From: an uncultured Chloroflexia bacterium
GTDB taxonomy: Bacteria > Chloroflexota > Anaerolineae > Anaerolineales > RBG-16-64-43
Assembly: GCA_963780865.1 (NCBI GenBank)
Contig: CAWADT010000013.1
Coordinates: forward strand, 246,491-310,490
DNA: 64,000 bases
Reading direction: 5' to 3'
Below are positions 1 through 64,000 of this stretch, piece by piece; position 1 is the first letter of the stretch; the number at the start of each line of letters is the position of its first letter. The notes below the pieces were generated by a model. The model had not been told where the DNA came from. It did not search any database and saw only the letters and a program-made list of their open reading frames with translations. A program made the translations under genes and the position numbers.

Positions 1-2
1 GG

Positions 3-1103
3 CTCTTTGAGGCGATCGTTGCGGAAATACTCGGTTTCGGCCCGCTCGAGCCCTTACTAGCGGAAGAGGGGATTACCGAAATCATGGTGAATGGATCCAA
101 GAATGTGTACATTGAGCGGAAGGGGAAAGTCGAGCGGGTTCCGGTGAGTTTCGAAAGCGACGAGCATGTCATGCGAATTATCGACCGAATCGTCTCGCCG
201 CTCGGCCGCCGGATCGACGAATCCAGCCCGTACGTCGATGCCCGCCTTCCGGATGGATCCCGCGTCAACGCGGTCATTCCTCCGATCTCGCTGGTCGGTC
301 CGGTGCTGACCATCCGAAAATTCGCCAAAATCCCGATCACCGTCGACGATCTCATCCGGTTTGGCAGCATCACGGCCGAAGCCATCGAATTTTTAAAGGC
401 TTGCGTCTCCTCGCGGTTGAACGTCGTGATCTCCGGAGGTACTGGCTCCGGAAAAACCACGCTGCTCAATATTCTCTCCCAATTCATTCCCGCCGACGAG
501 CGCATCATCACCATCGAAAACGCCGCGGAATTGCAGCTTCGCCAGGATCACGTGGTGTCGCTTGAATCCCGGCCGCCCAATATCGAAGGGCGGGGGGAAG
601 TGACCATTCGCGATCTCGTGGTTAACGCGTTGCGGATGCGCCCCGAGAGAATTGTGGTGGGAGAGGTGCGCGATGACGCCGCCCTGGACATGCTCCAGGC
701 GATGAACACCGGCCATGACGGTTCCATGACCACCTTGCACTCCAACAGCCCGCGGGACACCCTCTCCCGTCTGGAAACCATGGTCATGATGGCGGGAATG
801 GACCTCCCGTCGCGGGCCATCCGCGAGCAGATCGCCTCCGCCATCAATCTGATCGTCCATCAGGAAAGGCTTCGGGACGGAACCCGGCACATCACCTACA
901 TTACCGAAGTGCAGGGCATGGAAGGCGACGTGATCACGATGACGGATTTGTTCGTGTTCGAGCAAACCGGAATCGAATCCGGCCATGTCGTCGGTCGTCT
1001 CCGGCCAACGGGGTTGCGCCCGAAGTTCATGGATCGAATCGAGGCTTCCGGGATTCACCTGCCCGCATCGGTGTTCGGCATCGGCGAGCGGCTGCGCTAC
1101 TAG
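3..1103 (+). CDS. cpaF: Tad/Flp pilus assembly ATPase CpaF/TadA (5'-truncated by window edge)
   Basis: Walker [10 protein letters not shown], '[14 protein letters not shown]', '[14 protein letters not shown]'; frame open back to position 3 ([19 protein letters not shown]); followed by tadB/tadC. Confidence 0.95.
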
Positions 1104-1120
1104 ATCCGGGAGTAAAAACC

Positions 1121-2086
1121 ATGTCCGTCACGCTGATTTCCATCATCTTCATCGCCGTCGCTCTGGGATTGCTTTTATTTGCCTTTCTCGGGTCGGGAGA
1201 ATTGTCCGTCGAGGAGAGGCTGAGCCGCTATACCGAGCTCACCGCCCCCACGGACACGGAAGCGCCCAAAGAAGAAAAAGCCAAGTCGTCGCCGATCACG
1301 GATTATCTGGATAAAACTTTTTCCCAATCGGATTGGTTCGAGAGCATCTCCAAGGATCTGGCTCAAGCCGATCTGAAGCTGCGTCCGACAGAATATATTC
1401 TCCTGATCGTGATCGCCAGCGTCGGCACAGGAGCCATAGCGGCTTTTCTGTTTGGGAACATTATTTTTGGGCTGATCGGGGGCGTCGGAGGGATATTCCT
1501 TCCCGGTTTTTATGTGGGGCAGAAAAAAACAGGTCGTCTGCATAAATTTGAGGACCAGCTGGCGGACATGCTGAACCTCAGCGTCAACAGCCTGCGGGCC
1601 GGGTATTCCGTGATCCAGGCGCTGGAGTCGGTCGCCAAGGAAATGCCGGCGCCCACCAACGGCGAAATTCGGCGCGTGGTGCAGGAAGTCCAAATCGGGC
1701 TCACCCTCGACACGGCTTTGGAAAACCTTCTCCGGCGGATGAGCAGCCCGGACCTAAAGCTCATCGTTACCGCGATTAATATTCAACGCGAAGTCGGCGG
1801 CAACCTGGCGGAAATATTGGATACGATTTCCCACACCATCCGCGAACGGGTGAGAATCAAAGGGGAAATCCGGGTGCTCACCTCCCAGCAGACCGTCACG
1901 GGATACTTGATCGGTTTCCTGCCGTTTGCCCTGGCCGCCTTTCTCTACCTCGATAACCGGGCTTACATTATGCGGTTCTTCGATCCCGCCACGCGCACCT
2001 GCGGCATCCCGATGGTCATCTGCGCGGTGCTTCTGATCGCCGCCGGGTTCTTCGCCATCAGCAGAATTGTATCGATCGAAGTATAA
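1121..2086 (+). CDS. tadB: Tad pilus assembly platform protein TadB (T2SS F family)
   Basis: 'NSLRAGYS', 'IQREVGGNLAEILD' motifs, TM helices, GGGAG RBS, position after cpaF. Confidence 0.92.
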   Translation: MSVTLISIIFIAVALGLLLFAFLGSGELSVEERLSRYTELTAPTDTEAPKEEKAKSSPITDYLDKTFSQSDWFESISKDLAQADLKLRPTEYILLIVIASVGTGAIAAFLFGNIIFGLIGGVGGIFLPGFYVGQKKTGRLHKFEDQLADMLNLSVNSLRAGYSVIQALESVAKEMPAPTNGEIRRVVQEVQIGLTLDTALENLLRRMSSPDLKLIVTAINIQREVGGNLAEILDTISHTIRERVRIKGEIRVLTSQQTVTGYLIGFLPFALAAFLYLDNRAYIMRFFDPATRTCGIPMVICAVLLIAAGFFAISRIVSIEV

Positions 2087-2095
2087 AGGGCCGCC

Positions 2096-3046
2096 ATGTT
2101 GATTGTCATTGTTATCGGCGTCGTCATTCTGGGGGCAGGGCTCCTGGTGTATGCCGCCATTCGGATGCCGAAGGATGAGACCCCGCTGGACTCGCGCCTG
2201 TCCGAATATGCGGGGCGCGAGGTTCCCGTCAGCCTGGAAGAGATCGAATTGCAGCAACCGTTCGCCGAACGGGTGGTCCTCCCCATTTTAAAGGGGGTCA
2301 GCGATTTTGTCGTCCGGTTTACGCCCGCCGCCAACATCCAAACCATCCAGGAAAAACTCAATATGGCTGGAAATCCCTGGGGGGTGGAAGCTCCGGTCTA
2401 TTGGTCGATGCAAATTGTTTTTGCCGCTTTCTTCGGTGGACTGCTGCTCTTCCTTTTCGTTTTTGGATCGCTGAAGCTTCAGTGGTTTATGTCCCTGGGG
2501 ATCACCTTGCTGGGTGTGGTCTTCGGATATTTTTTCCCGAGATTATATCTGGACAGCCGGATCGCCAGACGGCAGGACAATATCCGCAAGGCGATGCCGG
2601 ATGCGCTGGACCTGCTCACGATTTGCGTGGAAGCGGGTCTGGGGTTCGATTCCGCCATGTCGAAGGTAAACGAAGAATGGGAGAATGAATTGAGCGCCGC
2701 GTTCGGGAGAGTGATCCAGGAAATCCGGCTTGGCAAGCTGCGGCGCGACGCGCTCAAAGACATGGCGGAACGCGTCGGGATTCCTGAAATGACGAGTTTT
2801 GTGGCCGCCATCGTACAATCAGAACAATTGGGCGTCAGCATGTCCAGAGTGCTGCGCATTCAAGCCGATCAAATGCGCCTCCGTCGGCGGCAGCGCGCCG
2901 AAGAAAAAGCTCATCAGGCGCCGGTGATCATGATGCTTCCGCTGGTGTTTCTGATCTTCCCTACGATTCTCATCGTTCTCCTCGGCCCCGCCGGGTTGAT
3001 TCTCTTCACCTCCCCGGTCGGGCATATGTTCTTTGGCGGGGGATGA
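2096..3046 (+). CDS. tadC: Tad pilus assembly platform protein TadC
   Basis: 'PDALDLLTICVEAGLGFD', 'QSEQLGVS', 'RRQRAEEKA' motifs. Confidence 0.92.
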   Translation: MLIVIVIGVVILGAGLLVYAAIRMPKDETPLDSRLSEYAGREVPVSLEEIELQQPFAERVVLPILKGVSDFVVRFTPAANIQTIQEKLNMAGNPWGVEAPVYWSMQIVFAAFFGGLLLFLFVFGSLKLQWFMSLGITLLGVVFGYFFPRLYLDSRIARRQDNIRKAMPDALDLLTICVEAGLGFDSAMSKVNEEWENELSAAFGRVIQEIRLGKLRRDALKDMAERVGIPEMTSFVAAIVQSEQLGVSMSRVLRIQADQMRLRRRQRAEEKAHQAPVIMMLPLVFLIFPTILIVLLGPAGLILFTSPVGHMFFGGG

Positions 3047-3813
3047 TGCCCGGGCTTTCCTCCAAACGCCGATGGATCGAAGGCAGTAATTCTTTCCGTT
3101 CGATTTATTTTTATCTCCTCGATCTTCTCTTTCCTTCCCATTGCGTGGAATGCCATTCCGCCGGCCGCTCCATCTGCGGGAAATGTTACCCGCTCATCGA
3201 ATGGATCGAAGCGCCCTTCTGCCGCCTCTGCGGTCAGCCGCTGGGAAAAATCGACCATCACCAGTGCGTCGACCCCCAGTTGCTCAGGTTTGTTCGATCG
3301 GCAGCCGTTTTTTCCGGACCCATGCGGCGGGCCATCCATGCGCTAAAGTATTCCTCCGACCGCGTCCTGGCACTGTTTCTGGTGGATATTTCCTTTCCCC
3401 ATTTTTCCACGCTCTCCTTGGATTTCGATCGCATCCTTCCAGTCCCGCTCGGGCGAATTCGGGAAAGAGAACGGGGCTATAATCAATCCGTGCTGCTGGC
3501 CGAAGCGTTGTCGATCAAGGCACACATTCCGGTCGACGCGAAGTGTCTGTCCCGATCCCGCGAAACGAGATCCCAGGTGGGTTTATCTCACGCCGAACGG
3601 AGAATAAATGTGGAACGGGCTTTTTCCGCATCGTCCGTCTCGGGCTGCAAAATCCTTTTGGTGGACGACGTGTGCACAACGGGGGCTACCTTGCAGAGTT
3701 GCGCGGCCGCTCTGATGGGGGCAGGTGCGCATTCGGTCGCCGGTTTGACGCTTGCCCGGGCGATCCTTCCCGGAATGGACCTTCATCCCGATCCTCACGG
3801 AGAGAAAAAATGA
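3043..3813 (+). CDS. comF: ComF family competence protein (zinc ribbon + phosphoribosyltransferase)
   Basis: CxxC pairs, 'RGYNQS', PRPP loop 'LLVDDVCTTGAT'; overlaps tadC stop. Confidence 0.9.
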   Translation: MMPGLSSKRRWIEGSNSFRSIYFYLLDLLFPSHCVECHSAGRSICGKCYPLIEWIEAPFCRLCGQPLGKIDHHQCVDPQLLRFVRSAAVFSGPMRRAIHALKYSSDRVLALFLVDISFPHFSTLSLDFDRILPVPLGRIRERERGYNQSVLLAEALSIKAHIPVDAKCLSRSRETRSQVGLSHAERRINVERAFSASSVSGCKILLVDDVCTTGATLQSCAAALMGAGAHSVAGLTLARAILPGMDLHPDPHGEKK

Positions 3814-4361
3814 CCATCCGGATTCTCATCAACACGTCGGAAATGGAAATGACTCCTCATTTGAAGGAGTACGTGGAGAAGAAGCTCCTTAAATTAAACC
3901 GATTATTGGACAATCTCGATGAAGCCAGGGTGGAATTAAAGTTCAACTCCTCGGTCCGGAGCGCTTCCGATAAACACGTGGCGCAAATGACCGTCCGCGG
4001 AAAAAACCTGCTGCTGCGGGCCGAGGAACGCAGCGAGGATATCTACACTTCCATCGACGTGGCGCTGGATAAACTACACCGTCAATTGGAAAAATTCAAG
4101 GGGAAGCATATGCGCTCGCGCGAAGAACTCGCGGCGCTGGCGGCGGAGGCCGGTCTTCCCCGCCCGAAGGAGGAGTCGCCGATCGTCCGCAGAAAATCCT
4201 TCCTTCTGGAGCCGATGAACGAAAAAGAGGCCATGGAGCAGATGCAAATGCTGGGGCACGAGGAATTCTTCCTATTTCAGAACGTTCAAAGCGGAAAAGT
4301 AAACGTCATCTACAAGCGCCGGGACGGCTCCTATGGAATGCTGGAACCGGAAATTCGATAG
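3810..4361 (+). CDS. raiA: Long ribosome hibernation promoting factor (HPF/RaiA)
   Basis: ATGA overlap with comF; 'LRAEERSEDIYTSID', C-terminal 'PMNEKEAMEQMQMLGHEEFFLF...NVIYKRRDGSYG'. Confidence 0.92.
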   Translation: MTIRILINTSEMEMTPHLKEYVEKKLLKLNRLLDNLDEARVELKFNSSVRSASDKHVAQMTVRGKNLLLRAEERSEDIYTSIDVALDKLHRQLEKFKGKHMRSREELAALAAEAGLPRPKEESPIVRRKSFLLEPMNEKEAMEQMQMLGHEEFFLFQNVQSGKVNVIYKRRDGSYGMLEPEIR

Positions 4362-4379
4362 GAATAATTCCTCCGGATT

Positions 4380-5141
4380 CTAGCGGGCCGTTTGCAAACC
4401 CCATCGTTCACGAATGGCCCGCTCGATGGGGGCGAAGATCAGAAAATCCACCATCAATCCGATCAGGACGATGATCAGCATCACGGCGATCACCTGGCTC
4501 ATATCATTAAGTTCCCTTCCCATCGTCAGCAAGAAACCGATCCCCATCCCGGCATACAATAATTCGCCGGCCATGAGGGAACGCCAGGCAAAGGACCAGC
4601 CGAGCTTCATTCCCGAGATGATCGACGGAAGGGCCGCGGGTAATATCACGCGGAAATACAATTGGAACCCCGCGGCACCCATTGTTTTCGCCGCATGAAG
4701 GAACAGGGGAGGCGTATTCCGGATTCCGTCTGCGGTGGCCAAGGAGATCGATAGCACCGCCCCCATAATGACAACGAAGATAATCGCTTTATCCGATAAC
4801 CCGAACCACAGCAGCGCCAACGGCAACCAGCATACGCTCGGAAGCGCTTGCAACCCCAGGAGCAGCGACCCCAGTGTTTTTTGGATGATTTGAATTCTTC
4901 CCAGGAGCACGCCGAGGGTGATTCCGAGCGCGAGGGATATTCCGTACCCGATGGCAATCCTTCTAAGGCTGATCGAAATGGCGAGCGGATAGCTGCCGTC
5001 GGAAAAACCGTTCCAGATGGATAGAATCACTTTCGAAGGTGAAGGAAAAATGTACGTCGGCCAGAATTGCAAAAGGGCCAGGATCTCCCAGGCGGCCAAC
5101 AGCAGGATATAGAAACCGATTCTAAGCAGCCAGTTTCTCAT
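4380..5141 (-). CDS. Nitrate/sulfonate/taurine-type ABC transporter permease (SsuC/TauC family)
   Basis: Multiple TM helices, EAA-like loop 'AAKTMGA', 'AWRSLMAGEL'. Confidence 0.88.
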   Translation of the reverse strand: MRNWLLRIGFYILLLAAWEILALLQFWPTYIFPSPSKVILSIWNGFSDGSYPLAISISLRRIAIGYGISLALGITLGVLLGRIQIIQKTLGSLLLGLQALPSVCWLPLALLWFGLSDKAIIFVVIMGAVLSISLATADGIRNTPPLFLHAAKTMGAAGFQLYFRVILPAALPSIISGMKLGWSFAWRSLMAGELLYAGMGIGFLLTMGRELNDMSQVIAVMLIIVLIGLMVDFLIFAPIERAIRERWGLQTAR

Positions 5142-5928
5142 TGTTTAATTCCTTTTGTTGGGCGGCGAGAACCTCTTCCCGCAAATCGGAGAGCAATTCG
5201 CGCACAGCTTCAATTAACGCGAAATCCTCGATATGGCGCGGGCGTGGAAGTTCGCATCGAAAATCCCTCTTTAATCTTCCGGGCCTGGCGGAGAGCAAAA
5301 GCACCCGGTCCCCCAGCACCAAAGCCTCGCGGACGTTATGGGTGACAAACAGGATGGTCTTGCCGGTCTTGGCCCAGATTTCCTGCAATTCCGCATGCAG
5401 CATGTCTCTGGTTTGCGCGTCCAACGCCGCAAACGGCTCATCCATAAGCAGAATATCCGGCTCGATCGCCAGGGCGCGGGCCAAAGCAACCCGTTGTTTC
5501 ATGCCCCCGGACAATTCATGCATATAGGCTGTTCCAAAACTGCTCAACCCGACCATCCGGAGATATTCGCTGACCTTCGGGGACTGCTTTTTCTTCGGCA
5601 TTCCAATGCAGTCCAGGCCGAAGGCGACGTTATCCAGAACGTTGAGCCAGGGAAACAGAGCCGGTTCCTGAAAGATCTCCACGCGTTCGCGTCCGGGCCC
5701 CGTTATTTCCTTCCCGTCCATGAGCACCGTTCCAGAATCCGGCTTATCCAAGCCGGCGATGATGTTCAACAGGGTGGTTTTTCCGCAACCCGACGGCCCC
5801 AGCAGGCATATGAATTCCCCGGCCCGGACGTCAAACGATAAATCCTCCAACGCATTTGTCAATTCGCGGTGGCTGTGATGAAATACCTTGGAGACGGACC
5901 TGACCGAGAGTTTCAAATTATCTCCCAT
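5122..5928 (-). CDS. Nitrate/sulfonate/taurine-type ABC transporter ATP-binding protein (SsuB/TauB family)
   Basis: GPSGCGKTT, LSGGMKQR, LLMDEPF, 'ALFPWLNV'. Confidence 0.92.
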   Translation of the reverse strand: MGDNLKLSVRSVSKVFHHSHRELTNALEDLSFDVRAGEFICLLGPSGCGKTTLLNIIAGLDKPDSGTVLMDGKEITGPGRERVEIFQEPALFPWLNVLDNVAFGLDCIGMPKKKQSPKVSEYLRMVGLSSFGTAYMHELSGGMKQRVALARALAIEPDILLMDEPFAALDAQTRDMLHAELQEIWAKTGKTILFVTHNVREALVLGDRVLLLSARPGRLKRDFRCELPRPRHIEDFALIEAVRELLSDLREEVLAAQQKELNNEKLAA

Positions 5929-6280
5929 GGGGTTGGCGGATAAATTGGTTATTTATTTTCAGTGTCGAGCTGGAATGCGTTGAGGAAACCAGGGTACCCA
6001 AATGTATCGGAATGGAGCCGGCAATGGCGTGCCGATCCATCCATTGTGCCTGAGCCGATACCGATGTTGGTCATTGTAAAACCGGTCCGTGCCCAGGCGG
6101 CTCGGATCCACTCATGGCAGGCTAAGAATCCCGCCAGGAAAACAAACGCTCGAAACCCGGAAACGCCGAAAAGACAGGCCATCTCGATTTTTTCCAGCCC
6201 TTCTTCCCGTTCAATTCAAGTATAATTATACCCCGGGCGGTGAATTTTAATATATTTCAAGGGATAAACCCTTTTTTTCG

Positions 6281-8323
6281 ATGGACCCACAAACTGTTCT
6301 CCTGCGGATGAAAAAATTAAGGGAGGAAATTTTATACCATAGCCACCGGTATTACGTACTGGATTCCCCCGTTATCAGCGATTCGGAATATGACGCACTC
6401 TTTGGGGAACTTCAAAAACTAGAGGACGCCTATCCCCAATACCGGTCGCCCGATTCCCCAACGCAGCGCATCGGAGGATTTATCTCCGAAAAATTCCAAC
6501 GCGTACTCCACCCCCAGCCCATTCTCAGCCTGGCGAATGCTTTTTCCGCCGAAGATCTATTGGCCTGGCAAGAGCGGGTTTCCCGTTTGAATCCCAAAGT
6601 CTGCCAATCCCCGTTTGTGATCGAGCCGAAAATTGACGGGCTGACCGTGATATTACATTATCGGAACGGAGTATTCGAACTGGGCGCCACGCGCGGTGAT
6701 GGGTCGCAGGGAGAAGATATCACCCCTAACCTCCGGACCGTACGATCCCTGCCGCTTCGAATTCCAGTCGATCCCTCCTATTCCGGGAATCTTCCCAATC
6801 GATTGGTGGTGCGGGGAGAGGCTTTCATCCGGTTGAAGCCTTTTGAGGCCTTGAATGCGGAACTCGCGGGCAGGGGGGAGAAAATTTACGTCAATCCGCG
6901 CAACGCCGCGGCGGGGGCTCTACGCCAGTTGGATTCACACCTCACTGCCCAGCGGCCGATCGATTTGCTTTGCTACGCCATCATCGCTTGGGAGGGCGGG
7001 GGCAAGCCCACGACCCAACGGGGCACCCTCGAGATTCTGAAGGCGTTGGGATTTCCCGTCAGCCGCGATATCCAAACGGCGGAAACCATCCAGGAGGCGG
7101 CTCACCTGTGCGCGGACTGGGAGCGCCGGAGGAATTCGCTGGATTACGAAGTGGACGGCGCGGTGATAAAGCTGGACGATTTAGCCCTGGCGGACGAATT
7201 AGGAACCGTGGGAAAAGATCCGCGCAGTGCCATCGCGTATAAATTCGCCGCCCGCGAAGAGAGCACCATGCTTCGAGAAATCGGCGTCAACGTCGGCCGA
7301 ACCGGGGTGCTGACGCCCTACGCCGTGCTCGAACCCGTTGCGATCGGGGGAGTGACGGTCAGCCGCGCCACGCTTCACAATTTTGATTTCATCCGCGAGC
7401 GGGACATTCAAATCGGCGATACGATCATGATCAAACGCGCGGGAGACGTGATCCCGTATGTGATCGGACCGATCCTCGACAAACGCACCGGAAGGGAAAC
7501 ACCCTATTCCTCTCCCACCCGGTGCCCCTCCTGCCATGAGCCGGTCGAGAAGATCCCGGACGAGGTTGCGCTTTATTGCATCAATGCTTCCTGCCCGGAC
7601 CAGCTTATCCGAAATCTAGAGCATTTCGCCTCCCGCTCCGCGATGGATATCGAAGGGCTCGGCATCCGCATCATCGAGCAACTGGTCCAGGAACGGTTGG
7701 TAAAAGACCTCGCCGATCCCTACCGGCTGAAAAAAGAAGAGTTGCTTCGTCTGGAAGGGTTTGCCGAAAAGAAAGCGGAAAACCTCGTCCGCGCCATCGA
7801 GGATTCAAAATCCCGATCGCTTCCGAGATTCCTTACCGGGTTGGGAATACACGGCGTCGGCGAAATTCTGGCGGGAGATCTTGCCCGCTACATCACTCGT
7901 CTGGATCGTCTTAACCATTTGTCCCTGGAAGAATTACAGACCATTTCCGGCGTGGGACCCAATCTGGCGGAATCCATTCTGGGCTGGTTCGCCCGCAAAC
8001 CCAACCGGGCGCTGTTGGAGAAATTTCACCATGTGGGCATCTGGCCGATTTACACCGCGACCGAAACGGCGGCCGGCGGGGCATTGGCGGGCAGGCAATT
8101 CGTGGTGACCGGAACGCTGGAAAAATATTCCCGCGAGGATATTAAAACTTACATCCGGCAGTCGGGTGGAACCGTGCAGGAATCCGTCTCCAGGAAAACC
8201 GACTATTTGGTGGCCGGGGAGAATCCCGGTTCCAAATTGGAAAAAGCGAAAGCGCTTGGAATTCCCATTCTGAGCGAGCGGGACCTCGAACGATGGGTGC
8301 AATCAAAGGAAAAACCCGCTTGA
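6281..8323 (+). CDS. ligA: NAD-dependent DNA ligase
   Basis: KIDG adenylation motif, 'TRGDG', zinc finger CPSC...C...C, HhH repeats, C-terminal BRCT. Confidence 0.97.
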   Translation: MDPQTVLLRMKKLREEILYHSHRYYVLDSPVISDSEYDALFGELQKLEDAYPQYRSPDSPTQRIGGFISEKFQRVLHPQPILSLANAFSAEDLLAWQERVSRLNPKVCQSPFVIEPKIDGLTVILHYRNGVFELGATRGDGSQGEDITPNLRTVRSLPLRIPVDPSYSGNLPNRLVVRGEAFIRLKPFEALNAELAGRGEKIYVNPRNAAAGALRQLDSHLTAQRPIDLLCYAIIAWEGGGKPTTQRGTLEILKALGFPVSRDIQTAETIQEAAHLCADWERRRNSLDYEVDGAVIKLDDLALADELGTVGKDPRSAIAYKFAAREESTMLREIGVNVGRTGVLTPYAVLEPVAIGGVTVSRATLHNFDFIRERDIQIGDTIMIKRAGDVIPYVIGPILDKRTGRETPYSSPTRCPSCHEPVEKIPDEVALYCINASCPDQLIRNLEHFASRSAMDIEGLGIRIIEQLVQERLVKDLADPYRLKKEELLRLEGFAEKKAENLVRAIEDSKSRSLPRFLTGLGIHGVGEILAGDLARYITRLDRLNHLSLEELQTISGVGPNLAESILGWFARKPNRALLEKFHHVGIWPIYTATETAAGGALAGRQFVVTGTLEKYSREDIKTYIRQSGGTVQESVSRKTDYLVAGENPGSKLEKAKALGIPILSERDLERWVQSKEKPA

Positions 8324-9519
8324 CCGATCCCCATATCGTCTTAAAGCTCGGCCGGGAAAAATCCATTCGCCAAAGGCATCCCTGGATCTTTTCCGGCGCC
8401 ATCCAGGACATTGCGGGATCGCCCGGGATGGGGGACACGGTCGACGTCTTGGACCAGCGGGGCGGCTGGCTGGCCAGGGCGGGGTACAGCCCCCATTCGC
8501 AAATCTCAGCCAGGATTTGGACTTGGCGCGAATCAGAAACCGTCGACGAGGGTTTTTTCCTTCGGGCCATCCGCCAGGCCGACGAAAATCGTTCCGCCCT
8601 CCAGCCGTACACCAACGGCCTCCGCCTGGTGAACGCGGAAAATGACGGATTGCCGGGATTAATTCTTGATTCCTATGACGGCTATTTGGTCGTCCAATTT
8701 CTTTCAGCCGGGACGGAGCGTTGGCGAAAGGAAATCTTGAACGCCGCCACGCAGCTTCCGGGCGTGAAAGGCGTCTTCGAACGGTCCGACGTCGAGGTCC
8801 GGGAGAAAGAAGGCCTTCCTCCGGCTCAAGGCGTCGTCCGCGGCCAAAGTCCGCCGCAGCAGGTGGTCATGACCGAGGGCGGCTGGAAATTCCTTGTGGA
8901 CGTGCGCCAAGGCCATAAGACCGGGTTCTATCTGGATCAGCGGGAAAATCGATCCATCCTGGCCCGGTGGATTTCACAAAATCTACGGGGGAAGGAAATA
9001 TTAAACGTCTTTTCTTACACCGGCGCATTCGCCGTGGTGGGCTATACCTCGGGTGCCGGATATGTTCTCAACGTGGATTCTTCCGAAGCGGCGCTCTCGG
9101 TACTGCCGGAACATTATTCCTTGAACGGAATACCGCCCGTACAGGATGATCATCTGGCGGGCAACGCCTTTGAGGTGCTACGGGGCTTCCGGGATCAGGG
9201 AAGGCTTTTTGATATGATCATTCTGGATCCCCCTAAATTGGCGCAATCCCAACAGGGCTTAACCAAAGCCACTCGAGCGTATAAAGATATCAATTGGCTG
9301 TCGATGCGCTTGCTCCGCCCGAACGGTTACCTCGCGACCTTTTCCTGTTCCGGTTTGGTGGATGAGGAATTGTTCCAAAAGATTCTTTTTTCCGCCTCGC
9401 TGGATGCCGGGCGGGATGTACAAATTATGGAACGGCTGGGTCAGCCCTTGGACCATCCCGTGCGGTTATCATTTCCCGAAGGCAAATATCTCAAGGGGTT
9501 TATTTGCCGGGTTGCCTAA
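8320..9519 (+). CDS. rlmI: RlmI-like class I SAM-dependent rRNA methyltransferase
   Basis: PUA 'HPWIFSG', 'GHKTGFYLDQRENR', 'ILDPP', 'FPEGKYLKG'; TTG start overlaps ligA stop. Confidence 0.85.
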   Translation: MTDPHIVLKLGREKSIRQRHPWIFSGAIQDIAGSPGMGDTVDVLDQRGGWLARAGYSPHSQISARIWTWRESETVDEGFFLRAIRQADENRSALQPYTNGLRLVNAENDGLPGLILDSYDGYLVVQFLSAGTERWRKEILNAATQLPGVKGVFERSDVEVREKEGLPPAQGVVRGQSPPQQVVMTEGGWKFLVDVRQGHKTGFYLDQRENRSILARWISQNLRGKEILNVFSYTGAFAVVGYTSGAGYVLNVDSSEAALSVLPEHYSLNGIPPVQDDHLAGNAFEVLRGFRDQGRLFDMIILDPPKLAQSQQGLTKATRAYKDINWLSMRLLRPNGYLATFSCSGLVDEELFQKILFSASLDAGRDVQIMERLGQPLDHPVRLSFPEGKYLKGFICRVA

Positions 9520-9545
9520 TAGATGTCGGCGCCGGCACTTGGAAG

Positions 9546-9583
9546 AAAGAAAGCCGTATTCAAAATGAATACGGCTTTCTTTT
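9546..9583. terminator. Bidirectional intrinsic terminator between rlmI and ssrA
   Basis: AAAGAAAGCCGTATTCA-aaa-TGAATACGGCTTTCTTT perfect inverted repeat between convergent genes. Confidence 0.8.
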
Positions 9584-9624
9584 CCGGGTGTGTTTCGTGA
9601 TCCACTTTCGCAAAGAGAAAGAAG

Positions 9625-10015
9625 TGGAGATGGCGGGAATTGAACCCGCGTCCGAGAAGATTCGCCTTCAGATATCTACGGGTATAGCCGAATTGTTACC
9701 TCTCGGCGACCGGGTATTCATCCGGCGGAAAACCCCGGTTCACCAAGCCGCTTGGGCCCGAAAGCCCTCTTTCGCGCACGTCGCGACGTCGTGCGCGGCA
9801 CTTTGGCTTTGTCGCGCCTGGATTTCTCCCAGCCAAAGTTAGGGAGAGCCAGACGTGACCCCTTTTGGGGTCAGGCTCTATATTGCGGGTTAGGCCGCAA
9901 CAGGAAGAGCGGAGTAAGTGTGATTGGCACTTTGGTTTTGCGCTGATTTACCGAGTTCGGCGCCTCTCGACCCGCAATCTGAAAACAGCCTCCTCCGTCG
10001 ATACCTTTCATCCCC
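9625..10015 (-). ncRNA. ssrA: tmRNA, tag peptide (A)ANHTYSALPVAA*
   Basis: 5' GGGGATG pairs with 3' CATCTCC-A including the G3:U Ala identity pair; T-arm GCGGGTTCAATTCCCGC; tag ORF 9928-9890; immediately downstream of smpB; CCA not fully encoded. Confidence 0.95.
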
Positions 10016-10036
10016 GGAAAATAAATTATATCACCG

Positions 10037-10495
10037 TTAATCCCGCCGCTTCAACATTTTTTGCATTTCACGCTCTGCGTCCCGTTTAGCGATTTTCTGG
10101 CGTTTGTCGTAATGTTTTAATCCCCTCCCGACCCCCAACTCGATTTTCGCAAACCCTCCCTTGAGATAGACGCGCAACGGAATGACGGCCAGCCCCTTCA
10201 GTTGTTGGTTCTCCTGCAATTTGCGGATTTCTTTTTTGTGAAGGAGCAGCCTTTTTTTCCTTAACGGATCGTGATTCATCCGGCTGGCCATCTCGTAGGG
10301 CGAGATATGCACGTTAATCAGCCAGGCCTGATTTCGTTCGATCAGGACATACCCTTCCTTGATATTGATCTGTCCGGAGCGCACGGATTTAATTTCGCTG
10401 CCCTGGAGCGCCACCCCGGCTTCGATCGTCTCTAAAATATCATAATCATGCCGTGCTTTCCGGTTGGTGGCGACGGCGGTGGAATTCTTATTCAT
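10037..10495 (-). CDS. smpB: SsrA-binding protein
   Basis: 'NRKARHDY', 'GSEIKS', 'LLLHKKEI', 'KHYDKR'. Confidence 0.97.
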   Translation of the reverse strand: MNKNSTAVATNRKARHDYDILETIEAGVALQGSEIKSVRSGQINIKEGYVLIERNQAWLINVHISPYEMASRMNHDPLRKKRLLLHKKEIRKLQENQQLKGLAVIPLRVYLKGGFAKIELGVGRGLKHYDKRQKIAKRDAEREMQKMLKRRD

Positions 10496-10700
10496 CTCGA
10501 TTCACCAAATCTCTTTATGGATCCCCGCGGTGGGCTAATGCGCAATTATAATTTCTTTTTCCACTCCGACCAACTCCACTGCGCCCGGCGCCCAAAGTGG
10601 ATTTCTTCACGATCCAGGGCAGCGAATCCCGGCAGAAAACGGGACGGCATTGCTGAGCATCGGTCTTTTCACTATAATGGCGCGAATTCCGGGAGGGACT

Positions 10701-11117
10701 TTGGGCAAAATCATTCGCACAACCAACGCTTCGACTTAACGGGAGCAATCGATCCGGATGATCGCGTTCGTCCTGTCGGAATTCACCTCTGGGAAACGGG
10801 CAGAGGCGGAAGCGCTTGATATGGCAGCCTTCATCTTCGACCACTTGAAGGCCATTTCGAATTCCGTCGATCAGACGGCTCTCGCCTGGGAGAAAAGGGA
10901 TTATTGGGTGAAGGCGGATGCCTTCCGCCGGCAATGGGTATGGGTCGAGAAGCCGCTGCGCGTCCTGGAGGATTGTCTCCAGCGGAAGGACGTTTCCTCC
11001 CTGGCGGGCGCCTTGCAGGAACTGACACGCGTGCTTCCCCCGCCCAAATCCGCTCAAAAGAAAATGCCGGCTCCCCCCTGGCTCGGTTTTTGGAAAAAAT
11101 TATTTTCGGAATCCTGA
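10701..11117 (+). CDS. Hypothetical protein; probable TTG start at 10701 with an in-frame TAA at 10737-10739 (likely sequence error); otherwise starts at ATG 10758
   Basis: GGAGG RBS precedes TTG 10701; reads LGKIIRTTNAST*REQSIRMIAFV...AWEKRDYWVKADAFR. Confidence 0.6.
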
Positions 11118-11150
11118 GCGCCTCTCGCGGCGATGTGACTATCCGACGTT

Positions 11151-11364
11151 TTATCCAGCTCTCGCGGGATGATGAATCCCCCGAAGCTTATCCCGCCTTC
11201 CTCTTTATTAATCGAAGAATACGGGGCAAGCCCCGCACTCCTCTATATTAATCGAAGAGTGCGGGGCAAGCCTCGCAGTTCTTGGGGGTTGCGCTCCCCC
11301 GGCCTCGCCCGGCGAAGCCGGGGCGGGGCTTGATACCGCGCGGCTTGCCGCGCGGTCATTCATT
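11151..11364. repeat. Dispersed palindromic element, copy A (expanded, with an internal 40-bp tandem duplication at 11199-11278)
   Basis: TTATCCAGCTCTCGCGGGATGA start, GTTCTTGGGGGTTGCGCTCC core, ACCGCGCGGCTTGCCGCGCGGT hairpin, TTCATT end; similar to copies at 32096, 36087, 43170. Confidence 0.75.
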
Positions 11365-12460
11365 GTTGTCCTAGGAATGGAATCCCATCAACCAGAATCA
11401 CGGGAATCAGAGAATAGGTGACGGAATATTCGCGGGCGACAGCCACCTGTAAAATCGCGCTGTGATTGTAGGATCCCGAAAACCCGTCGAAAACAAAATT
11501 TCCCATGCTGTAAAATATCCAGCGGCCTTTATATTCCTCTTCCTTCTGCATCAAGTGCGGATGCGATCCGACCACCAGGTCCGCCCCATGATCCACCGCC
11601 AAATGAGCCAATTGCACTTGTCTTTCGCTGGGAGCAACGGAACCCTCGATCCCAAAATGGAAGAGAACGACGAGAAAATCAGTCCGTGACCTCCAGGATT
11701 GAAGGTCGGAAATAATTCTATCATCGGCGGCCCAGGCGACACCGGGTGTCGAGGGTCCCGCCGACCAGCTTTTTGGATCGAACCCCCCGAGCTCCGGAGG
11801 CACGTCGACGTACGATAAGAAGGCCAACCGCAGCCCGTGGATTTCAAACACGGCTGCGGAGTGCGCCTGGGAATCGTTTAGCCCCGCTCCGACAATTTGT
11901 ATCCCTTGTTCCGTTAACAGCTGCCGAGTTTGATCGAAAACAACCGGCCCGTAATCGAAACTGTGGTTATTGGCCAAAGACAACAAATCAAAACCGGCAC
12001 GACTCAAAAGAGCAGCCGAAGCAGGCGCGGCAAGAAAGGCGTACCCCTTCTTCGCTTTCGTGCCGCCTTCCCCGATGGCGCATTCCAGATTACCGACTGC
12101 GATATCCGCCGATTGTAAAACCGTGCTTACGGATTCAAAAATGGCATCGCCTTTTCCGTCGCTAATGCGCTGTCCCAGCGATCTTCCGAGCATGATGTCC
12201 CCGACGAACGCCAGATGGACCGGCAGCTCCTCTGTCGGCCGCGGCTCGGTCGGGGAAGGAGCTTGTTTTTCTGTCGGCGATAGACCGGTTTGCGTAGGAC
12301 TCGCAACGGAGGGGGAAGGAGAACCCGGAGCGAACACCGTATTCACCAAGGCTTGAGTTGCCGAACGCGGGGTTGCCGATAAATTGCCGGGATTGCCACA
12401 GCCGGAGAAAAACAACAGCATTCCCAAAACCGCGGGAAGGCGCATCCCGGCCGGGTTCAT
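11360..12460 (-). CDS. CapA family (PGA_cap metallophosphoesterase-like) lipoprotein
   Basis: 'FVGDIMLGR', 'GNLE', 'SLANNHSFD', 'HFG', 'GSHPH', 'YSMGNFVF'; lipobox-like FFSGC. Confidence 0.88.
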   Translation of the reverse strand: MNPAGMRLPAVLGMLLFFSGCGNPGNLSATPRSATQALVNTVFAPGSPSPSVASPTQTGLSPTEKQAPSPTEPRPTEELPVHLAFVGDIMLGRSLGQRISDGKGDAIFESVSTVLQSADIAVGNLECAIGEGGTKAKKGYAFLAAPASAALLSRAGFDLLSLANNHSFDYGPVVFDQTRQLLTEQGIQIVGAGLNDSQAHSAAVFEIHGLRLAFLSYVDVPPELGGFDPKSWSAGPSTPGVAWAADDRIISDLQSWRSRTDFLVVLFHFGIEGSVAPSERQVQLAHLAVDHGADLVVGSHPHLMQKEEEYKGRWIFYSMGNFVFDGFSGSYNHSAILQVAVAREYSVTYSLIPVILVDGIPFLGQQ

Positions 12461-13797
12461 TGCGTTTCGCTCCGGTCGCCCTGGAGGTAGGGACGAAATT
12501 CGCTCAGCCATGCGCCGGGAATTCTTCCGGTGACAAGCATCCCGTCCGGTTTGTGGGTGACGCTATCGACGGATCCTTCCCGATGAAGCAAATCCAACAA
12601 TCGCCCCTCGCGAAACGGGATCTTCACTTTGATTTGATTCATTTCCTGATAGAGGATATTTTCGACGACCTGGAGAAGGTCCGGGATTCCCAGGCCTGTT
12701 TTGGCGGAGAGCAAGACAGTATTGGGGTACCCGCTGGAGAACGATTGATCGGGAGGAGATTTCAGTTTATCGATTTTATTAATTCCCGTAACCATGGGGA
12801 TTTTCTGCAACCCAAGCTCATGAAGCGTTTGATGCACGGATTGAACATGTTCGCGGGCGTTGGGGTGGGAGATATCTACGATATGCAGCAAGAGATCCGC
12901 CTCGGCGATTTCCTCGAGCGTCGCCCGAAAGGCGGCCACGAGCGAGGCGGGCAATTTTTGGATAAACCCGACCGTGTCGGTTATGAGAACCGCTTTTCCG
13001 CCGGGCAATTCCACCTGGCGGGTCGTGGGGTCCAGCGTGGCGAACAATAGATCGGCGACATAAATATCGGCATGGGCCAGCGTATTCAGCAGCGTGCTTT
13101 TTCCGGCGTTGGTGTATCCCACGAGCGCTACGACGGGCTGGCCCGATCCTTTCCGGCGCATGCGGTACCGGCTGCGGTGCTGCCGAACCGCGTCCAATTC
13201 CTTCTTTAGCCGGTGGATTTTTTTTGAAATTTCACGCCGGTCGATTTCCAATTGTGTTTCCCCGGGGCCCCGCAAACCGACGCCGCCCGTGCCGCCTCGG
13301 CCACTGGAACCCCCCGCCTGTCGGGCAAGGTGGGTCCAAGCTCCGGTCAATCGGGGGAGCCGGTATTCATACTGCGCCAATTCCACCTGCAGCGCGCCCT
13401 CGCGGGTATGGGCATGTTGCGCGAAGATATCCAGGATCAAGGCCGTGCGGTCCAACACGTGGATTTCCTCGCCCAGCAATTCCTGTAATTCCCGCAAATG
13501 CCGGGGAGATAGCTCCTCGTCAAAAATAACCATCTGGGATTGGGTTTCATCGATCCATCGTTTTAATTCGGTTACCTTGCCGGAGCCGATCAACGTCGCC
13601 GCGTGCGCGCGATCCATCCGCTGAAAATCCTGACCGGCCACTTCAATGCCCGCTGTGCGGCAAAGTACCCCGAGTTCATCCAAGTTGTCCTCGATGGATA
13701 GGATCTGGTTGCGATTTTTCCAATCCACGCCAAACAGAAATGCCTTGGGCTGGACCACCGTGTTTTTCATTTTGGAGCGGGGGGAAGCGGTTTTCAT
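12457..13797 (-). CDS. hflX: Ribosome-splitting GTPase HflX
   Basis: 'RGPGETQLE', GYTNAGKS, 'FATLDPT', DTVG, NKID. Confidence 0.96.
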   Translation of the reverse strand: MKTASPRSKMKNTVVQPKAFLFGVDWKNRNQILSIEDNLDELGVLCRTAGIEVAGQDFQRMDRAHAATLIGSGKVTELKRWIDETQSQMVIFDEELSPRHLRELQELLGEEIHVLDRTALILDIFAQHAHTREGALQVELAQYEYRLPRLTGAWTHLARQAGGSSGRGGTGGVGLRGPGETQLEIDRREISKKIHRLKKELDAVRQHRSRYRMRRKGSGQPVVALVGYTNAGKSTLLNTLAHADIYVADLLFATLDPTTRQVELPGGKAVLITDTVGFIQKLPASLVAAFRATLEEIAEADLLLHIVDISHPNAREHVQSVHQTLHELGLQKIPMVTGINKIDKLKSPPDQSFSSGYPNTVLLSAKTGLGIPDLLQVVENILYQEMNQIKVKIPFREGRLLDLLHREGSVDSVTHKPDGMLVTGRIPGAWLSEFRPYLQGDRSETQ

Positions 13798-13904
13798 ATC
13801 CAGGGATTTTACTATTGGTTGAAGGGATTCAGGATATCCTCAATCCGGCATCGGTCAAACCGTAATCGATTGGCTCCATATGGCTGATGGAAACATGGTT
13901 TCTA

Positions 13905-14969
13905 TTAGAGAATTTCCACAGTTCCGGGATCTCCTTCGACCACCGACCCAATTTCCCAGATCGGATGTTTAACCTTTTTTCTCATCCTGCTGAAAACCCC
14001 CATCCGCTCCTTCGGAACGCACAGCAACAATCCTCCGCTGGTTTGTGCGTCGTACAGCAACATCAGATCCGGAACCGGCAGATTTTGGGGATGGACCGTT
14101 CGGCCTCCGAAATATTCCCAGTTCTTGCGGGTTCCTCCGGAGATCATATCCATTTGTGAATATTTTCTGGCTCCGTGGAATAACGGCACCGAAGAATATT
14201 TTATCCGGATCCGCACGGAAGATTGCTGGGCTATTTCCGACAAATGGCCGACCAATCCGAATCCTGAGATATCCGTTCCGGCGGAAACCGGCACTCCTTG
14301 AATCAATGGCAGGAAGGAATTGTTTAATTCCATCATCCAGCGGACGGCTTCCTTTACGTCCTCCGGTTTGGCTTTTTGTCTCTGCAGCGCGGTGGAGAGC
14401 ACTCCGCTCCCGAGAGGTTTTGTAAGAAATATTCGGTCGCCGGCGCGCGCGCGATTCTTTGTCATGATGCGTTCGGGGTCTGCCATTCCGACCACCGCCA
14501 TGCCGAATTTCAATTCCGCATCGCGGATGGAATGCCCGCCGACCAGCAGGCCGCCTGCCTCGCGGATTTTTTCCGCGCCTCCGCGGATGATTTCGCGCGC
14601 CGTCTCCTGCGGCAGGTCTGATGGAAAGGCGCTTAGGTTGAGCGCCAGGACCGGCGCGCCCCCCATGGCATAAACGTCGGAGACCGCGTTGGCGGCGGCG
14701 ATGGCGCCATACTCGTAGGGGGTATCGACGATCGGGGTGAAGAAATCGGCGGTAAAGACGATCGCCCGATCGGGAGAAATTTTCCAGACGGCGGCGTCGT
14801 CGGGGTGCTCCAAACCAACCAGCAAATCCCGATGGGCGCCGGGCGGGAAAATTTCCTGCAAAGGGCGCAGCACCTGCGCCAGCGTTTCCGCATCGAGCTT
14901 CGACGCTCAACCCGCGCAGGAAGAAAGCGTGGTCAGCCGGATTTGTTTTCCCGAGGTTGGTCGCGGCAT
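13905..14969 (-). CDS. selD: Selenide, water dikinase with selenocysteine at codon 21
   Basis: MPRPTSGKQIRLTTLSSCAG-U(TGA 14909-14907)-ASKL in frame with the body ('DDAAV','DFFTPIVD','DVYAMGG','DAQTSGGLL'). Confidence 0.93.
14864..14880 (-). promoter_or_regulatory. Candidate bacterial SECIS apical hairpin of selD
   Basis: GGCGCAG-GTG-CTGCGCC perfect 7-bp stem with a G-containing loop starting ~27 nt 3' of the UGA. Confidence 0.6.
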
Positions 14970-15157
14970 GGGAAGGATCCTTTCCCGGATGTTCCAGCGG
15001 TCGTTCATTTTCTTTTCACGATCCGTCCATGGATAATATCATAGCCATCCAGGTTGCAAAAGTCTCGTCTTGGAAGGAGCGTTTTTCCAGCCGAAGGCGC
15101 GCAGTGTAGTGGTACAATTTCAAAATTAATCTTTCGGATGTTTCAAGGGAGAATCCC

Positions 15158-16207
15158 ATGTCCTGGCGCGGTGTCATCCCCGAATACGGCGACCTGATCG
15201 ATCTACCAAAAAACTCACCCGTCATTACCCTTTTAGAAGGGGGGACTCCACTCATTCCGCTGCCTAGGCTCGGGAAAATGCTCGGACAGGAAGTCACCCT
15301 CTATGCTAAATTCGAAGGACTAAATCCAACCGGCTCCTTCAAGGACCGGGGGATGACCGTCGCCATCAGCGAGGCGGCCGGACGGAAAGCCAAATCGGTG
15401 ATTTGCGCTTCCACAGGCAACACGGCAGCCTCCGCCGCAGCCTATGCCTCGCGCGCCGGTATTCCCTGCATTGTCCTCATTCCACAAGGGAAAGTGGCGA
15501 TGGGAAAACTGGCCGGCGCGCTTGCCTATGGGGCGAAAGTCCTTCAAATCAAGGGATCGTTCGACGATGCATTGACCATCGTCGTGCAGGCAAGCGAGAA
15601 ACTATCGATCGCGCTCGTCAATTCACTCAACCCCTACCGGTTGGAAGGACAGAAGACGGCCGCCTTCGAGATTTGCGACGCGTTGGGAAAATCACCGGAT
15701 TGGCTCTGCCTCCCGGTGGGGAATGCCGGAAACATCACCTCGTATTGGATGGGCTTCCAACAATATCATCGGATGAAACAAACCGGCTTGCCGAAGATAC
15801 TGGGAGTGCAGGCGGAGGGAGCCGCTCCACTGGTGGTTGGGCATCCGGTCGAACCGGAAACGGTCGCCACGGCCATCCGAATCGGTAAACCCGCGCGCGG
15901 TGAGCAGGCGCTTGAAGCGGCCCAGGAATCCGGAGGACGGATCATCGCCGTCAGCGACGATTGCATTTTGGAAATGCAACATTCGCTCGCAGCGGAAGGA
16001 TTGTGGGTTGAGCCGGCCTCCGCCGCCGGCCTGGCAGGATTGGCAGACGAAGTACGGGAAAGACATTTGGTCCTCGACGGGCAAACAATCGTGACCGTCT
16101 GCACCGGACATGGATTGAAGGATCCGGATATCATCACCCGGAGGGCTCCTCCCATCCCACTTTTGGCTCCAGTTCTTTCGGATCTCGAGAAGGCACTGCG
16201 CGAATAG
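15158..16207 (+). CDS. thrC: Threonine synthase
   Basis: 'NPTGSFKDRG' PLP lysine, 'CASTGNT', 'PVGNAGNI', 'TGHGLKDP'. Confidence 0.95.
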   Translation: MSWRGVIPEYGDLIDLPKNSPVITLLEGGTPLIPLPRLGKMLGQEVTLYAKFEGLNPTGSFKDRGMTVAISEAAGRKAKSVICASTGNTAASAAAYASRAGIPCIVLIPQGKVAMGKLAGALAYGAKVLQIKGSFDDALTIVVQASEKLSIALVNSLNPYRLEGQKTAAFEICDALGKSPDWLCLPVGNAGNITSYWMGFQQYHRMKQTGLPKILGVQAEGAAPLVVGHPVEPETVATAIRIGKPARGEQALEAAQESGGRIIAVSDDCILEMQHSLAAEGLWVEPASAAGLAGLADEVRERHLVLDGQTIVTVCTGHGLKDPDIITRRAPPIPLLAPVLSDLEKALRE

Positions 16208-16448
16208 CAATCAAAATTCTAGGTTTAACTGTTGGGGTAAGGCTTGATGAACTAGTATCCGTAAAACAAGCCAAAAATGAAATTTCAGAAAAATTGCGCA
16301 TAGACACTATGTATTATTTAAAAAATTTTTAGCGAAGACATTTGTATATTTCTATAAGGGGTGAAATATATCGTCAATTACATGCAGGGAAGAACGCTGC
16401 TTTGCCTATAAAACGATTTCAAGAATTGTCTTGCGGAGAATGTTCTAG

Positions 16449-17681
16449 ATGAAAACCATAATCATTCTAGGCGACGGTATGTCTGATTATCCTATTGAGA
16501 CACTCAATGGGAAGACGCCGCTTCAGGTTGCACACAAACCGAACATAGACCGTATCGCCAGGGAAGGACGCATGGGTCTCTTCGAGACCGTGCCAGAAGG
16601 GTTTCCCAAGGGATCTGAGGTCGCCAACCTGAGTGTGCTGGGCTACGACCCTGCTACAACATATAATGGCCGCGCGGTCCTCGAGGCCGCGAATATGGGA
16701 GTGGCGCTCGAGAACGGCGATGTGGCGTTTCGATTGAACCTATGCTGCATCGAAAACAGCCTCATTAAGAATCATTCCGCCGGCCACATCACTTCCGAAG
16801 AGGCAGGCAAGATCATCGTGTCTTTGAATGCGGCGCTGGGCGAGGATTCCGGCGAAATGCCGGTGGATCTCCACGCCGGGGTCAGCTATCGCCACCTGCT
16901 TGTTCTGCGGGGCGCCGCTGCGTCGCCGAACGTGCAATGCTTCCCGCCGCACGATTACGTGGGTCATCGCGCCGTGGATCTCCTTCCCACCGCATTGTCC
17001 GACGGGGCAAAAGCCACCGAAGCCAAATTACGGTCGCTCATGGCAAGAGCGGAGGGAATTCTGAAGGTTCACCCCGTCAATCGAAAACGGATCTCCGAGG
17101 GCAAGGATCCCGCCAATGCGATCTGGCCGTGGTCGCCGGGGCGCAAACCGACAATGGAAACCCTCCAGACGCGTTTCGGAATTCGCAGCGCCGTGATCTC
17201 GGCGGTGGATCTCATCATGGGGTTGGGCCTATATGCCGGGATGGATGTAATCAGGGTAGAAGGGGCTACGGGCCTCTGGGACACCAACTATGAGGGTAAG
17301 GCAGCGGCCTGTGTCAAAGCAATCCGGGATCATGATCTGGTGTATGTACATGTGGAGGCCACGGACGAGGCGGGTCACGCCAGGGATCTGAATCTCAAGA
17401 TCAAATGCATCGAAATGCTCGACGACCGCCTGGTACGCCCAATCCTCGAGGGTGTGGAAAAGGCCGGGCTCGAAGTTGCCATCGCCGTGCTCCCGGATCA
17501 TCCCACCCCCGTCTGCACCGGAATCCACGCCGGGGATCCCGTTCCCGTGGCCATTCTGCGGCCCGGAAATTCGCCTGACAGCACCACCGCCTACGATGAG
17601 GAACAAGCCAAAGCCGGCAGCCTACCGTTTATGCGCGGTGATGATTTCATCAAGCTTGCCCTCGGCATAGACAAGCGCTGA
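16449..17681 (+). CDS. apgM: Archaeal-type cofactor-independent phosphoglycerate mutase family protein (ApgM; proposed homoserine kinase-like)
   Basis: 'LGDGMSD', 'GSEVANLS', 'HVEATDEAGH', 'PDHPTP' metalloenzyme motifs. Confidence 0.9.
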   Translation: MKTIIILGDGMSDYPIETLNGKTPLQVAHKPNIDRIAREGRMGLFETVPEGFPKGSEVANLSVLGYDPATTYNGRAVLEAANMGVALENGDVAFRLNLCCIENSLIKNHSAGHITSEEAGKIIVSLNAALGEDSGEMPVDLHAGVSYRHLLVLRGAAASPNVQCFPPHDYVGHRAVDLLPTALSDGAKATEAKLRSLMARAEGILKVHPVNRKRISEGKDPANAIWPWSPGRKPTMETLQTRFGIRSAVISAVDLIMGLGLYAGMDVIRVEGATGLWDTNYEGKAAACVKAIRDHDLVYVHVEATDEAGHARDLNLKIKCIEMLDDRLVRPILEGVEKAGLEVAIAVLPDHPTPVCTGIHAGDPVPVAILRPGNSPDSTTAYDEEQAKAGSLPFMRGDDFIKLALGIDKR

Positions 17682-17941
17682 GAACGGACGGCTATTGCCA
17701 GCGTTCGGAGGCGATGACGGACCGGCTGCATCGGCCCTCGTCGCTCGCACCTTCCGGACGTGGGAGATTTACGCCTATCGTCCAAGCAAACAAACGTTGC
17801 GGCGCGGCGCTTCCAACGCTGGGCGGGAGTGGGCGCCTTCATCGAGCGGACACTCGCCGATCATTTGGGCGATAGCGGCAGCGCTAAAGAAAATGGGCTG
17901 ACATCCCCGGATTTCGTCCTGAGGATCTGCAACCACGGAAT

Positions 17942-17981
17942 AAAAACAGAGGATCAGCCTGACGGCTGATCCTCTGTTTTT
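17942..17981. terminator. Bidirectional intrinsic terminator
   Basis: AAAAACAGAGGATCAGCC-tgac-GGCTGATCCTCTGTTTTT perfect inverted repeat between convergent genes. Confidence 0.85.
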
Positions 17982-18003
17982 ACAACGAAGGTTCGGCACA
18001 TCC

Positions 18004-19182
18004 TTAGGTGGTAGGAGTGAGTACTGCCGGCGCGGATCCGCCCCAGCCAAATACTCGCGTTTCACTCGTCGCGCCCGCCGGGATATAAATAGGGTTACCG
18101 GCGTCCGTGGTTCCGGAAATTCTGACTACGCTGACGCTCCACCGGTAAATGCGCGTGCTTCCATCCGTCGGCCGCAGGCTGACCGGGACCAGGAAACGGG
18201 TATCCTTTACATAATTTAGAATTCTATCGCTGGAACCGGCGGAGATATCCTGGATCGAAACCTGATATTCCTCGTTATCCCGCAGGGTCGCCACCGCGGC
18301 CCATTGCAACGCTATCTCCTGGTCGGTGCTTCCGAACATGGAACCATCCCGCGGTGAAAGCAGGTTCGGCGCCGGGTAGGGCGGGGGCGTAGTGGGAGTG
18401 GGACTCGGACCCTCGGTTGGAAGCCTTTCGCAAAGCGGGATTTTCAACACGATGCCCACAAAAACGACATCATTCGCAAAGCTATATTGGGGATTATATT
18501 TTTTAATCGACGCAATCGAAACATTGTAGTTGGCCGCAATATTCGCGAGCGTATCGCCTTCCTTAACGGTGTAATTATCAAACGTACAAGCTTGCACCGT
18601 CTGTTGAAAAACTCCCGCTGTGGCGGTCGACGCCGGCGGTGGCGTTGAGGTCGGTTGCGGGAGATACAAAGTTTGCCCGGGTTGCAAATTGTTACAATCC
18701 ACCGGCTTGCCGTTTTGGGTTGTGATGAGGGTAATGTCCGTCAGACCGAATTTCGCGGCCAGCCCGTAACAGGTGTCCACCCCGGCTTGCACAGTTACCA
18801 CGATGGGCGGAAGTTTGGTTGGGGTTGGTGTATCGGTCGGTATGTTTGTCGGCAAGGAAGTCAGGGTGATCGTGGGAGTGATGGATGGCAGCACGGCTGG
18901 CGTGGACGCAGAGCCCGGGAAATGCCCGGTGCGCACTAAAAGGACCATCACGAGCGCGCCGAACAAAAGCGAGAGGATGGGACCCGCAACCACTACGCCG
19001 ACGGGCAAATTCAGCGAGGCGGATGCTCCGGAAATTCTGGACGGAATTCTGGCTGTTCGGCCGGTTCCCGGCTCAAAAACCATTCCGCAAACCGCGCAAC
19101 GTGAGGCAGATTCCGCAATTCGTGTGCCGCAGGACGGACAAATGCGGCTTGGAATCGCGGGACGGGGGCTAGTATTCGACAT
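18004..19182 (-). CDS. Membrane-anchored LysM-domain protein (N-terminal zinc ribbon, Pro/Thr linkers, two LysM, C-terminal beta domain)
   Basis: CPSC/CAVC, one TM helix, 'YTVKEGDTLANIAANYNVSIASIKKYN'. Confidence 0.85.
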   Translation of the reverse strand: MSNTSPRPAIPSRICPSCGTRIAESASRCAVCGMVFEPGTGRTARIPSRISGASASLNLPVGVVVAGPILSLLFGALVMVLLVRTGHFPGSASTPAVLPSITPTITLTSLPTNIPTDTPTPTKLPPIVVTVQAGVDTCYGLAAKFGLTDITLITTQNGKPVDCNNLQPGQTLYLPQPTSTPPPASTATAGVFQQTVQACTFDNYTVKEGDTLANIAANYNVSIASIKKYNPQYSFANDVVFVGIVLKIPLCERLPTEGPSPTPTTPPPYPAPNLLSPRDGSMFGSTDQEIALQWAAVATLRDNEEYQVSIQDISAGSSDRILNYVKDTRFLVPVSLRPTDGSTRIYRWSVSVVRISGTTDAGNPIYIPAGATSETRVFGWGGSAPAVLTPTT

Positions 19183-19223
19183 CGATATCTCCGTTTTCCT
19201 GTGGAAGGATTATACCAAACCGA

Positions 19224-20234
19224 TCAATCCGCGGGACGGAGGCGCATCAATAATCCCTGCAATTCCCTAATTAATTCGGTTATTTGACGATTCCGGGATG
19301 GATTCTCGCCCCATAATTGACGTTGTTTTTCTTTAAAGGCCAATTCGGAATAAATGGTGTGAATTCTGGAGATGGTGGAGTATTTATTCAGGTCCAACAC
19401 ACGAACCGCCGCCCATTCGGCCTGCCATCTTCTCCGCAAGGACCCTGCCGTCTCCCATTGGTCCTGTTCCAAGAGTCCATTTCTAGAATACGGGAACAAG
19501 TATTTACTGATGACTTTTTGCTCCCGAATCAACGAACCGAGAAAGATTAAAATCACCAAAAAGAATCCGACCGCGAAAAAACAAACATCCAGATAAAATC
19601 CCCACGGGGTATTCGCCTCCCAGGAAATTCCAAGATTGTGGAGGATGTGGAAGGAAATCGCTGCGGTAAGACCGCCGGCCGACCACAGAACGGCTCTCCC
19701 CCGGGAGCGGGCGTATTTCGCCAGAGCCAATCCCAAACCGGTAAAGGCGGCGAAGAGTGCGTGGATCGCGCCGAAAAGCATTGTGCGGAAGAATATGAGC
19801 AGGATGAGTTCGGAAAGCGATTGACTGGCGAGAAAATACAAAGTGTTCTCCGCCGCGGCAAATCCAAACCCGACCATGGCTCCGTAGATGATCCCGTCGA
19901 GCGGATCGTCCACCTCCTGGCCCGCGATCGCAAAGATTCCAAGCAACCCGATAAATTTCAACCCCTCTTCGATCACCGGTGGAAGCACGCCGACGCCGAG
20001 AATGGATATGCCCGCGGCGGTTGATTGCAGGTGGGAAGCTCCCGGGAGACCAAGGATTAGTTCGAGGGCTAGCGAAAGGCCGACGGCGGGGATCATGCCC
20101 CATAGGAAGGAAAAAAGCAGAAGCTGAAACGGTTCTTTTTCGTAACGGTCGAACCACCAGACGATCACCGACCAGCAGATCATCGGCAGGACACCCGCGA
20201 AAATGGAGACTACCAGCAACATCACGACGCTCAC
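19224..20234 (-). CDS. prsW: PrsW family intramembrane metalloprotease
   Basis: 'EEGLK', 'GFAAAEN', two conserved His motifs, 'DRYEKEP'. Confidence 0.88.
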   Translation of the reverse strand: MSVVMLLVVSIFAGVLPMICWSVIVWWFDRYEKEPFQLLLFSFLWGMIPAVGLSLALELILGLPGASHLQSTAAGISILGVGVLPPVIEEGLKFIGLLGIFAIAGQEVDDPLDGIIYGAMVGFGFAAAENTLYFLASQSLSELILLIFFRTMLFGAIHALFAAFTGLGLALAKYARSRGRAVLWSAGGLTAAISFHILHNLGISWEANTPWGFYLDVCFFAVGFFLVILIFLGSLIREQKVISKYLFPYSRNGLLEQDQWETAGSLRRRWQAEWAAVRVLDLNKYSTISRIHTIYSELAFKEKQRQLWGENPSRNRQITELIRELQGLLMRLRPAD

Positions 20235-20253
20235 CGAGGGGCCTCTCCCAAAT

Positions 20254-20907
20254 TTATAAATACGATTTTAAATTATGAAGTACGGCGTAGGCCGCCGCTT
20301 CCGTGCGATTGACTACATTTAATTTTGAGAGGATGGAAGAAACATAATTCCGCACCGTGCCTTCCCCCAGAAACAGCGATTCGGAGATTTCCTTATTCGT
20401 TTTCCCTTCGACGACCAGCTGCAGGACGTGCATTTCCTGCGGGGTCAGCCCGGAAAATGTGGACGCCTCTTCATCCTGCGCCATTTTCCGCATTTCCGCA
20501 AATACCCGTTTGGTCACGAGGGGATCCAACAGCGCTTCGCCTCGCCCGACGCGTTCAATCGCCTGGATGAGTTCCTGTCCGCCGATTTGTTTCAGCAGGT
20601 ATCCGGAAGCGCCGGCCCGGATCGCAGAGAAGAGCATCTCATCTTCCGCGAAGGAGGTGAGCATAATGACTTTGGTTTCCGGGTTGGCGGCGAGGATTTC
20701 CTCGCAGGCCTCGATCCCCGACGCCCCGGGCAGGCGGATATCCATTAAAATGACGTCCGGATGCAATCCGGCGGCTTTCTCCACCGCTTCCTTGGCCGAT
20801 CCGGCTTCCGCCACCACCTCGAAACCCGGATGATGCTCGATGAGGGATTTCAATCCCAATCGCACCACTTCGTGATCGTCCACCAGCATAATTCTAAGCG
20901 GGCTCAT
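20254..20907 (-). CDS. NarL/LuxR family DNA-binding response regulator
   Basis: REC domain (VDDH, MDIRLP) and C-terminal HTH 'GKTNKEISESLFLGEGTVRNY'. Confidence 0.95.
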   Translation of the reverse strand: MSPLRIMLVDDHEVVRLGLKSLIEHHPGFEVVAEAGSAKEAVEKAAGLHPDVILMDIRLPGASGIEACEEILAANPETKVIMLTSFAEDEMLFSAIRAGASGYLLKQIGGQELIQAIERVGRGEALLDPLVTKRVFAEMRKMAQDEEASTFSGLTPQEMHVLQLVVEGKTNKEISESLFLGEGTVRNYVSSILSKLNVVNRTEAAAYAVLHNLKSYL

Positions 20908-20986
20908 TACAAAAAAGGATTCCTTTCGGCCAGATATTCAGAGTCCAATTCCGCGCCGAAAAGAAGGATAATTCAATGCGGTTTGA

Positions 20987-21015
20987 TTGACAAGCCCAAT
21001 CCGCTTTGATACACT
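20987..21015 (+). promoter_or_regulatory. Sigma70-type promoter of dgt
   Basis: TTGACA-17 nt-TACACT with TG extension. Confidence 0.6.
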
Positions 21016-21049
21016 CCTTCGTACAAATTCTTCTGGGGCTGCAATCACT

Positions 21050-22201
21050 ATGCTGTTGGATCGGGCGACATTGGAGGGCGTAGAGGAACGAACGCTGGCA
21101 CCCTACGCCACCTTGAGCAAAGCTTCGCACGGCAGGGAATATCCGGAATCCGAAGCGCCCTTCCGGACTTGTTTCCAGCGGGACCGCGACCGCATCCTGC
21201 ATACCACTGCTTTCCGGCGCCTCGAACACAAGACCCAGGTCTTCATCACCTATGAGGGGGATTATTATCGGACTCGGCTAACGCATACGCTGGAAGTCAG
21301 CCAGATCGGCCGATCCCTCGCGCGGTCGCTGGGAGCGAACGAGGATCTGGTCGAGGCGATCTGCCTGGCTCACGATCTGGGCCATCCGCCGTTCGGCCAC
21401 TCCGGGGAAGCGGTTCTCTCCCGGTTGATGGAACCGCACGGAGGGTTCGACCACAATCGCCAATCGCTGCGGATCGTTACCGTCCTAGAGCGCCGGTATC
21501 CGGATTTCCCCGGCCTTAATCTCACTTGGGAAACGCGCGAAGGGATCGTCAAACACGAAACCACGTTCGACAGCCCGGACCTTTCAGACTATTCCCCCGA
21601 ATTGCACGCCAGCCTCGAAGCCCAGATCGCCAATATCGCCGACGAGTGCGCCTACACCTCGCACGATCTCGATGACGGGTTACGGTCCGGAATTTTGGTC
21701 CCGGAAGACCTGGCGGATCTTTCCATTTGGACAATGCTCCGCGACGCTTCGGACTGGAAATCCGGCGCATTGGATGAACTGACCCGCCATCAAATGATCC
21801 GCGCCTTCATCAATTTGACGGTTACCGATATTCTGGAAGCCTCCCGGCGGAGAATCTCCGGCGAGGCCGTCCGATCCCAGGCAGACGTTCAGCGCCTATC
21901 GGAAAACCTTATCGGTTATTCCGACGCCCTTCTGCCGCCGCTGGAGGGTTTGCGTGCGCGCCTGTATGAAAAAATGTACCGCCACTACCGCGTCATGCGC
22001 ATGGCGCTAAAAGCCGAGAGGTTCCTCACGGAGTTATTCAACCTATATATCGCCAATCCCAGAATATTACCGCAGGGAGTCATGGATCGGGCGGAAGCGG
22101 AGGATCCTTACCGCGTCGTATGCGATTACATCGCCGGGATGACCGACCGCTTCGCGTTGGAAGAATACGGGAAGCTTACCGATCCGCAAACCAAACCATG
22201 A
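21050..22201 (+). CDS. dgt: Deoxyguanosinetriphosphate triphosphohydrolase (HD family)
   Basis: 'FQRDRDRI', 'RLTHTLEV', 'HDLGHPPFGHSGE', 'DYIAGMTDRFA'. Confidence 0.94.
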   Translation: MLLDRATLEGVEERTLAPYATLSKASHGREYPESEAPFRTCFQRDRDRILHTTAFRRLEHKTQVFITYEGDYYRTRLTHTLEVSQIGRSLARSLGANEDLVEAICLAHDLGHPPFGHSGEAVLSRLMEPHGGFDHNRQSLRIVTVLERRYPDFPGLNLTWETREGIVKHETTFDSPDLSDYSPELHASLEAQIANIADECAYTSHDLDDGLRSGILVPEDLADLSIWTMLRDASDWKSGALDELTRHQMIRAFINLTVTDILEASRRRISGEAVRSQADVQRLSENLIGYSDALLPPLEGLRARLYEKMYRHYRVMRMALKAERFLTELFNLYIANPRILPQGVMDRAEAEDPYRVVCDYIAGMTDRFALEEYGKLTDPQTKP

Positions 22202-22234
22202 CATCAATTCTTTAAGGAGTGCAAATTCTTTCGT

Positions 22235-22699
22235 ATGGAAAAGAGAATCCTTACGCCCGACGGCGCTAAAAAAATCCGGGAAGAACTGGAGCAATTGAAA
22301 GGACCTGCCCGCACGGCACTGGCGGCCCGGCTGCGGGCGGCCATCCAGCAAGGCGATCTTTCCGAAAACGCCGATTACACTTCCGCCAAGGAAGAACAGG
22401 GTTTTCTGGAAGGCCGGATCCTCGAATTGGAGGCGCTGATCAAGAACGCCGAGATCGTCGATCCGCACTCCACGCCCCGCGATGTCGTCTCTTTGGGTTG
22501 CCGGGTGACGGTTTTGGAAGAGGGAAGCGAATCGGAGGTGTTCCAAATCGTCGGAAGCACGGAGTCGGACACGCGCGCACGCAAGATAACGCTGGAATCG
22601 CCGATTGGAAAGGCACTGCTTGGCCACCGCGCGGGTGAAAGCGTGGAAGTGCCCACCCCGGCGGGCAAGATTGTCTTTAAAATTCAAAAGATAGAATAG
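22235..22699 (+). CDS. greA: Transcription elongation factor GreA
   Basis: 'GDLSENADY', 'ESPIGKALLG'. Confidence 0.95.
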   Translation: MEKRILTPDGAKKIREELEQLKGPARTALAARLRAAIQQGDLSENADYTSAKEEQGFLEGRILELEALIKNAEIVDPHSTPRDVVSLGCRVTVLEEGSESEVFQIVGSTESDTRARKITLESPIGKALLGHRAGESVEVPTPAGKIVFKIQKIE

Positions 22700-22735
22700 C
22701 GGTGAAGGAAGCGCCCTCGGTTCGAAGCACAAGTA

Positions 22736-22845
22736 CGCGGATACCGCGGATTTATCAGATTTCGCGGAGTAGATATTTCCAAAAATTAATGGCCGGTGGA
22801 ATTAAATTCAATCCGCGTAATCCGCTTCATCAGCGAAATCCGTAC
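22736..22845. repeat. Inverted arrays of degenerate 9-mers (4 x CGCGGATTT-like, AT-rich spacer, 4 x AATCCGCGT-like)
   Basis: cgcggatac/cgcggattt/atcagattt/cgcggagta ... aatccgcgt/aatccgctt/catcagcga/aatccgtac between convergent genes. Confidence 0.65.
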
Positions 22846-22894
22846 AGTAATTCTGAAATTGTATTTTGTGTCTGAGTAAATCCATGCCATTGGG

Positions 22895-23956
22895 CTATTT
22901 CGATTTCGCCCAGATTTCCAACTGTAACGTCAGGCGCTCGAAGTAGGAGTTGTGCGGCAAGGGCCCTTCGCCGTACATTAACTCGCGGATTACCACTCGC
23001 AGCTGCAAACCCGGCGTCTCCATCCAAAAATCCGCTCCCGGCGCTGCCAGGGCAGGGGTTCCCCGCGGCGCCAGGCTCGCGCGGACATCATCTTTTTGGT
23101 TTGCATATTCGCTCAGGAGCACCGTTGTCGAGGTCCGGCTGGGTTTGCGATCAAACAGCCAGATTTCAAAAGCTGTCACCTTCTTCGGCTCCCCGACCCC
23201 GATCGGTTCCGAAATCCCGACCCCGCATTCGCCTAAGAATTCGCCGCTCGCGGAATTGATCGTAAAGCTGTCTTCGTACAGATCGTCTCCCACCACGTAC
23301 GTAGTGACGAAGCGTTCCAGAGGTTCGGCGCCCTCCTCGGATGCGGCTTGCTTCTCCGGCGGCGCCAGATCCGCCATTTGCTCTTCCGATTCGATCGAAA
23401 GCTCCCCGGCGGACTCGGGTGTTTCGTTTTCATCCGGAGCAGAGCTTCCCCGTCGCCGGCGCCCATTGACCACCAGGACCAGCGCGATGGCCGCGCCGAT
23501 GACAATGCCCAGGATCGCGATAACCGAGAGCACGCCATTCAAACCGCCCGCGTTCGCGGCGGGGGCGGGTGGGTTGGCGGGGTTTCCCGGCGTGCCGACG
23601 TAAAGATTGGCAATGAGGACTTCAAATTGTTTCAACCGATCCGGATCGGTGAGCTTATCGTTGTGGAGTTCATCCAATAAATTCCATTTGTTCGGCCCCA
23701 GGGCGTCGAACCGGCTGCGCGCGAGGGTCGGGTCCCCGTTCGCGGAAAAGGAATCCACCGTCATGCGCAGGTAATCCAGTTGAATGTCTGATCGGAGCGT
23801 TTGCGGCGTGGTGTCGATATATTGAACCGGCCAGACCATCCAGCCAAGGATAACCAAACCGAACAGCGTTCCGACGAGGAAACTTATCGCGTTACCCGCC
23901 AGAGGGTTCCGGCTTCCCCGTCCGATCGCTTGAAGAACTGTTTTTAGGTTGATCAT
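22895..23956 (-). CDS. Hypothetical membrane protein (two TM helices, soluble C-terminal domain)
   Basis: Long ORF with two hydrophobic segments, acidic linker and C-terminal 'FLGECGVGI...FEIWLFD'. Confidence 0.75.
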   Translation of the reverse strand: MINLKTVLQAIGRGSRNPLAGNAISFLVGTLFGLVILGWMVWPVQYIDTTPQTLRSDIQLDYLRMTVDSFSANGDPTLARSRFDALGPNKWNLLDELHNDKLTDPDRLKQFEVLIANLYVGTPGNPANPPAPAANAGGLNGVLSVIAILGIVIGAAIALVLVVNGRRRRGSSAPDENETPESAGELSIESEEQMADLAPPEKQAASEEGAEPLERFVTTYVVGDDLYEDSFTINSASGEFLGECGVGISEPIGVGEPKKVTAFEIWLFDRKPSRTSTTVLLSEYANQKDDVRASLAPRGTPALAAPGADFWMETPGLQLRVVIRELMYGEGPLPHNSYFERLTLQLEIWAKSK

Positions 23957-24072
23957 GGATCGCCTGCCTTGCTTGATGAATCGCCTTGTTCCACCGATTG
24001 TATCCGCAGATGCCTTTCCGGGGCAATCCGGTTCCATGGATAGGGCTTATTCTTATCCAGGGTATTAATGAT

Positions 24073-26394
24073 TCAGGCCGGTTCTTCGTCCTTGGCCAGG
24101 ATGGAATCGAGTGGAAATTTCTCCTGGCATTGCGTGCACTGGGCTGTTTGCCGGTTGGCTACCACCAGCAAACCGCCGCAGGCGGGACACGGAACGGCCA
24201 TGGGTTTTTTCCAGGAAGTGAAATCGCAAGCTGGATAATTCGAACAAGCGTAGAAGGTGCGGCCTTTGCGCGTTTTGCGTTCGACCAGTTCACCACCGTC
24301 TTTCGGGCAGCGCACACCGGTTTTTTCCAGCCACGGCTCCACGTACCGGCACACCGGGAAGGTGGAACACCCGATGAATTTTCCAAATCTCCCGTAGCGG
24401 ATCACCAGCGGGTTCCCGCAGGTGGGGCAATTTCGTCCGAGCAGTTCCGGTGTATCGCTGACCTTGGGGATTTCTTCCTCGGCGTGCCGGAGGTCTTTGC
24501 AGAACGGCTCGTAAAATTCCCGCAACGTGGAGGTCCAATCATGCGCTCCCTCGGCGATCTCGTCGAGCTCTTCTTCCATCGTCGCCGTGAATCCCGTGTT
24601 GATGACATCCGGGAAGTACTTGACCAGCATGTCGTTGACGGTAAAGCCGATTTCCGTCGGTGCCAGGCGTTTCTCTTCCCGGACGACGTAACCGCGCGCC
24701 TGGATCGTAGAAAGAATCGGCGCGTAGGTCGACGGACGGCCGATGCCGAACTCCTCCAGAGTACGGATCAGAGCGGCTTCGGTATACCGAGGGGGAGGCT
24801 GCGTGAAATGCTGATCCGGGTGCAACCCCATCAGTTGCAACGATTCGCCTTCGATCAACGAGGGCAGGGAAACCTGCGTTTCGTCCTCAGCCTGGTCTTC
24901 GTCCTTGGCTTCCTCGTACACCGCCAGAAAGCCCTGGAAGCGCATGGCGCCTCCGGAAGCCCGTAACAGGTACGTATGGCCTCCTTTGGCCTCGACATCC
25001 ACCTGGACGGTATCGAACACGGCCGGCGCCATTTGCGAAGCCAGGAACCTTTGCCAGATTAGAGTGTACAAACGGCTTTGGTCTCGGCTGAGGTATTCCT
25101 CCATCGATTTTGGGGTCCGTTCCACGGCAGTCGGCCGAATGGCCTCGTGTGCTTCCTGTGCATTTCTAGATTTGGACCGGTATTGCGGTGTTTCGGAAGG
25201 AAGATAATCCGCCCCGAATTTTTCGGAGATGTATCTCCTTGCCTCCTGCTGCGCGCTTTCAGCCACTTGTGGCGAATCAGTTCGCATATACGTGATTAGG
25301 CCGGTCATTCCCATTGAATTGATCTCGACGCCCTCGTATAACTGTTGGGCGATGGCCATCGTCTTCTTCGGGGAGAAGCCTAGTTTGCGGGATGCTTCCT
25401 GCTGTAGAGTGGAAGTGGTGAAGGGAGCCGATGGATTGCGTCTCCGTTCCCCTATTCGCACGCGCGCAACAAGAAAGGCCGCCTTCCGGAGGTCGTCGGC
25501 CAGCATCTCGGCATCCGCCTGGTTTGCCAGGGCTGGATCCTGATCGTCCACTTTCGCAAGCTTCGCACGAAAAGTTTGATCCCCATTTTGCAATTTCGCC
25601 AGGTCCGCTTCGATCGACCAATATTCCGCAGGTTGGAAGGCGGTAATTTCACGCTCCCGTTCCGCCACCAGGCGCAGGGCCACGGATTGCACCCGGCCGG
25701 CCGAGAGCCGGCTGCGCACTTTGGCCCACAGGAGCGGGCTGAGCATATATCCCACCAGGCGATCCAGTATCCTTCGCGCCTGTTGAGCATTGACCAGGTT
25801 CAGATCCACTTCGCGTGGATTGTGAAAAGCTTCTTCGATCGCGGACTTCGTGATTTCGTGGAAAGCCACCCGGCGGGTAATGGCCGGATCCAGTTCCGTG
25901 GCTTCCATCAGGTGCCAGGCGATCGCTTCGCCTTCCCGGTCCGGATCGGTCGCCAGATACACTTCCGCCGCATCCTTCGCCAGCGCCTTTAACTCTTTGA
26001 CGATCGGCCGCTTCTCATTGGGGATTCGATATTTGGGGGTAAAACCATTCTCGACATCAACGGAAAGTTGCGATCGCAGCAGGTCGCGCACATGACCGAC
26101 GGAGGCGCGCACCTGGTACCCCTTGCCCAGAAATCGCCCGACCGTCTTGGCTTTGGTCGGGGATTCAACGATCACCAGCTTGCCGCCCGTGCGCCCTTTG
26201 CGTTTCTTCTCCGCCTTGGGGGCGGGGGGTGGCGGGGTCAAACCCGCGTGCGCATCGGACAAACCCATTTTATGAATTTTCGATCCGCAGACGGAACAAA
26301 TACCCGAGGTGGTCGGCCTGCCGTTGGATAGAAATCCTGCCACGGGATTTGTGATCTCCCGTTTGGCTTTGCATTTAAGACAATATCCTTCCAT
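24073..26394 (-). CDS. topA: DNA topoisomerase I with an extra N-terminal Cys4 module and C-terminal zinc ribbons
   Basis: TOPRIM 'IVESP','ATDPDREGE', 'SAGRVQS', catalytic 'LITYMRTDS', 'GIGRPSTY'. Confidence 0.97.
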   Translation of the reverse strand: MEGYCLKCKAKREITNPVAGFLSNGRPTTSGICSVCGSKIHKMGLSDAHAGLTPPPPAPKAEKKRKGRTGGKLVIVESPTKAKTVGRFLGKGYQVRASVGHVRDLLRSQLSVDVENGFTPKYRIPNEKRPIVKELKALAKDAAEVYLATDPDREGEAIAWHLMEATELDPAITRRVAFHEITKSAIEEAFHNPREVDLNLVNAQQARRILDRLVGYMLSPLLWAKVRSRLSAGRVQSVALRLVAEREREITAFQPAEYWSIEADLAKLQNGDQTFRAKLAKVDDQDPALANQADAEMLADDLRKAAFLVARVRIGERRRNPSAPFTTSTLQQEASRKLGFSPKKTMAIAQQLYEGVEINSMGMTGLITYMRTDSPQVAESAQQEARRYISEKFGADYLPSETPQYRSKSRNAQEAHEAIRPTAVERTPKSMEEYLSRDQSRLYTLIWQRFLASQMAPAVFDTVQVDVEAKGGHTYLLRASGGAMRFQGFLAVYEEAKDEDQAEDETQVSLPSLIEGESLQLMGLHPDQHFTQPPPRYTEAALIRTLEEFGIGRPSTYAPILSTIQARGYVVREEKRLAPTEIGFTVNDMLVKYFPDVINTGFTATMEEELDEIAEGAHDWTSTLREFYEPFCKDLRHAEEEIPKVSDTPELLGRNCPTCGNPLVIRYGRFGKFIGCSTFPVCRYVEPWLEKTGVRCPKDGGELVERKTRKGRTFYACSNYPACDFTSWKKPMAVPCPACGGLLVVANRQTAQCTQCQEKFPLDSILAKDEEPA

Positions 26395-26478
26395 ACACCT
26401 AGAAGCTCCATTTTCTCAAGAAGATTTTTTTCGTGCTGGGAAAGAACATCCATCCGGTCTCCACGGGATGGGCGGCCG

Positions 26479-27564
26479 TTAAAGCATCCCGACGATCTTT
26501 CGGACATCCTGGGATTTTCCCCTTTGACAGATGAGAATCGCATCGTCCGTTTCAACGATGATTACATCCTTCAATCCCACCGTCGCGAGAATCCGGCGGG
26601 AATCGGTTTTTCGAATGACGGTTACAGATTGCGAACCGGCATGGTATACGCCTTTTGGAGCCTCGCCCTGAAGTTCCGGGTGCGCCTGATAGAGTTCCAC
26701 GAGCGCATCCCAGGATCCGATGTCGGTCCATCCCAAACCCTGCGCCGGAAGGACCGCCACGCGGTGGGAGGCTTCCAGGATGGCATAATCTAGCGATAGG
26801 ACCGGCATGGATTCCCAGATCGCTTTCAGCGATGGGTCTTCGTTCTTCCGATCCGGCAACATGGCCATTCGGTCCAGCGCTTGGCCGATGGCCGGCTGTT
26901 GAGTCCGAAATTCCATTTCGAGCACGTCCGAACGCCAAAAGAACATTCCGGAATTCCAGTGGAACCCGCCGCGGGAGATCATGGCCTTGGCCTCTTCCAC
27001 GGTGGGCTTTTCCTTGAACCGCCGGACGCCGAAAGCGGAAAATCCCTCGACGGATTCCAGCCGTTCTCCCTGTTCCATATATCCATACCCGCTCGTTGGG
27101 CCGGTCGGCTCGATCCCCAGGGTGACGAGATAACCGTTCCCGGCAAGTTCGCGGGCGGCTTGGACCAGGGCCAGGAACCGCTTCGAATCGGCGATGTAAT
27201 GGTCTGAAGGCAGGCAGGCCATCACGAACCTGGGAAAGCGCGTCCGCAGCACGGCGAGGGCGTAGGCGATGGCCGGTGCTGTATTGCGCGGGCTTGGCTC
27301 GCACAGCAGGTTTTCTTCCGGAAGCCCGACGCCCGACGACCGGATCATCGGCATCAGCCGGTTGTTGGAAATGACAAAAATATGTTCCGGCGGAAGAATT
27401 TCCTCCATACGAGCAACGGTTAATTGGAAAAGCGAGCGGCCGCCGATCAGCGGCAGGAACTGCTTGGGCTGGTCTGGACGCGAAAGCGGCCATAGCCGCG
27501 TGCCGCCGCCGCCGGCCATGAGAACTGCCAGCAAAGGTTCCTGGGGATCGCGCTGTTGGTTCAT
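26479..27564 (-). CDS. manC: Mannose-1-phosphate guanylyltransferase
   Basis: 'MAGGGGTRLWPLSR..PKQF', 'EPSPRNTAPA', 'FKEKP', 'WNSGMF', 'WTDIGSW'. Confidence 0.9.
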   Translation of the reverse strand: MNQQRDPQEPLLAVLMAGGGGTRLWPLSRPDQPKQFLPLIGGRSLFQLTVARMEEILPPEHIFVISNNRLMPMIRSSGVGLPEENLLCEPSPRNTAPAIAYALAVLRTRFPRFVMACLPSDHYIADSKRFLALVQAARELAGNGYLVTLGIEPTGPTSGYGYMEQGERLESVEGFSAFGVRRFKEKPTVEEAKAMISRGGFHWNSGMFFWRSDVLEMEFRTQQPAIGQALDRMAMLPDRKNEDPSLKAIWESMPVLSLDYAILEASHRVAVLPAQGLGWTDIGSWDALVELYQAHPELQGEAPKGVYHAGSQSVTVIRKTDSRRILATVGLKDVIIVETDDAILICQRGKSQDVRKIVGML

Positions 27565-28681
27565 CTACTCGCAGCTTTCTCCCGAATACACCGTCCGCAA
27601 GGCGATGTATTGCATGCCCCCGACCGGCCGGACCATTCCCTTCAACTCCATCATCGCCAAGGCGCTCGAAACTTGCTCCACCGGCAGACCCACCTTTAAT
27701 TTTAAGAGGTCGATGTGCATCGGCTCCGCACGCAAGGCGGATAAAATCTTCGCTTCCACCGGATCATCCGGAATAGCCAACCGCATTTAAATCGACGGGG
27801 CGGCGCGATTCAAATTCACGGCGGATAAGAACTCCTCCGGCGAAACCGCCACTTGCGCGCCGCTCGCGATCAAGCGGTTGCAACCCCGGCTCGAACTCGC
27901 TCAGCACGCTGCCGGGTATGGCGAAAACTTCTCTTCCATAATCGGCCGCATACGAGGCTGTGAGCAATGCTCCGCTTTCTTCTCCCGCCTCCACCACGAG
28001 CGTCACCACCGACAACCCGGCGATAATCCGGTTGCGCGGCGGAAAGTTCGCCGCATCGGGCGGAGTTCCGGGCGGATAATCGCTCAGGAGCGCCCCGGAT
28101 TCCTCGATCCTCCGGGCCAGACGAGCATGCTCGGGGGGATAGATGACGTCCACACCGCATCCGAAAACAGCCAGCGTCCGGCCGTGGCTTTCCAGCGCGG
28201 CCGCGTGCGCCTCGGCGTCGATGCCCCGCGCCATGCCGCTCACCACGGTAACGCCGCTTGAGGCGAGCGCCGATGCGAACATCCGGGTCACTTCTCGTCC
28301 GTAGACCGTCGTCTTGCGGGTTCCGACCACCGCCGCGGAAAGGCTATCCGATTCGCAAAGCGTCCCCTTCAGGTAAAGCACCGGCGGCGGCGCGGGCAAT
28401 TCCTTTAATCGGACGGGGTACTCCGCATCTTCCCAAATCAGCACGCGCATCCCGCGTTTCAAGCAACGCTCCAGAAGCATCTCCGGATCGATATGCGGCC
28501 GGTTGGAGACGATCGCGTCCGTTGTGCGCTCATCCATCCCGGCCGCCGAGAGGGCGCTTCGGGATGCTTCCCACCCCGAGCGTAAATCTCCGAACGCCTT
28601 GACCATCCGCTGGACGCGCGCGGAGCCGACCCCTCGGATGTGGTTGAATGCCACCCAGTAAGCTCGTTCTTCGGTTGTCAC
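27565..28681 (-). CDS. dprA: DNA processing protein DprA; as sequenced has an extra base at ~27895 and an in-frame TAA at 27789-27787 (371 aa if corrected)
   Basis: 'VVGTR','VSGMARGIDA','FPPRNRIIAG'; the shifted frame continues 'SSRGCNRLI' into a C-terminal winged helix 'LAMMELKG'; next to topA. Confidence 0.9.
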
Positions 28682-29448
28682 GGTATCCCCCCCTTATTTC
28701 GGAAATTCGGAGGGAGAATACCACGAGCGCAACCCCGGGGTCAAGTTGGCTGGTTTTCCGCCTATTAATCGATGCTTTCCAATTGGACCAACAGCCCCGC
28801 GCTTCATTTAAAGCGCCAAAAGAAACTGGCTATAAAGCCGGTATATCACCCCATGGATAAATTAATTGCCATCCCTCACGAAAAATCCGGAGCAAATACG
28901 AAGGTGACAATAAAATTCTTACGGGAATATCAATCCTTGTGGAACGCTCCCCTGCGATTTCCGAGGATTTGTCACGGCACCGCGTGGATCGAAATTGGCG
29001 GACAGAGAATTCGAAAGGATCTTCATCGGATCTTGGTGTATCTCTGCCTTCGCCGGCAGAGTACGGTCCGCCACGGAACGAGAAGATCTTGGATCCTTCG
29101 ACCCAATCCCGGTCGAGCACATTATTTTGATTATCTCGACAGATCGTTTTTTCGAAGCATCCGGCGGGGGGCTCCCATCGGCGGACTTTTTTCGGATGAC
29201 GGGGATGGCAAATGGTTCGAGCGCCGGGAACCTGATCGGAAGGAGATCCCGGGAGAATGATCCGCCGCGAAGCGGTCACCGCAGTTCATTTACAAACCTC
29301 ATTCCATACCTGGCGGACTTACCCCGCGCTGGCTTCTGCTTGGGCGCTGCGAATCCCGCGTGGGTTTCGTGCGCGGCTGCATTCCTCTGGAAATCCGGCT
29401 CCGCATGCCTTCTACCCAACGGCGAACCGTTCAACTTATAATATCCCC

Positions 29449-30705
29449 ATGCGCGTGGCGATGCTTTCGTACCACACCTGCCCGCTGGCGACGCTGGGCG
29501 GGAAGGACACCGGCGGAATGAATGTATACGTCCGCGAGTTGACGCGTTCCCTGGGCAAGGCGGGAATCCGCGTCGACGTGTTCACCCGTTCGCAGGACGA
29601 ACACGTTCCGCACGTGATCCACGATTTGGGAAACGGGAATCGCGTCATTCACATCCCGGCGGGCCCGGAGATTCCGTTGCCGCGCGACGAATGGTCCCGC
29701 CACGTGCCCGCGTTTGCCGAGGCGATCCAACGCTTCGCGGCCGATCAACGCGCCGCGTATGATTTGATCCACAGCCATTATTGGCTATCCGGGTTGGCCG
29801 GGCTAACCTTGCACCGTGAGTGGGAGATTCCACTGGTTCATATGTTCCACACGCTGGGTGAAATGAAAACGCGGCTGGGCGGCAGCTGGGAGGATCCGGA
29901 ACGCCGGCAGGGGGAAGAATCGATCCTCGCCGGCGCCACCCGCATTGTCGCCGCCACTCCCGCCGAGCGGATGCAATTGCAGATGCTCTATCACGCCGAT
30001 ATCCGCAAGATCGTGGTCATCCCTCCCGGAGTGGACGTGGACCTGTTTCATCCCATCCCCCCCGCAGACGCTCGCGAACGGATCGGGCTGGCGCGGGACG
30101 CGCAAATGATCCTGTACGTGGGCCGGATCGAACGGTTGAAGGGCGTGGAGATCCTGCTGCGCGCCGCGGCGCTCCTGCAAACGCGCGGGCTGCTCGCCCC
30201 GTCCTGCCCCTGCGTGGCGGTCATCGGAGGCGATCCCGATCATCCCCAGGAAGAAATGCAATATCTTCAGGAATTGCGCGAGACGCTGCACGTTGAAAAC
30301 GTCGTTTCGTTTTTGGGGCGGCGGCCGCAGGACGAGTTGCCATACTATTATTCCGCCGCGCAAGCAGTAGTGATGCCATCGCAATACGAATCCTTCGGCA
30401 TGGTCGCGCTGGAAGCCATGGCTTGCGGGACCCCGGTCGTTGCGTCCGGGGTAGGGGGACTGCTGTACCTGGTCCGCGACGGGCGGACCGGATTCCACAT
30501 TCCGGATTCCGACCCAACCGCCCTGGCCGATCGGCTGCAACGGCTGTTGACCGATCCGCATTTGCGCCACGAATTGGGAAGGCATGCGGCCAATGTGGCC
30601 AGATCCTATGCCTGGGAACGGATTACCGACCAGGTAATGACGCTCTATGAAAGTGTGCTGGCGGGAACGCCGGAAACTAGCGGAGTGGCGGACCACGCCC
30701 ATTAA
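29449..30705 (+). CDS. GT4 glycosyltransferase (MshA-like)
   Basis: 'HTCPL...GGKDTGGMNVYV', 'HSHYWLSG', 'ESFGMVALEAMACG'. Confidence 0.9.
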   Translation: MRVAMLSYHTCPLATLGGKDTGGMNVYVRELTRSLGKAGIRVDVFTRSQDEHVPHVIHDLGNGNRVIHIPAGPEIPLPRDEWSRHVPAFAEAIQRFAADQRAAYDLIHSHYWLSGLAGLTLHREWEIPLVHMFHTLGEMKTRLGGSWEDPERRQGEESILAGATRIVAATPAERMQLQMLYHADIRKIVVIPPGVDVDLFHPIPPADARERIGLARDAQMILYVGRIERLKGVEILLRAAALLQTRGLLAPSCPCVAVIGGDPDHPQEEMQYLQELRETLHVENVVSFLGRRPQDELPYYYSAAQAVVMPSQYESFGMVALEAMACGTPVVASGVGGLLYLVRDGRTGFHIPDSDPTALADRLQRLLTDPHLRHELGRHAANVARSYAWERITDQVMTLYESVLAGTPETSGVADHAH

Positions 30706-30714
30706 GGGCAATGG

Positions 30715-31779
30715 TCAACCGAAGTAGGCACCGGTGGATTGGTAGAGGGTGCAGCGTTCAGACAAGTACGATACCAATTCCAATAATTTATTTTCCCTTT
30801 CCCGCTTGAGCAAAGACAACCGCAATTCCTTCGCGCGGTGCTGATATTTATCCAGCAGATCCTTGGCCACCAAGGGATCCGCCTTAACCCACCGGCTGAT
30901 GCGGTGCATCAGGAAGGGATGATGTTCGCGGATAAACTCCGCCGCGGGCAGATAATTGCGCTGCAGATCCGATCGCAACGGGGTTTTATGGAATATTCTG
31001 CGCAGGTCGCCGTCCACATACCCCGTTGCGTCCCGGCGATAACGGCGGACGTTGGCCTTCAGAAATTGCGCCAGGGTCATCGACATCCCCGAAATGGGTT
31101 CATCCTCCAGGCTGACATCATTTTCCAGTTCCGGATCCTTCCGGCGCAGCTCGCGAACAACCGAATCCACGAATTCCAACTTCCTTAACGCGCCCGGAAA
31201 GAGGCGATACTTCCGGCGCCAGTTCCTGCGCGAGGTAAACCACACGCAGAAGGTCTCGGCGAAATCGTCATCCGGATGTTTCTGGGCGTAATGATCGCCG
31301 CTCGGGTTGACGTAATCCCGGCTCCACGGGTTGGCCCGTTCCACGTAGCGGTTGGTGACCGGGTAGGTGTGAAAAAAATGGCCGCGCACGTTGAACGTCT
31401 CGCGAAAATCTTTCCGCCGGTAGAGCTTGTAGGCGTAGCAGAAGGCATGACCGGTCTCATGGCGGAGCGTCGCCAGGATTTCCTCCGGGGTGTAGAGCCA
31501 TCTCCGGAACTCTTTATGTAGTTCACGGATGAGCGGGTGGGTGTCATAAAATCCGACGGCGATGTTGGTAGTGCCCTCCACCGTGCCATATCCGGCGGAG
31601 AGATAAAAGTTCGGCTGGATGCGATCCAGTTTCACCCGCTTTAAATCTTCACGCAGCAATCGGATAGCTTCGCCGGCCGGCCCATCCTCGACGGATACCG
31701 GCAGTCGTGAAAGTGGAGAAAGCAGCAGTTCCAGCTTTGCGGTTTTTGGGCCGAAAAGAAGATGGCGCGAACGGCGCAC
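30715..31779 (-). CDS. Putative zinc-binding metallopeptidase (zincin-like)
   Basis: 'LRHETGHA' HExxH and 'YAQKHPDDDFAETF'; GTG start with AGGTG RBS chosen because the longer ORF overlaps a tRNA. Confidence 0.78.
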   Translation of the reverse strand: MRRSRHLLFGPKTAKLELLLSPLSRLPVSVEDGPAGEAIRLLREDLKRVKLDRIQPNFYLSAGYGTVEGTTNIAVGFYDTHPLIRELHKEFRRWLYTPEEILATLRHETGHAFCYAYKLYRRKDFRETFNVRGHFFHTYPVTNRYVERANPWSRDYVNPSGDHYAQKHPDDDFAETFCVWFTSRRNWRRKYRLFPGALRKLEFVDSVVRELRRKDPELENDVSLEDEPISGMSMTLAQFLKANVRRYRRDATGYVDGDLRRIFHKTPLRSDLQRNYLPAAEFIREHHPFLMHRISRWVKADPLVAKDLLDKYQHRAKELRLSLLKRERENKLLELVSYLSERCTLYQSTGAYFG

Positions 31780-31849
31780 GGAATCACACCTGCAGGCGAA
31801 AATCCAGCGCGGCGGGGCTGTTCCGGCGCACCGGTCACGGAAAACCAGG

Positions 31850-31922
31850 CGCCCCCGGAGGGACTCGAACCCCCAACCTACTGATTCGAAGTCAGCCGCT
31901 CTATCCTTTGAGCTACGGGGGC
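31850..31922 (-). tRNA. tRNA-Arg (anticodon TCG)
   Basis: GCCCCCG acceptor stem, anticodon arm CTGA-CTTCGAA-TCAG, T-loop TTCGAGT. Confidence 0.95.
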
Positions 31923-31990
31923 CAGGCAATAGCGTGGATTGTCGGGCGATGGGCTGCTAGATCACAATCCAATTCCCCAGCAATGGGAAA

Positions 31991-32018
31991 ATTATAACCC
32001 TCAAGGGAGGTAAGTCAA
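31991..32018 (-). promoter_or_regulatory. Sigma70-type promoter for tRNA-Arg with AT-rich upstream region
   Basis: TTGACT-16 nt-TATAAT on the minus strand. Confidence 0.6.
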
Positions 32019-32095
32019 TTATCACTATGGCAAAAATCAAATCTAATATAAGTATCAGATAATTAGGGCCCTAATTGTTTAATATTCTTCTGCCA

Positions 32096-32198
32096 TTATC
32101 CCGCTATCGCGGAATGATAAATCCTCCGCCGTTTGCGGCGCGAGAACTTGGGAGTTACGTTTTGGGATACCGTGCGGCAAGCAGAGCAATGGATCATT
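32096..32198. repeat. Dispersed palindromic element, copy B
   Basis: TTATCCCGCTATCGCGGAATGA ... GGGAGTTACG ... GGGATACCG ... TCATT; colinear with the copy at 36087. Confidence 0.7.
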
Positions 32199-33291
32199 TG
32201 GAGATTGTGAAATAGGTATAGTGATATTGAACCTTTCCATCGCGTAACCCCAGAGTGTCGTTTCCATCTCGGATCGAACCCGCAGGGCTCGCCGCCGTCC
32301 ATGAAAAGTGCCTGGAATTACCACTGCCGCTGTAGCCGGTCACCTGGAATACCGCTCCGGGCAGGCGGTTGGTGAATAAATCCTTATACCAGGCGATGAT
32401 CGCATTGGCGCCGACGATAGTGCTCGCACTGGTGACATGAGCTGCGTTATCCTGGTACATGGCGATGATCCGGTAGGGATCGTGGGTGTTCCAAGTGGTT
32501 GGCAGCCTCAGGACGATATCGGCGCTCGGCGCGGCAGGCCACGGGAAATTGGCCACCGCGTTCCACAAATCCAGATAACTTGGCTGAGTGGCATAGTCCC
32601 AGGAAAAGAAACTGGCCCCGGTCATGTTCAACTCCAGGGCTTTTTGCATGAACGCAGTTAGTTCAGAAGCGGCCGGCCGCCACCCGGCGTCGGAATAGGC
32701 GGGGCCGATCGGGATGATCGGCCGGCGCGGGGAGATTTGCTGATATTCGTCGGAGCACATTTGCAGCTGGTCCGGGCCGTTGTGCGATTGCTCCCAATAG
32801 ACTTGGGGAAAATTGTAGTCGCAGGATTCCAGAAAAACGCTCCAGGGAAACGCCGTATGGTAGGCGGGGAACCGGTAAGAAGATAAGGCAATCGGCAAGC
32901 CTCCCAAGCCGGCGCGCAGTTGCGTGCAGAACGTTTTGGCCACGGCAGCCCGCCCGGAATATTGGTATTCCGCTTCCGCATCGATCACATAGCCATCCAA
33001 CTGCAAGGCGGTTGTCCTTTGAACGGCGACGCGCGCCTCGGCGATCGGGTCGTATCCATACACGTAATGCCAGCCCCACGCCTGAATCCCCTTGGAGTGC
33101 AACGCCGCAACGACCGGCGGGATTAAATCCCGGCCGTTCTTGTCGATATTAAAAGCGTTTCCCGCGTCGGCGATTTTGATCAGCACATGGGTTAACCCGG
33201 CCGAAGCGGCCCGTGCCGCAATCAGCGTCGGGTCGCCTTTTTCACAATTTGGAATTTGCCAAATGAAGAAGCCTTTGCCGCTCAGTGCCAT
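32194..33291 (-). CDS. Putative glycoside-hydrolase-like TIM-barrel protein with C-terminal NTF2/SnoaL-like domain
   Basis: GAGGAGGAG RBS; 'YVIDAEAEY' DxE motif, 'PQVYW'; C-terminal 'IIAMYQDNA...IVGANAIIAWY...DGKVQYHY'. Confidence 0.65.
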   Translation of the reverse strand: MALSGKGFFIWQIPNCEKGDPTLIAARAASAGLTHVLIKIADAGNAFNIDKNGRDLIPPVVAALHSKGIQAWGWHYVYGYDPIAEARVAVQRTTALQLDGYVIDAEAEYQYSGRAAVAKTFCTQLRAGLGGLPIALSSYRFPAYHTAFPWSVFLESCDYNFPQVYWEQSHNGPDQLQMCSDEYQQISPRRPIIPIGPAYSDAGWRPAASELTAFMQKALELNMTGASFFSWDYATQPSYLDLWNAVANFPWPAAPSADIVLRLPTTWNTHDPYRIIAMYQDNAAHVTSASTIVGANAIIAWYKDLFTNRLPGAVFQVTGYSGSGNSRHFSWTAASPAGSIRDGNDTLGLRDGKVQYHYTYFTISK

Positions 33292-33437
33292 CCACTCCTC
33301 CTCGGGCAGGCAAGGAATGATCCCGCGATCCATCTGTGCCGCCGGAACAACAATCGCGACATTCCCCAAAGGGTACAGACGTGCAAGGAGAATGCCAGCG
33401 GCCACCGCGCGGTATACTTTATGGGTATTTTTCTTCT

Positions 33438-35597
33438 ATGGATAAAGAAAGTTTCTTCCAAGCGCTCGCCTATCTTTCACCCGAGGACCGGGAAATCATC
33501 GAACGGGCCTACCAGATGGCGTCGCGCGCCCACGAAGGGCAGAAACGCGCCTCCGGGGAACCGTATATCCAACATTGCCTGTCCGTCGCCAAGATCTTGG
33601 CCGATATGCAATTGCCGGGCGCGGCTATTGCCGCCGGTTTGCTGCACGACACAGTCGAAGATACCCCGGTCACGCTCGAGATGATCCGCGCCGAATTCGG
33701 GGAAGACGTGGCCAAGCTGGTCGACGGGGTCACCAAACTCACCCAGTTGCCGCGGGTCTCCCGCGACGACGGAAGAACCCCTCCGCAGGACGAGGCGGCG
33801 CGCCGCAGCGCCCTGGATGCGGAAACCCTGCGGAAGATTTTCTTTTCCATGGGCGACGACGTGCGGGTGGTGGTGATCAAGCTGGCCGACCGCCTGCATA
33901 ATATGCGCACGCTCAATCACCTCCCGGCCGAACGCAGAAAAGCGATCGCCCAGGAGACGCTGGAACTCTTCGCCCCGCTGGCCAACCGGCTCGGCATCTG
34001 GCAGATGAAATGGGAACTCGAGGATCTCTCGTTCCTGTATGTGAACCCGGCAAAATACAAAGAGATCGCGGCCAAAGTGGAAGAACGCAGCACCGACCGC
34101 GAAGCCATGATGCAATCCATCGTCGAGAACCTTCGGGCGGAGCTTGCCAAAGCCGGCCTGAAGGTGGAAGTGACCGGCCGGCCGAAACACATTTATTCGA
34201 TCTACCGCAAAATGACGCGCAAGGGCGTGCCGTTCGAATCGGTGCACGACGTCCGCGCCGTCCGCGTCATCGTGGACGACGTCTCCAGTTGTTACGTTGC
34301 GCTGGGCGTGATCCACAATCACTGGGTTCCCCTGCCGGGCGAGTTCGACGATTACATTGCCTCGCCCAAAGACAATTTCTACCAATCCCTGCATACCGCC
34401 GTCGTCTACGACGACGGAAAAACGCTCGAAGTCCAGATCCGCACGCTGGAGATGCACCGCAACGCGGAACTGGGAATCGCCGCGCACTGGCGCTATAAGG
34501 AAGAGGGCTCCAAGCGAGACGAATCCTTCGAACGGCGGGTGCTCTATCTGCGCAGCCTGATGGACTGGCGCCAGGAGGTGGACGACGCGGGAGAATTCCT
34601 CGACGGGCTGAAGACCGACGTCTTCGAAGAGCGCGTGTACGCCTTCACCCCCAAAGGCGATGTGATCGATTTGCCCGCCGGCTCGACCCCGATCGATTTC
34701 GCCTACCATGTCCATACCGAAATCGGACACCACTGTAGAGGCGCCCGGGTAAACGGAAAACTCGTGGCCCTCGATTACCCGTTGCATACGGGCGATCAGG
34801 TGGAAGTGATTACCACCCGGAGCGGCGGTCCAAGCCGGGATTGGTTGAATCCCCACCTGGGATTAGTTAAATCCCAACGCGCGATCAGCAAAATCCGGTT
34901 CTGGTTCAAGCGCCAGGACGTGGAGCAGAAAGTTTCCATCGGCCGCGACGTCGTGGACCGCGAGCTCCACCGGCTTGGCATGGAAGGCATTACGCTCGAA
35001 AGTCTTGCCAAGCAAGCCGGTTTTCCAACGGTCAGCGATTTCCTCGCCGCCGTGGGTTCGGGGGATGTCTCCCCGGCGAGAATCTTCTCCAAAATTTTGG
35101 AGCCTGAGCAAACCGGCCTGGAGATGGCGCCCACGACCGCGGGCGCGGCTTCCCCCACCACGGGCGAGATCAACGTAACTGGCCTGCGCGGGATGCTGAC
35201 CAACCTGGCGCGTTGCTGCAAACCCGTCCCGGGGGATCCGATCGTCGGATACATCACGCGCGGCCACGGCGCCAGCATTCATCGCACCGATTGCCCCAAC
35301 ATCCTCCGCATCCCCGATAAAGAGCGCCTAGTACGGGTGTCCTGGGGCAGGGTCGTCCGGACGTATGCCGTCGAGGTGCGAATCACCGCCTACGACCGGG
35401 AAGGCCTGCTGCGGGACGTCTCCTCGCTGGTGACGGAGGACCACATAAACCTCCGTCAAGTGAGCGTAAACACGAAATCCCATCAGGCGACGATCGACAT
35501 GATCATGGAGGTGACCGATTTAGCCCAGCTGAGCCGGGTGCTCAACCGGATCGAGGCGCTTCCAAACGTTCTAGACGCCAAACGGGTGCGTTCTTAG
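33438..35597 (+). CDS. relA: Bifunctional (p)ppGpp synthetase/hydrolase (long RSH)
   Basis: HD 'LHDTVED', 'KLADRLHNMRT', 'YQSLHT', 'EVQIRT', TGS, ZFD 'CCKPVPGD' and ACT domains. Confidence 0.96.
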   Translation: MDKESFFQALAYLSPEDREIIERAYQMASRAHEGQKRASGEPYIQHCLSVAKILADMQLPGAAIAAGLLHDTVEDTPVTLEMIRAEFGEDVAKLVDGVTKLTQLPRVSRDDGRTPPQDEAARRSALDAETLRKIFFSMGDDVRVVVIKLADRLHNMRTLNHLPAERRKAIAQETLELFAPLANRLGIWQMKWELEDLSFLYVNPAKYKEIAAKVEERSTDREAMMQSIVENLRAELAKAGLKVEVTGRPKHIYSIYRKMTRKGVPFESVHDVRAVRVIVDDVSSCYVALGVIHNHWVPLPGEFDDYIASPKDNFYQSLHTAVVYDDGKTLEVQIRTLEMHRNAELGIAAHWRYKEEGSKRDESFERRVLYLRSLMDWRQEVDDAGEFLDGLKTDVFEERVYAFTPKGDVIDLPAGSTPIDFAYHVHTEIGHHCRGARVNGKLVALDYPLHTGDQVEVITTRSGGPSRDWLNPHLGLVKSQRAISKIRFWFKRQDVEQKVSIGRDVVDRELHRLGMEGITLESLAKQAGFPTVSDFLAAVGSGDVSPARIFSKILEPEQTGLEMAPTTAGAASPTTGEINVTGLRGMLTNLARCCKPVPGDPIVGYITRGHGASIHRTDCPNILRIPDKERLVRVSWGRVVRTYAVEVRITAYDREGLLRDVSSLVTEDHINLRQVSVNTKSHQATIDMIMEVTDLAQLSRVLNRIEALPNVLDAKRVRS

Positions 35598-35750
35598 GAC
35601 ACTTTTTAACCCCGATTTTTCGGGAATCACTTGACCGGATGAATTTTCTGCCGTAGAGTAAAAACAATCTGCGCAGGGAAGTAGGGAGCTGCGGCCATCG
35701 GCTTCCGGTTGGATGCGTTATACTTTGCAGGCATTTTCGCAGGAGGTTTC

Positions 35751-35990
35751 ATGCCCAGGATTCGTTGCCGGTACATGGACTGCATTTTCCTGGAGGAAAA
35801 TTTTTGCGGCGCGGCAGCCATTGAGCTCGATCCGGACGCCGGATGCCTGACCTATTCCCAATCCGAGGAAGCGGCCACCGAGGAGGAATGGGAGGAAGAA
35901 GATTTCGACGAAGAATGGGAGAGCGAAGAAGAAGGATTCGAAGTCGAAGATGAGGAAGAAGAGGAGACTGTCGACGAAGAGGATCAGTAG
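35751..35990 (+). CDS. Small protein with four Cys and a highly acidic tail
   Basis: AGGAGG RBS, promoter TTGACC-17-TAGAGT at 35631-35659, downstream terminator; MPRIRCRYMDC...C...C then E/D-rich. Confidence 0.8.
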   Translation: MPRIRCRYMDCIFLEENFCGAAAIELDPDAGCLTYSQSEEAATEEEWEEEDFDEEWESEEEGFEVEDEEEEETVDEEDQ

Positions 35991-36056
35991 GGTTGCGTTG
36001 GACCGCCCGACGGTTCGAAGGGTCAGGGCGCGGGCGGGCGGATGAGAGGAAAAACA

Positions 36057-36084
36057 AACGGGCGAGGAAAATTCCTCGCCCGTT
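36057..36084. terminator. Hairpin, probable terminator
   Basis: AACGGGCGAGGAA-aa-TTCCTCGCCCGTT. Confidence 0.7.
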
Positions 36085-36086
36085 GA

Positions 36087-36186
36087 TTATCCCGCTATCG
36101 CGGGATGAAGAACTCCCCGGCGCCCGCGGTGCGAAATAGCAAGGGTTGCACTCCGGGATATCGCGCCAACAATGGAATAGTTCATT
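36087..36186. repeat. Dispersed palindromic element, copy C
   Basis: TTATCCCGCTATCGCGGGATGA ... GGGTTGCACTCCGGGATATCGCG ... TAGTTCATT. Confidence 0.72.
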
Positions 36187-36916
36187 TGCGGGGGGCGGTT
36201 TGCAGCGTGCGGTTGAGGATTTCTTCCTGCTGGCGGCGACGGATCTCCGCTTTGGAACGGTCCTGCCGGGCTTGGTTGGCCGCGGTCTGATCCGAGCCGG
36301 ATTGGGCCTTGAGGAAGGCCGCCTCCATGGCGGTGATGGGTTTGGTCTCCGGTTCCTCCGGAGCTTCTTCTTCAACTACCTTAGGCTGCGGTTTGGCCTC
36401 CAGGGCTTTCCGGCTTAAGTGAACCTGTCTCTTCTTGCGGTCCACTTCCAGAATAACCGCATCAACTTCGTCCCCGACCTTCACAACCGTCGAGATATCC
36501 TTGACATACTCGTTGGATAATTCGCTGATGTGGATTAGCCCGGGGCGTTCGGCGCCAAAGTCCACAAACACACCGAATTTCTCGATCCGCGTAATCTTGC
36601 CGTGGATGTTCATCCCCGGACGGAGTTCGTTCCAGTCATGCGCAATGGGCTCGATCATCGTCAACTGTAATTCGCCTTTTTGCGAATCCACTTTGCGAAC
36701 CCACACCGTGATCTCCTGGCCCGGTTGCAGAACGTCCTGAACCCGGTTGACGCCTTCTTTTCCCAGAGCGGAAATGTGCAACAAGCCTTCCCGCTCGGCG
36801 CCGACATCCACCATCGCGCCGGAGAGTCCAAGCCGCGTCACCTTTCCGGTGAGCGCCATTTTTGGTTTGAGCGCCGTCAGCATAATCTTGCCGGCCGCTG
36901 CGGGTTGTTCGGTCAT
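36182..36916 (-). CDS. Protein with two S1 RNA-binding domains
   Basis: 'GAMVDVG..EGLLHISAL', 'FGVFVDFG..PGLIHISELS'; GGAGG RBS before ATG 36916. Confidence 0.9.
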   Translation of the reverse strand: MTEQPAAAGKIMLTALKPKMALTGKVTRLGLSGAMVDVGAEREGLLHISALGKEGVNRVQDVLQPGQEITVWVRKVDSQKGELQLTMIEPIAHDWNELRPGMNIHGKITRIEKFGVFVDFGAERPGLIHISELSNEYVKDISTVVKVGDEVDAVILEVDRKKRQVHLSRKALEAKPQPKVVEEEAPEEPETKPITAMEAAFLKAQSGSDQTAANQARQDRSKAEIRRRQQEEILNRTLQTAPRK

Positions 36917-36978
36917 ACGTCGCCTCCGATCAGACGGACCATCGGATTTCTCGGTTTCCTTTTTCAGGCTGCCGATCG

Positions 36979-37112
36979 TTTTCGAGCGATTGGGATGGGC
37001 GGGGCGAACACCAAGCAAATCGAGGAAAGCCCGGTACCGGCCAATCATAAACGGGGGCCGGAGCTCCGGTTTTCACCCCGTAAGCCCGACCCCGTCAGGT
37101 CCGCTCCAAATC
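36979..37112 (-). ncRNA. Candidate structured RNA (long irregular hairpin) in the leader of the S1-domain gene
   Basis: Begins right after promoter TTGCGA-17-TATAAT (37147-37119); nested pairings TTTGGAGCGG/TCGCTCGAAA, CGGGGTCGGGC/GTTCGCCCCG, CCGGCC/GGCCGG. Confidence 0.45.
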
Positions 37113-37173
37113 GGCGGCATTATACCCGCCCGGAGTGGATTTCGCAAGAGATGCGCGGGGAAGGTTCCGTTCT

Positions 37174-38299
37174 CTACCCCTTTGCGGACAGGCGAACTTC
37201 AATTACCGAAAGCATGGATTGGAAAGCGCGCTGAAAGGAACTCGATGCCTTCTTTTTCAAGCTGGTCGGTAACTTGCTCCAGAGATATCCCAAATTTTGC
37301 CAACCGCTCAGGAAGTTCGCTCGCTTGCTCCAGGTCGTCCCCGATCCGTATAGCCGGATTCCCATGCTCGCGGTAAGCCTTAATCGTGGCTGGAGGCATG
37401 GTATTTACCGTTTCCGGCGCGATCAGGGCTTCGACATAGTAAGTATCGGGATAGGCAGGGTCCTTTGTGCTTGTGGAAGCCCACAGCGGGCGCTGGAGCC
37501 TCGCCCCGAGCGCTGAGAGCTTCAACCACCTTTGGCTGCCGCGAAACGCCAGAAACTCCAGGTAGGCCAGGCGGGTATTGGCGATCGCCGCTTTCCCCCG
37601 GATTGCCTGGAGTTCGGCTGAGCTTGCGGCGGCACTCCCCGCCATCTGATCCAGTTTCCGGTCAATGAGCGTGTCCAGTCGAGAGACAAAAAACGAGGCG
37701 ACGGAGGTAACGGTATCCAACGGCATTCCCCGCGATACACGATCCTCCAATCCTTCGGCGTAGGCCTCCATCACTTTTCGGTACCGATCCACCGAGAACA
37801 ACAGCGTTACATTTACGCAGATTCCGTCTGCGATCGCCCGGCGGACGGCGCCCAGGCCATCGAGCGTCCCCGGAATTTTAATCATCACGTTTGGACGGCC
37901 AACCGCGCGGTGCAACCGGCCGGCTTCCTTCCACGTGGCGTCCGGGTTCTGTGCAAGGGCGGGGGACACCTCGAGGGAGATGTAACCATCCGCGCCGCGG
38001 CTCTCTTCGTACACCGGCAGGAAAACGTCCGCCGCGGCCCGGATATCCTCCAGCGCGAGCTGTTCATACGCTTGCTCGGCGGACAACCGGCTTTCAGAAA
38101 GGGTCCGGAGCGAGGAATGGTATTCGTCCGTATGGGCGATCGCGTTTTCAAAAATCGTCGGGTTGGACGTTACGCCGCGGAGTTCGCCGTCCCGCACCAT
38201 GCGCGCGAGGTCCCCGGATACCAGCAGCCCCCTGCGAATGTTGTCGTACCAGACCGATTGCCCCATCCGGTTGAGTCTGACCAGTGGATTTTGATTCAC
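37174..38299 (-). CDS. tal: Transaldolase; extra base at ~37240 shifts the last ~22 codons (374 aa if corrected)
   Basis: 'GVTSNPTIF', 'SLEVSP', 'MIKIP', 'LWASTSTKDP'; the alternative frame gives a typical end 'EGIESFQRAFQSMLSVIE'. Confidence 0.93.
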
Positions 38300-38760
38300 C
38301 GGTCGTCTCTTCCCAGGCAGGCATCTTCGAGGAGGTGGATTTTTTTTACCCTCCGCACGTGCCGTTCTTCGCCGGAAAAAGTGGCCTGTAGAAAGGCTCG
38401 CACCAGTTCACGGGCGAGGGCGGGCCCAACCACGCGCGCCCCCAGGCAGAGCACGTTCATGTCGTCGTGTTCCACGCCCTGGTGCGCCGAATACGTGTCG
38501 TGGCACAACCCGGCGTAGATCCCCCGGATTTTATTGGCTGCGATTCCGGCTCCAACCCCGGAGCCGCAAATGAAGACGCCGCGCCGGGCGCGTTGGGAGA
38601 CAATTTCGTTTCCAAGCTTTTCCATATAATCCGGATAATCGACGGGTTCGGTGTCGAAAGAACCGACATCGATCACTTTGTGTCCATCCGCGATGATTTC
38701 ATCCTGCACGGCCTGCTTTAGCAGGAAGCCGGCGTGATCGCATCCCAATGCGACGTTCAT
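38296..38760 (-). CDS. rpiB: Ribose 5-phosphate isomerase B
   Basis: 'GCDHAG', 'DYPD', 'ICGSGVG', 'RHVRRV'. Confidence 0.93.
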   Translation of the reverse strand: MNVALGCDHAGFLLKQAVQDEIIADGHKVIDVGSFDTEPVDYPDYMEKLGNEIVSQRARRGVFICGSGVGAGIAANKIRGIYAGLCHDTYSAHQGVEHDDMNVLCLGARVVGPALARELVRAFLQATFSGEERHVRRVKKIHLLEDACLGRDDR

Positions 38761-38868
38761 TTTGTTAACTCCCGGGGCTTGTCGTCCCACCGCAGATTAC
38801 GGAGAAGGAACGAGAAATTATTTCCGGTTCATTTTACCATGCGAGGCTTCCGGATTATTTTGGCCGTT

Positions 38869-40918
38869 TTATGTTGATCTTGGCGCGGGAACGCCCCACA
38901 TGCGCGCGGTTCCATCCGAACCGGCGGAAAGGAGCCACCGGCCGTCGGGGGAAAATGCCAATCCGTTCACCCATCCGTTGTGCGCCTGCAGGACCCGCAG
39001 CAATTTCCCTGTGCGCAGCGACCAGAACCGAATCGATCCTGCGATGCCTCCCGCCGCCAGAATCGACCCGTCCGGCGAAAGCGAGATCGCAAAAATCGAT
39101 CCGGAATACCCGGCGAACCGGTGCAGCACGCTTTGATCAGCGGCGTTCCAAATTTGCACGTCCCCTTGATCGTCCCCGGCCGCCAGAGAAGTTCCGGAGG
39201 AAGCCAGAACTCCAAATGGATGGATTTCCTTTGGAAGCCAGTTCCATCAGGGAGTCGTCCGCCAGATTCCAGAGCAACACCGATCCGTCTTCCAGCCCGG
39301 CCGCCAGAAAAGGGCTCGGTGATTTTGGAACCTGGATAAAGGCGAGGCTCGTCGGAGAAGATGGCGCAACCAAGGTTCGGCTTTTTCCGGACGATACATC
39401 CAAAAGGATTACCGGGCTGCCGCCCGCGGCGATCAGCGCGCCGTCGGGAGAGAACGCGACCGTCCGCAGCGCGGGGATGCGTTGTTCGGTCCGCAGAGCC
39501 AGCGTGTTCAAGTCGTATACCCGGAGCAGGCCCGGAACGCCGTCGATGGCGGCGAGCAGACCCCCTTTTGGCGAGAAGACGGCGGACATCGCCGCTTTGC
39601 TGGAAGGCCGGACAGTGCCGAGGACAAGGGATCTTCCCTGGCGAAGATTCCACAAATAAATCAGGCCGTTTTCATCGGCGAGCGCCGCCGTGCCGCCATC
39701 CGGATAGAAGGAGGCGGAACGCACGCCGCCGAAAAATTCCGGGAAGGAATTTTCTTCTTCCAGGGTTCCCGAATTTAGCAGCAGCGCCCGTTCCCCGATC
39801 GAAACCGCCGCCAGGTGCCTGCCATCCGGGGAAAACTGCAACGAATCGATTTTCGTAAATGTAACCTCTTTTTCCCGCTGCAGCGTGCCCGTTTCCGCCT
39901 CCCAAATTTTTACGGTGCCGTCGCCCGCTCCGGTGACCAGTTCCGTTCCGTCGTTTGACCACACCACGCTCCAGGCGCCGTAGGTGTTCCCCTGAAGCAG
40001 TTGCAGCGGTTCACCCGTCGAATAATTCCAGATCTGGACCGTTCCGTCGCCGCAAGCGGAGGCCAGCCGCGTGCCGTCCGGTGAAAAAGCGATGTTGAAC
40101 AATAAACCATGTTGCGTTTGCAGGCGCGGGAGTTCCTCCCCCGTGGAAAGGTCCCAACGGGAAAGGTAGCCCTGGTCACCGCCCGTTACGAGCACCGTAT
40201 TATCCGGCGAGAAAACCAAACTTCGGACTCCGTAACCCCAATAACCCAGAAGCGGGTTGAGAAACTTGTTGCGGGCCATCCCGGTATTCAGATCCCAGAC
40301 GACGACCGAACCATCTTCCGCACCGGAAGCCAGCCAGGCCGAAGCCCCGCCGGCCAATTGCGGGTGCGAGAACGCCAACCCGTGGACCGGGCGGGTGTGG
40401 ACAATCATCGTCAGGCTGACTGCCCCCGTTTTTGCGTCCAGGACCAGGACCCGGCCATCCTGCCGGCCGGCGGCGATCCATCTGCCGTCCGGAGAGAATT
40501 GGATTGCCAGGATCGGGGAGTCGGATTCAAACAAAGTGTCGAACACGCCCGTGCTGGTTTTCAGAATTTCTATCCCGAGCGACGTGCCCAGCGCCAGCTG
40601 GGTGCCGTCCGGGGAGTAAGCGACGGCGGCCGGCCAGCCCCGGCCGAAATGAGCGAGTAGGGTAATATTCGCCACAGTGGATTCAGAAATCACATCTCGG
40701 CCGGAAGCAACGACCGGCGCGGGGAGGGCGGTCGTTCCCGGCAAGCCGGCCGGCGTGAAGGGAGTGATCACCGGAGTTTTTGCCACCGTGCCGGAAGAAC
40801 CGGAATGAGCGACGATGATCACCGCCGCGAGGATTCCAATTCCGGCCAGAGGGAGGGCTACCGCGAGAATGGTTTTTTTTCGAAACAGGAAATGACCCAT
40901 TGGAATCCTATCGTCCAA
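38869..40918 (-). CDS. Membrane-anchored WD40 repeat protein; extra base at ~39209 splits it into two ORFs (682 aa if corrected)
   Basis: Many 'FSPDG..LAS...DG.V.IW' repeats; removing one base joins 'SIWS' to 'LASSGTSLAAGDDQGDVQIW'. Confidence 0.88.
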
Positions 40919-40922
40919 GCTA

Positions 40923-41162
40923 TCAATCGTTTTTTCCGGACCGGTCGACGATCCATTGGAGCAGCCGTAGGAAGAGGAGGATCAACCCCACCGGGATCAG
41001 CGCCCCCAGAAAGATAGCCGCCCCGCAACCTGCCGCGGGCGTTCCATAGGTCAGAATGATGAGGAGGATGCCCACCAGCCCAATCAGCGCTAGTCCCATC
41101 CAAACGAGACGATTTTTGGTCTGCGCCGCATATTTTCGAAGATCGATCGGATTCTTCGACAC
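40923..41162 (-). CDS. Small two-TM membrane protein
   Basis: Two hydrophobic helices; 4-bp gap to the WD40 gene; AGGAA RBS. Confidence 0.7.
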   Translation of the reverse strand: MSKNPIDLRKYAAQTKNRLVWMGLALIGLVGILLIILTYGTPAAGCGAAIFLGALIPVGLILLFLRLLQWIVDRSGKND

Positions 41163-41212
41163 CTAAATTCCTGCTTTCCGGAAAATTGTATCACTCAGGG
41201 GCTCGGGGACAC

Positions 41213-41241
41213 TTGACGCTCGGATAACCAATGACTATGAT
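41213..41241 (+). promoter_or_regulatory. Sigma70-type promoter
   Basis: TTGACG-17 nt-TATGAT. Confidence 0.6.
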
Positions 41242-41297
41242 ACATGGGCTGTGGGTTGGCTCCGGTTAATAGATTTTCCCCCTATCGGAGGGCTTTT

Positions 41298-42233
41298 TTG
41301 GTTATCCTGGAGCTCCGAGAACTGGCTCAAGTCCTTGACTTCAAGGTGAATTCCATTCAAAAGGAATTTACCTCGATCGCCGATCGTTTGGCCGCCTTGC
41401 GCCGGAAATGGGTCGAGGTCGAGGAACCGGAGCGCCCGGGCATTATTAAGGAACAGGAAGTTCTGAAAGAGAAACAACTCCTCTTGGCGGAACAGATAAA
41501 CATCTGGAGAGACCGGCTTCGCTCCGTCGAAATGCCCTTGGGCGAAGCGGCTACGAAAGCTTCCTTGGAGGAAATGCTTGGATCCGGGGATCCGCAGGTC
41601 GTTGCCGCGGTGGAAAATGCCAAGCGGCTAATGGCCATGGACCCCGAGGAGAAAGCGATCCTATTCAACAAAGCCGCCGCAGTCTCCGCCAATACGCCGG
41701 TGGGCAGGCTTATGGAGCGGGCTCGGTCTTCCTACGATCTCCGCAACGGCGGGCCGGTCGCCCGGCAGGAAGCCGCCGTCGAATTCGCCAATCGCTCGGG
41801 TGTATCGCAGGACAACTCGGTGATTGCGGATCTGGAGGAAGCTTCGCAAAATCCCGATGTTATTCTCGCCGACGTGGCGGCCCGCACTCTCGTCCAGATC
41901 CTAAGGTTCCGCGCGGTCCGTGCCGCTGAGCTGGATACCGTCTTTCAAGCGGTGCAGAAGCTCGTGAAAATCAGGAACCCGCTGGTCATTCCGGTGCTGG
42001 TCGAAATCCTGCGGACCCCGCGCCAGGGGTACGTCTATCTGGACGGCAACCTGCAGGAGGGGTCCAACGGGCTTTCGCGGATGCTGGCGCTGATTGCCTT
42101 GGTGGAATGGCGCACCCGCGAAGCGCAGGACGCGATTCGCACAAGGTTGAACGATCGGGATCCGGAAATCTTCAACGCGGCGGAAAAAGCGCTGCAGGCT
42201 TTCCCCGGCGACTGGACTGGGAATCCTGGTTAA
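41298..42233 (+). CDS. Hypothetical alpha-helical protein (N-terminal coiled coil, HEAT-like repeats)
   Basis: GGAGG RBS + TTG; 'LNDRDPEIFNAAEKAL' HEAT-like motif. Confidence 0.7.
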   Translation: MVILELRELAQVLDFKVNSIQKEFTSIADRLAALRRKWVEVEEPERPGIIKEQEVLKEKQLLLAEQINIWRDRLRSVEMPLGEAATKASLEEMLGSGDPQVVAAVENAKRLMAMDPEEKAILFNKAAAVSANTPVGRLMERARSSYDLRNGGPVARQEAAVEFANRSGVSQDNSVIADLEEASQNPDVILADVAARTLVQILRFRAVRAAELDTVFQAVQKLVKIRNPLVIPVLVEILRTPRQGYVYLDGNLQEGSNGLSRMLALIALVEWRTREAQDAIRTRLNDRDPEIFNAAEKALQAFPGDWTGNPG

Positions 42234-42243
42234 GGAGCACAAA

Positions 42244-42573
42244 ATGGATCTTGCGATGACCACGACGACCTTCTCCATCGACGGATATCGCGTAGTGCGA
42301 AATCTGGGTGTGGTGCGCGGGATCACCGTCCGCTCGCGCAGCGTTTTGGGAAACCTGGCCGGTGGAATCCAAACGCTCTTCGGCGGGAACATCACCATTT
42401 TCACCGAGTTGTGCGAACACGCGCGGCTGGAAGCCTTTCAACTGCTGCTGCAACACGCGCAGGACCTCGGAGCGAACGCCATCATCGGAATCCGCTACGA
42501 TGCCAACGACGTGATGGACGGCGTCACCGAAGTCCTGGCGTACGGCACGGCGGTTGTCGTCGAGAAAGCCTAG
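42244..42573 (+). CDS. YbjQ (UPF0145) family protein
   Basis: 'LGVVRGITVRSR', 'GANAIIGIRYD', 'EVLAYGTAV'. Confidence 0.92.
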   Translation: MDLAMTTTTFSIDGYRVVRNLGVVRGITVRSRSVLGNLAGGIQTLFGGNITIFTELCEHARLEAFQLLLQHAQDLGANAIIGIRYDANDVMDGVTEVLAYGTAVVVEKA

Positions 42574-42610
42574 GCCGGCAGGTCCTCCGCCTTCGGAAGG
42601 GTGGCCGATT

Positions 42611-43174
42611 ATGATTTCCCCACAATCCAAACTACGCTTGCTGCGCATTGCCAGGGTCGCTATCGAATCCGCCGCAAAAAATATTTCGGAACCTGAGCTG
42701 GCTCTCTCTTCGTTGCCGATCGAACTCCAAGCCGAGGGCGCCTGCTTTGTGACGTTGACGTCCGGCGGCGACTTGCGCGGTTGCATCGGGAGCTTGGAGG
42801 CGCGCCAACCGCTGGCGCTCGACGTCCAGGAGCATGCCGCGGATGCAGCCTCCCGTGATTTCCGGTTCCAGCCTTTGACCGAATCCGAGTTGCCGGACGT
42901 GCACATTGAAATCTCGGTCCTCAGCGCGCCCTCACCGCTAGCCTATCAAAACGCGGAGGAACTTCCCGGATTACTTCATCCCGGCGTCGACGGCGTCGTC
43001 CTGGCGCGCGGATTGAGGCGGGCGACCTTTCTCCCCCAGGTCTGGGAAAAAATAACCGATCCCTCGACATTTCTTGATATGTTGTGCGAGAAAATGGGAT
43101 TCGAATACGACCTTTGGCGCCGCGAAAAATTGGATGTCTTCACCTATTCCGTGGAAAGTTTTGAAGAAGAATGA
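42611..43174 (+). CDS. AMMECR1 domain protein (AmmeMemoRadiSam system protein A)
   Basis: 'ACFVTL...LRGCIG', 'EISVLS', 'ATFLPQVW'. Confidence 0.92.
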   Translation: MISPQSKLRLLRIARVAIESAAKNISEPELALSSLPIELQAEGACFVTLTSGGDLRGCIGSLEARQPLALDVQEHAADAASRDFRFQPLTESELPDVHIEISVLSAPSPLAYQNAEELPGLLHPGVDGVVLARGLRRATFLPQVWEKITDPSTFLDMLCEKMGFEYDLWRREKLDVFTYSVESFEEE

Positions 43175-43265
43175 ACGACCGCGCGGCATCGTGGAGAGCA
43201 ACCCCGAAGAACATACGCGGCAAGCCCGCTTTCTGCATCTTTTACAAATAAAGCAAGCGGGATAA
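43170..43265. repeat. Dispersed palindromic element, copy D (opposite orientation)
   Basis: Reverse complement reads TTATCCCGC ... GTTCTTCGGGGTTGCTCTCC ... GCCGCGCGGTCGTTCATT. Confidence 0.72.
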
Positions 43266-43304
43266 CGAACGGATTCGAAGAGTTTTATTCCTTGTTTGGC
43301 GGAA

Positions 43305-43347
43305 AAGAAAACTCGGGGTTGCTTGATGCGGCAACCCCGAGTTCTTT
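43305..43347. terminator. Hairpin, probable bidirectional terminator
   Basis: AACTCGGGGTTGC-loop-GCAACCCCGAGTT between convergent genes. Confidence 0.65.
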
Positions 43348-43394
43348 GCTATATGATTGGATAAGCCAATTACCAATTACTGAATTCCGGATTG

Positions 43395-43898
43395 TCAGAT
43401 TTTAACAAACTTTTCGTGTTTGGTGCCGCAGACCGGGCACACATCCGGCGGAGTGCCTTCCATGGTAAATCCGCAAATCGGGCAGATGAAATACTCCGTA
43501 CTGGCAATATCCTTCCCTGTAGAAACTTCCGCCGCCGCCCGACGATATAACTGGAAATGTACTTTTTCCGCCTGAAGCGCTCGGTGCATCGACTGGTTGG
43601 CTTTCTTCTCGTCCTGTTGTTCGGCGACCGTGATATAGGCGGGATACATTTCTTCGATTTCAAAATTTTCCCCGTCGGCGGCCGCGGCCAAATTCGACAC
43701 CGTTTCCTGGATTCCATCCAGGGCCCGCAGATGATTACCGGCATGGATCCGTTCCGACGCGGCGGCCGCTTCGAACAACCGGGCGACATTGGGAAACCCA
43801 TCTTTCCGGGCGCGATCCGCGAAATTTCCATATCGGATATGCGCTTGGCTTTCTCCGGCAAACGCATTTTGTAGATTGGAATTCGTCATTTTCTTCAT
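43395..43898 (-). CDS. rbr: Rubrerythrin
   Basis: 'AFAGESQA', ExxH pairs, C-terminal CPICG...CPVCG. Confidence 0.94.
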   Translation of the reverse strand: MKKMTNSNLQNAFAGESQAHIRYGNFADRARKDGFPNVARLFEAAAASERIHAGNHLRALDGIQETVSNLAAAADGENFEIEEMYPAYITVAEQQDEKKANQSMHRALQAEKVHFQLYRRAAAEVSTGKDIASTEYFICPICGFTMEGTPPDVCPVCGTKHEKFVKI

Positions 43899-43982
43899 GG
43901 ACCTCTCCTCGAAAAACCGGGGTTATTTTTGCCTTTCCAAGACGACCATTGTACAATACTATGGAAGCCCAGGGTGAGTGTG

Positions 43983-44693
43983 ATGCGCGCCGCAATTTGT
44001 CTCCTCGCGGTCTGTTCCTTGATTACGATCTTCCGTACCCATCTAACTCAGTGGGAATTGCTGAACGGAAATTTCGCCGCCATGACGCCGCAGACGGCTG
44101 CACCCATGCTCCCGCTGCGCTCAGCGGATTTGAATTCAGACGGAAAAATCGAAAGCATCGTGCTCCACGGCAACCGCGTTTCCATCCAGGCCGGGCCGGA
44201 CACGCTTTGGTCCAGCCCGTCGGAATGGAAAATAGATCAGGCGCAAATCACCGATCTCGATCACGACGGCCGCCCGGAATTGACCTTGCTGGTTTGGAGA
44301 CCGTTCACTCCCTGGCCGATCAATTCTTTCCTGCCCCATGGCGGGAGAATAAGCGGTTTTCACGACGCGCAGAATCAAAGCTGTCATATAATCCTTATCG
44401 CGTGGAAGCAGACTGAATTTCGCGAACTATGGGCGGGTTCCGCATTGGCTGAGCCCATTTTGGATTTTTCCGCGGGTGACTGGAACGGGGATGGGCGCCA
44501 GGAACTCATGGCGGTCGAGACCGGGTACGATCAGCCGGCCGAAGCCAAGGCGCTCTCGTTGTGGGAATGGAACGGATTTGGGTTTTCACTTCTGCGCCGG
44601 CGGACAATTCAAATTGGAAAATTTATTTTCTTAACGGGCCGGGAAGGAAACCCTTCCGTACTGATCGATCAAACCGGTTGGTTTTCGGGGTGA
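43983..44693 (+). CDS. Secreted FG-GAP/VCBS-like repeat protein
   Basis: N-terminal hydrophobic segment; three DxxxDG motifs (DLNSDGK, DLDHDGR, DWNGDGR); 'WEWNGFGF'. Confidence 0.72.
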   Translation: MRAAICLLAVCSLITIFRTHLTQWELLNGNFAAMTPQTAAPMLPLRSADLNSDGKIESIVLHGNRVSIQAGPDTLWSSPSEWKIDQAQITDLDHDGRPELTLLVWRPFTPWPINSFLPHGGRISGFHDAQNQSCHIILIAWKQTEFRELWAGSALAEPILDFSAGDWNGDGRQELMAVETGYDQPAEAKALSLWEWNGFGFSLLRRRTIQIGKFIFLTGREGNPSVLIDQTGWFSG

Positions 44694-44705
44694 GGAGGGA
44701 ATTCC

Positions 44706-46910
44706 ATGGATAAAAAGATCTCTTCGTGCGGCATTCTCCTGCTGGTTTTGGCGGGATTTGCTTTTGCGTGCAACTTAATGCCGGCATCCGCCACAGGAAA
44801 GGCGGTGACATCCACTTCTAGCGCGCTACCCGCCGGTCCATCTCCCACCGCTCCTTCCAACGCGCGGCTGGGAGCCTTCGCGGATTACCCGTCCATTCCT
44901 GTCAACCTTCCCGCTTCCTTCGCCGGAGGATATTCCCTTCCGGTCGATCTCTCGCAGGTTACGGGCGCCGATGCGCTTTCCCTTTCCTCCGCCCAGAAGG
45001 CAGCCCTATCCGACAATGGCTTTTTCGCATCTCCGCCTCAGCCGGGACAATTCCGCGAGTTCTATCAAATCTACGAGTCGCTTCGCTACGAATCGGATCA
45101 ACCGGTGTTCGCCACCACCGATGCCGTGTACCACATCTACCATTTGATCTTCGATAAAATGCTTCGCGATTTGGAACGCGATAATTTCACTTCGGCCTTA
45201 AAGACACTGACCAGTACTTTGCTTGCCGCTTCGCATGCCCAATTCCAGCAGGTTCAGGGAACCGCGCTCGAGGAGCAGGCGCGGAGGAATGTCGCCTATT
45301 TTGCCGTGGCGGCGCAGTTGCTCGGCCTGCCGGATCAGGTGCCATCCGAATCCGCTGACCTTACCTCGGCCGAGCTTGCGCTGATCATGGCCCACAGCGG
45401 ACCGGCGCTCTCGCCGATCTGGGACCGGCCGGATCTGCCGAATGATCAAAAGTACATCGAAGATTACAGTCAGTATGTTCCGCGCGGCCATTACACCCTG
45501 AGCGAAGACCTGCAGCGATATTTCCGGACCATGATGTGGTATGGCAGAATGACCTTCCGCCTGCGCGACAGCTTTGAAACCCAGCGGGCGCTCCTGGCCA
45601 CTCAGGCTCTGCGCACCGCCACCTCTCCCGGCGGCGCCTCCGCGTCTCAACTCTGGCAGCTCATCTACGAACCAACCGTGTTTATCGTCGGGAAGGCGGA
45701 CGACCTTTCCTTCGCCGAATACGGGGCGCTATCGGATTCGGTATTTGGGGCGGGTGCGCCGCCATCGGCATTCGCGGATCCGGCGAAGATCGCGGCATTC
45801 CTTACTGCGGCGAAATCTCTACCGCCTCCCCAAGTCAATTCGATGTGGGTCTGGATCTGGGAGGATAAGACCGACGCCACCAAAGGGTTCCGGGTAATGG
45901 GGCAGCGTTTCACTTTGGATGAATATGTCTTCGGCCAAATGATCTGGCGAAATGTGGGAACCCAGGACAATCCGCGCGGCCTGCCCAAGGCGTTGGATTT
46001 CTTTGCGGCTATGGGTTCGGCCGAATCCCTTTCCATTTTGCGCTCGGAAGGGGAAGATCAATATACAAATTTCAACACTCAGATGACCAAAGTCCAGGGA
46101 GAAATTTCCAGCTTGCAAACGGATTCCTGGACCCAAAACCTGTATTATTCCTGGCTGTACTCATTCCAGCCGCTCCTTTCCGCAAAAGACAACCGCTTCC
46201 CGCCTTTCATGCGGGCTCAACCCTGGGTTCGCAAAGAACTGCAGACGGCATTGGGTTCCTGGACTGAGTTGAAGCACGATACCATCCTGTACGTCAAACA
46301 AGTGATGGCCGAAATGGGCGGCGGTGCGCCGGGCGGCCCGCCGCACGGGTACGTGGAGCCAAATCCGGAAGCCTACGCGCGCCTCCGGGCATTGGCGATG
46401 ATGACCAAATCGGGCCTTGCCAGCCGCAATTTACTTTCCAAAACAACGGGTGGCAATCTGGATAATTTGATCGATCTCCTGGCATTCCTGCAAACCGTTT
46501 CCGAGAAGGAGCTTGCCGGCCAGGCCATCACCGATGACGAATATTGGAAAATTCAATATTTCGGCGGGACGCTTGAGGCGTTAACCATTGCCGCTGCTGA
46601 TCGTGACACCCAGACCGGCAACTACAAGGATCTTTCCGACCAGAAAGCGGCGTTGGTGGCAGACGTGGCCACCGGCATTGCCAAAGATGGCAGCCTGGTC
46701 GTCCTGGAGGAGGGGGTCGGTCAACCCACGTTCATCTATGTCGTCCTTCCAGATGCCCCATTTCGAATCGGCATAGGAGCGATTTATACGTATTACGAGT
46801 TCACGGTCGCACCGGCGAATCGCATGACAGATGAAACCTGGCAGGCTCAAGTCGCCGGCGCGTCCCCTCCCGCGCAGCCGGAATGGACTTCGTCCTTTAT
46901 CGTGCCGTAG
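44706..46910 (+). CDS. DUF3160-like lipoprotein
   Basis: Lipobox FAFAC; 'EDYSQYVPRGHYT', 'YFRTMMWYGR', 'GSWTELKHDTILY', 'GYVEPNP'. Confidence 0.82.
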   Translation: MDKKISSCGILLLVLAGFAFACNLMPASATGKAVTSTSSALPAGPSPTAPSNARLGAFADYPSIPVNLPASFAGGYSLPVDLSQVTGADALSLSSAQKAALSDNGFFASPPQPGQFREFYQIYESLRYESDQPVFATTDAVYHIYHLIFDKMLRDLERDNFTSALKTLTSTLLAASHAQFQQVQGTALEEQARRNVAYFAVAAQLLGLPDQVPSESADLTSAELALIMAHSGPALSPIWDRPDLPNDQKYIEDYSQYVPRGHYTLSEDLQRYFRTMMWYGRMTFRLRDSFETQRALLATQALRTATSPGGASASQLWQLIYEPTVFIVGKADDLSFAEYGALSDSVFGAGAPPSAFADPAKIAAFLTAAKSLPPPQVNSMWVWIWEDKTDATKGFRVMGQRFTLDEYVFGQMIWRNVGTQDNPRGLPKALDFFAAMGSAESLSILRSEGEDQYTNFNTQMTKVQGEISSLQTDSWTQNLYYSWLYSFQPLLSAKDNRFPPFMRAQPWVRKELQTALGSWTELKHDTILYVKQVMAEMGGGAPGGPPHGYVEPNPEAYARLRALAMMTKSGLASRNLLSKTTGGNLDNLIDLLAFLQTVSEKELAGQAITDDEYWKIQYFGGTLEALTIAAADRDTQTGNYKDLSDQKAALVADVATGIAKDGSLVVLEEGVGQPTFIYVVLPDAPFRIGIGAIYTYYEFTVAPANRMTDETWQAQVAGASPPAQPEWTSSFIVP

Positions 46911-46993
46911 CATCCCGGTTCAGGCTCATCCGCCGGGAGATCAATGGATGAAGGGTCGACGACGGGAAGAGGCGTTACCATATAAACCCACCC

Positions 46994-47923
46994 GTGGATA
47001 AACCACAGCGCGCTATGCGGTTGCGCTGCGTTGCGTTTGCGGCCATCGCGTCGGTTTTTCTTTCCTCCGGAGGATATGAACCCTCCGCGACGATCGTGTT
47101 TTTGGGGGACGTTATGTTGGGCAGAGGCGTCGCGCGCGCGCACATGTCCGGCGGATGGGACCATACCCTGCAATCCCTGAACCCCATCCTCCATTCCGCC
47201 GATCTTGCCCTGGCGAATTTGGAGTCACCGATTGATTGCGGAACTTCCGTACCATCAGACCCGCGCGTGCTGCTCGCCCCATCCGGCTCCATCGCGGCAT
47301 TGACTTCCGCCGGTTTGGATATCGCTTCCGTTGCCAACAATCATGCGCTAGACGGCGGCGATCGCGGAGTGGAATGCACCCGGGACATTTTGTCTCAGCA
47401 TGCCATTGGAATTTTAGATTCAACGTCGACCTTGCTCATCTCGATTCAAGGAATCCGTCTCGCCTTTCTTGCGGCCGACCTTACGGGCGCCTATTCGCCC
47501 CAGGATGTTGACGATCTTGGCCTAAAGGTCCATGATCTTCGCCGCCAAGGCAATCTTGTAATCGTTTCGCTTCATTGGGGGATGGAGTATCAGTCGGGGG
47601 CTGACGATCTGCAAAAAAGGATTGCGCAATCGCTGGCCGGTTCGGGGGCGAACATCCTTTGGGGGCACCACCCGCACGCCGTGCAGGAGACCGGCTGGAT
47701 TGGTGACACGCTGGTTCTTTACAGCCTGGGCAACGCCGTGTTCGACCAATTGGAGCCGGCCTCCGCGCGCGAGGGTGAGTTGGCGTGGGTGGAAGTGGAC
47801 CGGCGCGGCGTTCGTTTGTATGCCGGGATCCGGTTTAAGCTTGACCCGTTACGAGGACAAACCGGCGCCATCGAACCCTCGACGCTTCGATTTTCCTTGG
47901 TTCCTGCATCCGCACAGCAATAA
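46994..47923 (+). CDS. CapA family metallophosphoesterase-like protein
   Basis: 'LGDVMLGR', 'ANLE', 'ANNH', 'SLHWGMEY', 'GHHPH', 'YSLGN'; start uncertain. Confidence 0.85.
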   Translation: MDKPQRAMRLRCVAFAAIASVFLSSGGYEPSATIVFLGDVMLGRGVARAHMSGGWDHTLQSLNPILHSADLALANLESPIDCGTSVPSDPRVLLAPSGSIAALTSAGLDIASVANNHALDGGDRGVECTRDILSQHAIGILDSTSTLLISIQGIRLAFLAADLTGAYSPQDVDDLGLKVHDLRRQGNLVIVSLHWGMEYQSGADDLQKRIAQSLAGSGANILWGHHPHAVQETGWIGDTLVLYSLGNAVFDQLEPASAREGELAWVEVDRRGVRLYAGIRFKLDPLRGQTGAIEPSTLRFSLVPASAQQ

Positions 47924-48059
47924 TTTGCTCCTCCACGTCAGGACGGTCCTGATCCATCTTCCCTGCCGCAATATAATAAGATGGGTTTCCAAGTTCCCCT
48001 CGATCGACTACCTCCGGGGTAATTCCCCAGGGAGAATTATCTTGGCAGCAGGAGTTTCT

Positions 48060-48989
48060 ATGGAGACGATTCCTTACAAAGGCTGGGCCCATTGCATCCG
48101 GTTGGCCAATCCAACCGTGGAAATGGTGATTACCGGGGATGTCGGCCCGAGGATCATCCGCTTTGGGTTCGTTGGTCAGCCGAACGAATTTTATGAAGAC
48201 GAGACCTGGGCCGGAAAATCGGGCGATCCCGAATTCCATTCCTATGGCGGGCACCGGCTCTGGTGCGCTCCGGAAAATGCGACGCTGACATACATTCCCG
48301 ACAACCGTCCGGTAACCATCGATCCCTTACCTGGAGGCGTGCACTTGACGCCGCCTCCGGAAGCTCCCGCGGGCATGCAAAAAGAGTGGTTCGTGTGGTT
48401 GGATCCTGTCCAAGCCCACGGTCGCATCCGGCACCGACTGACCAACATCGGATCCCGGCCGGTTCAGATCGCGCCTTGGGCGCTTACGGTCATGGCCTCC
48501 GGAGGAACGGCGGTATTGCCGCTGCCTCCGCGCGGCCCGCATGCTAAAGAAAACATGCTCCCCAAAAGCCTGCTTGCCCTGTGGGCGTATACGAATATGT
48601 CCGACCCGCGCTGGGGGTGGGGAGAGAAATACATCCGGCTGCGTCAGGATTCGAAATTTGCCAAACCGCAAAAAATAGGCGCGCCCGTCCCCGACGGATG
48701 GGCCGCCTATTGCCGGCAGGAGCATCTCTTTCTCAAACTTTTTTCCTTCCAAGCGGATAAAGAATATCCCGACCTGGGCGCTTCGGCGGAATTATTTACG
48801 AATGGGGAAATCTTGGAGGTCGAGACGCTCGGCCCTTTGCTCACGCTTTCGCCCGGCCAATCGGTGGATCATATGGAAGACTGGTTTCTATTCGATAACG
48901 TTCCTACGCCGGCGGGCGATCTGGAAATTGATAGGACGATTCTGCCAAAGGTTAAAATGGCGCGGGGTATGTTCCTGCCACCCGAATAA
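48060..48989 (+). CDS. Hypothetical protein, galactose-mutarotase-like fold suspected
   Basis: AGGAG RBS; 'DVGPRII', 'YGGHRLW.APE', 'LEVETLGPL'. Confidence 0.7.
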   Translation: METIPYKGWAHCIRLANPTVEMVITGDVGPRIIRFGFVGQPNEFYEDETWAGKSGDPEFHSYGGHRLWCAPENATLTYIPDNRPVTIDPLPGGVHLTPPPEAPAGMQKEWFVWLDPVQAHGRIRHRLTNIGSRPVQIAPWALTVMASGGTAVLPLPPRGPHAKENMLPKSLLALWAYTNMSDPRWGWGEKYIRLRQDSKFAKPQKIGAPVPDGWAAYCRQEHLFLKLFSFQADKEYPDLGASAELFTNGEILEVETLGPLLTLSPGQSVDHMEDWFLFDNVPTPAGDLEIDRTILPKVKMARGMFLPPE

Positions 48990-49024
48990 TCACCGATAAG
49001 GCAAAAACGAAGCGGGAATTAACA

Positions 49025-49058
49025 AAAACCGGCCGGAACAATTTTTCCGGCCGGTTTT
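49025..49058. terminator. Bidirectional intrinsic terminator
   Basis: AAAACCGGCCGGAA-loop-TTCCGGCCGGTTTT. Confidence 0.8.
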
Positions 49059-49060
49059 AT

Positions 49061-49732
49061 TTAGTTTATTTTCTTTCCCAATTTTGAGGCGAATAGCTCC
49101 AGTTTGGATTGATGGACTACCGCCAAAACCTCATCGGCGGGCTCCAAGACGGTGGAACCGTGCGGAAGCATCAAATCCCCTTTGTGGATTATGGCGACCA
49201 ACACGCATTCCGCCGGAAGATTCAGATCCCGCACCGCTTTGCCGTTGGCTTCGGAGTCCGGATGAACCTTTTCTTCCACCAGGGAGAAAAGGCCCTTCCG
49301 CAATTTCATCACCGTTACCATGTCACCCAACGACATTTCTTCGGCGATCAGACGCGCCATCATGTCCGCCTGGCTGATGGAAACGTCCACGCCCATCTCC
49401 GGGGTGAACAGCCAGCCGTTTTTCGGGTTGTTCACACGGGAAATCACCCGCGGCACATGGAATTCGAATTTCGCCAAAGAGGTGATGACCAAATTGGTAT
49501 CGTCCTGATCGGTGACGGCGGCCAGGACGTTGGCCTTGGCAATGCCCGCCTCCTCCAATACGGCCGGAGAACTCATTTCGCCGCGGACCACCACTCCGAT
49601 GGGCAATTCGCCTTCCAACCGTTCGATCACGTCATGGCGATCATCCACCACCCGCACCGAATGCCCTCCACGGAGAAGGATATCCGCCAGGTGCGAGCCG
49701 ACTTTGCCGCCTCCGACAATGATCACATTCAT
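49061..49732 (-). CDS. trkA: TrkA/KtrA family RCK protein (TrkA_N + TrkA_C)
   Basis: 'IIVGGGKVG', 'AVTDQDDTN', C-terminal RCK_C. Confidence 0.9.
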   Translation of the reverse strand: MNVIIVGGGKVGSHLADILLRGGHSVRVVDDRHDVIERLEGELPIGVVVRGEMSSPAVLEEAGIAKANVLAAVTDQDDTNLVITSLAKFEFHVPRVISRVNNPKNGWLFTPEMGVDVSISQADMMARLIAEEMSLGDMVTVMKLRKGLFSLVEEKVHPDSEANGKAVRDLNLPAECVLVAIIHKGDLMLPHGSTVLEPADEVLAVVHQSKLELFASKLGKKIN

Positions 49733-50394
49733 GGTTGCCCTCCTTGCCCGATCCCCAACAGATTTTCCAACCGGTCCAGGGCGGATGAAAGGACCGTGAA
49801 GTGGATCAAATCGCCTTCCCGGATTTCAGTTCCGAGCGTCGGAAGAAACGCTTTGTCTTCGCGGGTAATGGCCGCCACTCCGATCTCCCCGGGGACCACG
49901 AGCGCATTCACCATCCGGCCGATCAGGGCAGGGGTAGCTTCGATGGAGAATTGGGAGACCTCGCCGGAGCCGAACGTCCCTTGGGCATCCAATTCTTCGT
50001 GGGTCAGCGTTTCGCGGATTCGTTCGGCGCCCCAGGTGGTGGAAGAAATGGTTACCAAACCGAGCCGCCGGTAAATTTCCGCGCGGCGCGGATCGAACAG
50101 CCGAGCGACGACCCGCGGAACCTTGAAAATGTTCCTAGCGATCCGGGCGGCGACGATATTGGCGTCATCGGAATCGCTCGTGGCGGCGAAGGCGTCGGCG
50201 GTTTCGATCCCGGCGCGGATCAGTACGTCCCGGTCGAACCCCACGCCGATAACGACCTTCCCGTGGAATTGCGGCCCCAGAATCTCGCGGATATTTTCAT
50301 CGCAGTCCACAACCGTCACGTCGTGGCCATCCTCCAGCATCAGCCGGCTGACTTCATACCCCACCCGGCCGCAGCCCATAATAATGACTCTCAT
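49729..50394 (-). CDS. trkA: TrkA/KtrA family RCK protein (TrkA_N + TrkA_C)
   Basis: 'IIMGCGRVG', 'GVGFDRDVL..AGIE', 'VVARLFDPRRAEIY.RLG'. Confidence 0.9.
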   Translation of the reverse strand: MRVIIMGCGRVGYEVSRLMLEDGHDVTVVDCDENIREILGPQFHGKVVIGVGFDRDVLIRAGIETADAFAATSDSDDANIVAARIARNIFKVPRVVARLFDPRRAEIYRRLGLVTISSTTWGAERIRETLTHEELDAQGTFGSGEVSQFSIEATPALIGRMVNALVVPGEIGVAAITREDKAFLPTLGTEIREGDLIHFTVLSSALDRLENLLGIGQGGQP

Positions 50395-50435
50395 AGCACC
50401 GTCCTTTCCCTGGAGTATCCGGCGGAAGGAATCAT

Positions 50436-53273
50436 TTACCCTTCCGTCGATCGGTCGGACCGGAAGGGGAGGAAATCTGCTCCGCGAGCAAACACTCCCC
50501 GCCGGACTAGGCCCTTCCGGAATTTTTCGATCAGGTACAAGACCGGCCCGTAAAGCGCGAGCACGATCCAATAGGCCGCCGGGATGGGTAGATGCTCGAA
50601 TACCGATGCCAGCGGTGGAATGTAAATTAGCGAAAGGATCAGCCCGATCTCGAAGGCCACGCTCAACAAAAGGAAACGATTGCTCAGGAACCCCACCCGG
50701 CTACCCCGCTCGCGGCTGGTGCGGCAGGAAAAAACGTTCCCGACCTGGCACGCCACCACACCGGCATGGAACATCGTCGTGGCCAAGACGTAGGTTCGGC
50801 CGGCCGTGGTCTTAATCAACTCGAGATAGGAACTCCAAATGGGAACCAGGAGCGCCTGCCAATGGATCGGATCCTCTCTATAATACACGAAAAGGAAACC
50901 CGAAAAACACAGCCCGGCCTCGATTAACCCCAGCCAAAAACTGCGCAGCCCCACGCTCCGGTCCAGGAGCGACTGCCCTTTTCTCCTGGGTGGCCGGGCC
51001 ATCACGTCCGGTTCCGGACGTTCGGTTCCCAGCGCGAGAGCCGGCAGCAAGTCGGTGCCCAAATCGATCGCCAGGATCTGGGTGACGGTTAGCGCCAGCG
51101 GCAAACCAAAAAGCGCCGTGGCCAAAAGCGGCAAAACTTCGACCACGTTGCTGGCAAAAATGTACGTGGCGAACTTCCGCAGGTTGTCGAAAACGGTTCG
51201 GCCTTCTTCCACGGCGTCTGCGACCGCGCCAAAATTGTCGTTGGTTAATATGACGTCCGCCGACTCGCGGGCGACATCCGTGCCGCTCACTCCCATGGCG
51301 ATCCCGATGTCGGCCTTGCGCAAGGCCGGCGCGTCGTTGACGCCATCCCCGATTACCGCGACGACGTCTCCATTGGCTTGAAAGGCGGCGACCAGCCGCA
51401 ATTTGTGTTCCGGCGCCATGCGGGCGAAGATCACTTCCTGCTTGAGAATCAGTTGGAGCTGGGCGTCGCTGATCTGTTCCAACTCGGCCCCCGTGAGGAT
51501 CCTTGGATGGGCCGTGGAAAGCATCCCGATGCGGCGGGCCAGGGAATCCGCCGTCAACCCGTAGTCGCCGGTGATCATCACCCATTGCACCCCGGCTTCC
51601 CGGCAACGCTTAATCGCATCCGCCACCTCCGGCCGCGGAGGATCCATCATGGCGGCCAGCCCCAGGAAAGTCAATTCCCGCTCCACGGATTCCACCGAGA
51701 AATCCGATCCGGCGCCGGTTCGCGCCGGAAGCGTGCGGCAGGCCAGGGCCAACACCCTCAAGGCTTTGCGGGCGTATTCATCGTTGGTCGAAAGGATCTG
51801 CGATCGCATTTGGGAGTCCAGCGGGATATCTTCGCCCCGGACGCGGACGCTTGAGCATAATTGCAATACTTCGCGCGGCGCGCCTTTGACGAACACCATC
51901 TCCCGGCCGTCCGGAAGGCGATGGACCGTGCTCATGCGCTTCCTGCGGGCGTCGAAAGGCAGCTCGTGGATCCGCGGGAATTCTTCCTGGATTTCTTCTT
52001 CGACAACCTTCCCTTTTGCCGCCAGAACCCGCAGGGCGGCTTCGGTCTGATCGCCCAAATAGGACCAGCGCGGACGTTCCGGGGTGGGGGGCAACAGGCG
52101 GGAGTTGTTGCAAAGGACGGCTGCGTGGAGCAGCGTTCGCAGGTCGTCCCGCATACCGGGAGATTCGATCGCGGGGGAGAAATCGCCTTTCGGTTCGTAG
52201 CCCGCTCCGCCGACGGAAAATCTCCGGTTGCCCGCCCAGACTTCGCGGACGGTCATCTGATTCTGCGTCAGAGTTCCGCTTTTATCGGTACAGATGACCG
52301 AAGTGGTGCCGAGTGTTTCCACCATGGAAAGGTTTTTTACCAACACGCCCCGCTTGGCCAGCCGTTGCACGGCGATGGCAAGGGCGAGGGTGAGGGTGGG
52401 CACCAATCCTTCTGGGATGACGGCCACCACCACCCCGATGGCCAGCAGAAACGCGCTCAGCCAATAAATCCGTTCATGCCAAAAGCCAAACGAGAACGCT
52501 AGGGCGCCGATAATCAAGGCCAGGATGGTGAACAGGCGGGTGACCCGCTGCATTTCCTCCTGCAAGCGGCTTTTTGATTCAGGGGTTTCCTGAGTGAGGC
52601 GGGCGATCCGTCCGAATTGCGTCAGCGACCCGGTGGCATACACGATCGCGCGCGAAGTACCGGAAGCCACAGAGGTTCCGGCGAATACCAGGTTGATTTG
52701 CTCGACTTCGGTGAGATCCTGCCGCAGGGAAGGTTCCGCCGTCTTGCGGGCCGGCATTGCCTCGCCGGTCAGCGTGGCGTTGTTCACGCGCAATCCGTAT
52801 TCCTGCACCACGCGCGCGTCGGCCGGGATGTTATCCCCTTCCGCCAAAACCAGAATGTCGCCCGGCACGATCTCGGAAGACGGCAGGCTGAGTTCCGCGC
52901 CGTCTCGCAGGGCACGCGTGAAATCCGGCAGCAGCTTTTCCAGAGAGGAGATCGCTCGCTCGGCGCGGTACTCCTGCAAAAAAGAGAAGACCGCATTTAC
53001 AAGCACCACCATCCAGATCACCAGGCCCAGCACGGGGCGGCCGCCGATCATCGCGATCAATCCCGCGGCCCAAAGCAACAGGGCCATGGGATGCGTGGCT
53101 TGATCCAAAAGCCGGGAATATTCCAGGGAGACCGTTTTTTCAACGTGCAGACGGTTGGGGCCGTACAACGACAAACGGGAAGCGGCTTCGTCCTGGGAAA
53201 GACCTTGCGGACTTGTCTCGAGAGCGGAATAAACTTCGGAAACTCGGAGCGAAGAGATGGGAGCGGAAGGCAT
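50436..53273 (-). CDS. Type II cation-transporting P-type ATPase, Na+/K+-ATPase-like TM motifs
   Basis: TGEA, IPEGL, DKSGTLT, KGAP, DPPR, TGD, GDGVNDAPAL; TM6 'ILAIDLGTD'. Confidence 0.93.
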   Translation of the reverse strand: MPSAPISSLRVSEVYSALETSPQGLSQDEAASRLSLYGPNRLHVEKTVSLEYSRLLDQATHPMALLLWAAGLIAMIGGRPVLGLVIWMVVLVNAVFSFLQEYRAERAISSLEKLLPDFTRALRDGAELSLPSSEIVPGDILVLAEGDNIPADARVVQEYGLRVNNATLTGEAMPARKTAEPSLRQDLTEVEQINLVFAGTSVASGTSRAIVYATGSLTQFGRIARLTQETPESKSRLQEEMQRVTRLFTILALIIGALAFSFGFWHERIYWLSAFLLAIGVVVAVIPEGLVPTLTLALAIAVQRLAKRGVLVKNLSMVETLGTTSVICTDKSGTLTQNQMTVREVWAGNRRFSVGGAGYEPKGDFSPAIESPGMRDDLRTLLHAAVLCNNSRLLPPTPERPRWSYLGDQTEAALRVLAAKGKVVEEEIQEEFPRIHELPFDARRKRMSTVHRLPDGREMVFVKGAPREVLQLCSSVRVRGEDIPLDSQMRSQILSTNDEYARKALRVLALACRTLPARTGAGSDFSVESVERELTFLGLAAMMDPPRPEVADAIKRCREAGVQWVMITGDYGLTADSLARRIGMLSTAHPRILTGAELEQISDAQLQLILKQEVIFARMAPEHKLRLVAAFQANGDVVAVIGDGVNDAPALRKADIGIAMGVSGTDVARESADVILTNDNFGAVADAVEEGRTVFDNLRKFATYIFASNVVEVLPLLATALFGLPLALTVTQILAIDLGTDLLPALALGTERPEPDVMARPPRRKGQSLLDRSVGLRSFWLGLIEAGLCFSGFLFVYYREDPIHWQALLVPIWSSYLELIKTTAGRTYVLATTMFHAGVVACQVGNVFSCRTSRERGSRVGFLSNRFLLLSVAFEIGLILSLIYIPPLASVFEHLPIPAAYWIVLALYGPVLYLIEKFRKGLVRRGVFARGADFLPFRSDRSTEG

Positions 53274-53346
53274 GGCAGCCGACGATTGCGGCGAAATTAT
53301 TTTCCTTTATTGAGATTCAACCATAATCGATTCGCGGGATAAAAAG

Positions 53347-55182
53347 CTACTCCGGTTTATCATCCGGTTCGGCGGTTTCCTTGGGGTGGCCTCCGGCTTT
53401 AGGTGCGGGAGTGGTTTTCAGATAATCCGCCAGCAGGGATCGCGAATCCGGACGATCGCTGTGCACCGCCTCGTCGTATTCTCCCGCGGGCGCTGGGCGT
53501 TCATAGCGCAACGGCCGCCGGACGCCGAACAGCTCGAAGAATCGCGAGATCCATACCAGGATGTTGTACCGGTATTCCTGCATGCGCAACGACTGCCATT
53601 CTACTATCGAAGCCATCGACCCCTGGACCCGCGCTTTCTCACGGACAATGCGGTGAATCTTCTCGGGAGCACGCAATCCGGCGGGGGAAATCAGGATCGC
53701 ATGGGCGGCCAAAATGAGGATACTGAAGGAAATCAGCACCACCCAGCCGCCTTCTTCCCATTTCCCGACAATTTGGCCGATGAAGACCAACCCGGACAGC
53801 GTGCCGGCAATCCCGGCGCCCAGCGCGCCCCAAAAGCGTTTTCGCCCTTTTGCGGTCCGCAGGATATGCTGTCGAATGGCAAAACCCATCACCATGATCG
53901 GCATGAACACACCGATTCCGTAATAAGGAACCGCCAAGGTCTGCTGCGCCCGCACCAGAAGCATGATGACCAGCGCAACAACGAAACCCGCCGTCACAGA
54001 GCGCGTGAAGGTCCCCGCCGAATTGCGATACACGACGATTTCGGGAATCTCGCCGATGGCAACGTCCCGCCAGGCCGTCGCCTGCAAATCCTGGAAGGCG
54101 GTCATCGAGGCGGAAGCAAGCAAAGCCACGGCCAGAAGTTGATACACCCAAAACAGGAAGGATCCGCCCAGGAGGGAGAAACCGGGAATTTGCTGGAACC
54201 CGATAAACGCCAGGTTCCCGACGAGGGTTCGGCCAAGCGTTTGATCGAATACATTAAAGCGAATCGCAAAAAACGCCAGCAGAAATGTGGTGAGCCCCCC
54301 ATAGAAAAGAAACGAGGTTTGCACCAATCTCCCAATTCCGGATTTCCCGGAATAAAAATTCCACAACGCTTTCAATCGCGGAAGAGTTCGTTTAGCCCAT
54401 TTGATCAATCCGGCGTCTTCATTGATCACGAATTGAATGCCGTTGGACATGGCTTCCAGTCCGGACAAGGCAACCAACCCCTTCATGGAGGCGGTCAGCA
54501 TGTGGTACACCGCCTGCAAAAGCGTAACCGGTTGCGGTTGCCCGGTGCTTGGAAGCGCCGAAACGCCGCGTAAATTCGCGAGGAACAATCCGGTGAACAT
54601 CGTGACGGTCAGAAAAACGAAAATGCCAAGGAGGATAAACGTCACCCGGGCCGACTCGCCGCGGCCGCGGATGGTCAGATACCACGTCACGGTGACCAGC
54701 CCGGCGCCGATGAGAAAATGCCAGCCCCAGTCGATTCCGGTTTTTTGCAAAACCGAAAGCAACTGATCAACTCCGGAAAGGGAAGAAACGACGATCGTGA
54801 AAACGTAATCTTGAATGAGCACGACGGCAACGACCAGGCTGAGGGTGGGAAGAAGATAGCGCATGGAAGCCGTATAAGAGCCGCCGCCTTCGTTGAACAC
54901 CCCCAGGGAATACATATACAGCAACCCGAAAACGATATTAGCGATGGCGATGAAAGCCACGGCGATGTAACCGTATTTCTGCAATCCATAGGGGTGCAAG
55001 GCACCCATCAACTCGCCTGTTGCGTAATAATAGGATGTGAAATAATCGACGCCGAACAGCGCCACGGCGGCCAGAAGGCCGATTTGGCCGGCGCCGTGCA
55101 CATGCGCATCTTCCTCCCGCTCGTGGGGGGAGAGGCGGTAGGCGATGTAAATAAACGCACCCAGTAATAGGATCGAGATCAT
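53347..55182 (-). CDS. APC-superfamily permease, KimA/YdaO-like
   Basis: ~12 TM helices; 'GGGSY', 'RGRGES', 'ALSGLEAMSNG', 'PYYGIGVF' resemble KimA-family motifs. Confidence 0.72.
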   Translation of the reverse strand: MISILLLGAFIYIAYRLSPHEREEDAHVHGAGQIGLLAAVALFGVDYFTSYYYATGELMGALHPYGLQKYGYIAVAFIAIANIVFGLLYMYSLGVFNEGGGSYTASMRYLLPTLSLVVAVVLIQDYVFTIVVSSLSGVDQLLSVLQKTGIDWGWHFLIGAGLVTVTWYLTIRGRGESARVTFILLGIFVFLTVTMFTGLFLANLRGVSALPSTGQPQPVTLLQAVYHMLTASMKGLVALSGLEAMSNGIQFVINEDAGLIKWAKRTLPRLKALWNFYSGKSGIGRLVQTSFLFYGGLTTFLLAFFAIRFNVFDQTLGRTLVGNLAFIGFQQIPGFSLLGGSFLFWVYQLLAVALLASASMTAFQDLQATAWRDVAIGEIPEIVVYRNSAGTFTRSVTAGFVVALVIMLLVRAQQTLAVPYYGIGVFMPIMVMGFAIRQHILRTAKGRKRFWGALGAGIAGTLSGLVFIGQIVGKWEEGGWVVLISFSILILAAHAILISPAGLRAPEKIHRIVREKARVQGSMASIVEWQSLRMQEYRYNILVWISRFFELFGVRRPLRYERPAPAGEYDEAVHSDRPDSRSLLADYLKTTPAPKAGGHPKETAEPDDKPE

Positions 55183-55232
55183 AGATTGATTTCCGAACCT
55201 CCCGCGAACGACAATCCGCTACGGGTGTCGGG

Positions 55233-56345
55233 TCATCCGCCTTTCGAGGACTGAAAATCCTCCTCCATCAGCGTAAATTCGGCCAAGATGTGATTTCGCG
55301 TTGATGGGCTGAGGCGCGTGTCCTGGGCCACCTTCACCGCCTCCTCGCATACTGCGCGGACGACAAAGGCCGGGACGAACATGATCCGGCCCGCCGGTAT
55401 GATCTCAAACGGGTATTCCTTCATGTGTAACGCCTGATCGTCAAAGTAGGGCAGGGAGATCGATAGCCCGCGGTTGAGATCCCCGGCGTTCGCCCGGCGT
55501 TGAATGGTCTGGATGATATCCTTGGTCTGATACACGGCCAGGGACCGGCCTTGATTTACCAACTGGCCAAGCATACCGTAACGCTTTCGCTGGTATTCCA
55601 CATCGGCCGTGAAATACGCCGCGAGTCCCACGGCGGTATGCAAAATCTGTAAAAAGTGCTGCATGGAGGAGATATCAGCTTCCGCTTCCGCCACGCTCCC
55701 GACCAGCAGCTTGCCCTCTCCGTCGAAAGCCACCCATTGAGGCAAAAAGAATTTGCGGGCATAGGGGACGAACGGCACCTGCAGTTGGCCGCGGCCCATT
55801 TCCGAGCCGCTTTCCTCCGCGATGGCGTCGGTGGAAGCGGTGATGGCCGATTCCACTTCGGCCGAAGAGGATTCCGGTTCCGACGGGGTGGTTTCGCCTT
55901 CCAAGGCGATGTACTTCACCGAGCGCCCGACGGGAAGCATGTTCGTCACCATGTGGCGGCAGGTGGTAAAACGCAGAATGCCGGCGGCGACAGCCACGCT
56001 TCTCTTGGGCAGCTGCTCCATTTCCTTGAACCGCGCCCTCAGGACAATCGTCAAATCGGTCCGCGTCAGACGCTCCACCAGACCGCCCGCCATTTGTTCC
56101 CGTTCTTCGGTGGCGATGGTTTCGGTCCGGGTTGATTTCGCGTCCACCACGACCCGGTCCGGTAGGGAGAATTTAACCTGAGAGGGTTTCTGCAGCAGGG
56201 TTTCGGCCAGCGTCCGCGCCTGGGCTTCGAAATACCGCTGAAGCAGAACGGGCTGCGCCTCGAAAAGGCGGTGTTGATTTTCGTATTCCTGCCGCAAATA
56301 CTCGGTCGGCGTGCTGATTGCGGTGGCAGTAGTTTTTTGAGACAT
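55233..56345 (-). CDS. Hypothetical soluble protein, first gene of the cation-transport operon
   Basis: 370-aa ORF with GAGG RBS downstream of a consensus promoter; no recognisable motif. Confidence 0.75.
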   Translation of the reverse strand: MSQKTTATAISTPTEYLRQEYENQHRLFEAQPVLLQRYFEAQARTLAETLLQKPSQVKFSLPDRVVVDAKSTRTETIATEEREQMAGGLVERLTRTDLTIVLRARFKEMEQLPKRSVAVAAGILRFTTCRHMVTNMLPVGRSVKYIALEGETTPSEPESSSAEVESAITASTDAIAEESGSEMGRGQLQVPFVPYARKFFLPQWVAFDGEGKLLVGSVAEAEADISSMQHFLQILHTAVGLAAYFTADVEYQRKRYGMLGQLVNQGRSLAVYQTKDIIQTIQRRANAGDLNRGLSISLPYFDDQALHMKEYPFEIIPAGRIMFVPAFVVRAVCEEAVKVAQDTRLSPSTRNHILAEFTLMEEDFQSSKGG

Positions 56346-56446
56346 AAGCGCCTCGACATGTGGATCTGGATCAACCTGGCGGGGATGCGGATATGCTTAT
56401 CGATCGGAAATCTGCCTATTAAAACCCGTTTCGGGCATGAAGCCGG

Positions 56447-56474
56447 ATTATACGACCAAGGATTGGCGTGTCAA
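56447..56474 (-). promoter_or_regulatory. Consensus sigma70 promoter of the cation-transport operon
   Basis: TTGACA-16 nt-TATAAT on the minus strand. Confidence 0.7.
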
Positions 56475-56752
56475 TCCTGCGAGGAAACACCGTCTTCGGA
56501 GGCCGGCCAGTGATTTGCGGCCGGCCGGTTTGCCTGCGTCAACTTTCAAATTCGATTTGGGCAACGCGAGCGAAGGCAACGCGCTTTTTTTATTTCAGAA
56601 ATGATCGCACGGCCAATGAAATGAAATTTCTCCTGCAAAGAAGGCGCGAAAAGCCGGCGGCAAATTATTCCGGAGCCCGCAGTTTTCGGTGCTGGAATAA
56701 TTTTTTCCCTTGCCTCGCCGCCGAGTTGATCAGAATGCCGGCGGATGATTTG

Positions 56753-57676
56753 TCAATCCGCCCCGCGATACACGCGCACCAACTGCTCAAACAGGTCCAA
56801 CGCCTCCTCCCGCGATCGCTGAAAGGCATTCCGGCCGATCATCTGGCCGGCGGCGCCGGCGTTGCGAATGGCTACCGCTTCGTTCAGGAGAATATCAATG
56901 TCTCCGCGCGGCCCGCCCGAGAACAATACCAGGCGCCGGCCGGCGAACGTGCCCTGCAGCACGTGCCGGATCCGGTCTTCCAGAGTCTGCAGTGGAACTC
57001 CATGTTTCTCGTATAAAATGCGCGTATCTTCGTTTTCGATCCGTTCGGTGGGCAATTTCAGGTAGATGATGTGCGCGCCCATTTGCGCTGCGAGATGGGC
57101 GGCATACGTGGTGAGGTCGATGGCCGTCTCGGCTTCTTTGGGGATGTTGGCGCCGCGCGGGTACGACCAGACGATGACCGGAAGCCCGACACTTTTGGAT
57201 TCGCGCACCACTTCCCGCAGCGATTCGTACAGGAGCCGGCGGTTGTTGGTGCCGGGGTAGATGCAATACCCGACCGCCGAACATCCCAGGCGCAGGGCAT
57301 CTTCGACGGTTGCGAATTGCGCGAGCATCGGATCCGGATCCACATGCAGCTGATCGCGGCCGTTCAGTTTCAACACGAACGGGATTCGGCCGGCGTAGTC
57401 GGAGGCGACGGCTTCAAGGAAACCGAGCGGCGCGACGTAGGCATTGCATCCCGCGTCGATCGCAAGTTCGACGTGATAGCGCGGATCGTAGGCCGATGGG
57501 TTGTGTACAAACGACCGGCCCGGCCCGTGTTCAATTCCCTGATCGGCCGGGAGCATTAAAATCCGCCCCGTGCCGGCCAGTTTGCCGTGGTTCAGAATGC
57601 GGTAGAGATTGGCGCGAACGCCGGGGTTCTCGGAGGTATACCAACTGAGAATTTCTTCAATGCGATTCATGGTCAA
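56753..57676 (-). CDS. fbaB: Class I fructose-bisphosphate aldolase (DhnA/FbaB family)
   Basis: 'DQGIEHGP', 'ALRLGC', 'WSYPRG', 'FSGG', 'IGRNAFQR'. Confidence 0.9.
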   Translation of the reverse strand: MTMNRIEEILSWYTSENPGVRANLYRILNHGKLAGTGRILMLPADQGIEHGPGRSFVHNPSAYDPRYHVELAIDAGCNAYVAPLGFLEAVASDYAGRIPFVLKLNGRDQLHVDPDPMLAQFATVEDALRLGCSAVGYCIYPGTNNRRLLYESLREVVRESKSVGLPVIVWSYPRGANIPKEAETAIDLTTYAAHLAAQMGAHIIYLKLPTERIENEDTRILYEKHGVPLQTLEDRIRHVLQGTFAGRRLVLFSGGPRGDIDILLNEAVAIRNAGAAGQMIGRNAFQRSREEALDLFEQLVRVYRGAD

Positions 57677-57731
57677 CTCTCCATGCCTTCTCCCGCCGCC
57701 GGAACGGGCGGGGCGGGTGGACGATCGAAAG

Positions 57732-58901
57732 TTAATACAGGAACATCGGTTTGCCCAGCATGTCCCGAATTCGCGGGCGGTAGGTATCTTTGTCGTAGAG
57801 CGCGCCGACGTCGACGCGTTTCTTCCCCTGGACGATCATATCGAGGGACACCGTCGTGTAGATGCCTTGCTGCAACGCGACCATCCGGCCGGTATGCCCC
57901 AGCGCCACCTGGTCGAGGGCCAGGTTGCCGAACGAACTGGCCACCATGCGGTCCAGCGCGTCCGGCGCGCCGGAGCGCATGATGTACCCGAGCTGCTGGT
58001 ACATGATATTCACCCCGGTCCGGCGTTTGACTTCATCCGCGGTGTAGTGGCCGATGCCGCCGAGCTTTTGATGCCCGAAATCGTCGGCTTCCCCGCGCTG
58101 GTGGATTTCGCCGCCGGCTTCGTGGGCGCCTTCGGAAATAGTCATGATGGCGTAATGGGAAGGGGAGGCATTGCGGTCGGCCACCAGGAATTTGCACAGC
58201 TTGTCCAGGTCGAAGGGGACCTCCGAGATGACCGCCCGGTCCACATTGGACAGGTACGCGGCAAACAGCGAGGTCTCGCCCGAATTGCGGCCGAACAGTT
58301 CGACCACCCCAAGGCGTTCGTGGGACCCGACGGATGTCCGGAAATTGGTGATGGCGTCGACGGAGCGCGTGACGGCGGTTGAAAAACCGATGCAATAGTC
58401 GGTTCCGAAGACGTCGTTATCCATTGTTTTGGGGATGGCCACGGCGCGGAACCCTTCCTGGTGCAGCCGGCTGGCGAAGGAAAGCGTATCATCTCCGCCG
58501 ATGGGGATGATTGCCTCCAAACCGAGGGTATCCAACACCCGGAGCACATGCTTGGTGCAATCGACCGTTCCTTTATCGGTATTCACCCGGTCTTCCGCAC
58601 GGACATGCTCGGGGACGTCGGCCGGTTTTACGTTGGATGGATTGGTGCGCGAGGTGTGCAGGAACGTTCCACCGGTGCGATCGATGGTGCGTACGGTTTC
58701 CGGCGTCAGTGTGAAGGAATATTTCTCAATGGATTCGGGATCTTCCGGGTTGATCCGCAGGACGCTCATCCATCCGCGGCGCAATCCGACTACCTCGATA
58801 TTATTCTCCTGGGCGCGGGTGACCACCGCCCGGATCGCCACATTCAGGCCGGGAACATCGCCGCCTCCCGTTAAAATCCCAATTCGCAATTTCGCCGCCA
58901 T
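57732..58901 (-). CDS. pfkA: 6-phosphofructokinase (PfkA family)
   Basis: '[10 protein letters not shown]', 'GGTFLHTSR', 'IGGDDT', 'PKTMDND'. Confidence 0.93.
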
Positions 58902-59199
58902 CTTCGAACTCCTCCTGGAAGTGTATTGGATATTCACCAGCTGATCCGACGTTGCATTGTACAGCGGGTTTGGGTATTCTCCAAGCCGCAGGCGGAAAAA
59001 ACGGGGCAGATTGTTCTTGTTCCGGATGCCCCCGAAGGATTATCCGCCGCCAGCAAATTGCGGGCAGCGGCTATACAATAAGCCTGCAGGCACCCCGGCC
59101 GGCCCCTATTTGGTTTTTGAAAGCCTCTGTATAATAGGCATACATGGGAACGGGGCAGCCAGGATCATCTTTCCGTGCGGCTCCTCGCGAGGTGAAGAA

Positions 59200-59802
59200 A
59201 TGGGAGAGGATATCTCAGCGGTTAAACAAAAGCTGAACGATTACCTCATAATGGAATTCGGGGTTGACACCGGTGGAGGCGTGCGTCCCGCGACGGATTC
59301 CTGGCCGTTTGAGCTGACTCCGGTTGGCCGCATTGCGTCCGGTACCGGAAATCCGGACGTCTATACCTTCCAATTGGAAGAACCATATTATGCCCTTACC
59401 GTCGGCACCATGCATTGCTATCCAGTGGCGGGCATGTTGTTGGAAAACCTCAAGTTGCAATTCTCGGGCGCGAGTTGGCTGGCCATTCAGGAACCGATCG
59501 ACCTCTCGACATCCGCCACGGGGTTGCTGGGCATACCCTCCATCCCCGAGCGGCGGGAAGCCATCACCTCTCTGGTAACAACAGCTTACAGCACCGAGAC
59601 CAGCTTTCGCATCCTGGAGGGGTTGTATCTTCGAAAAACCATCCGGTATTACGCTTTGGTGGAATTGACTGAAAGCCATAGAACAATGATGGTGGGCACC
59701 GGAATTATCCCGCTGGAAGTCGGTTTCCCGGCTGCCTCCAGTTGGAGAAGATTGTCCTATGCAGTGGGCCTTTTGCTGCAGCAGGGGCTTCTGCCAAAAT
59801 AA
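59200..59802 (+). CDS. Hypothetical protein
   Basis: GAGGTGA RBS before ATG 59200; 200-aa ORF with no recognised motif. Confidence 0.55.
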   Translation: MGEDISAVKQKLNDYLIMEFGVDTGGGVRPATDSWPFELTPVGRIASGTGNPDVYTFQLEEPYYALTVGTMHCYPVAGMLLENLKLQFSGASWLAIQEPIDLSTSATGLLGIPSIPERREAITSLVTTAYSTETSFRILEGLYLRKTIRYYALVELTESHRTMMVGTGIIPLEVGFPAASSWRRLSYAVGLLLQQGLLPK

Positions 59803-59952
59803 AGCTGCCCTCCAATAAAAATTCACCCGCATGGATTTGACACTATTTATTCCACGAATTTCTTCCAAGAATAAATCCTTTGCAAAGAGCGGATGGGGGA
59901 GTTGGATCCGAATAATTTCTGCGTCTTGCCGTCCATCCAATTGCCTGATATG

Positions 59953-59986
59953 ATTATGTAAGCTAATGTATATTATCTTACGTAAT
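59953..59986. other. dif-like tyrosine recombinase site (11-6-11 core at 59956-59983)
   Basis: ATTATGTAAGCTAA-TGTATA-TTATCTTACGTAAT; arms are 12/14 inverted-identical; TAATGTATATTAT is shared with E. coli dif. Confidence 0.65.
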
Positions 59987-60002
59987 AACACAGGAAAAAA
60001 CC

Positions 60003-61058
60003 TTGAAGATCAACCAGGCTATTGATTCCTTCTTTTCTGAATTCCAATTCCCCTTGGAATCTAAAAACACCCGCCGGACGTATAAAACCGCTTTAACGAA
60101 ATTCTCTGAGTATGCAAAAGAATCTAATTTACTCTCAAGAGATCTTTTATCCATCGAGCCTTCCATTGTCAGCCTCTTTGGCGCCTGGTTGCTTTCCCAG
60201 GGTTTAACTGAATACACCCAGAATATATATGAAAGCGCTTTGAGACGAGCGCTCAATTATTGGCGAATAAAAGGATGGATTCAGTTTTCAAGCGATATTG
60301 AAAAAGAAACTAGATTGGCTATGCGAATTAGGTCGAAAAAGGGGAATTTCTCGGCCAGTTCGAGGGTTGGAAGGGTTCCGGAGGACTTTGGAGACCGAAT
60401 GGCGCAAGTGGCCGATTTAAATGCGTTACCAGAAAAAAGCCGCCTCCAACGGCTAAACGTTCTTCGCGCAAGGGCGCTCATCCATCTTCTCCGCGCTACC
60501 GGACTGCGCATCGGCGATGTTTGCCGTTTCACCAAATCCGATCTGCGCGATGCGAAATCCCGCGGAGGCTATTTCACCCTCCCGATGCAAAAGACGGGAA
60601 CGCTCGCGCATTGTTTTCTCGGGGAAGAAGCAATCCACAACCTTGAGTTTTATCTCAAGGAACGCTCCGATTCCTCCCCCTGGGTCTTTATCCAACATGG
60701 ACGCACGGGAAAGGTCCGGCCCGGCACAACCCAATTCTTCCGATCGACCGTCCGGGGATATGGCTCCAAACTCTCCCCGAAGACCGCTTGGGAGATTGTC
60801 CGCGCGATTGGTCACCAGGCCTATGGCCGGACGACGACGCAATTCATCTCCCCCCACGCTTTCCGCCATTGGCACGCGCAATCCCTGATCCACGCCGGCG
60901 CCCGCCTGGAAGACGTGCAATCGGTGTTGGGGCATGCCAATCCGGTCATTACCAAACAAATATACGCTCCGGAACCTGACCTCTCCAGAATCTCGGAAAA
61001 AGAGCGCATCCTCCAGAAGACCCGGCCAAAGATAAAAAAAAACATCGCCGGTGATTGA
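60003..61058 (+). CDS. Tyrosine recombinase (XerC/D-like)
   Basis: Complete catalytic set: TGLR, QKTG, HAFR, LGH, QIY; N-terminal core-binding domain 'SKNTRRTY'. Confidence 0.92.
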   Translation: MKINQAIDSFFSEFQFPLESKNTRRTYKTALTKFSEYAKESNLLSRDLLSIEPSIVSLFGAWLLSQGLTEYTQNIYESALRRALNYWRIKGWIQFSSDIEKETRLAMRIRSKKGNFSASSRVGRVPEDFGDRMAQVADLNALPEKSRLQRLNVLRARALIHLLRATGLRIGDVCRFTKSDLRDAKSRGGYFTLPMQKTGTLAHCFLGEEAIHNLEFYLKERSDSSPWVFIQHGRTGKVRPGTTQFFRSTVRGYGSKLSPKTAWEIVRAIGHQAYGRTTTQFISPHAFRHWHAQSLIHAGARLEDVQSVLGHANPVITKQIYAPEPDLSRISEKERILQKTRPKIKKNIAGD

Positions 61059-61091
61059 ACGCGACGAGGTGACGATCTAATGAATAAAAGC

Positions 61092-61168
61092 TGGGGTGGC
61101 TGACGGGGATTGAACCCGCAACAGCTGGATCCACAGTCCAGCGCTCTGCCAATTGAGCTACAGCCACC
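61092..61168 (-). tRNA. tRNA-His (anticodon GTG)
   Basis: G-1 encoded, GTGGCTG/CAGCCAC stem, loop CTGTGGA, C73 and CCA encoded. Confidence 0.96.
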
Positions 61169-61186
61169 GTGAGGGGGAAAATTCTA

Positions 61187-62467
61187 TCATTCGCCCGGAG
61201 ATCCGGCAAGCCTGCGTATGATTTCTTTCGATAATTCCGCCCGGTCGAACGTCGCTTGCTCCCTCCGGAGGAGATCCTTCAAGGTGGCCTTGCCTGACCG
61301 GATTTCATCCGGTCCTAAAATTACCGCCAGAGGGATTCCCAGAGCATCCGCATATTTCAATTGTTTGGGAAGCCGATCCGGCGCTGGGTACCACTCCGCG
61401 GCAATTCCAGCAGCCCGCAGTGATTGCGCGACTCCCATCGAGGCGGCCGCTTCCTGTTCGGAAAACGTGGTCACCAGCACATCGGCCGGGGCGATCCTGA
61501 GCGTCGGCTCCTTCCCGTTTTTTTTCAAGATCAACCCGATGACTACGTCGCCCATGGCAAACCCCACTCCGGGAATTTTCCCGCCCCCGACGTCGGCGAC
61601 CAAATTGTCGTAGCGCCCGCCGCCCAGCAACGCGCGAAATTCGCCGGCCGCATCCCGCCCCTCGAACACCGTCCCCGTGTAATAATCCAGCCCCCGGATT
61701 ACCGCCGGGTTGAATTCCACATAGTCCGAAATTCCAAAGGCTTTCACGGCGTCGAAGAAATCCACCAACTCGCGGGATTGCTTCCATAAATCCCGGTCGT
61801 CGAGTATTTTGGTTAATCCTTGAACCTGCCCGGCAGTCAATCCCGTTTCCCGGGCGAAGGCCTCCCATTCGGGCGGTTTCATTTTTTCCTTTTTATCTAT
61901 CATTCGGAAGGTCGCTCCGACCGCCTCCCCGCGGATGCCGATCGCCTCCAAGGCGGCATCCATCAGCCGCCGGTTATTCACTTGCAGTTTCACCTCGCGC
62001 GGGCTAAGCTCAACGGCATGGAAGAATTCGCACGCGACGGCCGCCAGTTCCGCGTCCGCCTGAGGATTCTCCACTCCCAGCAAATCGACGTTCCATTGGA
62101 AGAACTCGCGGGTACGCCCTTTCTGAGGCGTTTCATACCTCCAGAAAGGCCCAAACGACCACCAGCGGACGGGAAACGCGAGCTGATGGATTCGTTGGGC
62201 GACCATTCTGGCCAGGGAGGGAGTCAATTCCGGCCGCAGGGTGATCGGTTCGCCGCCTTTGTCGGGAAAAACGAAAGCCTGCTTCTTGACCAATTCCTCC
62301 CCGGATTTTGCGGAATACAGTTCCAAGGTTTCCAGAAACGGGGCATCGAACTCCTGATACCCGAATTTTCGCGAAACCCCGCGAATTTTCTCGTATAACC
62401 AGTTCCGGAAGGCCATTTCCGCCGGATAATAATCTCGTGTTCCTTTTACCGAAGAGGTGATTTTCAT
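61187..62467 (-). CDS. hisS: Histidine--tRNA ligase
   Basis: 'KGTRD', 'LRPELT', 'RYETPQKGRTREFFQ', 'RGLDYYTG', 'GGGRYD'. Confidence 0.97.
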   Translation of the reverse strand: MKITSSVKGTRDYYPAEMAFRNWLYEKIRGVSRKFGYQEFDAPFLETLELYSAKSGEELVKKQAFVFPDKGGEPITLRPELTPSLARMVAQRIHQLAFPVRWWSFGPFWRYETPQKGRTREFFQWNVDLLGVENPQADAELAAVACEFFHAVELSPREVKLQVNNRRLMDAALEAIGIRGEAVGATFRMIDKKEKMKPPEWEAFARETGLTAGQVQGLTKILDDRDLWKQSRELVDFFDAVKAFGISDYVEFNPAVIRGLDYYTGTVFEGRDAAGEFRALLGGGRYDNLVADVGGGKIPGVGFAMGDVVIGLILKKNGKEPTLRIAPADVLVTTFSEQEAAASMGVAQSLRAAGIAAEWYPAPDRLPKQLKYADALGIPLAVILGPDEIRSGKATLKDLLRREQATFDRAELSKEIIRRLAGSPGE

Positions 62468-62627
62468 TATGGCTCCCTGGATTCCCGACATCCTCGCCGC
62501 AGTTTGAGCGCTCACCCCCCGGTGAAAATAACTCGTCTCGTGATTATAAGGCAGGCCGGGCGTCACTGCGCGAGGGTATTGGCCGGCGGATTTTCTCCAC
62601 CCATTGCTTGTTTGCCCGCCGGTGGAT

Positions 62628-62656
62628 AAAAAAAAGCGACCAAGAACTTGGTCGCT
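62628..62656 (-). terminator. Intrinsic terminator after tRNA-Pro
   Basis: AGCGACCAAG/CTTGGTCGCT stem followed by a U-tract on the minus strand. Confidence 0.75.
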
Positions 62657-62658
62657 GC

Positions 62659-62736
<78 letters not shown>

Positions 62737-62779
62737 GAACTTCCATTATATTCGACGTTCCGGATCTTGACCAGACCCG

Positions 62780-63436
62780 TCAGGCGCTGTTGGCCAACCG
62801 AAAACCGTGGCCTCGAATCGTAAGAATGTATTCCCGGTCCGGATCCACTTCCTTCAACCGGTCGCGCAGCCGCCTCACCAGAGCGTCGATCGCCTGGTCG
62901 GTAATCCCCCCCGTGTCTTCCCCCGGCCAGACGGTTCCGATGATATCGTCGCGATTAACCAATCCACCGCTGCGCAAGACCAGCAACTCCAAAAAACGAT
63001 ATTGATGAATGGACAGTGGAGGATCGATGGCCTTCTCGTTGACCAGCACGCTATGGTCTCCGGGGTTCAGCCGGATCCGGCCTTGGCGGGGAGCCGATCC
63101 CTCGAAATCCAGGGGCATGGTGGAATCCGAGGCGACGTACAAAAAACTGGCGGCGAGCGCTACCTGGATGACATCCCCGTCCTTGATCTCGATCTCTTCC
63201 TCCACCGGCAGACCGTTGACGCAGGTTCCGTTCTTGCTGGCCAAGTCCTGCAGGAAGGTCCTTCCTCCGCGGCGGTCGATCTTGGCGTGCCGGCGGGACA
63301 CCTGCCGGTCGGAGATGACGACGCTGCATCCCTCTTCGCGTCCCATGGTGATTCCTTCCAATGGGATGGACCAACGGCGCCCTTGGACTGGGCCGGATTG
63401 ACCGATGAGAACGGGAGATTCTTCGGCAGAATTCAT
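62780..63436 (-). CDS. FHA domain + OmpR-type winged-helix transcriptional regulator
   Basis: FHA 'GR...VSRRHA...SKNGT'; wHTH 'IDALVRRLRDRL...ILTIRGHGF'. Confidence 0.9.
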   Translation of the reverse strand: MNSAEESPVLIGQSGPVQGRRWSIPLEGITMGREEGCSVVISDRQVSRRHAKIDRRGGRTFLQDLASKNGTCVNGLPVEEEIEIKDGDVIQVALAASFLYVASDSTMPLDFEGSAPRQGRIRLNPGDHSVLVNEKAIDPPLSIHQYRFLELLVLRSGGLVNRDDIIGTVWPGEDTGGITDQAIDALVRRLRDRLKEVDPDREYILTIRGHGFRLANSA

Positions 63437-63578
63437 GGGTTATAATTCTTTTATCCGCCGCCGTGACGCCGGGGTGTTCGGAAACACCCACACGGCGACG
63501 AAGACTTCTCTCAGAATTTCGATTCCCTCATCCATTATATGAAGTTTCCGGATTTGAGGAAACGAGCCCGTCGACCCT

Positions 63579-64000
63579 ATGCCCAAGCTGCTGAACGCAA
63601 ACCATTTATTAAAGAACCGGTACCGGATCCAATCCGTCATCGGCCACGGCGGGATGGGAGCCATTTATCTCGCCAATGACGAGCGGCTGTCGGGCCGTAA
63701 ATGCGCTCTTAAGGAAGTGGAGCAAGATCCCGGTCTTCCGGAGAAACTTCAGCAGGAAGCGCGCGATCAATTCTATCGGGAAGCCAGTATTTTGGCCCGT
63801 CTGGATCACCCGAACCTCCCCAAGGTGTCCGATTTCTTCTCTTCCGGTATCCGCGATTACCTGGTGATGGATTTCATCCCCGGACAAGATCTTCGAAGCA
63901 TCGTGGACGAAGCCAGGCAAACCGGAAACGCGATTCCCGAAACCGACATCCTCGGTTGGAGCGCGCAACTTTTCGACGCGCTGGAATACCTCCACAACCA
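63579..64000 (+). CDS. Hanks-type Ser/Thr protein kinase (3'-truncated by window edge)
   Basis: MPKLL...RYRIQSVIGHGGMGAIY...CALKE...FYREASILARLDHPNLPKV...YLVMDFIPG. Confidence 0.92.
   Translation, partial: MPKLLNANHLLKNRYRIQSVIGHGGMGAIYLANDERLSGRKCALKEVEQDPGLPEKLQQEARDQFYREASILARLDHPNLPKVSDFFSSGIRDYLVMDFIPGQDLRSIVDEARQTGNAIPETDILGWSAQLFDALEYLHN

Follow-up and report, generated by a model that had tools for sequence, protein, structure and literature searches.

The 34-bp near-palindrome at positions 59953–59986 (no strand assigned) of the window, by which we mean the whole 64,000-nucleotide stretch analysed here, is very probably a dif site with the adjacent 351-aa tyrosine recombinase as the dedicated Xer of this lineage, the two together making up a one-gene, one-site module for chromosome dimer resolution. 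The recombinase, which we call type A, is encoded on the plus strand at 60003–61058. The window is C13:246491–310490 of a 3.09-Mb draft genome (G000; 31 contigs, 92.9% complete). A single-recombinase Xer/dif system had been proposed in the original prediction, and that reading is supported by conservation of the site, its single copy, its co-occurrence with the gene, the convergence of polar motifs upon it, the catalytic residues of the protein and the presence of FtsK-gamma genes. Of the checks suggested with it, those that we ran all favour this reading or are compatible with it. Since the promoter of the recombinase gene contains the enzyme's own target, and this lies where the chromosome arms meet, the recombinase is most likely a dimer-resolution tool.

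The site comprises a left arm, ATTATGTAAGCTAA (59953–59966), a central 6 bp, TGTATA (59967–59972), and a right arm, TTATCTTACGTAAT (59973–59986), with an 11-6-11 core at 59956–59983. Two inverted arms around a 6–8-bp centre are expected of a dif site, and the sequence at 59953–59986 has this form. The symmetric site does stand ahead of the TTG start codon at 60003, with 16 nt between them, and in this genome we recovered the arm complementarity first reported, 9/11 in the inner core and 12/14 in the extended arms. The description of the arms as near-symmetric holds for the genus of this genome (g1) but not for a second genus, g3, in which only 8/11 positions agree. The E. coli dif sequence quoted in PMC3025954 contains the same TAATGTATATTAT, in line with the shared centre that had been claimed. 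A shifted register, in which TTATGTAAGCT at 59954–59964 agrees in 10/11 positions with the XerD arm of B. subtilis and the centre would then fall upstream, was rejected because conservation runs downstream of this element, not upstream.

Symmetry by itself is no proof that the site is non-random, because palindromes of like form (14-6-14 with at least 12/14 positions paired) number 168 in the genome, most of them terminators or REP-like repeats; six lie within the window, against 0.2 in shuffled sequences. The generic palindrome xTAA-N6-TTAx occurs 16 times genome-wide, with no second instance in the terminus part of C13. The case for non-randomness is made by conservation, single copy and position.

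Orthologues of the recombinase, with 67–87% identity, are present in nine relatives belonging to genera g1 and g3, both of the Anaerolineales. In all nine loci with upstream DNA (this locus counted) the site is kept as the block gATATnaTTATGTAAGCTAATG[tg][ta]TATTAT[ca]TTAC while the flanks have diverged; the conserved stretch, about 40 bp long, takes in both the site and the −10 box, and elsewhere the spacer has diverged as well. No change is seen in the left arm, the centre reads TGTATA, TGGTTA or TGTTTA, and the right arm is more variable. Because changes in the right arm are without compensating changes in the left, the pattern fits two protein-binding half-sites and not a hairpin.

Allowing up to 10 mismatches of 34, a search of the 3.09-Mb draft returned no second copy of the site. 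Among 21 draft assemblies of the family it occurs once in ten, namely 4/4 genomes of g1 (this one included), 6/8 of g3, 0/3 of g2 and 0/6 of g4, and a reversed-pattern control gave 0 matches. The distribution of the gene matches that of the site, both being found in 10/21 genomes. As for the two g3 genomes without the site, one (G011) has a contig break at the gene start and the other (G019, 88% complete) yielded neither gene nor site. Genome G001 carries one extra copy with three mismatches on another contig (C104), where no Pfam family was found on the surrounding ORFs. The distribution of type-A orthologues is narrow, taking in two of the four genera of the family only.

Placement of the site in the probable promoter of the gene had also been suggested, and the overlap with a predicted sigma-70 promoter is real. 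A consensus scan locates this probable promoter at 59926–59954 on the plus strand, reading TTGCCG, 17 nt, TATGAT, with a TG at 59946–59947 that makes the −10 an extended one; the hexamer TATGAT runs two bases into the site. In the orthologue alignment a TTGA-type −35 and a TATnAT −10 occupy the same place. A putative Shine-Dalgarno-like AGGA (59992–59995, plus strand) precedes the start codon by 7 nt, and the TTG start of the 351-aa ORF aligns with ATG or GTG in the orthologues.

The 351-aa protein matches Pfam Phage_integrase (PF00589) with 80.4 bits against a cut-off of 27.1, and is made up of an N-terminal SAM-like core-binding domain and a catalytic domain; no arm-binding domain was found in the Pfam domain scan. 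Its catalytic set, reported earlier as an intact R-K-H-R-H-Y, indeed aligns (R, K, H-x-x-R, H, Y) with those of XerD (1a0p) and XerA (4a8e), and residues R169, K197, H285, R288, H311 and Y321 do not vary among 12 family members. Scores under the cut-offs were obtained with the models for XerD (TIGR02225, 84.7 bits vs 329.6), XerC (TIGR02224, 68.7 vs 335.15), XerS (NF003462, 22.1 vs 267), XerA (NF040815, 71.2 vs 220) and the integron integrase (TIGR02249, 24.8 vs 265). Two further identities were considered and rejected: a Fim-type tyrosine DNA invertase (22.7 and 21.4 bits vs about 221; the site is single and not an inverted pair), and a phage or ICE integrase, given the lack of an arm-binding domain and a site unrelated to the tRNA.

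Phylogeny agrees with this separation. In a tree of 34 rows, from which XerS, XerH and XerA were left out, the 351-aa protein falls in its own clade (100/99), apart from E. coli XerC and XerD, lambda Int, P4 Int and Cre; the deep branching order among type A, XerCD and the two other recombinases of this order described below, types B and C, is without resolution in the same tree. An AlphaFold model of the protein has a pLDDT of 79. With this model as query, a fold search placed Cre (2hoi, E 1.2e-10) at the top and XerH (5jk0) at E 1e-7, and Cre, XerA, Tn1549 Int, lambda Int and XerH all match about equally, the families not being told apart. With phmmer against the PDB the best match to a solved structure was XerA (4a8e, E 5.7e-13), and XerH was not reached.

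The location of the site relative to the replication terminus was assessed by GC skew and by motif polarity. The gene dnaA, at C1:67888–69213, coincides exactly with the minimum of cumulative GC skew on contig C1, so the usual skew convention is fixed; elsewhere in the assembly the skew clearly changes sign only once more, in a maximum at 228–230 kb of C13. The site, at C13 position 306443, lies 77 kb from this peak, which is 2.5% of the genome. The distance is about 90 kb (2.9%) in the g3 genome G020, on the same side of the gene, and 37–87 kb in G005; in the survey text of PMC3025954, outliers among known dif sites lie less than 3% from the GC-skew shift. The original prediction had counted remoteness from the skew inflection against itself, and in a weak form such remoteness is what we observe.

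Polar motifs give a closer localization. Skewed 8-mers were learned on 2.5 Mb of skew-oriented contigs, with C13 beyond 200 kb excluded, and the most skewed were GGGCGGGG (263:100) and GGGCAGGG (143:42), words close to the E. coli KOPS as described in PMC3384302. On C13 the polarity of GGGN[AG]GGG flips between 304647 and 310931, an interval that brackets the site, with 102/130 copies plus-oriented to the left and 10/33 to the right. Within the window GGGNRGGG has 29 copies, 21 of them plus-oriented and all to the left of the site; the last plus-oriented copy ahead of it, found by motif scan, is at 58157–58164 (plus strand), and the first minus-oriented copy past it falls about 440 bases outside the window, at 310931 of the contig. 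Other word sets vary: GGGC[AG]GGG flips at 304196–310931, the top 30 8-mers at 304864–305383 (support 304199–307163), the top 10 at 284–285 kb with support ending 0.9 kb short of the site, and GGGNAGGG alone at 322–323 kb with support that includes the site, while the top 100 flip at 228 kb, tracking base (GC) skew. Gene-strand bias along C13 gave no usable signal.

The motif GGGN[AG]GGG was fixed beforehand and then tried in three relatives. In G020, on a 2.81-Mb contig, it flips at 1297968–1299891 with the site at 1299691 (plus-oriented 81/94 left vs 24/100 right), and in G005 at 166495–167140 with the site at 166667 (54/68 vs 5/28). In G001 the flip is at 104342–104607, with support (100975–113224) that includes the site at 108759 (42/54 vs 5/20); there GGGC[AG]GGG flips at 106499–113224 (22/24 vs 0/5). 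The latter motif misses the site by 7–17 kb in G020 and by 17 kb in G005. Kinship and common synteny make the four genomes repeats of a single history and not independent trials. Of the proposed terminus location, then, the flip of motif polarity at the site stands, but the GC-skew peak is 77–90 kb off; the terminus test is mixed but favourable overall.

Other families of the order carry a second, well conserved recombinase (type B; 323–336 aa), which is 21–28% identical to type A and has a clade support of 100/99. Its site, ...GATAAG-N-TTAT..., is two-armed and follows a promoter composed of TTGACA and a −10. By eye we see it at about 9/13 loci, with the left half only in two and nothing in the remaining two; an automatic scan at a threshold of at least 9/11 found it at three loci, plus one with a 5-bp spacer, and a loose type-B pattern in five genomes produced about as many matches as controls. 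In the closed 6.37-Mb genome G032 the type B site at 1452751 coincides with the GC-skew peak and with the motif flip at 1452030–1452827 (50/59 vs 4/47). This genome is a control for the terminus method, as here a recombinase unrelated to type A has its site exactly at the terminus.

A third recombinase, type C, occurs in the sister genera g2 and g4, where no palindrome was found upstream of its gene. In the genome G018 a distance of 39 kb separates the type C gene from the motif flip and skew peak, and the sole AT-rich island at the flip is AATGCAACTCAA-TGTATC-TAAAGTTGCATT, detached from that gene. This candidate site is single-copy in 3/3 genomes of g2 and 3/6 of g4, and was found in 0/12 genomes of g1 and g3. 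Its distribution is the mirror image of that of the type A site.

More distant homologues of type A present a varied picture. At 19 loci with homologues of 42–44% identity no adjacent palindrome was seen by eye; among homologues of 37–40% identity an adjacent palindrome is present in three of the four readable loci, the fifth (L124) being masked upstream. Cultured Longilinea arvoryzae encodes a homologue with 42% identity about 35 kb from the skew peak and not at a sharp flip. In this organism an arm at about 89.0 kb of NZ_DF967973.1, 25 kb from the gene, matches the type-A arm at 10/11 positions, and we treat this candidate site as a lead only. The genome G040 (40% homologue, 34% GC) has only 14 copies of the motif, 10/10 plus-oriented before the gene and 0/4 after, and a GC skew without a flip.

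The 351-aa protein had been called a lone recombinase. That description fails, since PF00589 finds four places in this genome. The check for other xerC or xerD genes suggested along with it favours the Xer/dif reading: no XerC/D-grade gene is present, and all four tyrosine-recombinase genes are far under the XerC, XerD, XerS and XerA cut-offs. The gene on contig C21 is patchy and multi-copy among relatives, with up to eight copies per genome, and therefore behaves like a mobile element; the one on C23 groups with lambda Int in the tree (phage type). The recombinase-like gene at C29:30995–32104 carries replacements at catalytic positions (R to K, H to D, H to L), and its product is probably inactive as a recombinase. 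In the genomes G020 and G008 the type-A orthologue is the sole PF00589 match besides this degenerate type, and hence plausibly the only active tyrosine recombinase there. Across 201 Chloroflexota genomes (a tally that includes the unpublished G065 and G199) XerD-grade matches are common elsewhere in the phylum and weak or missing in this order, where XerD matches occur in only 6/20 genomes, at 1e-41 to 1e-52, and in this genome not at all. Two FtsK-gamma genes are present here.

The degenerate C29-type protein raises an alternative, namely a two-protein system in which type A is the catalytic subunit and the order-wide degenerate protein binds or organises one half-site. The catalytic replacements just described, the retention of the protein in single copy in 38/41 genomes of the order, and the unequal rates at which the two arms of the site evolve are all as such a system would have them. 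We nevertheless think it unlikely: the degenerate protein is kept, at 43–89% identity, where the sites of types A, B and C share no arm, and its gene is not linked to the site.

Overlap of the site with the −10 box and the likely transcription start permits another reading, in which the palindrome is just an autoregulatory or promoter element, the enzyme acts elsewhere and the position reflects inherited synteny; synteny is common to the test genomes, so that their positional agreement is partly one event. Set against this are the 11-6-11 architecture of a recombination site with variable centre and conserved arms, the absence of any other copy or related site in the genome, and the unrelated type B recombinase, which in the closed genome is arranged in the same way, with its site exactly at the terminus. 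An operator with no role in recombination is accordingly a very improbable explanation.

The gene neighbourhood bears on a suggestion made with the original prediction, that the locus is a decayed mobile element, whose integrase would remain next to tRNA-His together with a residual att core. The tRNA-His gene (61092–61167, minus strand), a conserved part of the context that stands outside the proposed mechanism, lies 34 nt past the recombinase stop codon and is downstream in 8/9 orthologue loci; moreover, P1 Cre/lox is a mobile element that likewise keeps its site upstream of the gene (record annotation). Several observations speak against a relic. The recombinase gene stands between the site and the tRNA, which have no sequence in common, 0/15 distant family loci have a tRNA, gene order is common to two genera, the protein lacks an arm-binding domain, and in the tree it is placed apart from the lambda and P4 integrases. 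The neighbours are housekeeping and other genes (PFK, DeoC aldolase, tRNA-His, HisRS, tRNA-Pro, an FHA regulator and ORFs without a family), and, as the original prediction had it, phage and conjugation genes are absent from the eight neighbouring ORFs scanned with Pfam. We regard a relic as extremely unlikely. Equally hard to credit is an RNA or DNA hairpin in the 5' leader controlling translation or stability, since the arms of genus g1 do pair as RNA at 13/14 positions (one G-U counted) but the right-arm changes of g3, uncompensated in the invariant left arm, bring pairing down to 9/14.

Under the preferred Xer/dif reading, recombinase monomers would bind both 11–14-bp arms, the invariant left arm likely being the stronger. 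FtsK, travelling along GGGNRGGG motifs that point at the site from both sides, would bring the two dif sites of a dimeric chromosome together at the septum, and a tetramer could then swap strands across the 6-bp centre to give monomers. Bound recombinase probably represses its own gene, because the site adjoins the −10 box and extends over the probable start of transcription. Binding, catalysis, FtsK dependence, sufficiency of one enzyme and autoregulation are steps that we infer from the arrangement of the locus.

Taken together, the three recombinase types admit a broader and more tentative interpretation, possible though on balance doubtful, that joins a replaceable Xer/dif cassette, a dif uncoupled from fork meeting and a shared dead accessory subunit. 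At least three non-orthologous recombinase–site pairs may exist in one order, two of them promoter-embedded, and two of the pairs may swap within one family, with exactly complementary site distributions. As dif would keep a conserved distance of 40–90 kb from the GC-skew switch, dimer resolution would be uncoupled from the meeting of the forks. The catalytically dead recombinase-like protein kept across the order could be the shared accessory subunit.

Chromosome dimer resolution is near-universal and, to our knowledge, few solutions to it are known (XerCD, XerS, XerH and XerA). The present locus points to a further recombinase family for this task in the Anaerolineae, a class of Chloroflexota that is large, poorly represented in culture and outside the coverage of earlier dif surveys; in the text of one of these (PMC3025954) the Chloroflexota are represented by three Dehalococcoides genomes only. 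In the literature we found no report of Xer/dif in Anaerolineae. Class-specific simple recombinases have been proposed as possible replacements for Xer in some taxa, in an article whose main text does not take in Chloroflexi (PMC8138268). The site would mark the terminus in fragmented metagenome assemblies, the compact pair of a 351-aa enzyme and a 28–34-bp site is a candidate recombination tool, and turnover of Xer within one bacterial family bears on how such modules get replaced.

Among known systems, Cre/loxP of phage P1 gave the top fold match and resembles the type-A pair as proposed here in being a homotetramer with a symmetric site upstream of the gene and promoters between (record annotation). 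It differs in being plasmid- or phage-borne, in its 13-8-13 site, in needing no FtsK control and in its long separate branch in the tree. E. coli XerCD/dif shares the 11-6-11 layout, the TGTATA centre with identical inner TAA/TTAT, and G-rich polar octamers that converge on the site; compared by hand with the sequence given in PMC3025954, each arm of the type-A site matches the E. coli XerD arm at 8/11 positions. XerC and XerD are two enzymes as against one here and form a separate clade, and it is the type-A gene that adjoins its site.

XerA/dif of Archaea (4a8e, 5hxy) is likewise a single-recombinase system, and 4a8e is the best sequence match of type A among solved structures. XerA is said to act without FtsK, whereas the type-A genome has FtsK-gamma genes and polar motifs. 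XerH/difH of Campylobacterota also combines a single chromosomal Xer with an atypical dif (PMC3325230). XerH structures are available as 5jk0 and 5jjv, and the comparison with type A is by fold alone (5jk0). The difH site is not known to be adjacent to xerH.

The closest parallel in arrangement is XerS/difSL of the Streptococcaceae, described as a recombinase of about 350 aa with its site immediately upstream, a terminus module in place of XerCD (PMC1914069). That account agrees with the earlier claim that difSL lies directly upstream of streptococcal xerS, and its authors likewise suspected that difSL is in or after the promoter (PMC1914069). Here as there, one enzyme has its site immediately upstream and the module is at the terminus. 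The two differ in site length (31-bp difSL vs 11-6-11, 28–34 bp, here), in sequence and in phylum, and FtsK dependence, which is shown for XerS, is for type A something that we infer. Judged by sequence, and with XerH compared by fold alone, type A is most likely a new Xer family arranged like XerS/difSL.

In the source family, the candidate dif beside the type A tyrosine recombinase gene lies 40–90 kb from the GC-skew peak in the source genome and in its relatives G020 and G005, and in every case the peak is found upstream of the recombinase gene. In the source genome it falls at about 228–230 kb of contig C13, some 16 kb before the start of the window, while the peaks of the two relatives are at about 1.39 Mb of contig C3 (G020) and about 80–130 kb of contig C248 (G005). 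Other families of the order carry a type B recombinase with its own promoter-embedded candidate site (G032:C1:1452751-1452778, locus L094; other type B loci are L026-L034 and L096-L099). Unlike in the source family, GC-skew peak and candidate dif coincide in the closed genome G032, where both this peak and the polarity reversal of the KOPS-like motif GGGNRGGG lie exactly at the type B site. The point at which replication forks meet and dif may be uncoupled in the source family.

Another candidate dif type, AATGCAAC[TA]CAA-TGTATC-TAAAGTTGCATT, is located at the motif reversal in genera g2 and g4, 36–39 kb away from the gene of a third recombinase type, and its distribution is complementary to that of the type A site. 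It occupies G018:C4:445359-445388, with further copies at G004:C6:42745, G010:C6:121270, G007:C104:4110, G016:C108:4754 and G009:C126:12518.

The type A site itself has a second copy, with three mismatches, on another contig of the sister genome G001 (C104:12874-12901; L077:1501-1528). The ORFs beside this extra copy contained no Pfam family, and 5 kb from it is a homologue of the mobile-type recombinase encoded on contig C21 of the source genome. The extra copy may mark an element exploiting the host Xer system or may be a plasmid resolution site. The source genome also encodes a degenerate recombinase-like protein (C29:30995-32104; L004:880-1989) in which catalytic residues are substituted: an R by K, one H by D and another H by L. 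Since this protein type is present as a single copy in each of 38 of the 41 genomes of the order, with 43–89% identity, it is conserved above any active recombinase of the order.

Among other features, the longest HisRS ORF (519 aa; window 61187-62746, minus strand) overlaps tRNA-Pro (62659-62736); the HisRS domain begins at residue 99, and the true start is probably downstream. A tmRNA is predicted at window 9624-10015 (minus strand), its tag AAHDVATCAKEGFRAQAAW having an ending unusual among tags. Two palindromic repeat families, CCCGCACTCCTCTA-TATTAA-TCGAAGAGTGCGGG, partly in tandem arrays, and CCACCTTCTCCCAG-CTTATG-CTGGGAGAAGG.., with about 25 or more copies, occur in the source genome (window 11232-11265 and many other sites, e.g. 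C5:11163-11236 and C16:108474-108567).

Elsewhere in the order, GC skew in the 34% GC genome G040 is very strongly positive (+0.12 to +0.35) along some 120 kb (C2:30000-150000), with no flip at its recombinase gene. Longilinea arvoryzae, a cultured relative, has a candidate dif, ATACAATATAA-TATAGA-TTATCTTACAT, near the skew peak (G239:C2, NZ_DF967973.1, 88992-89019), and its right arm matches that of the window site at 10 of 11 positions.
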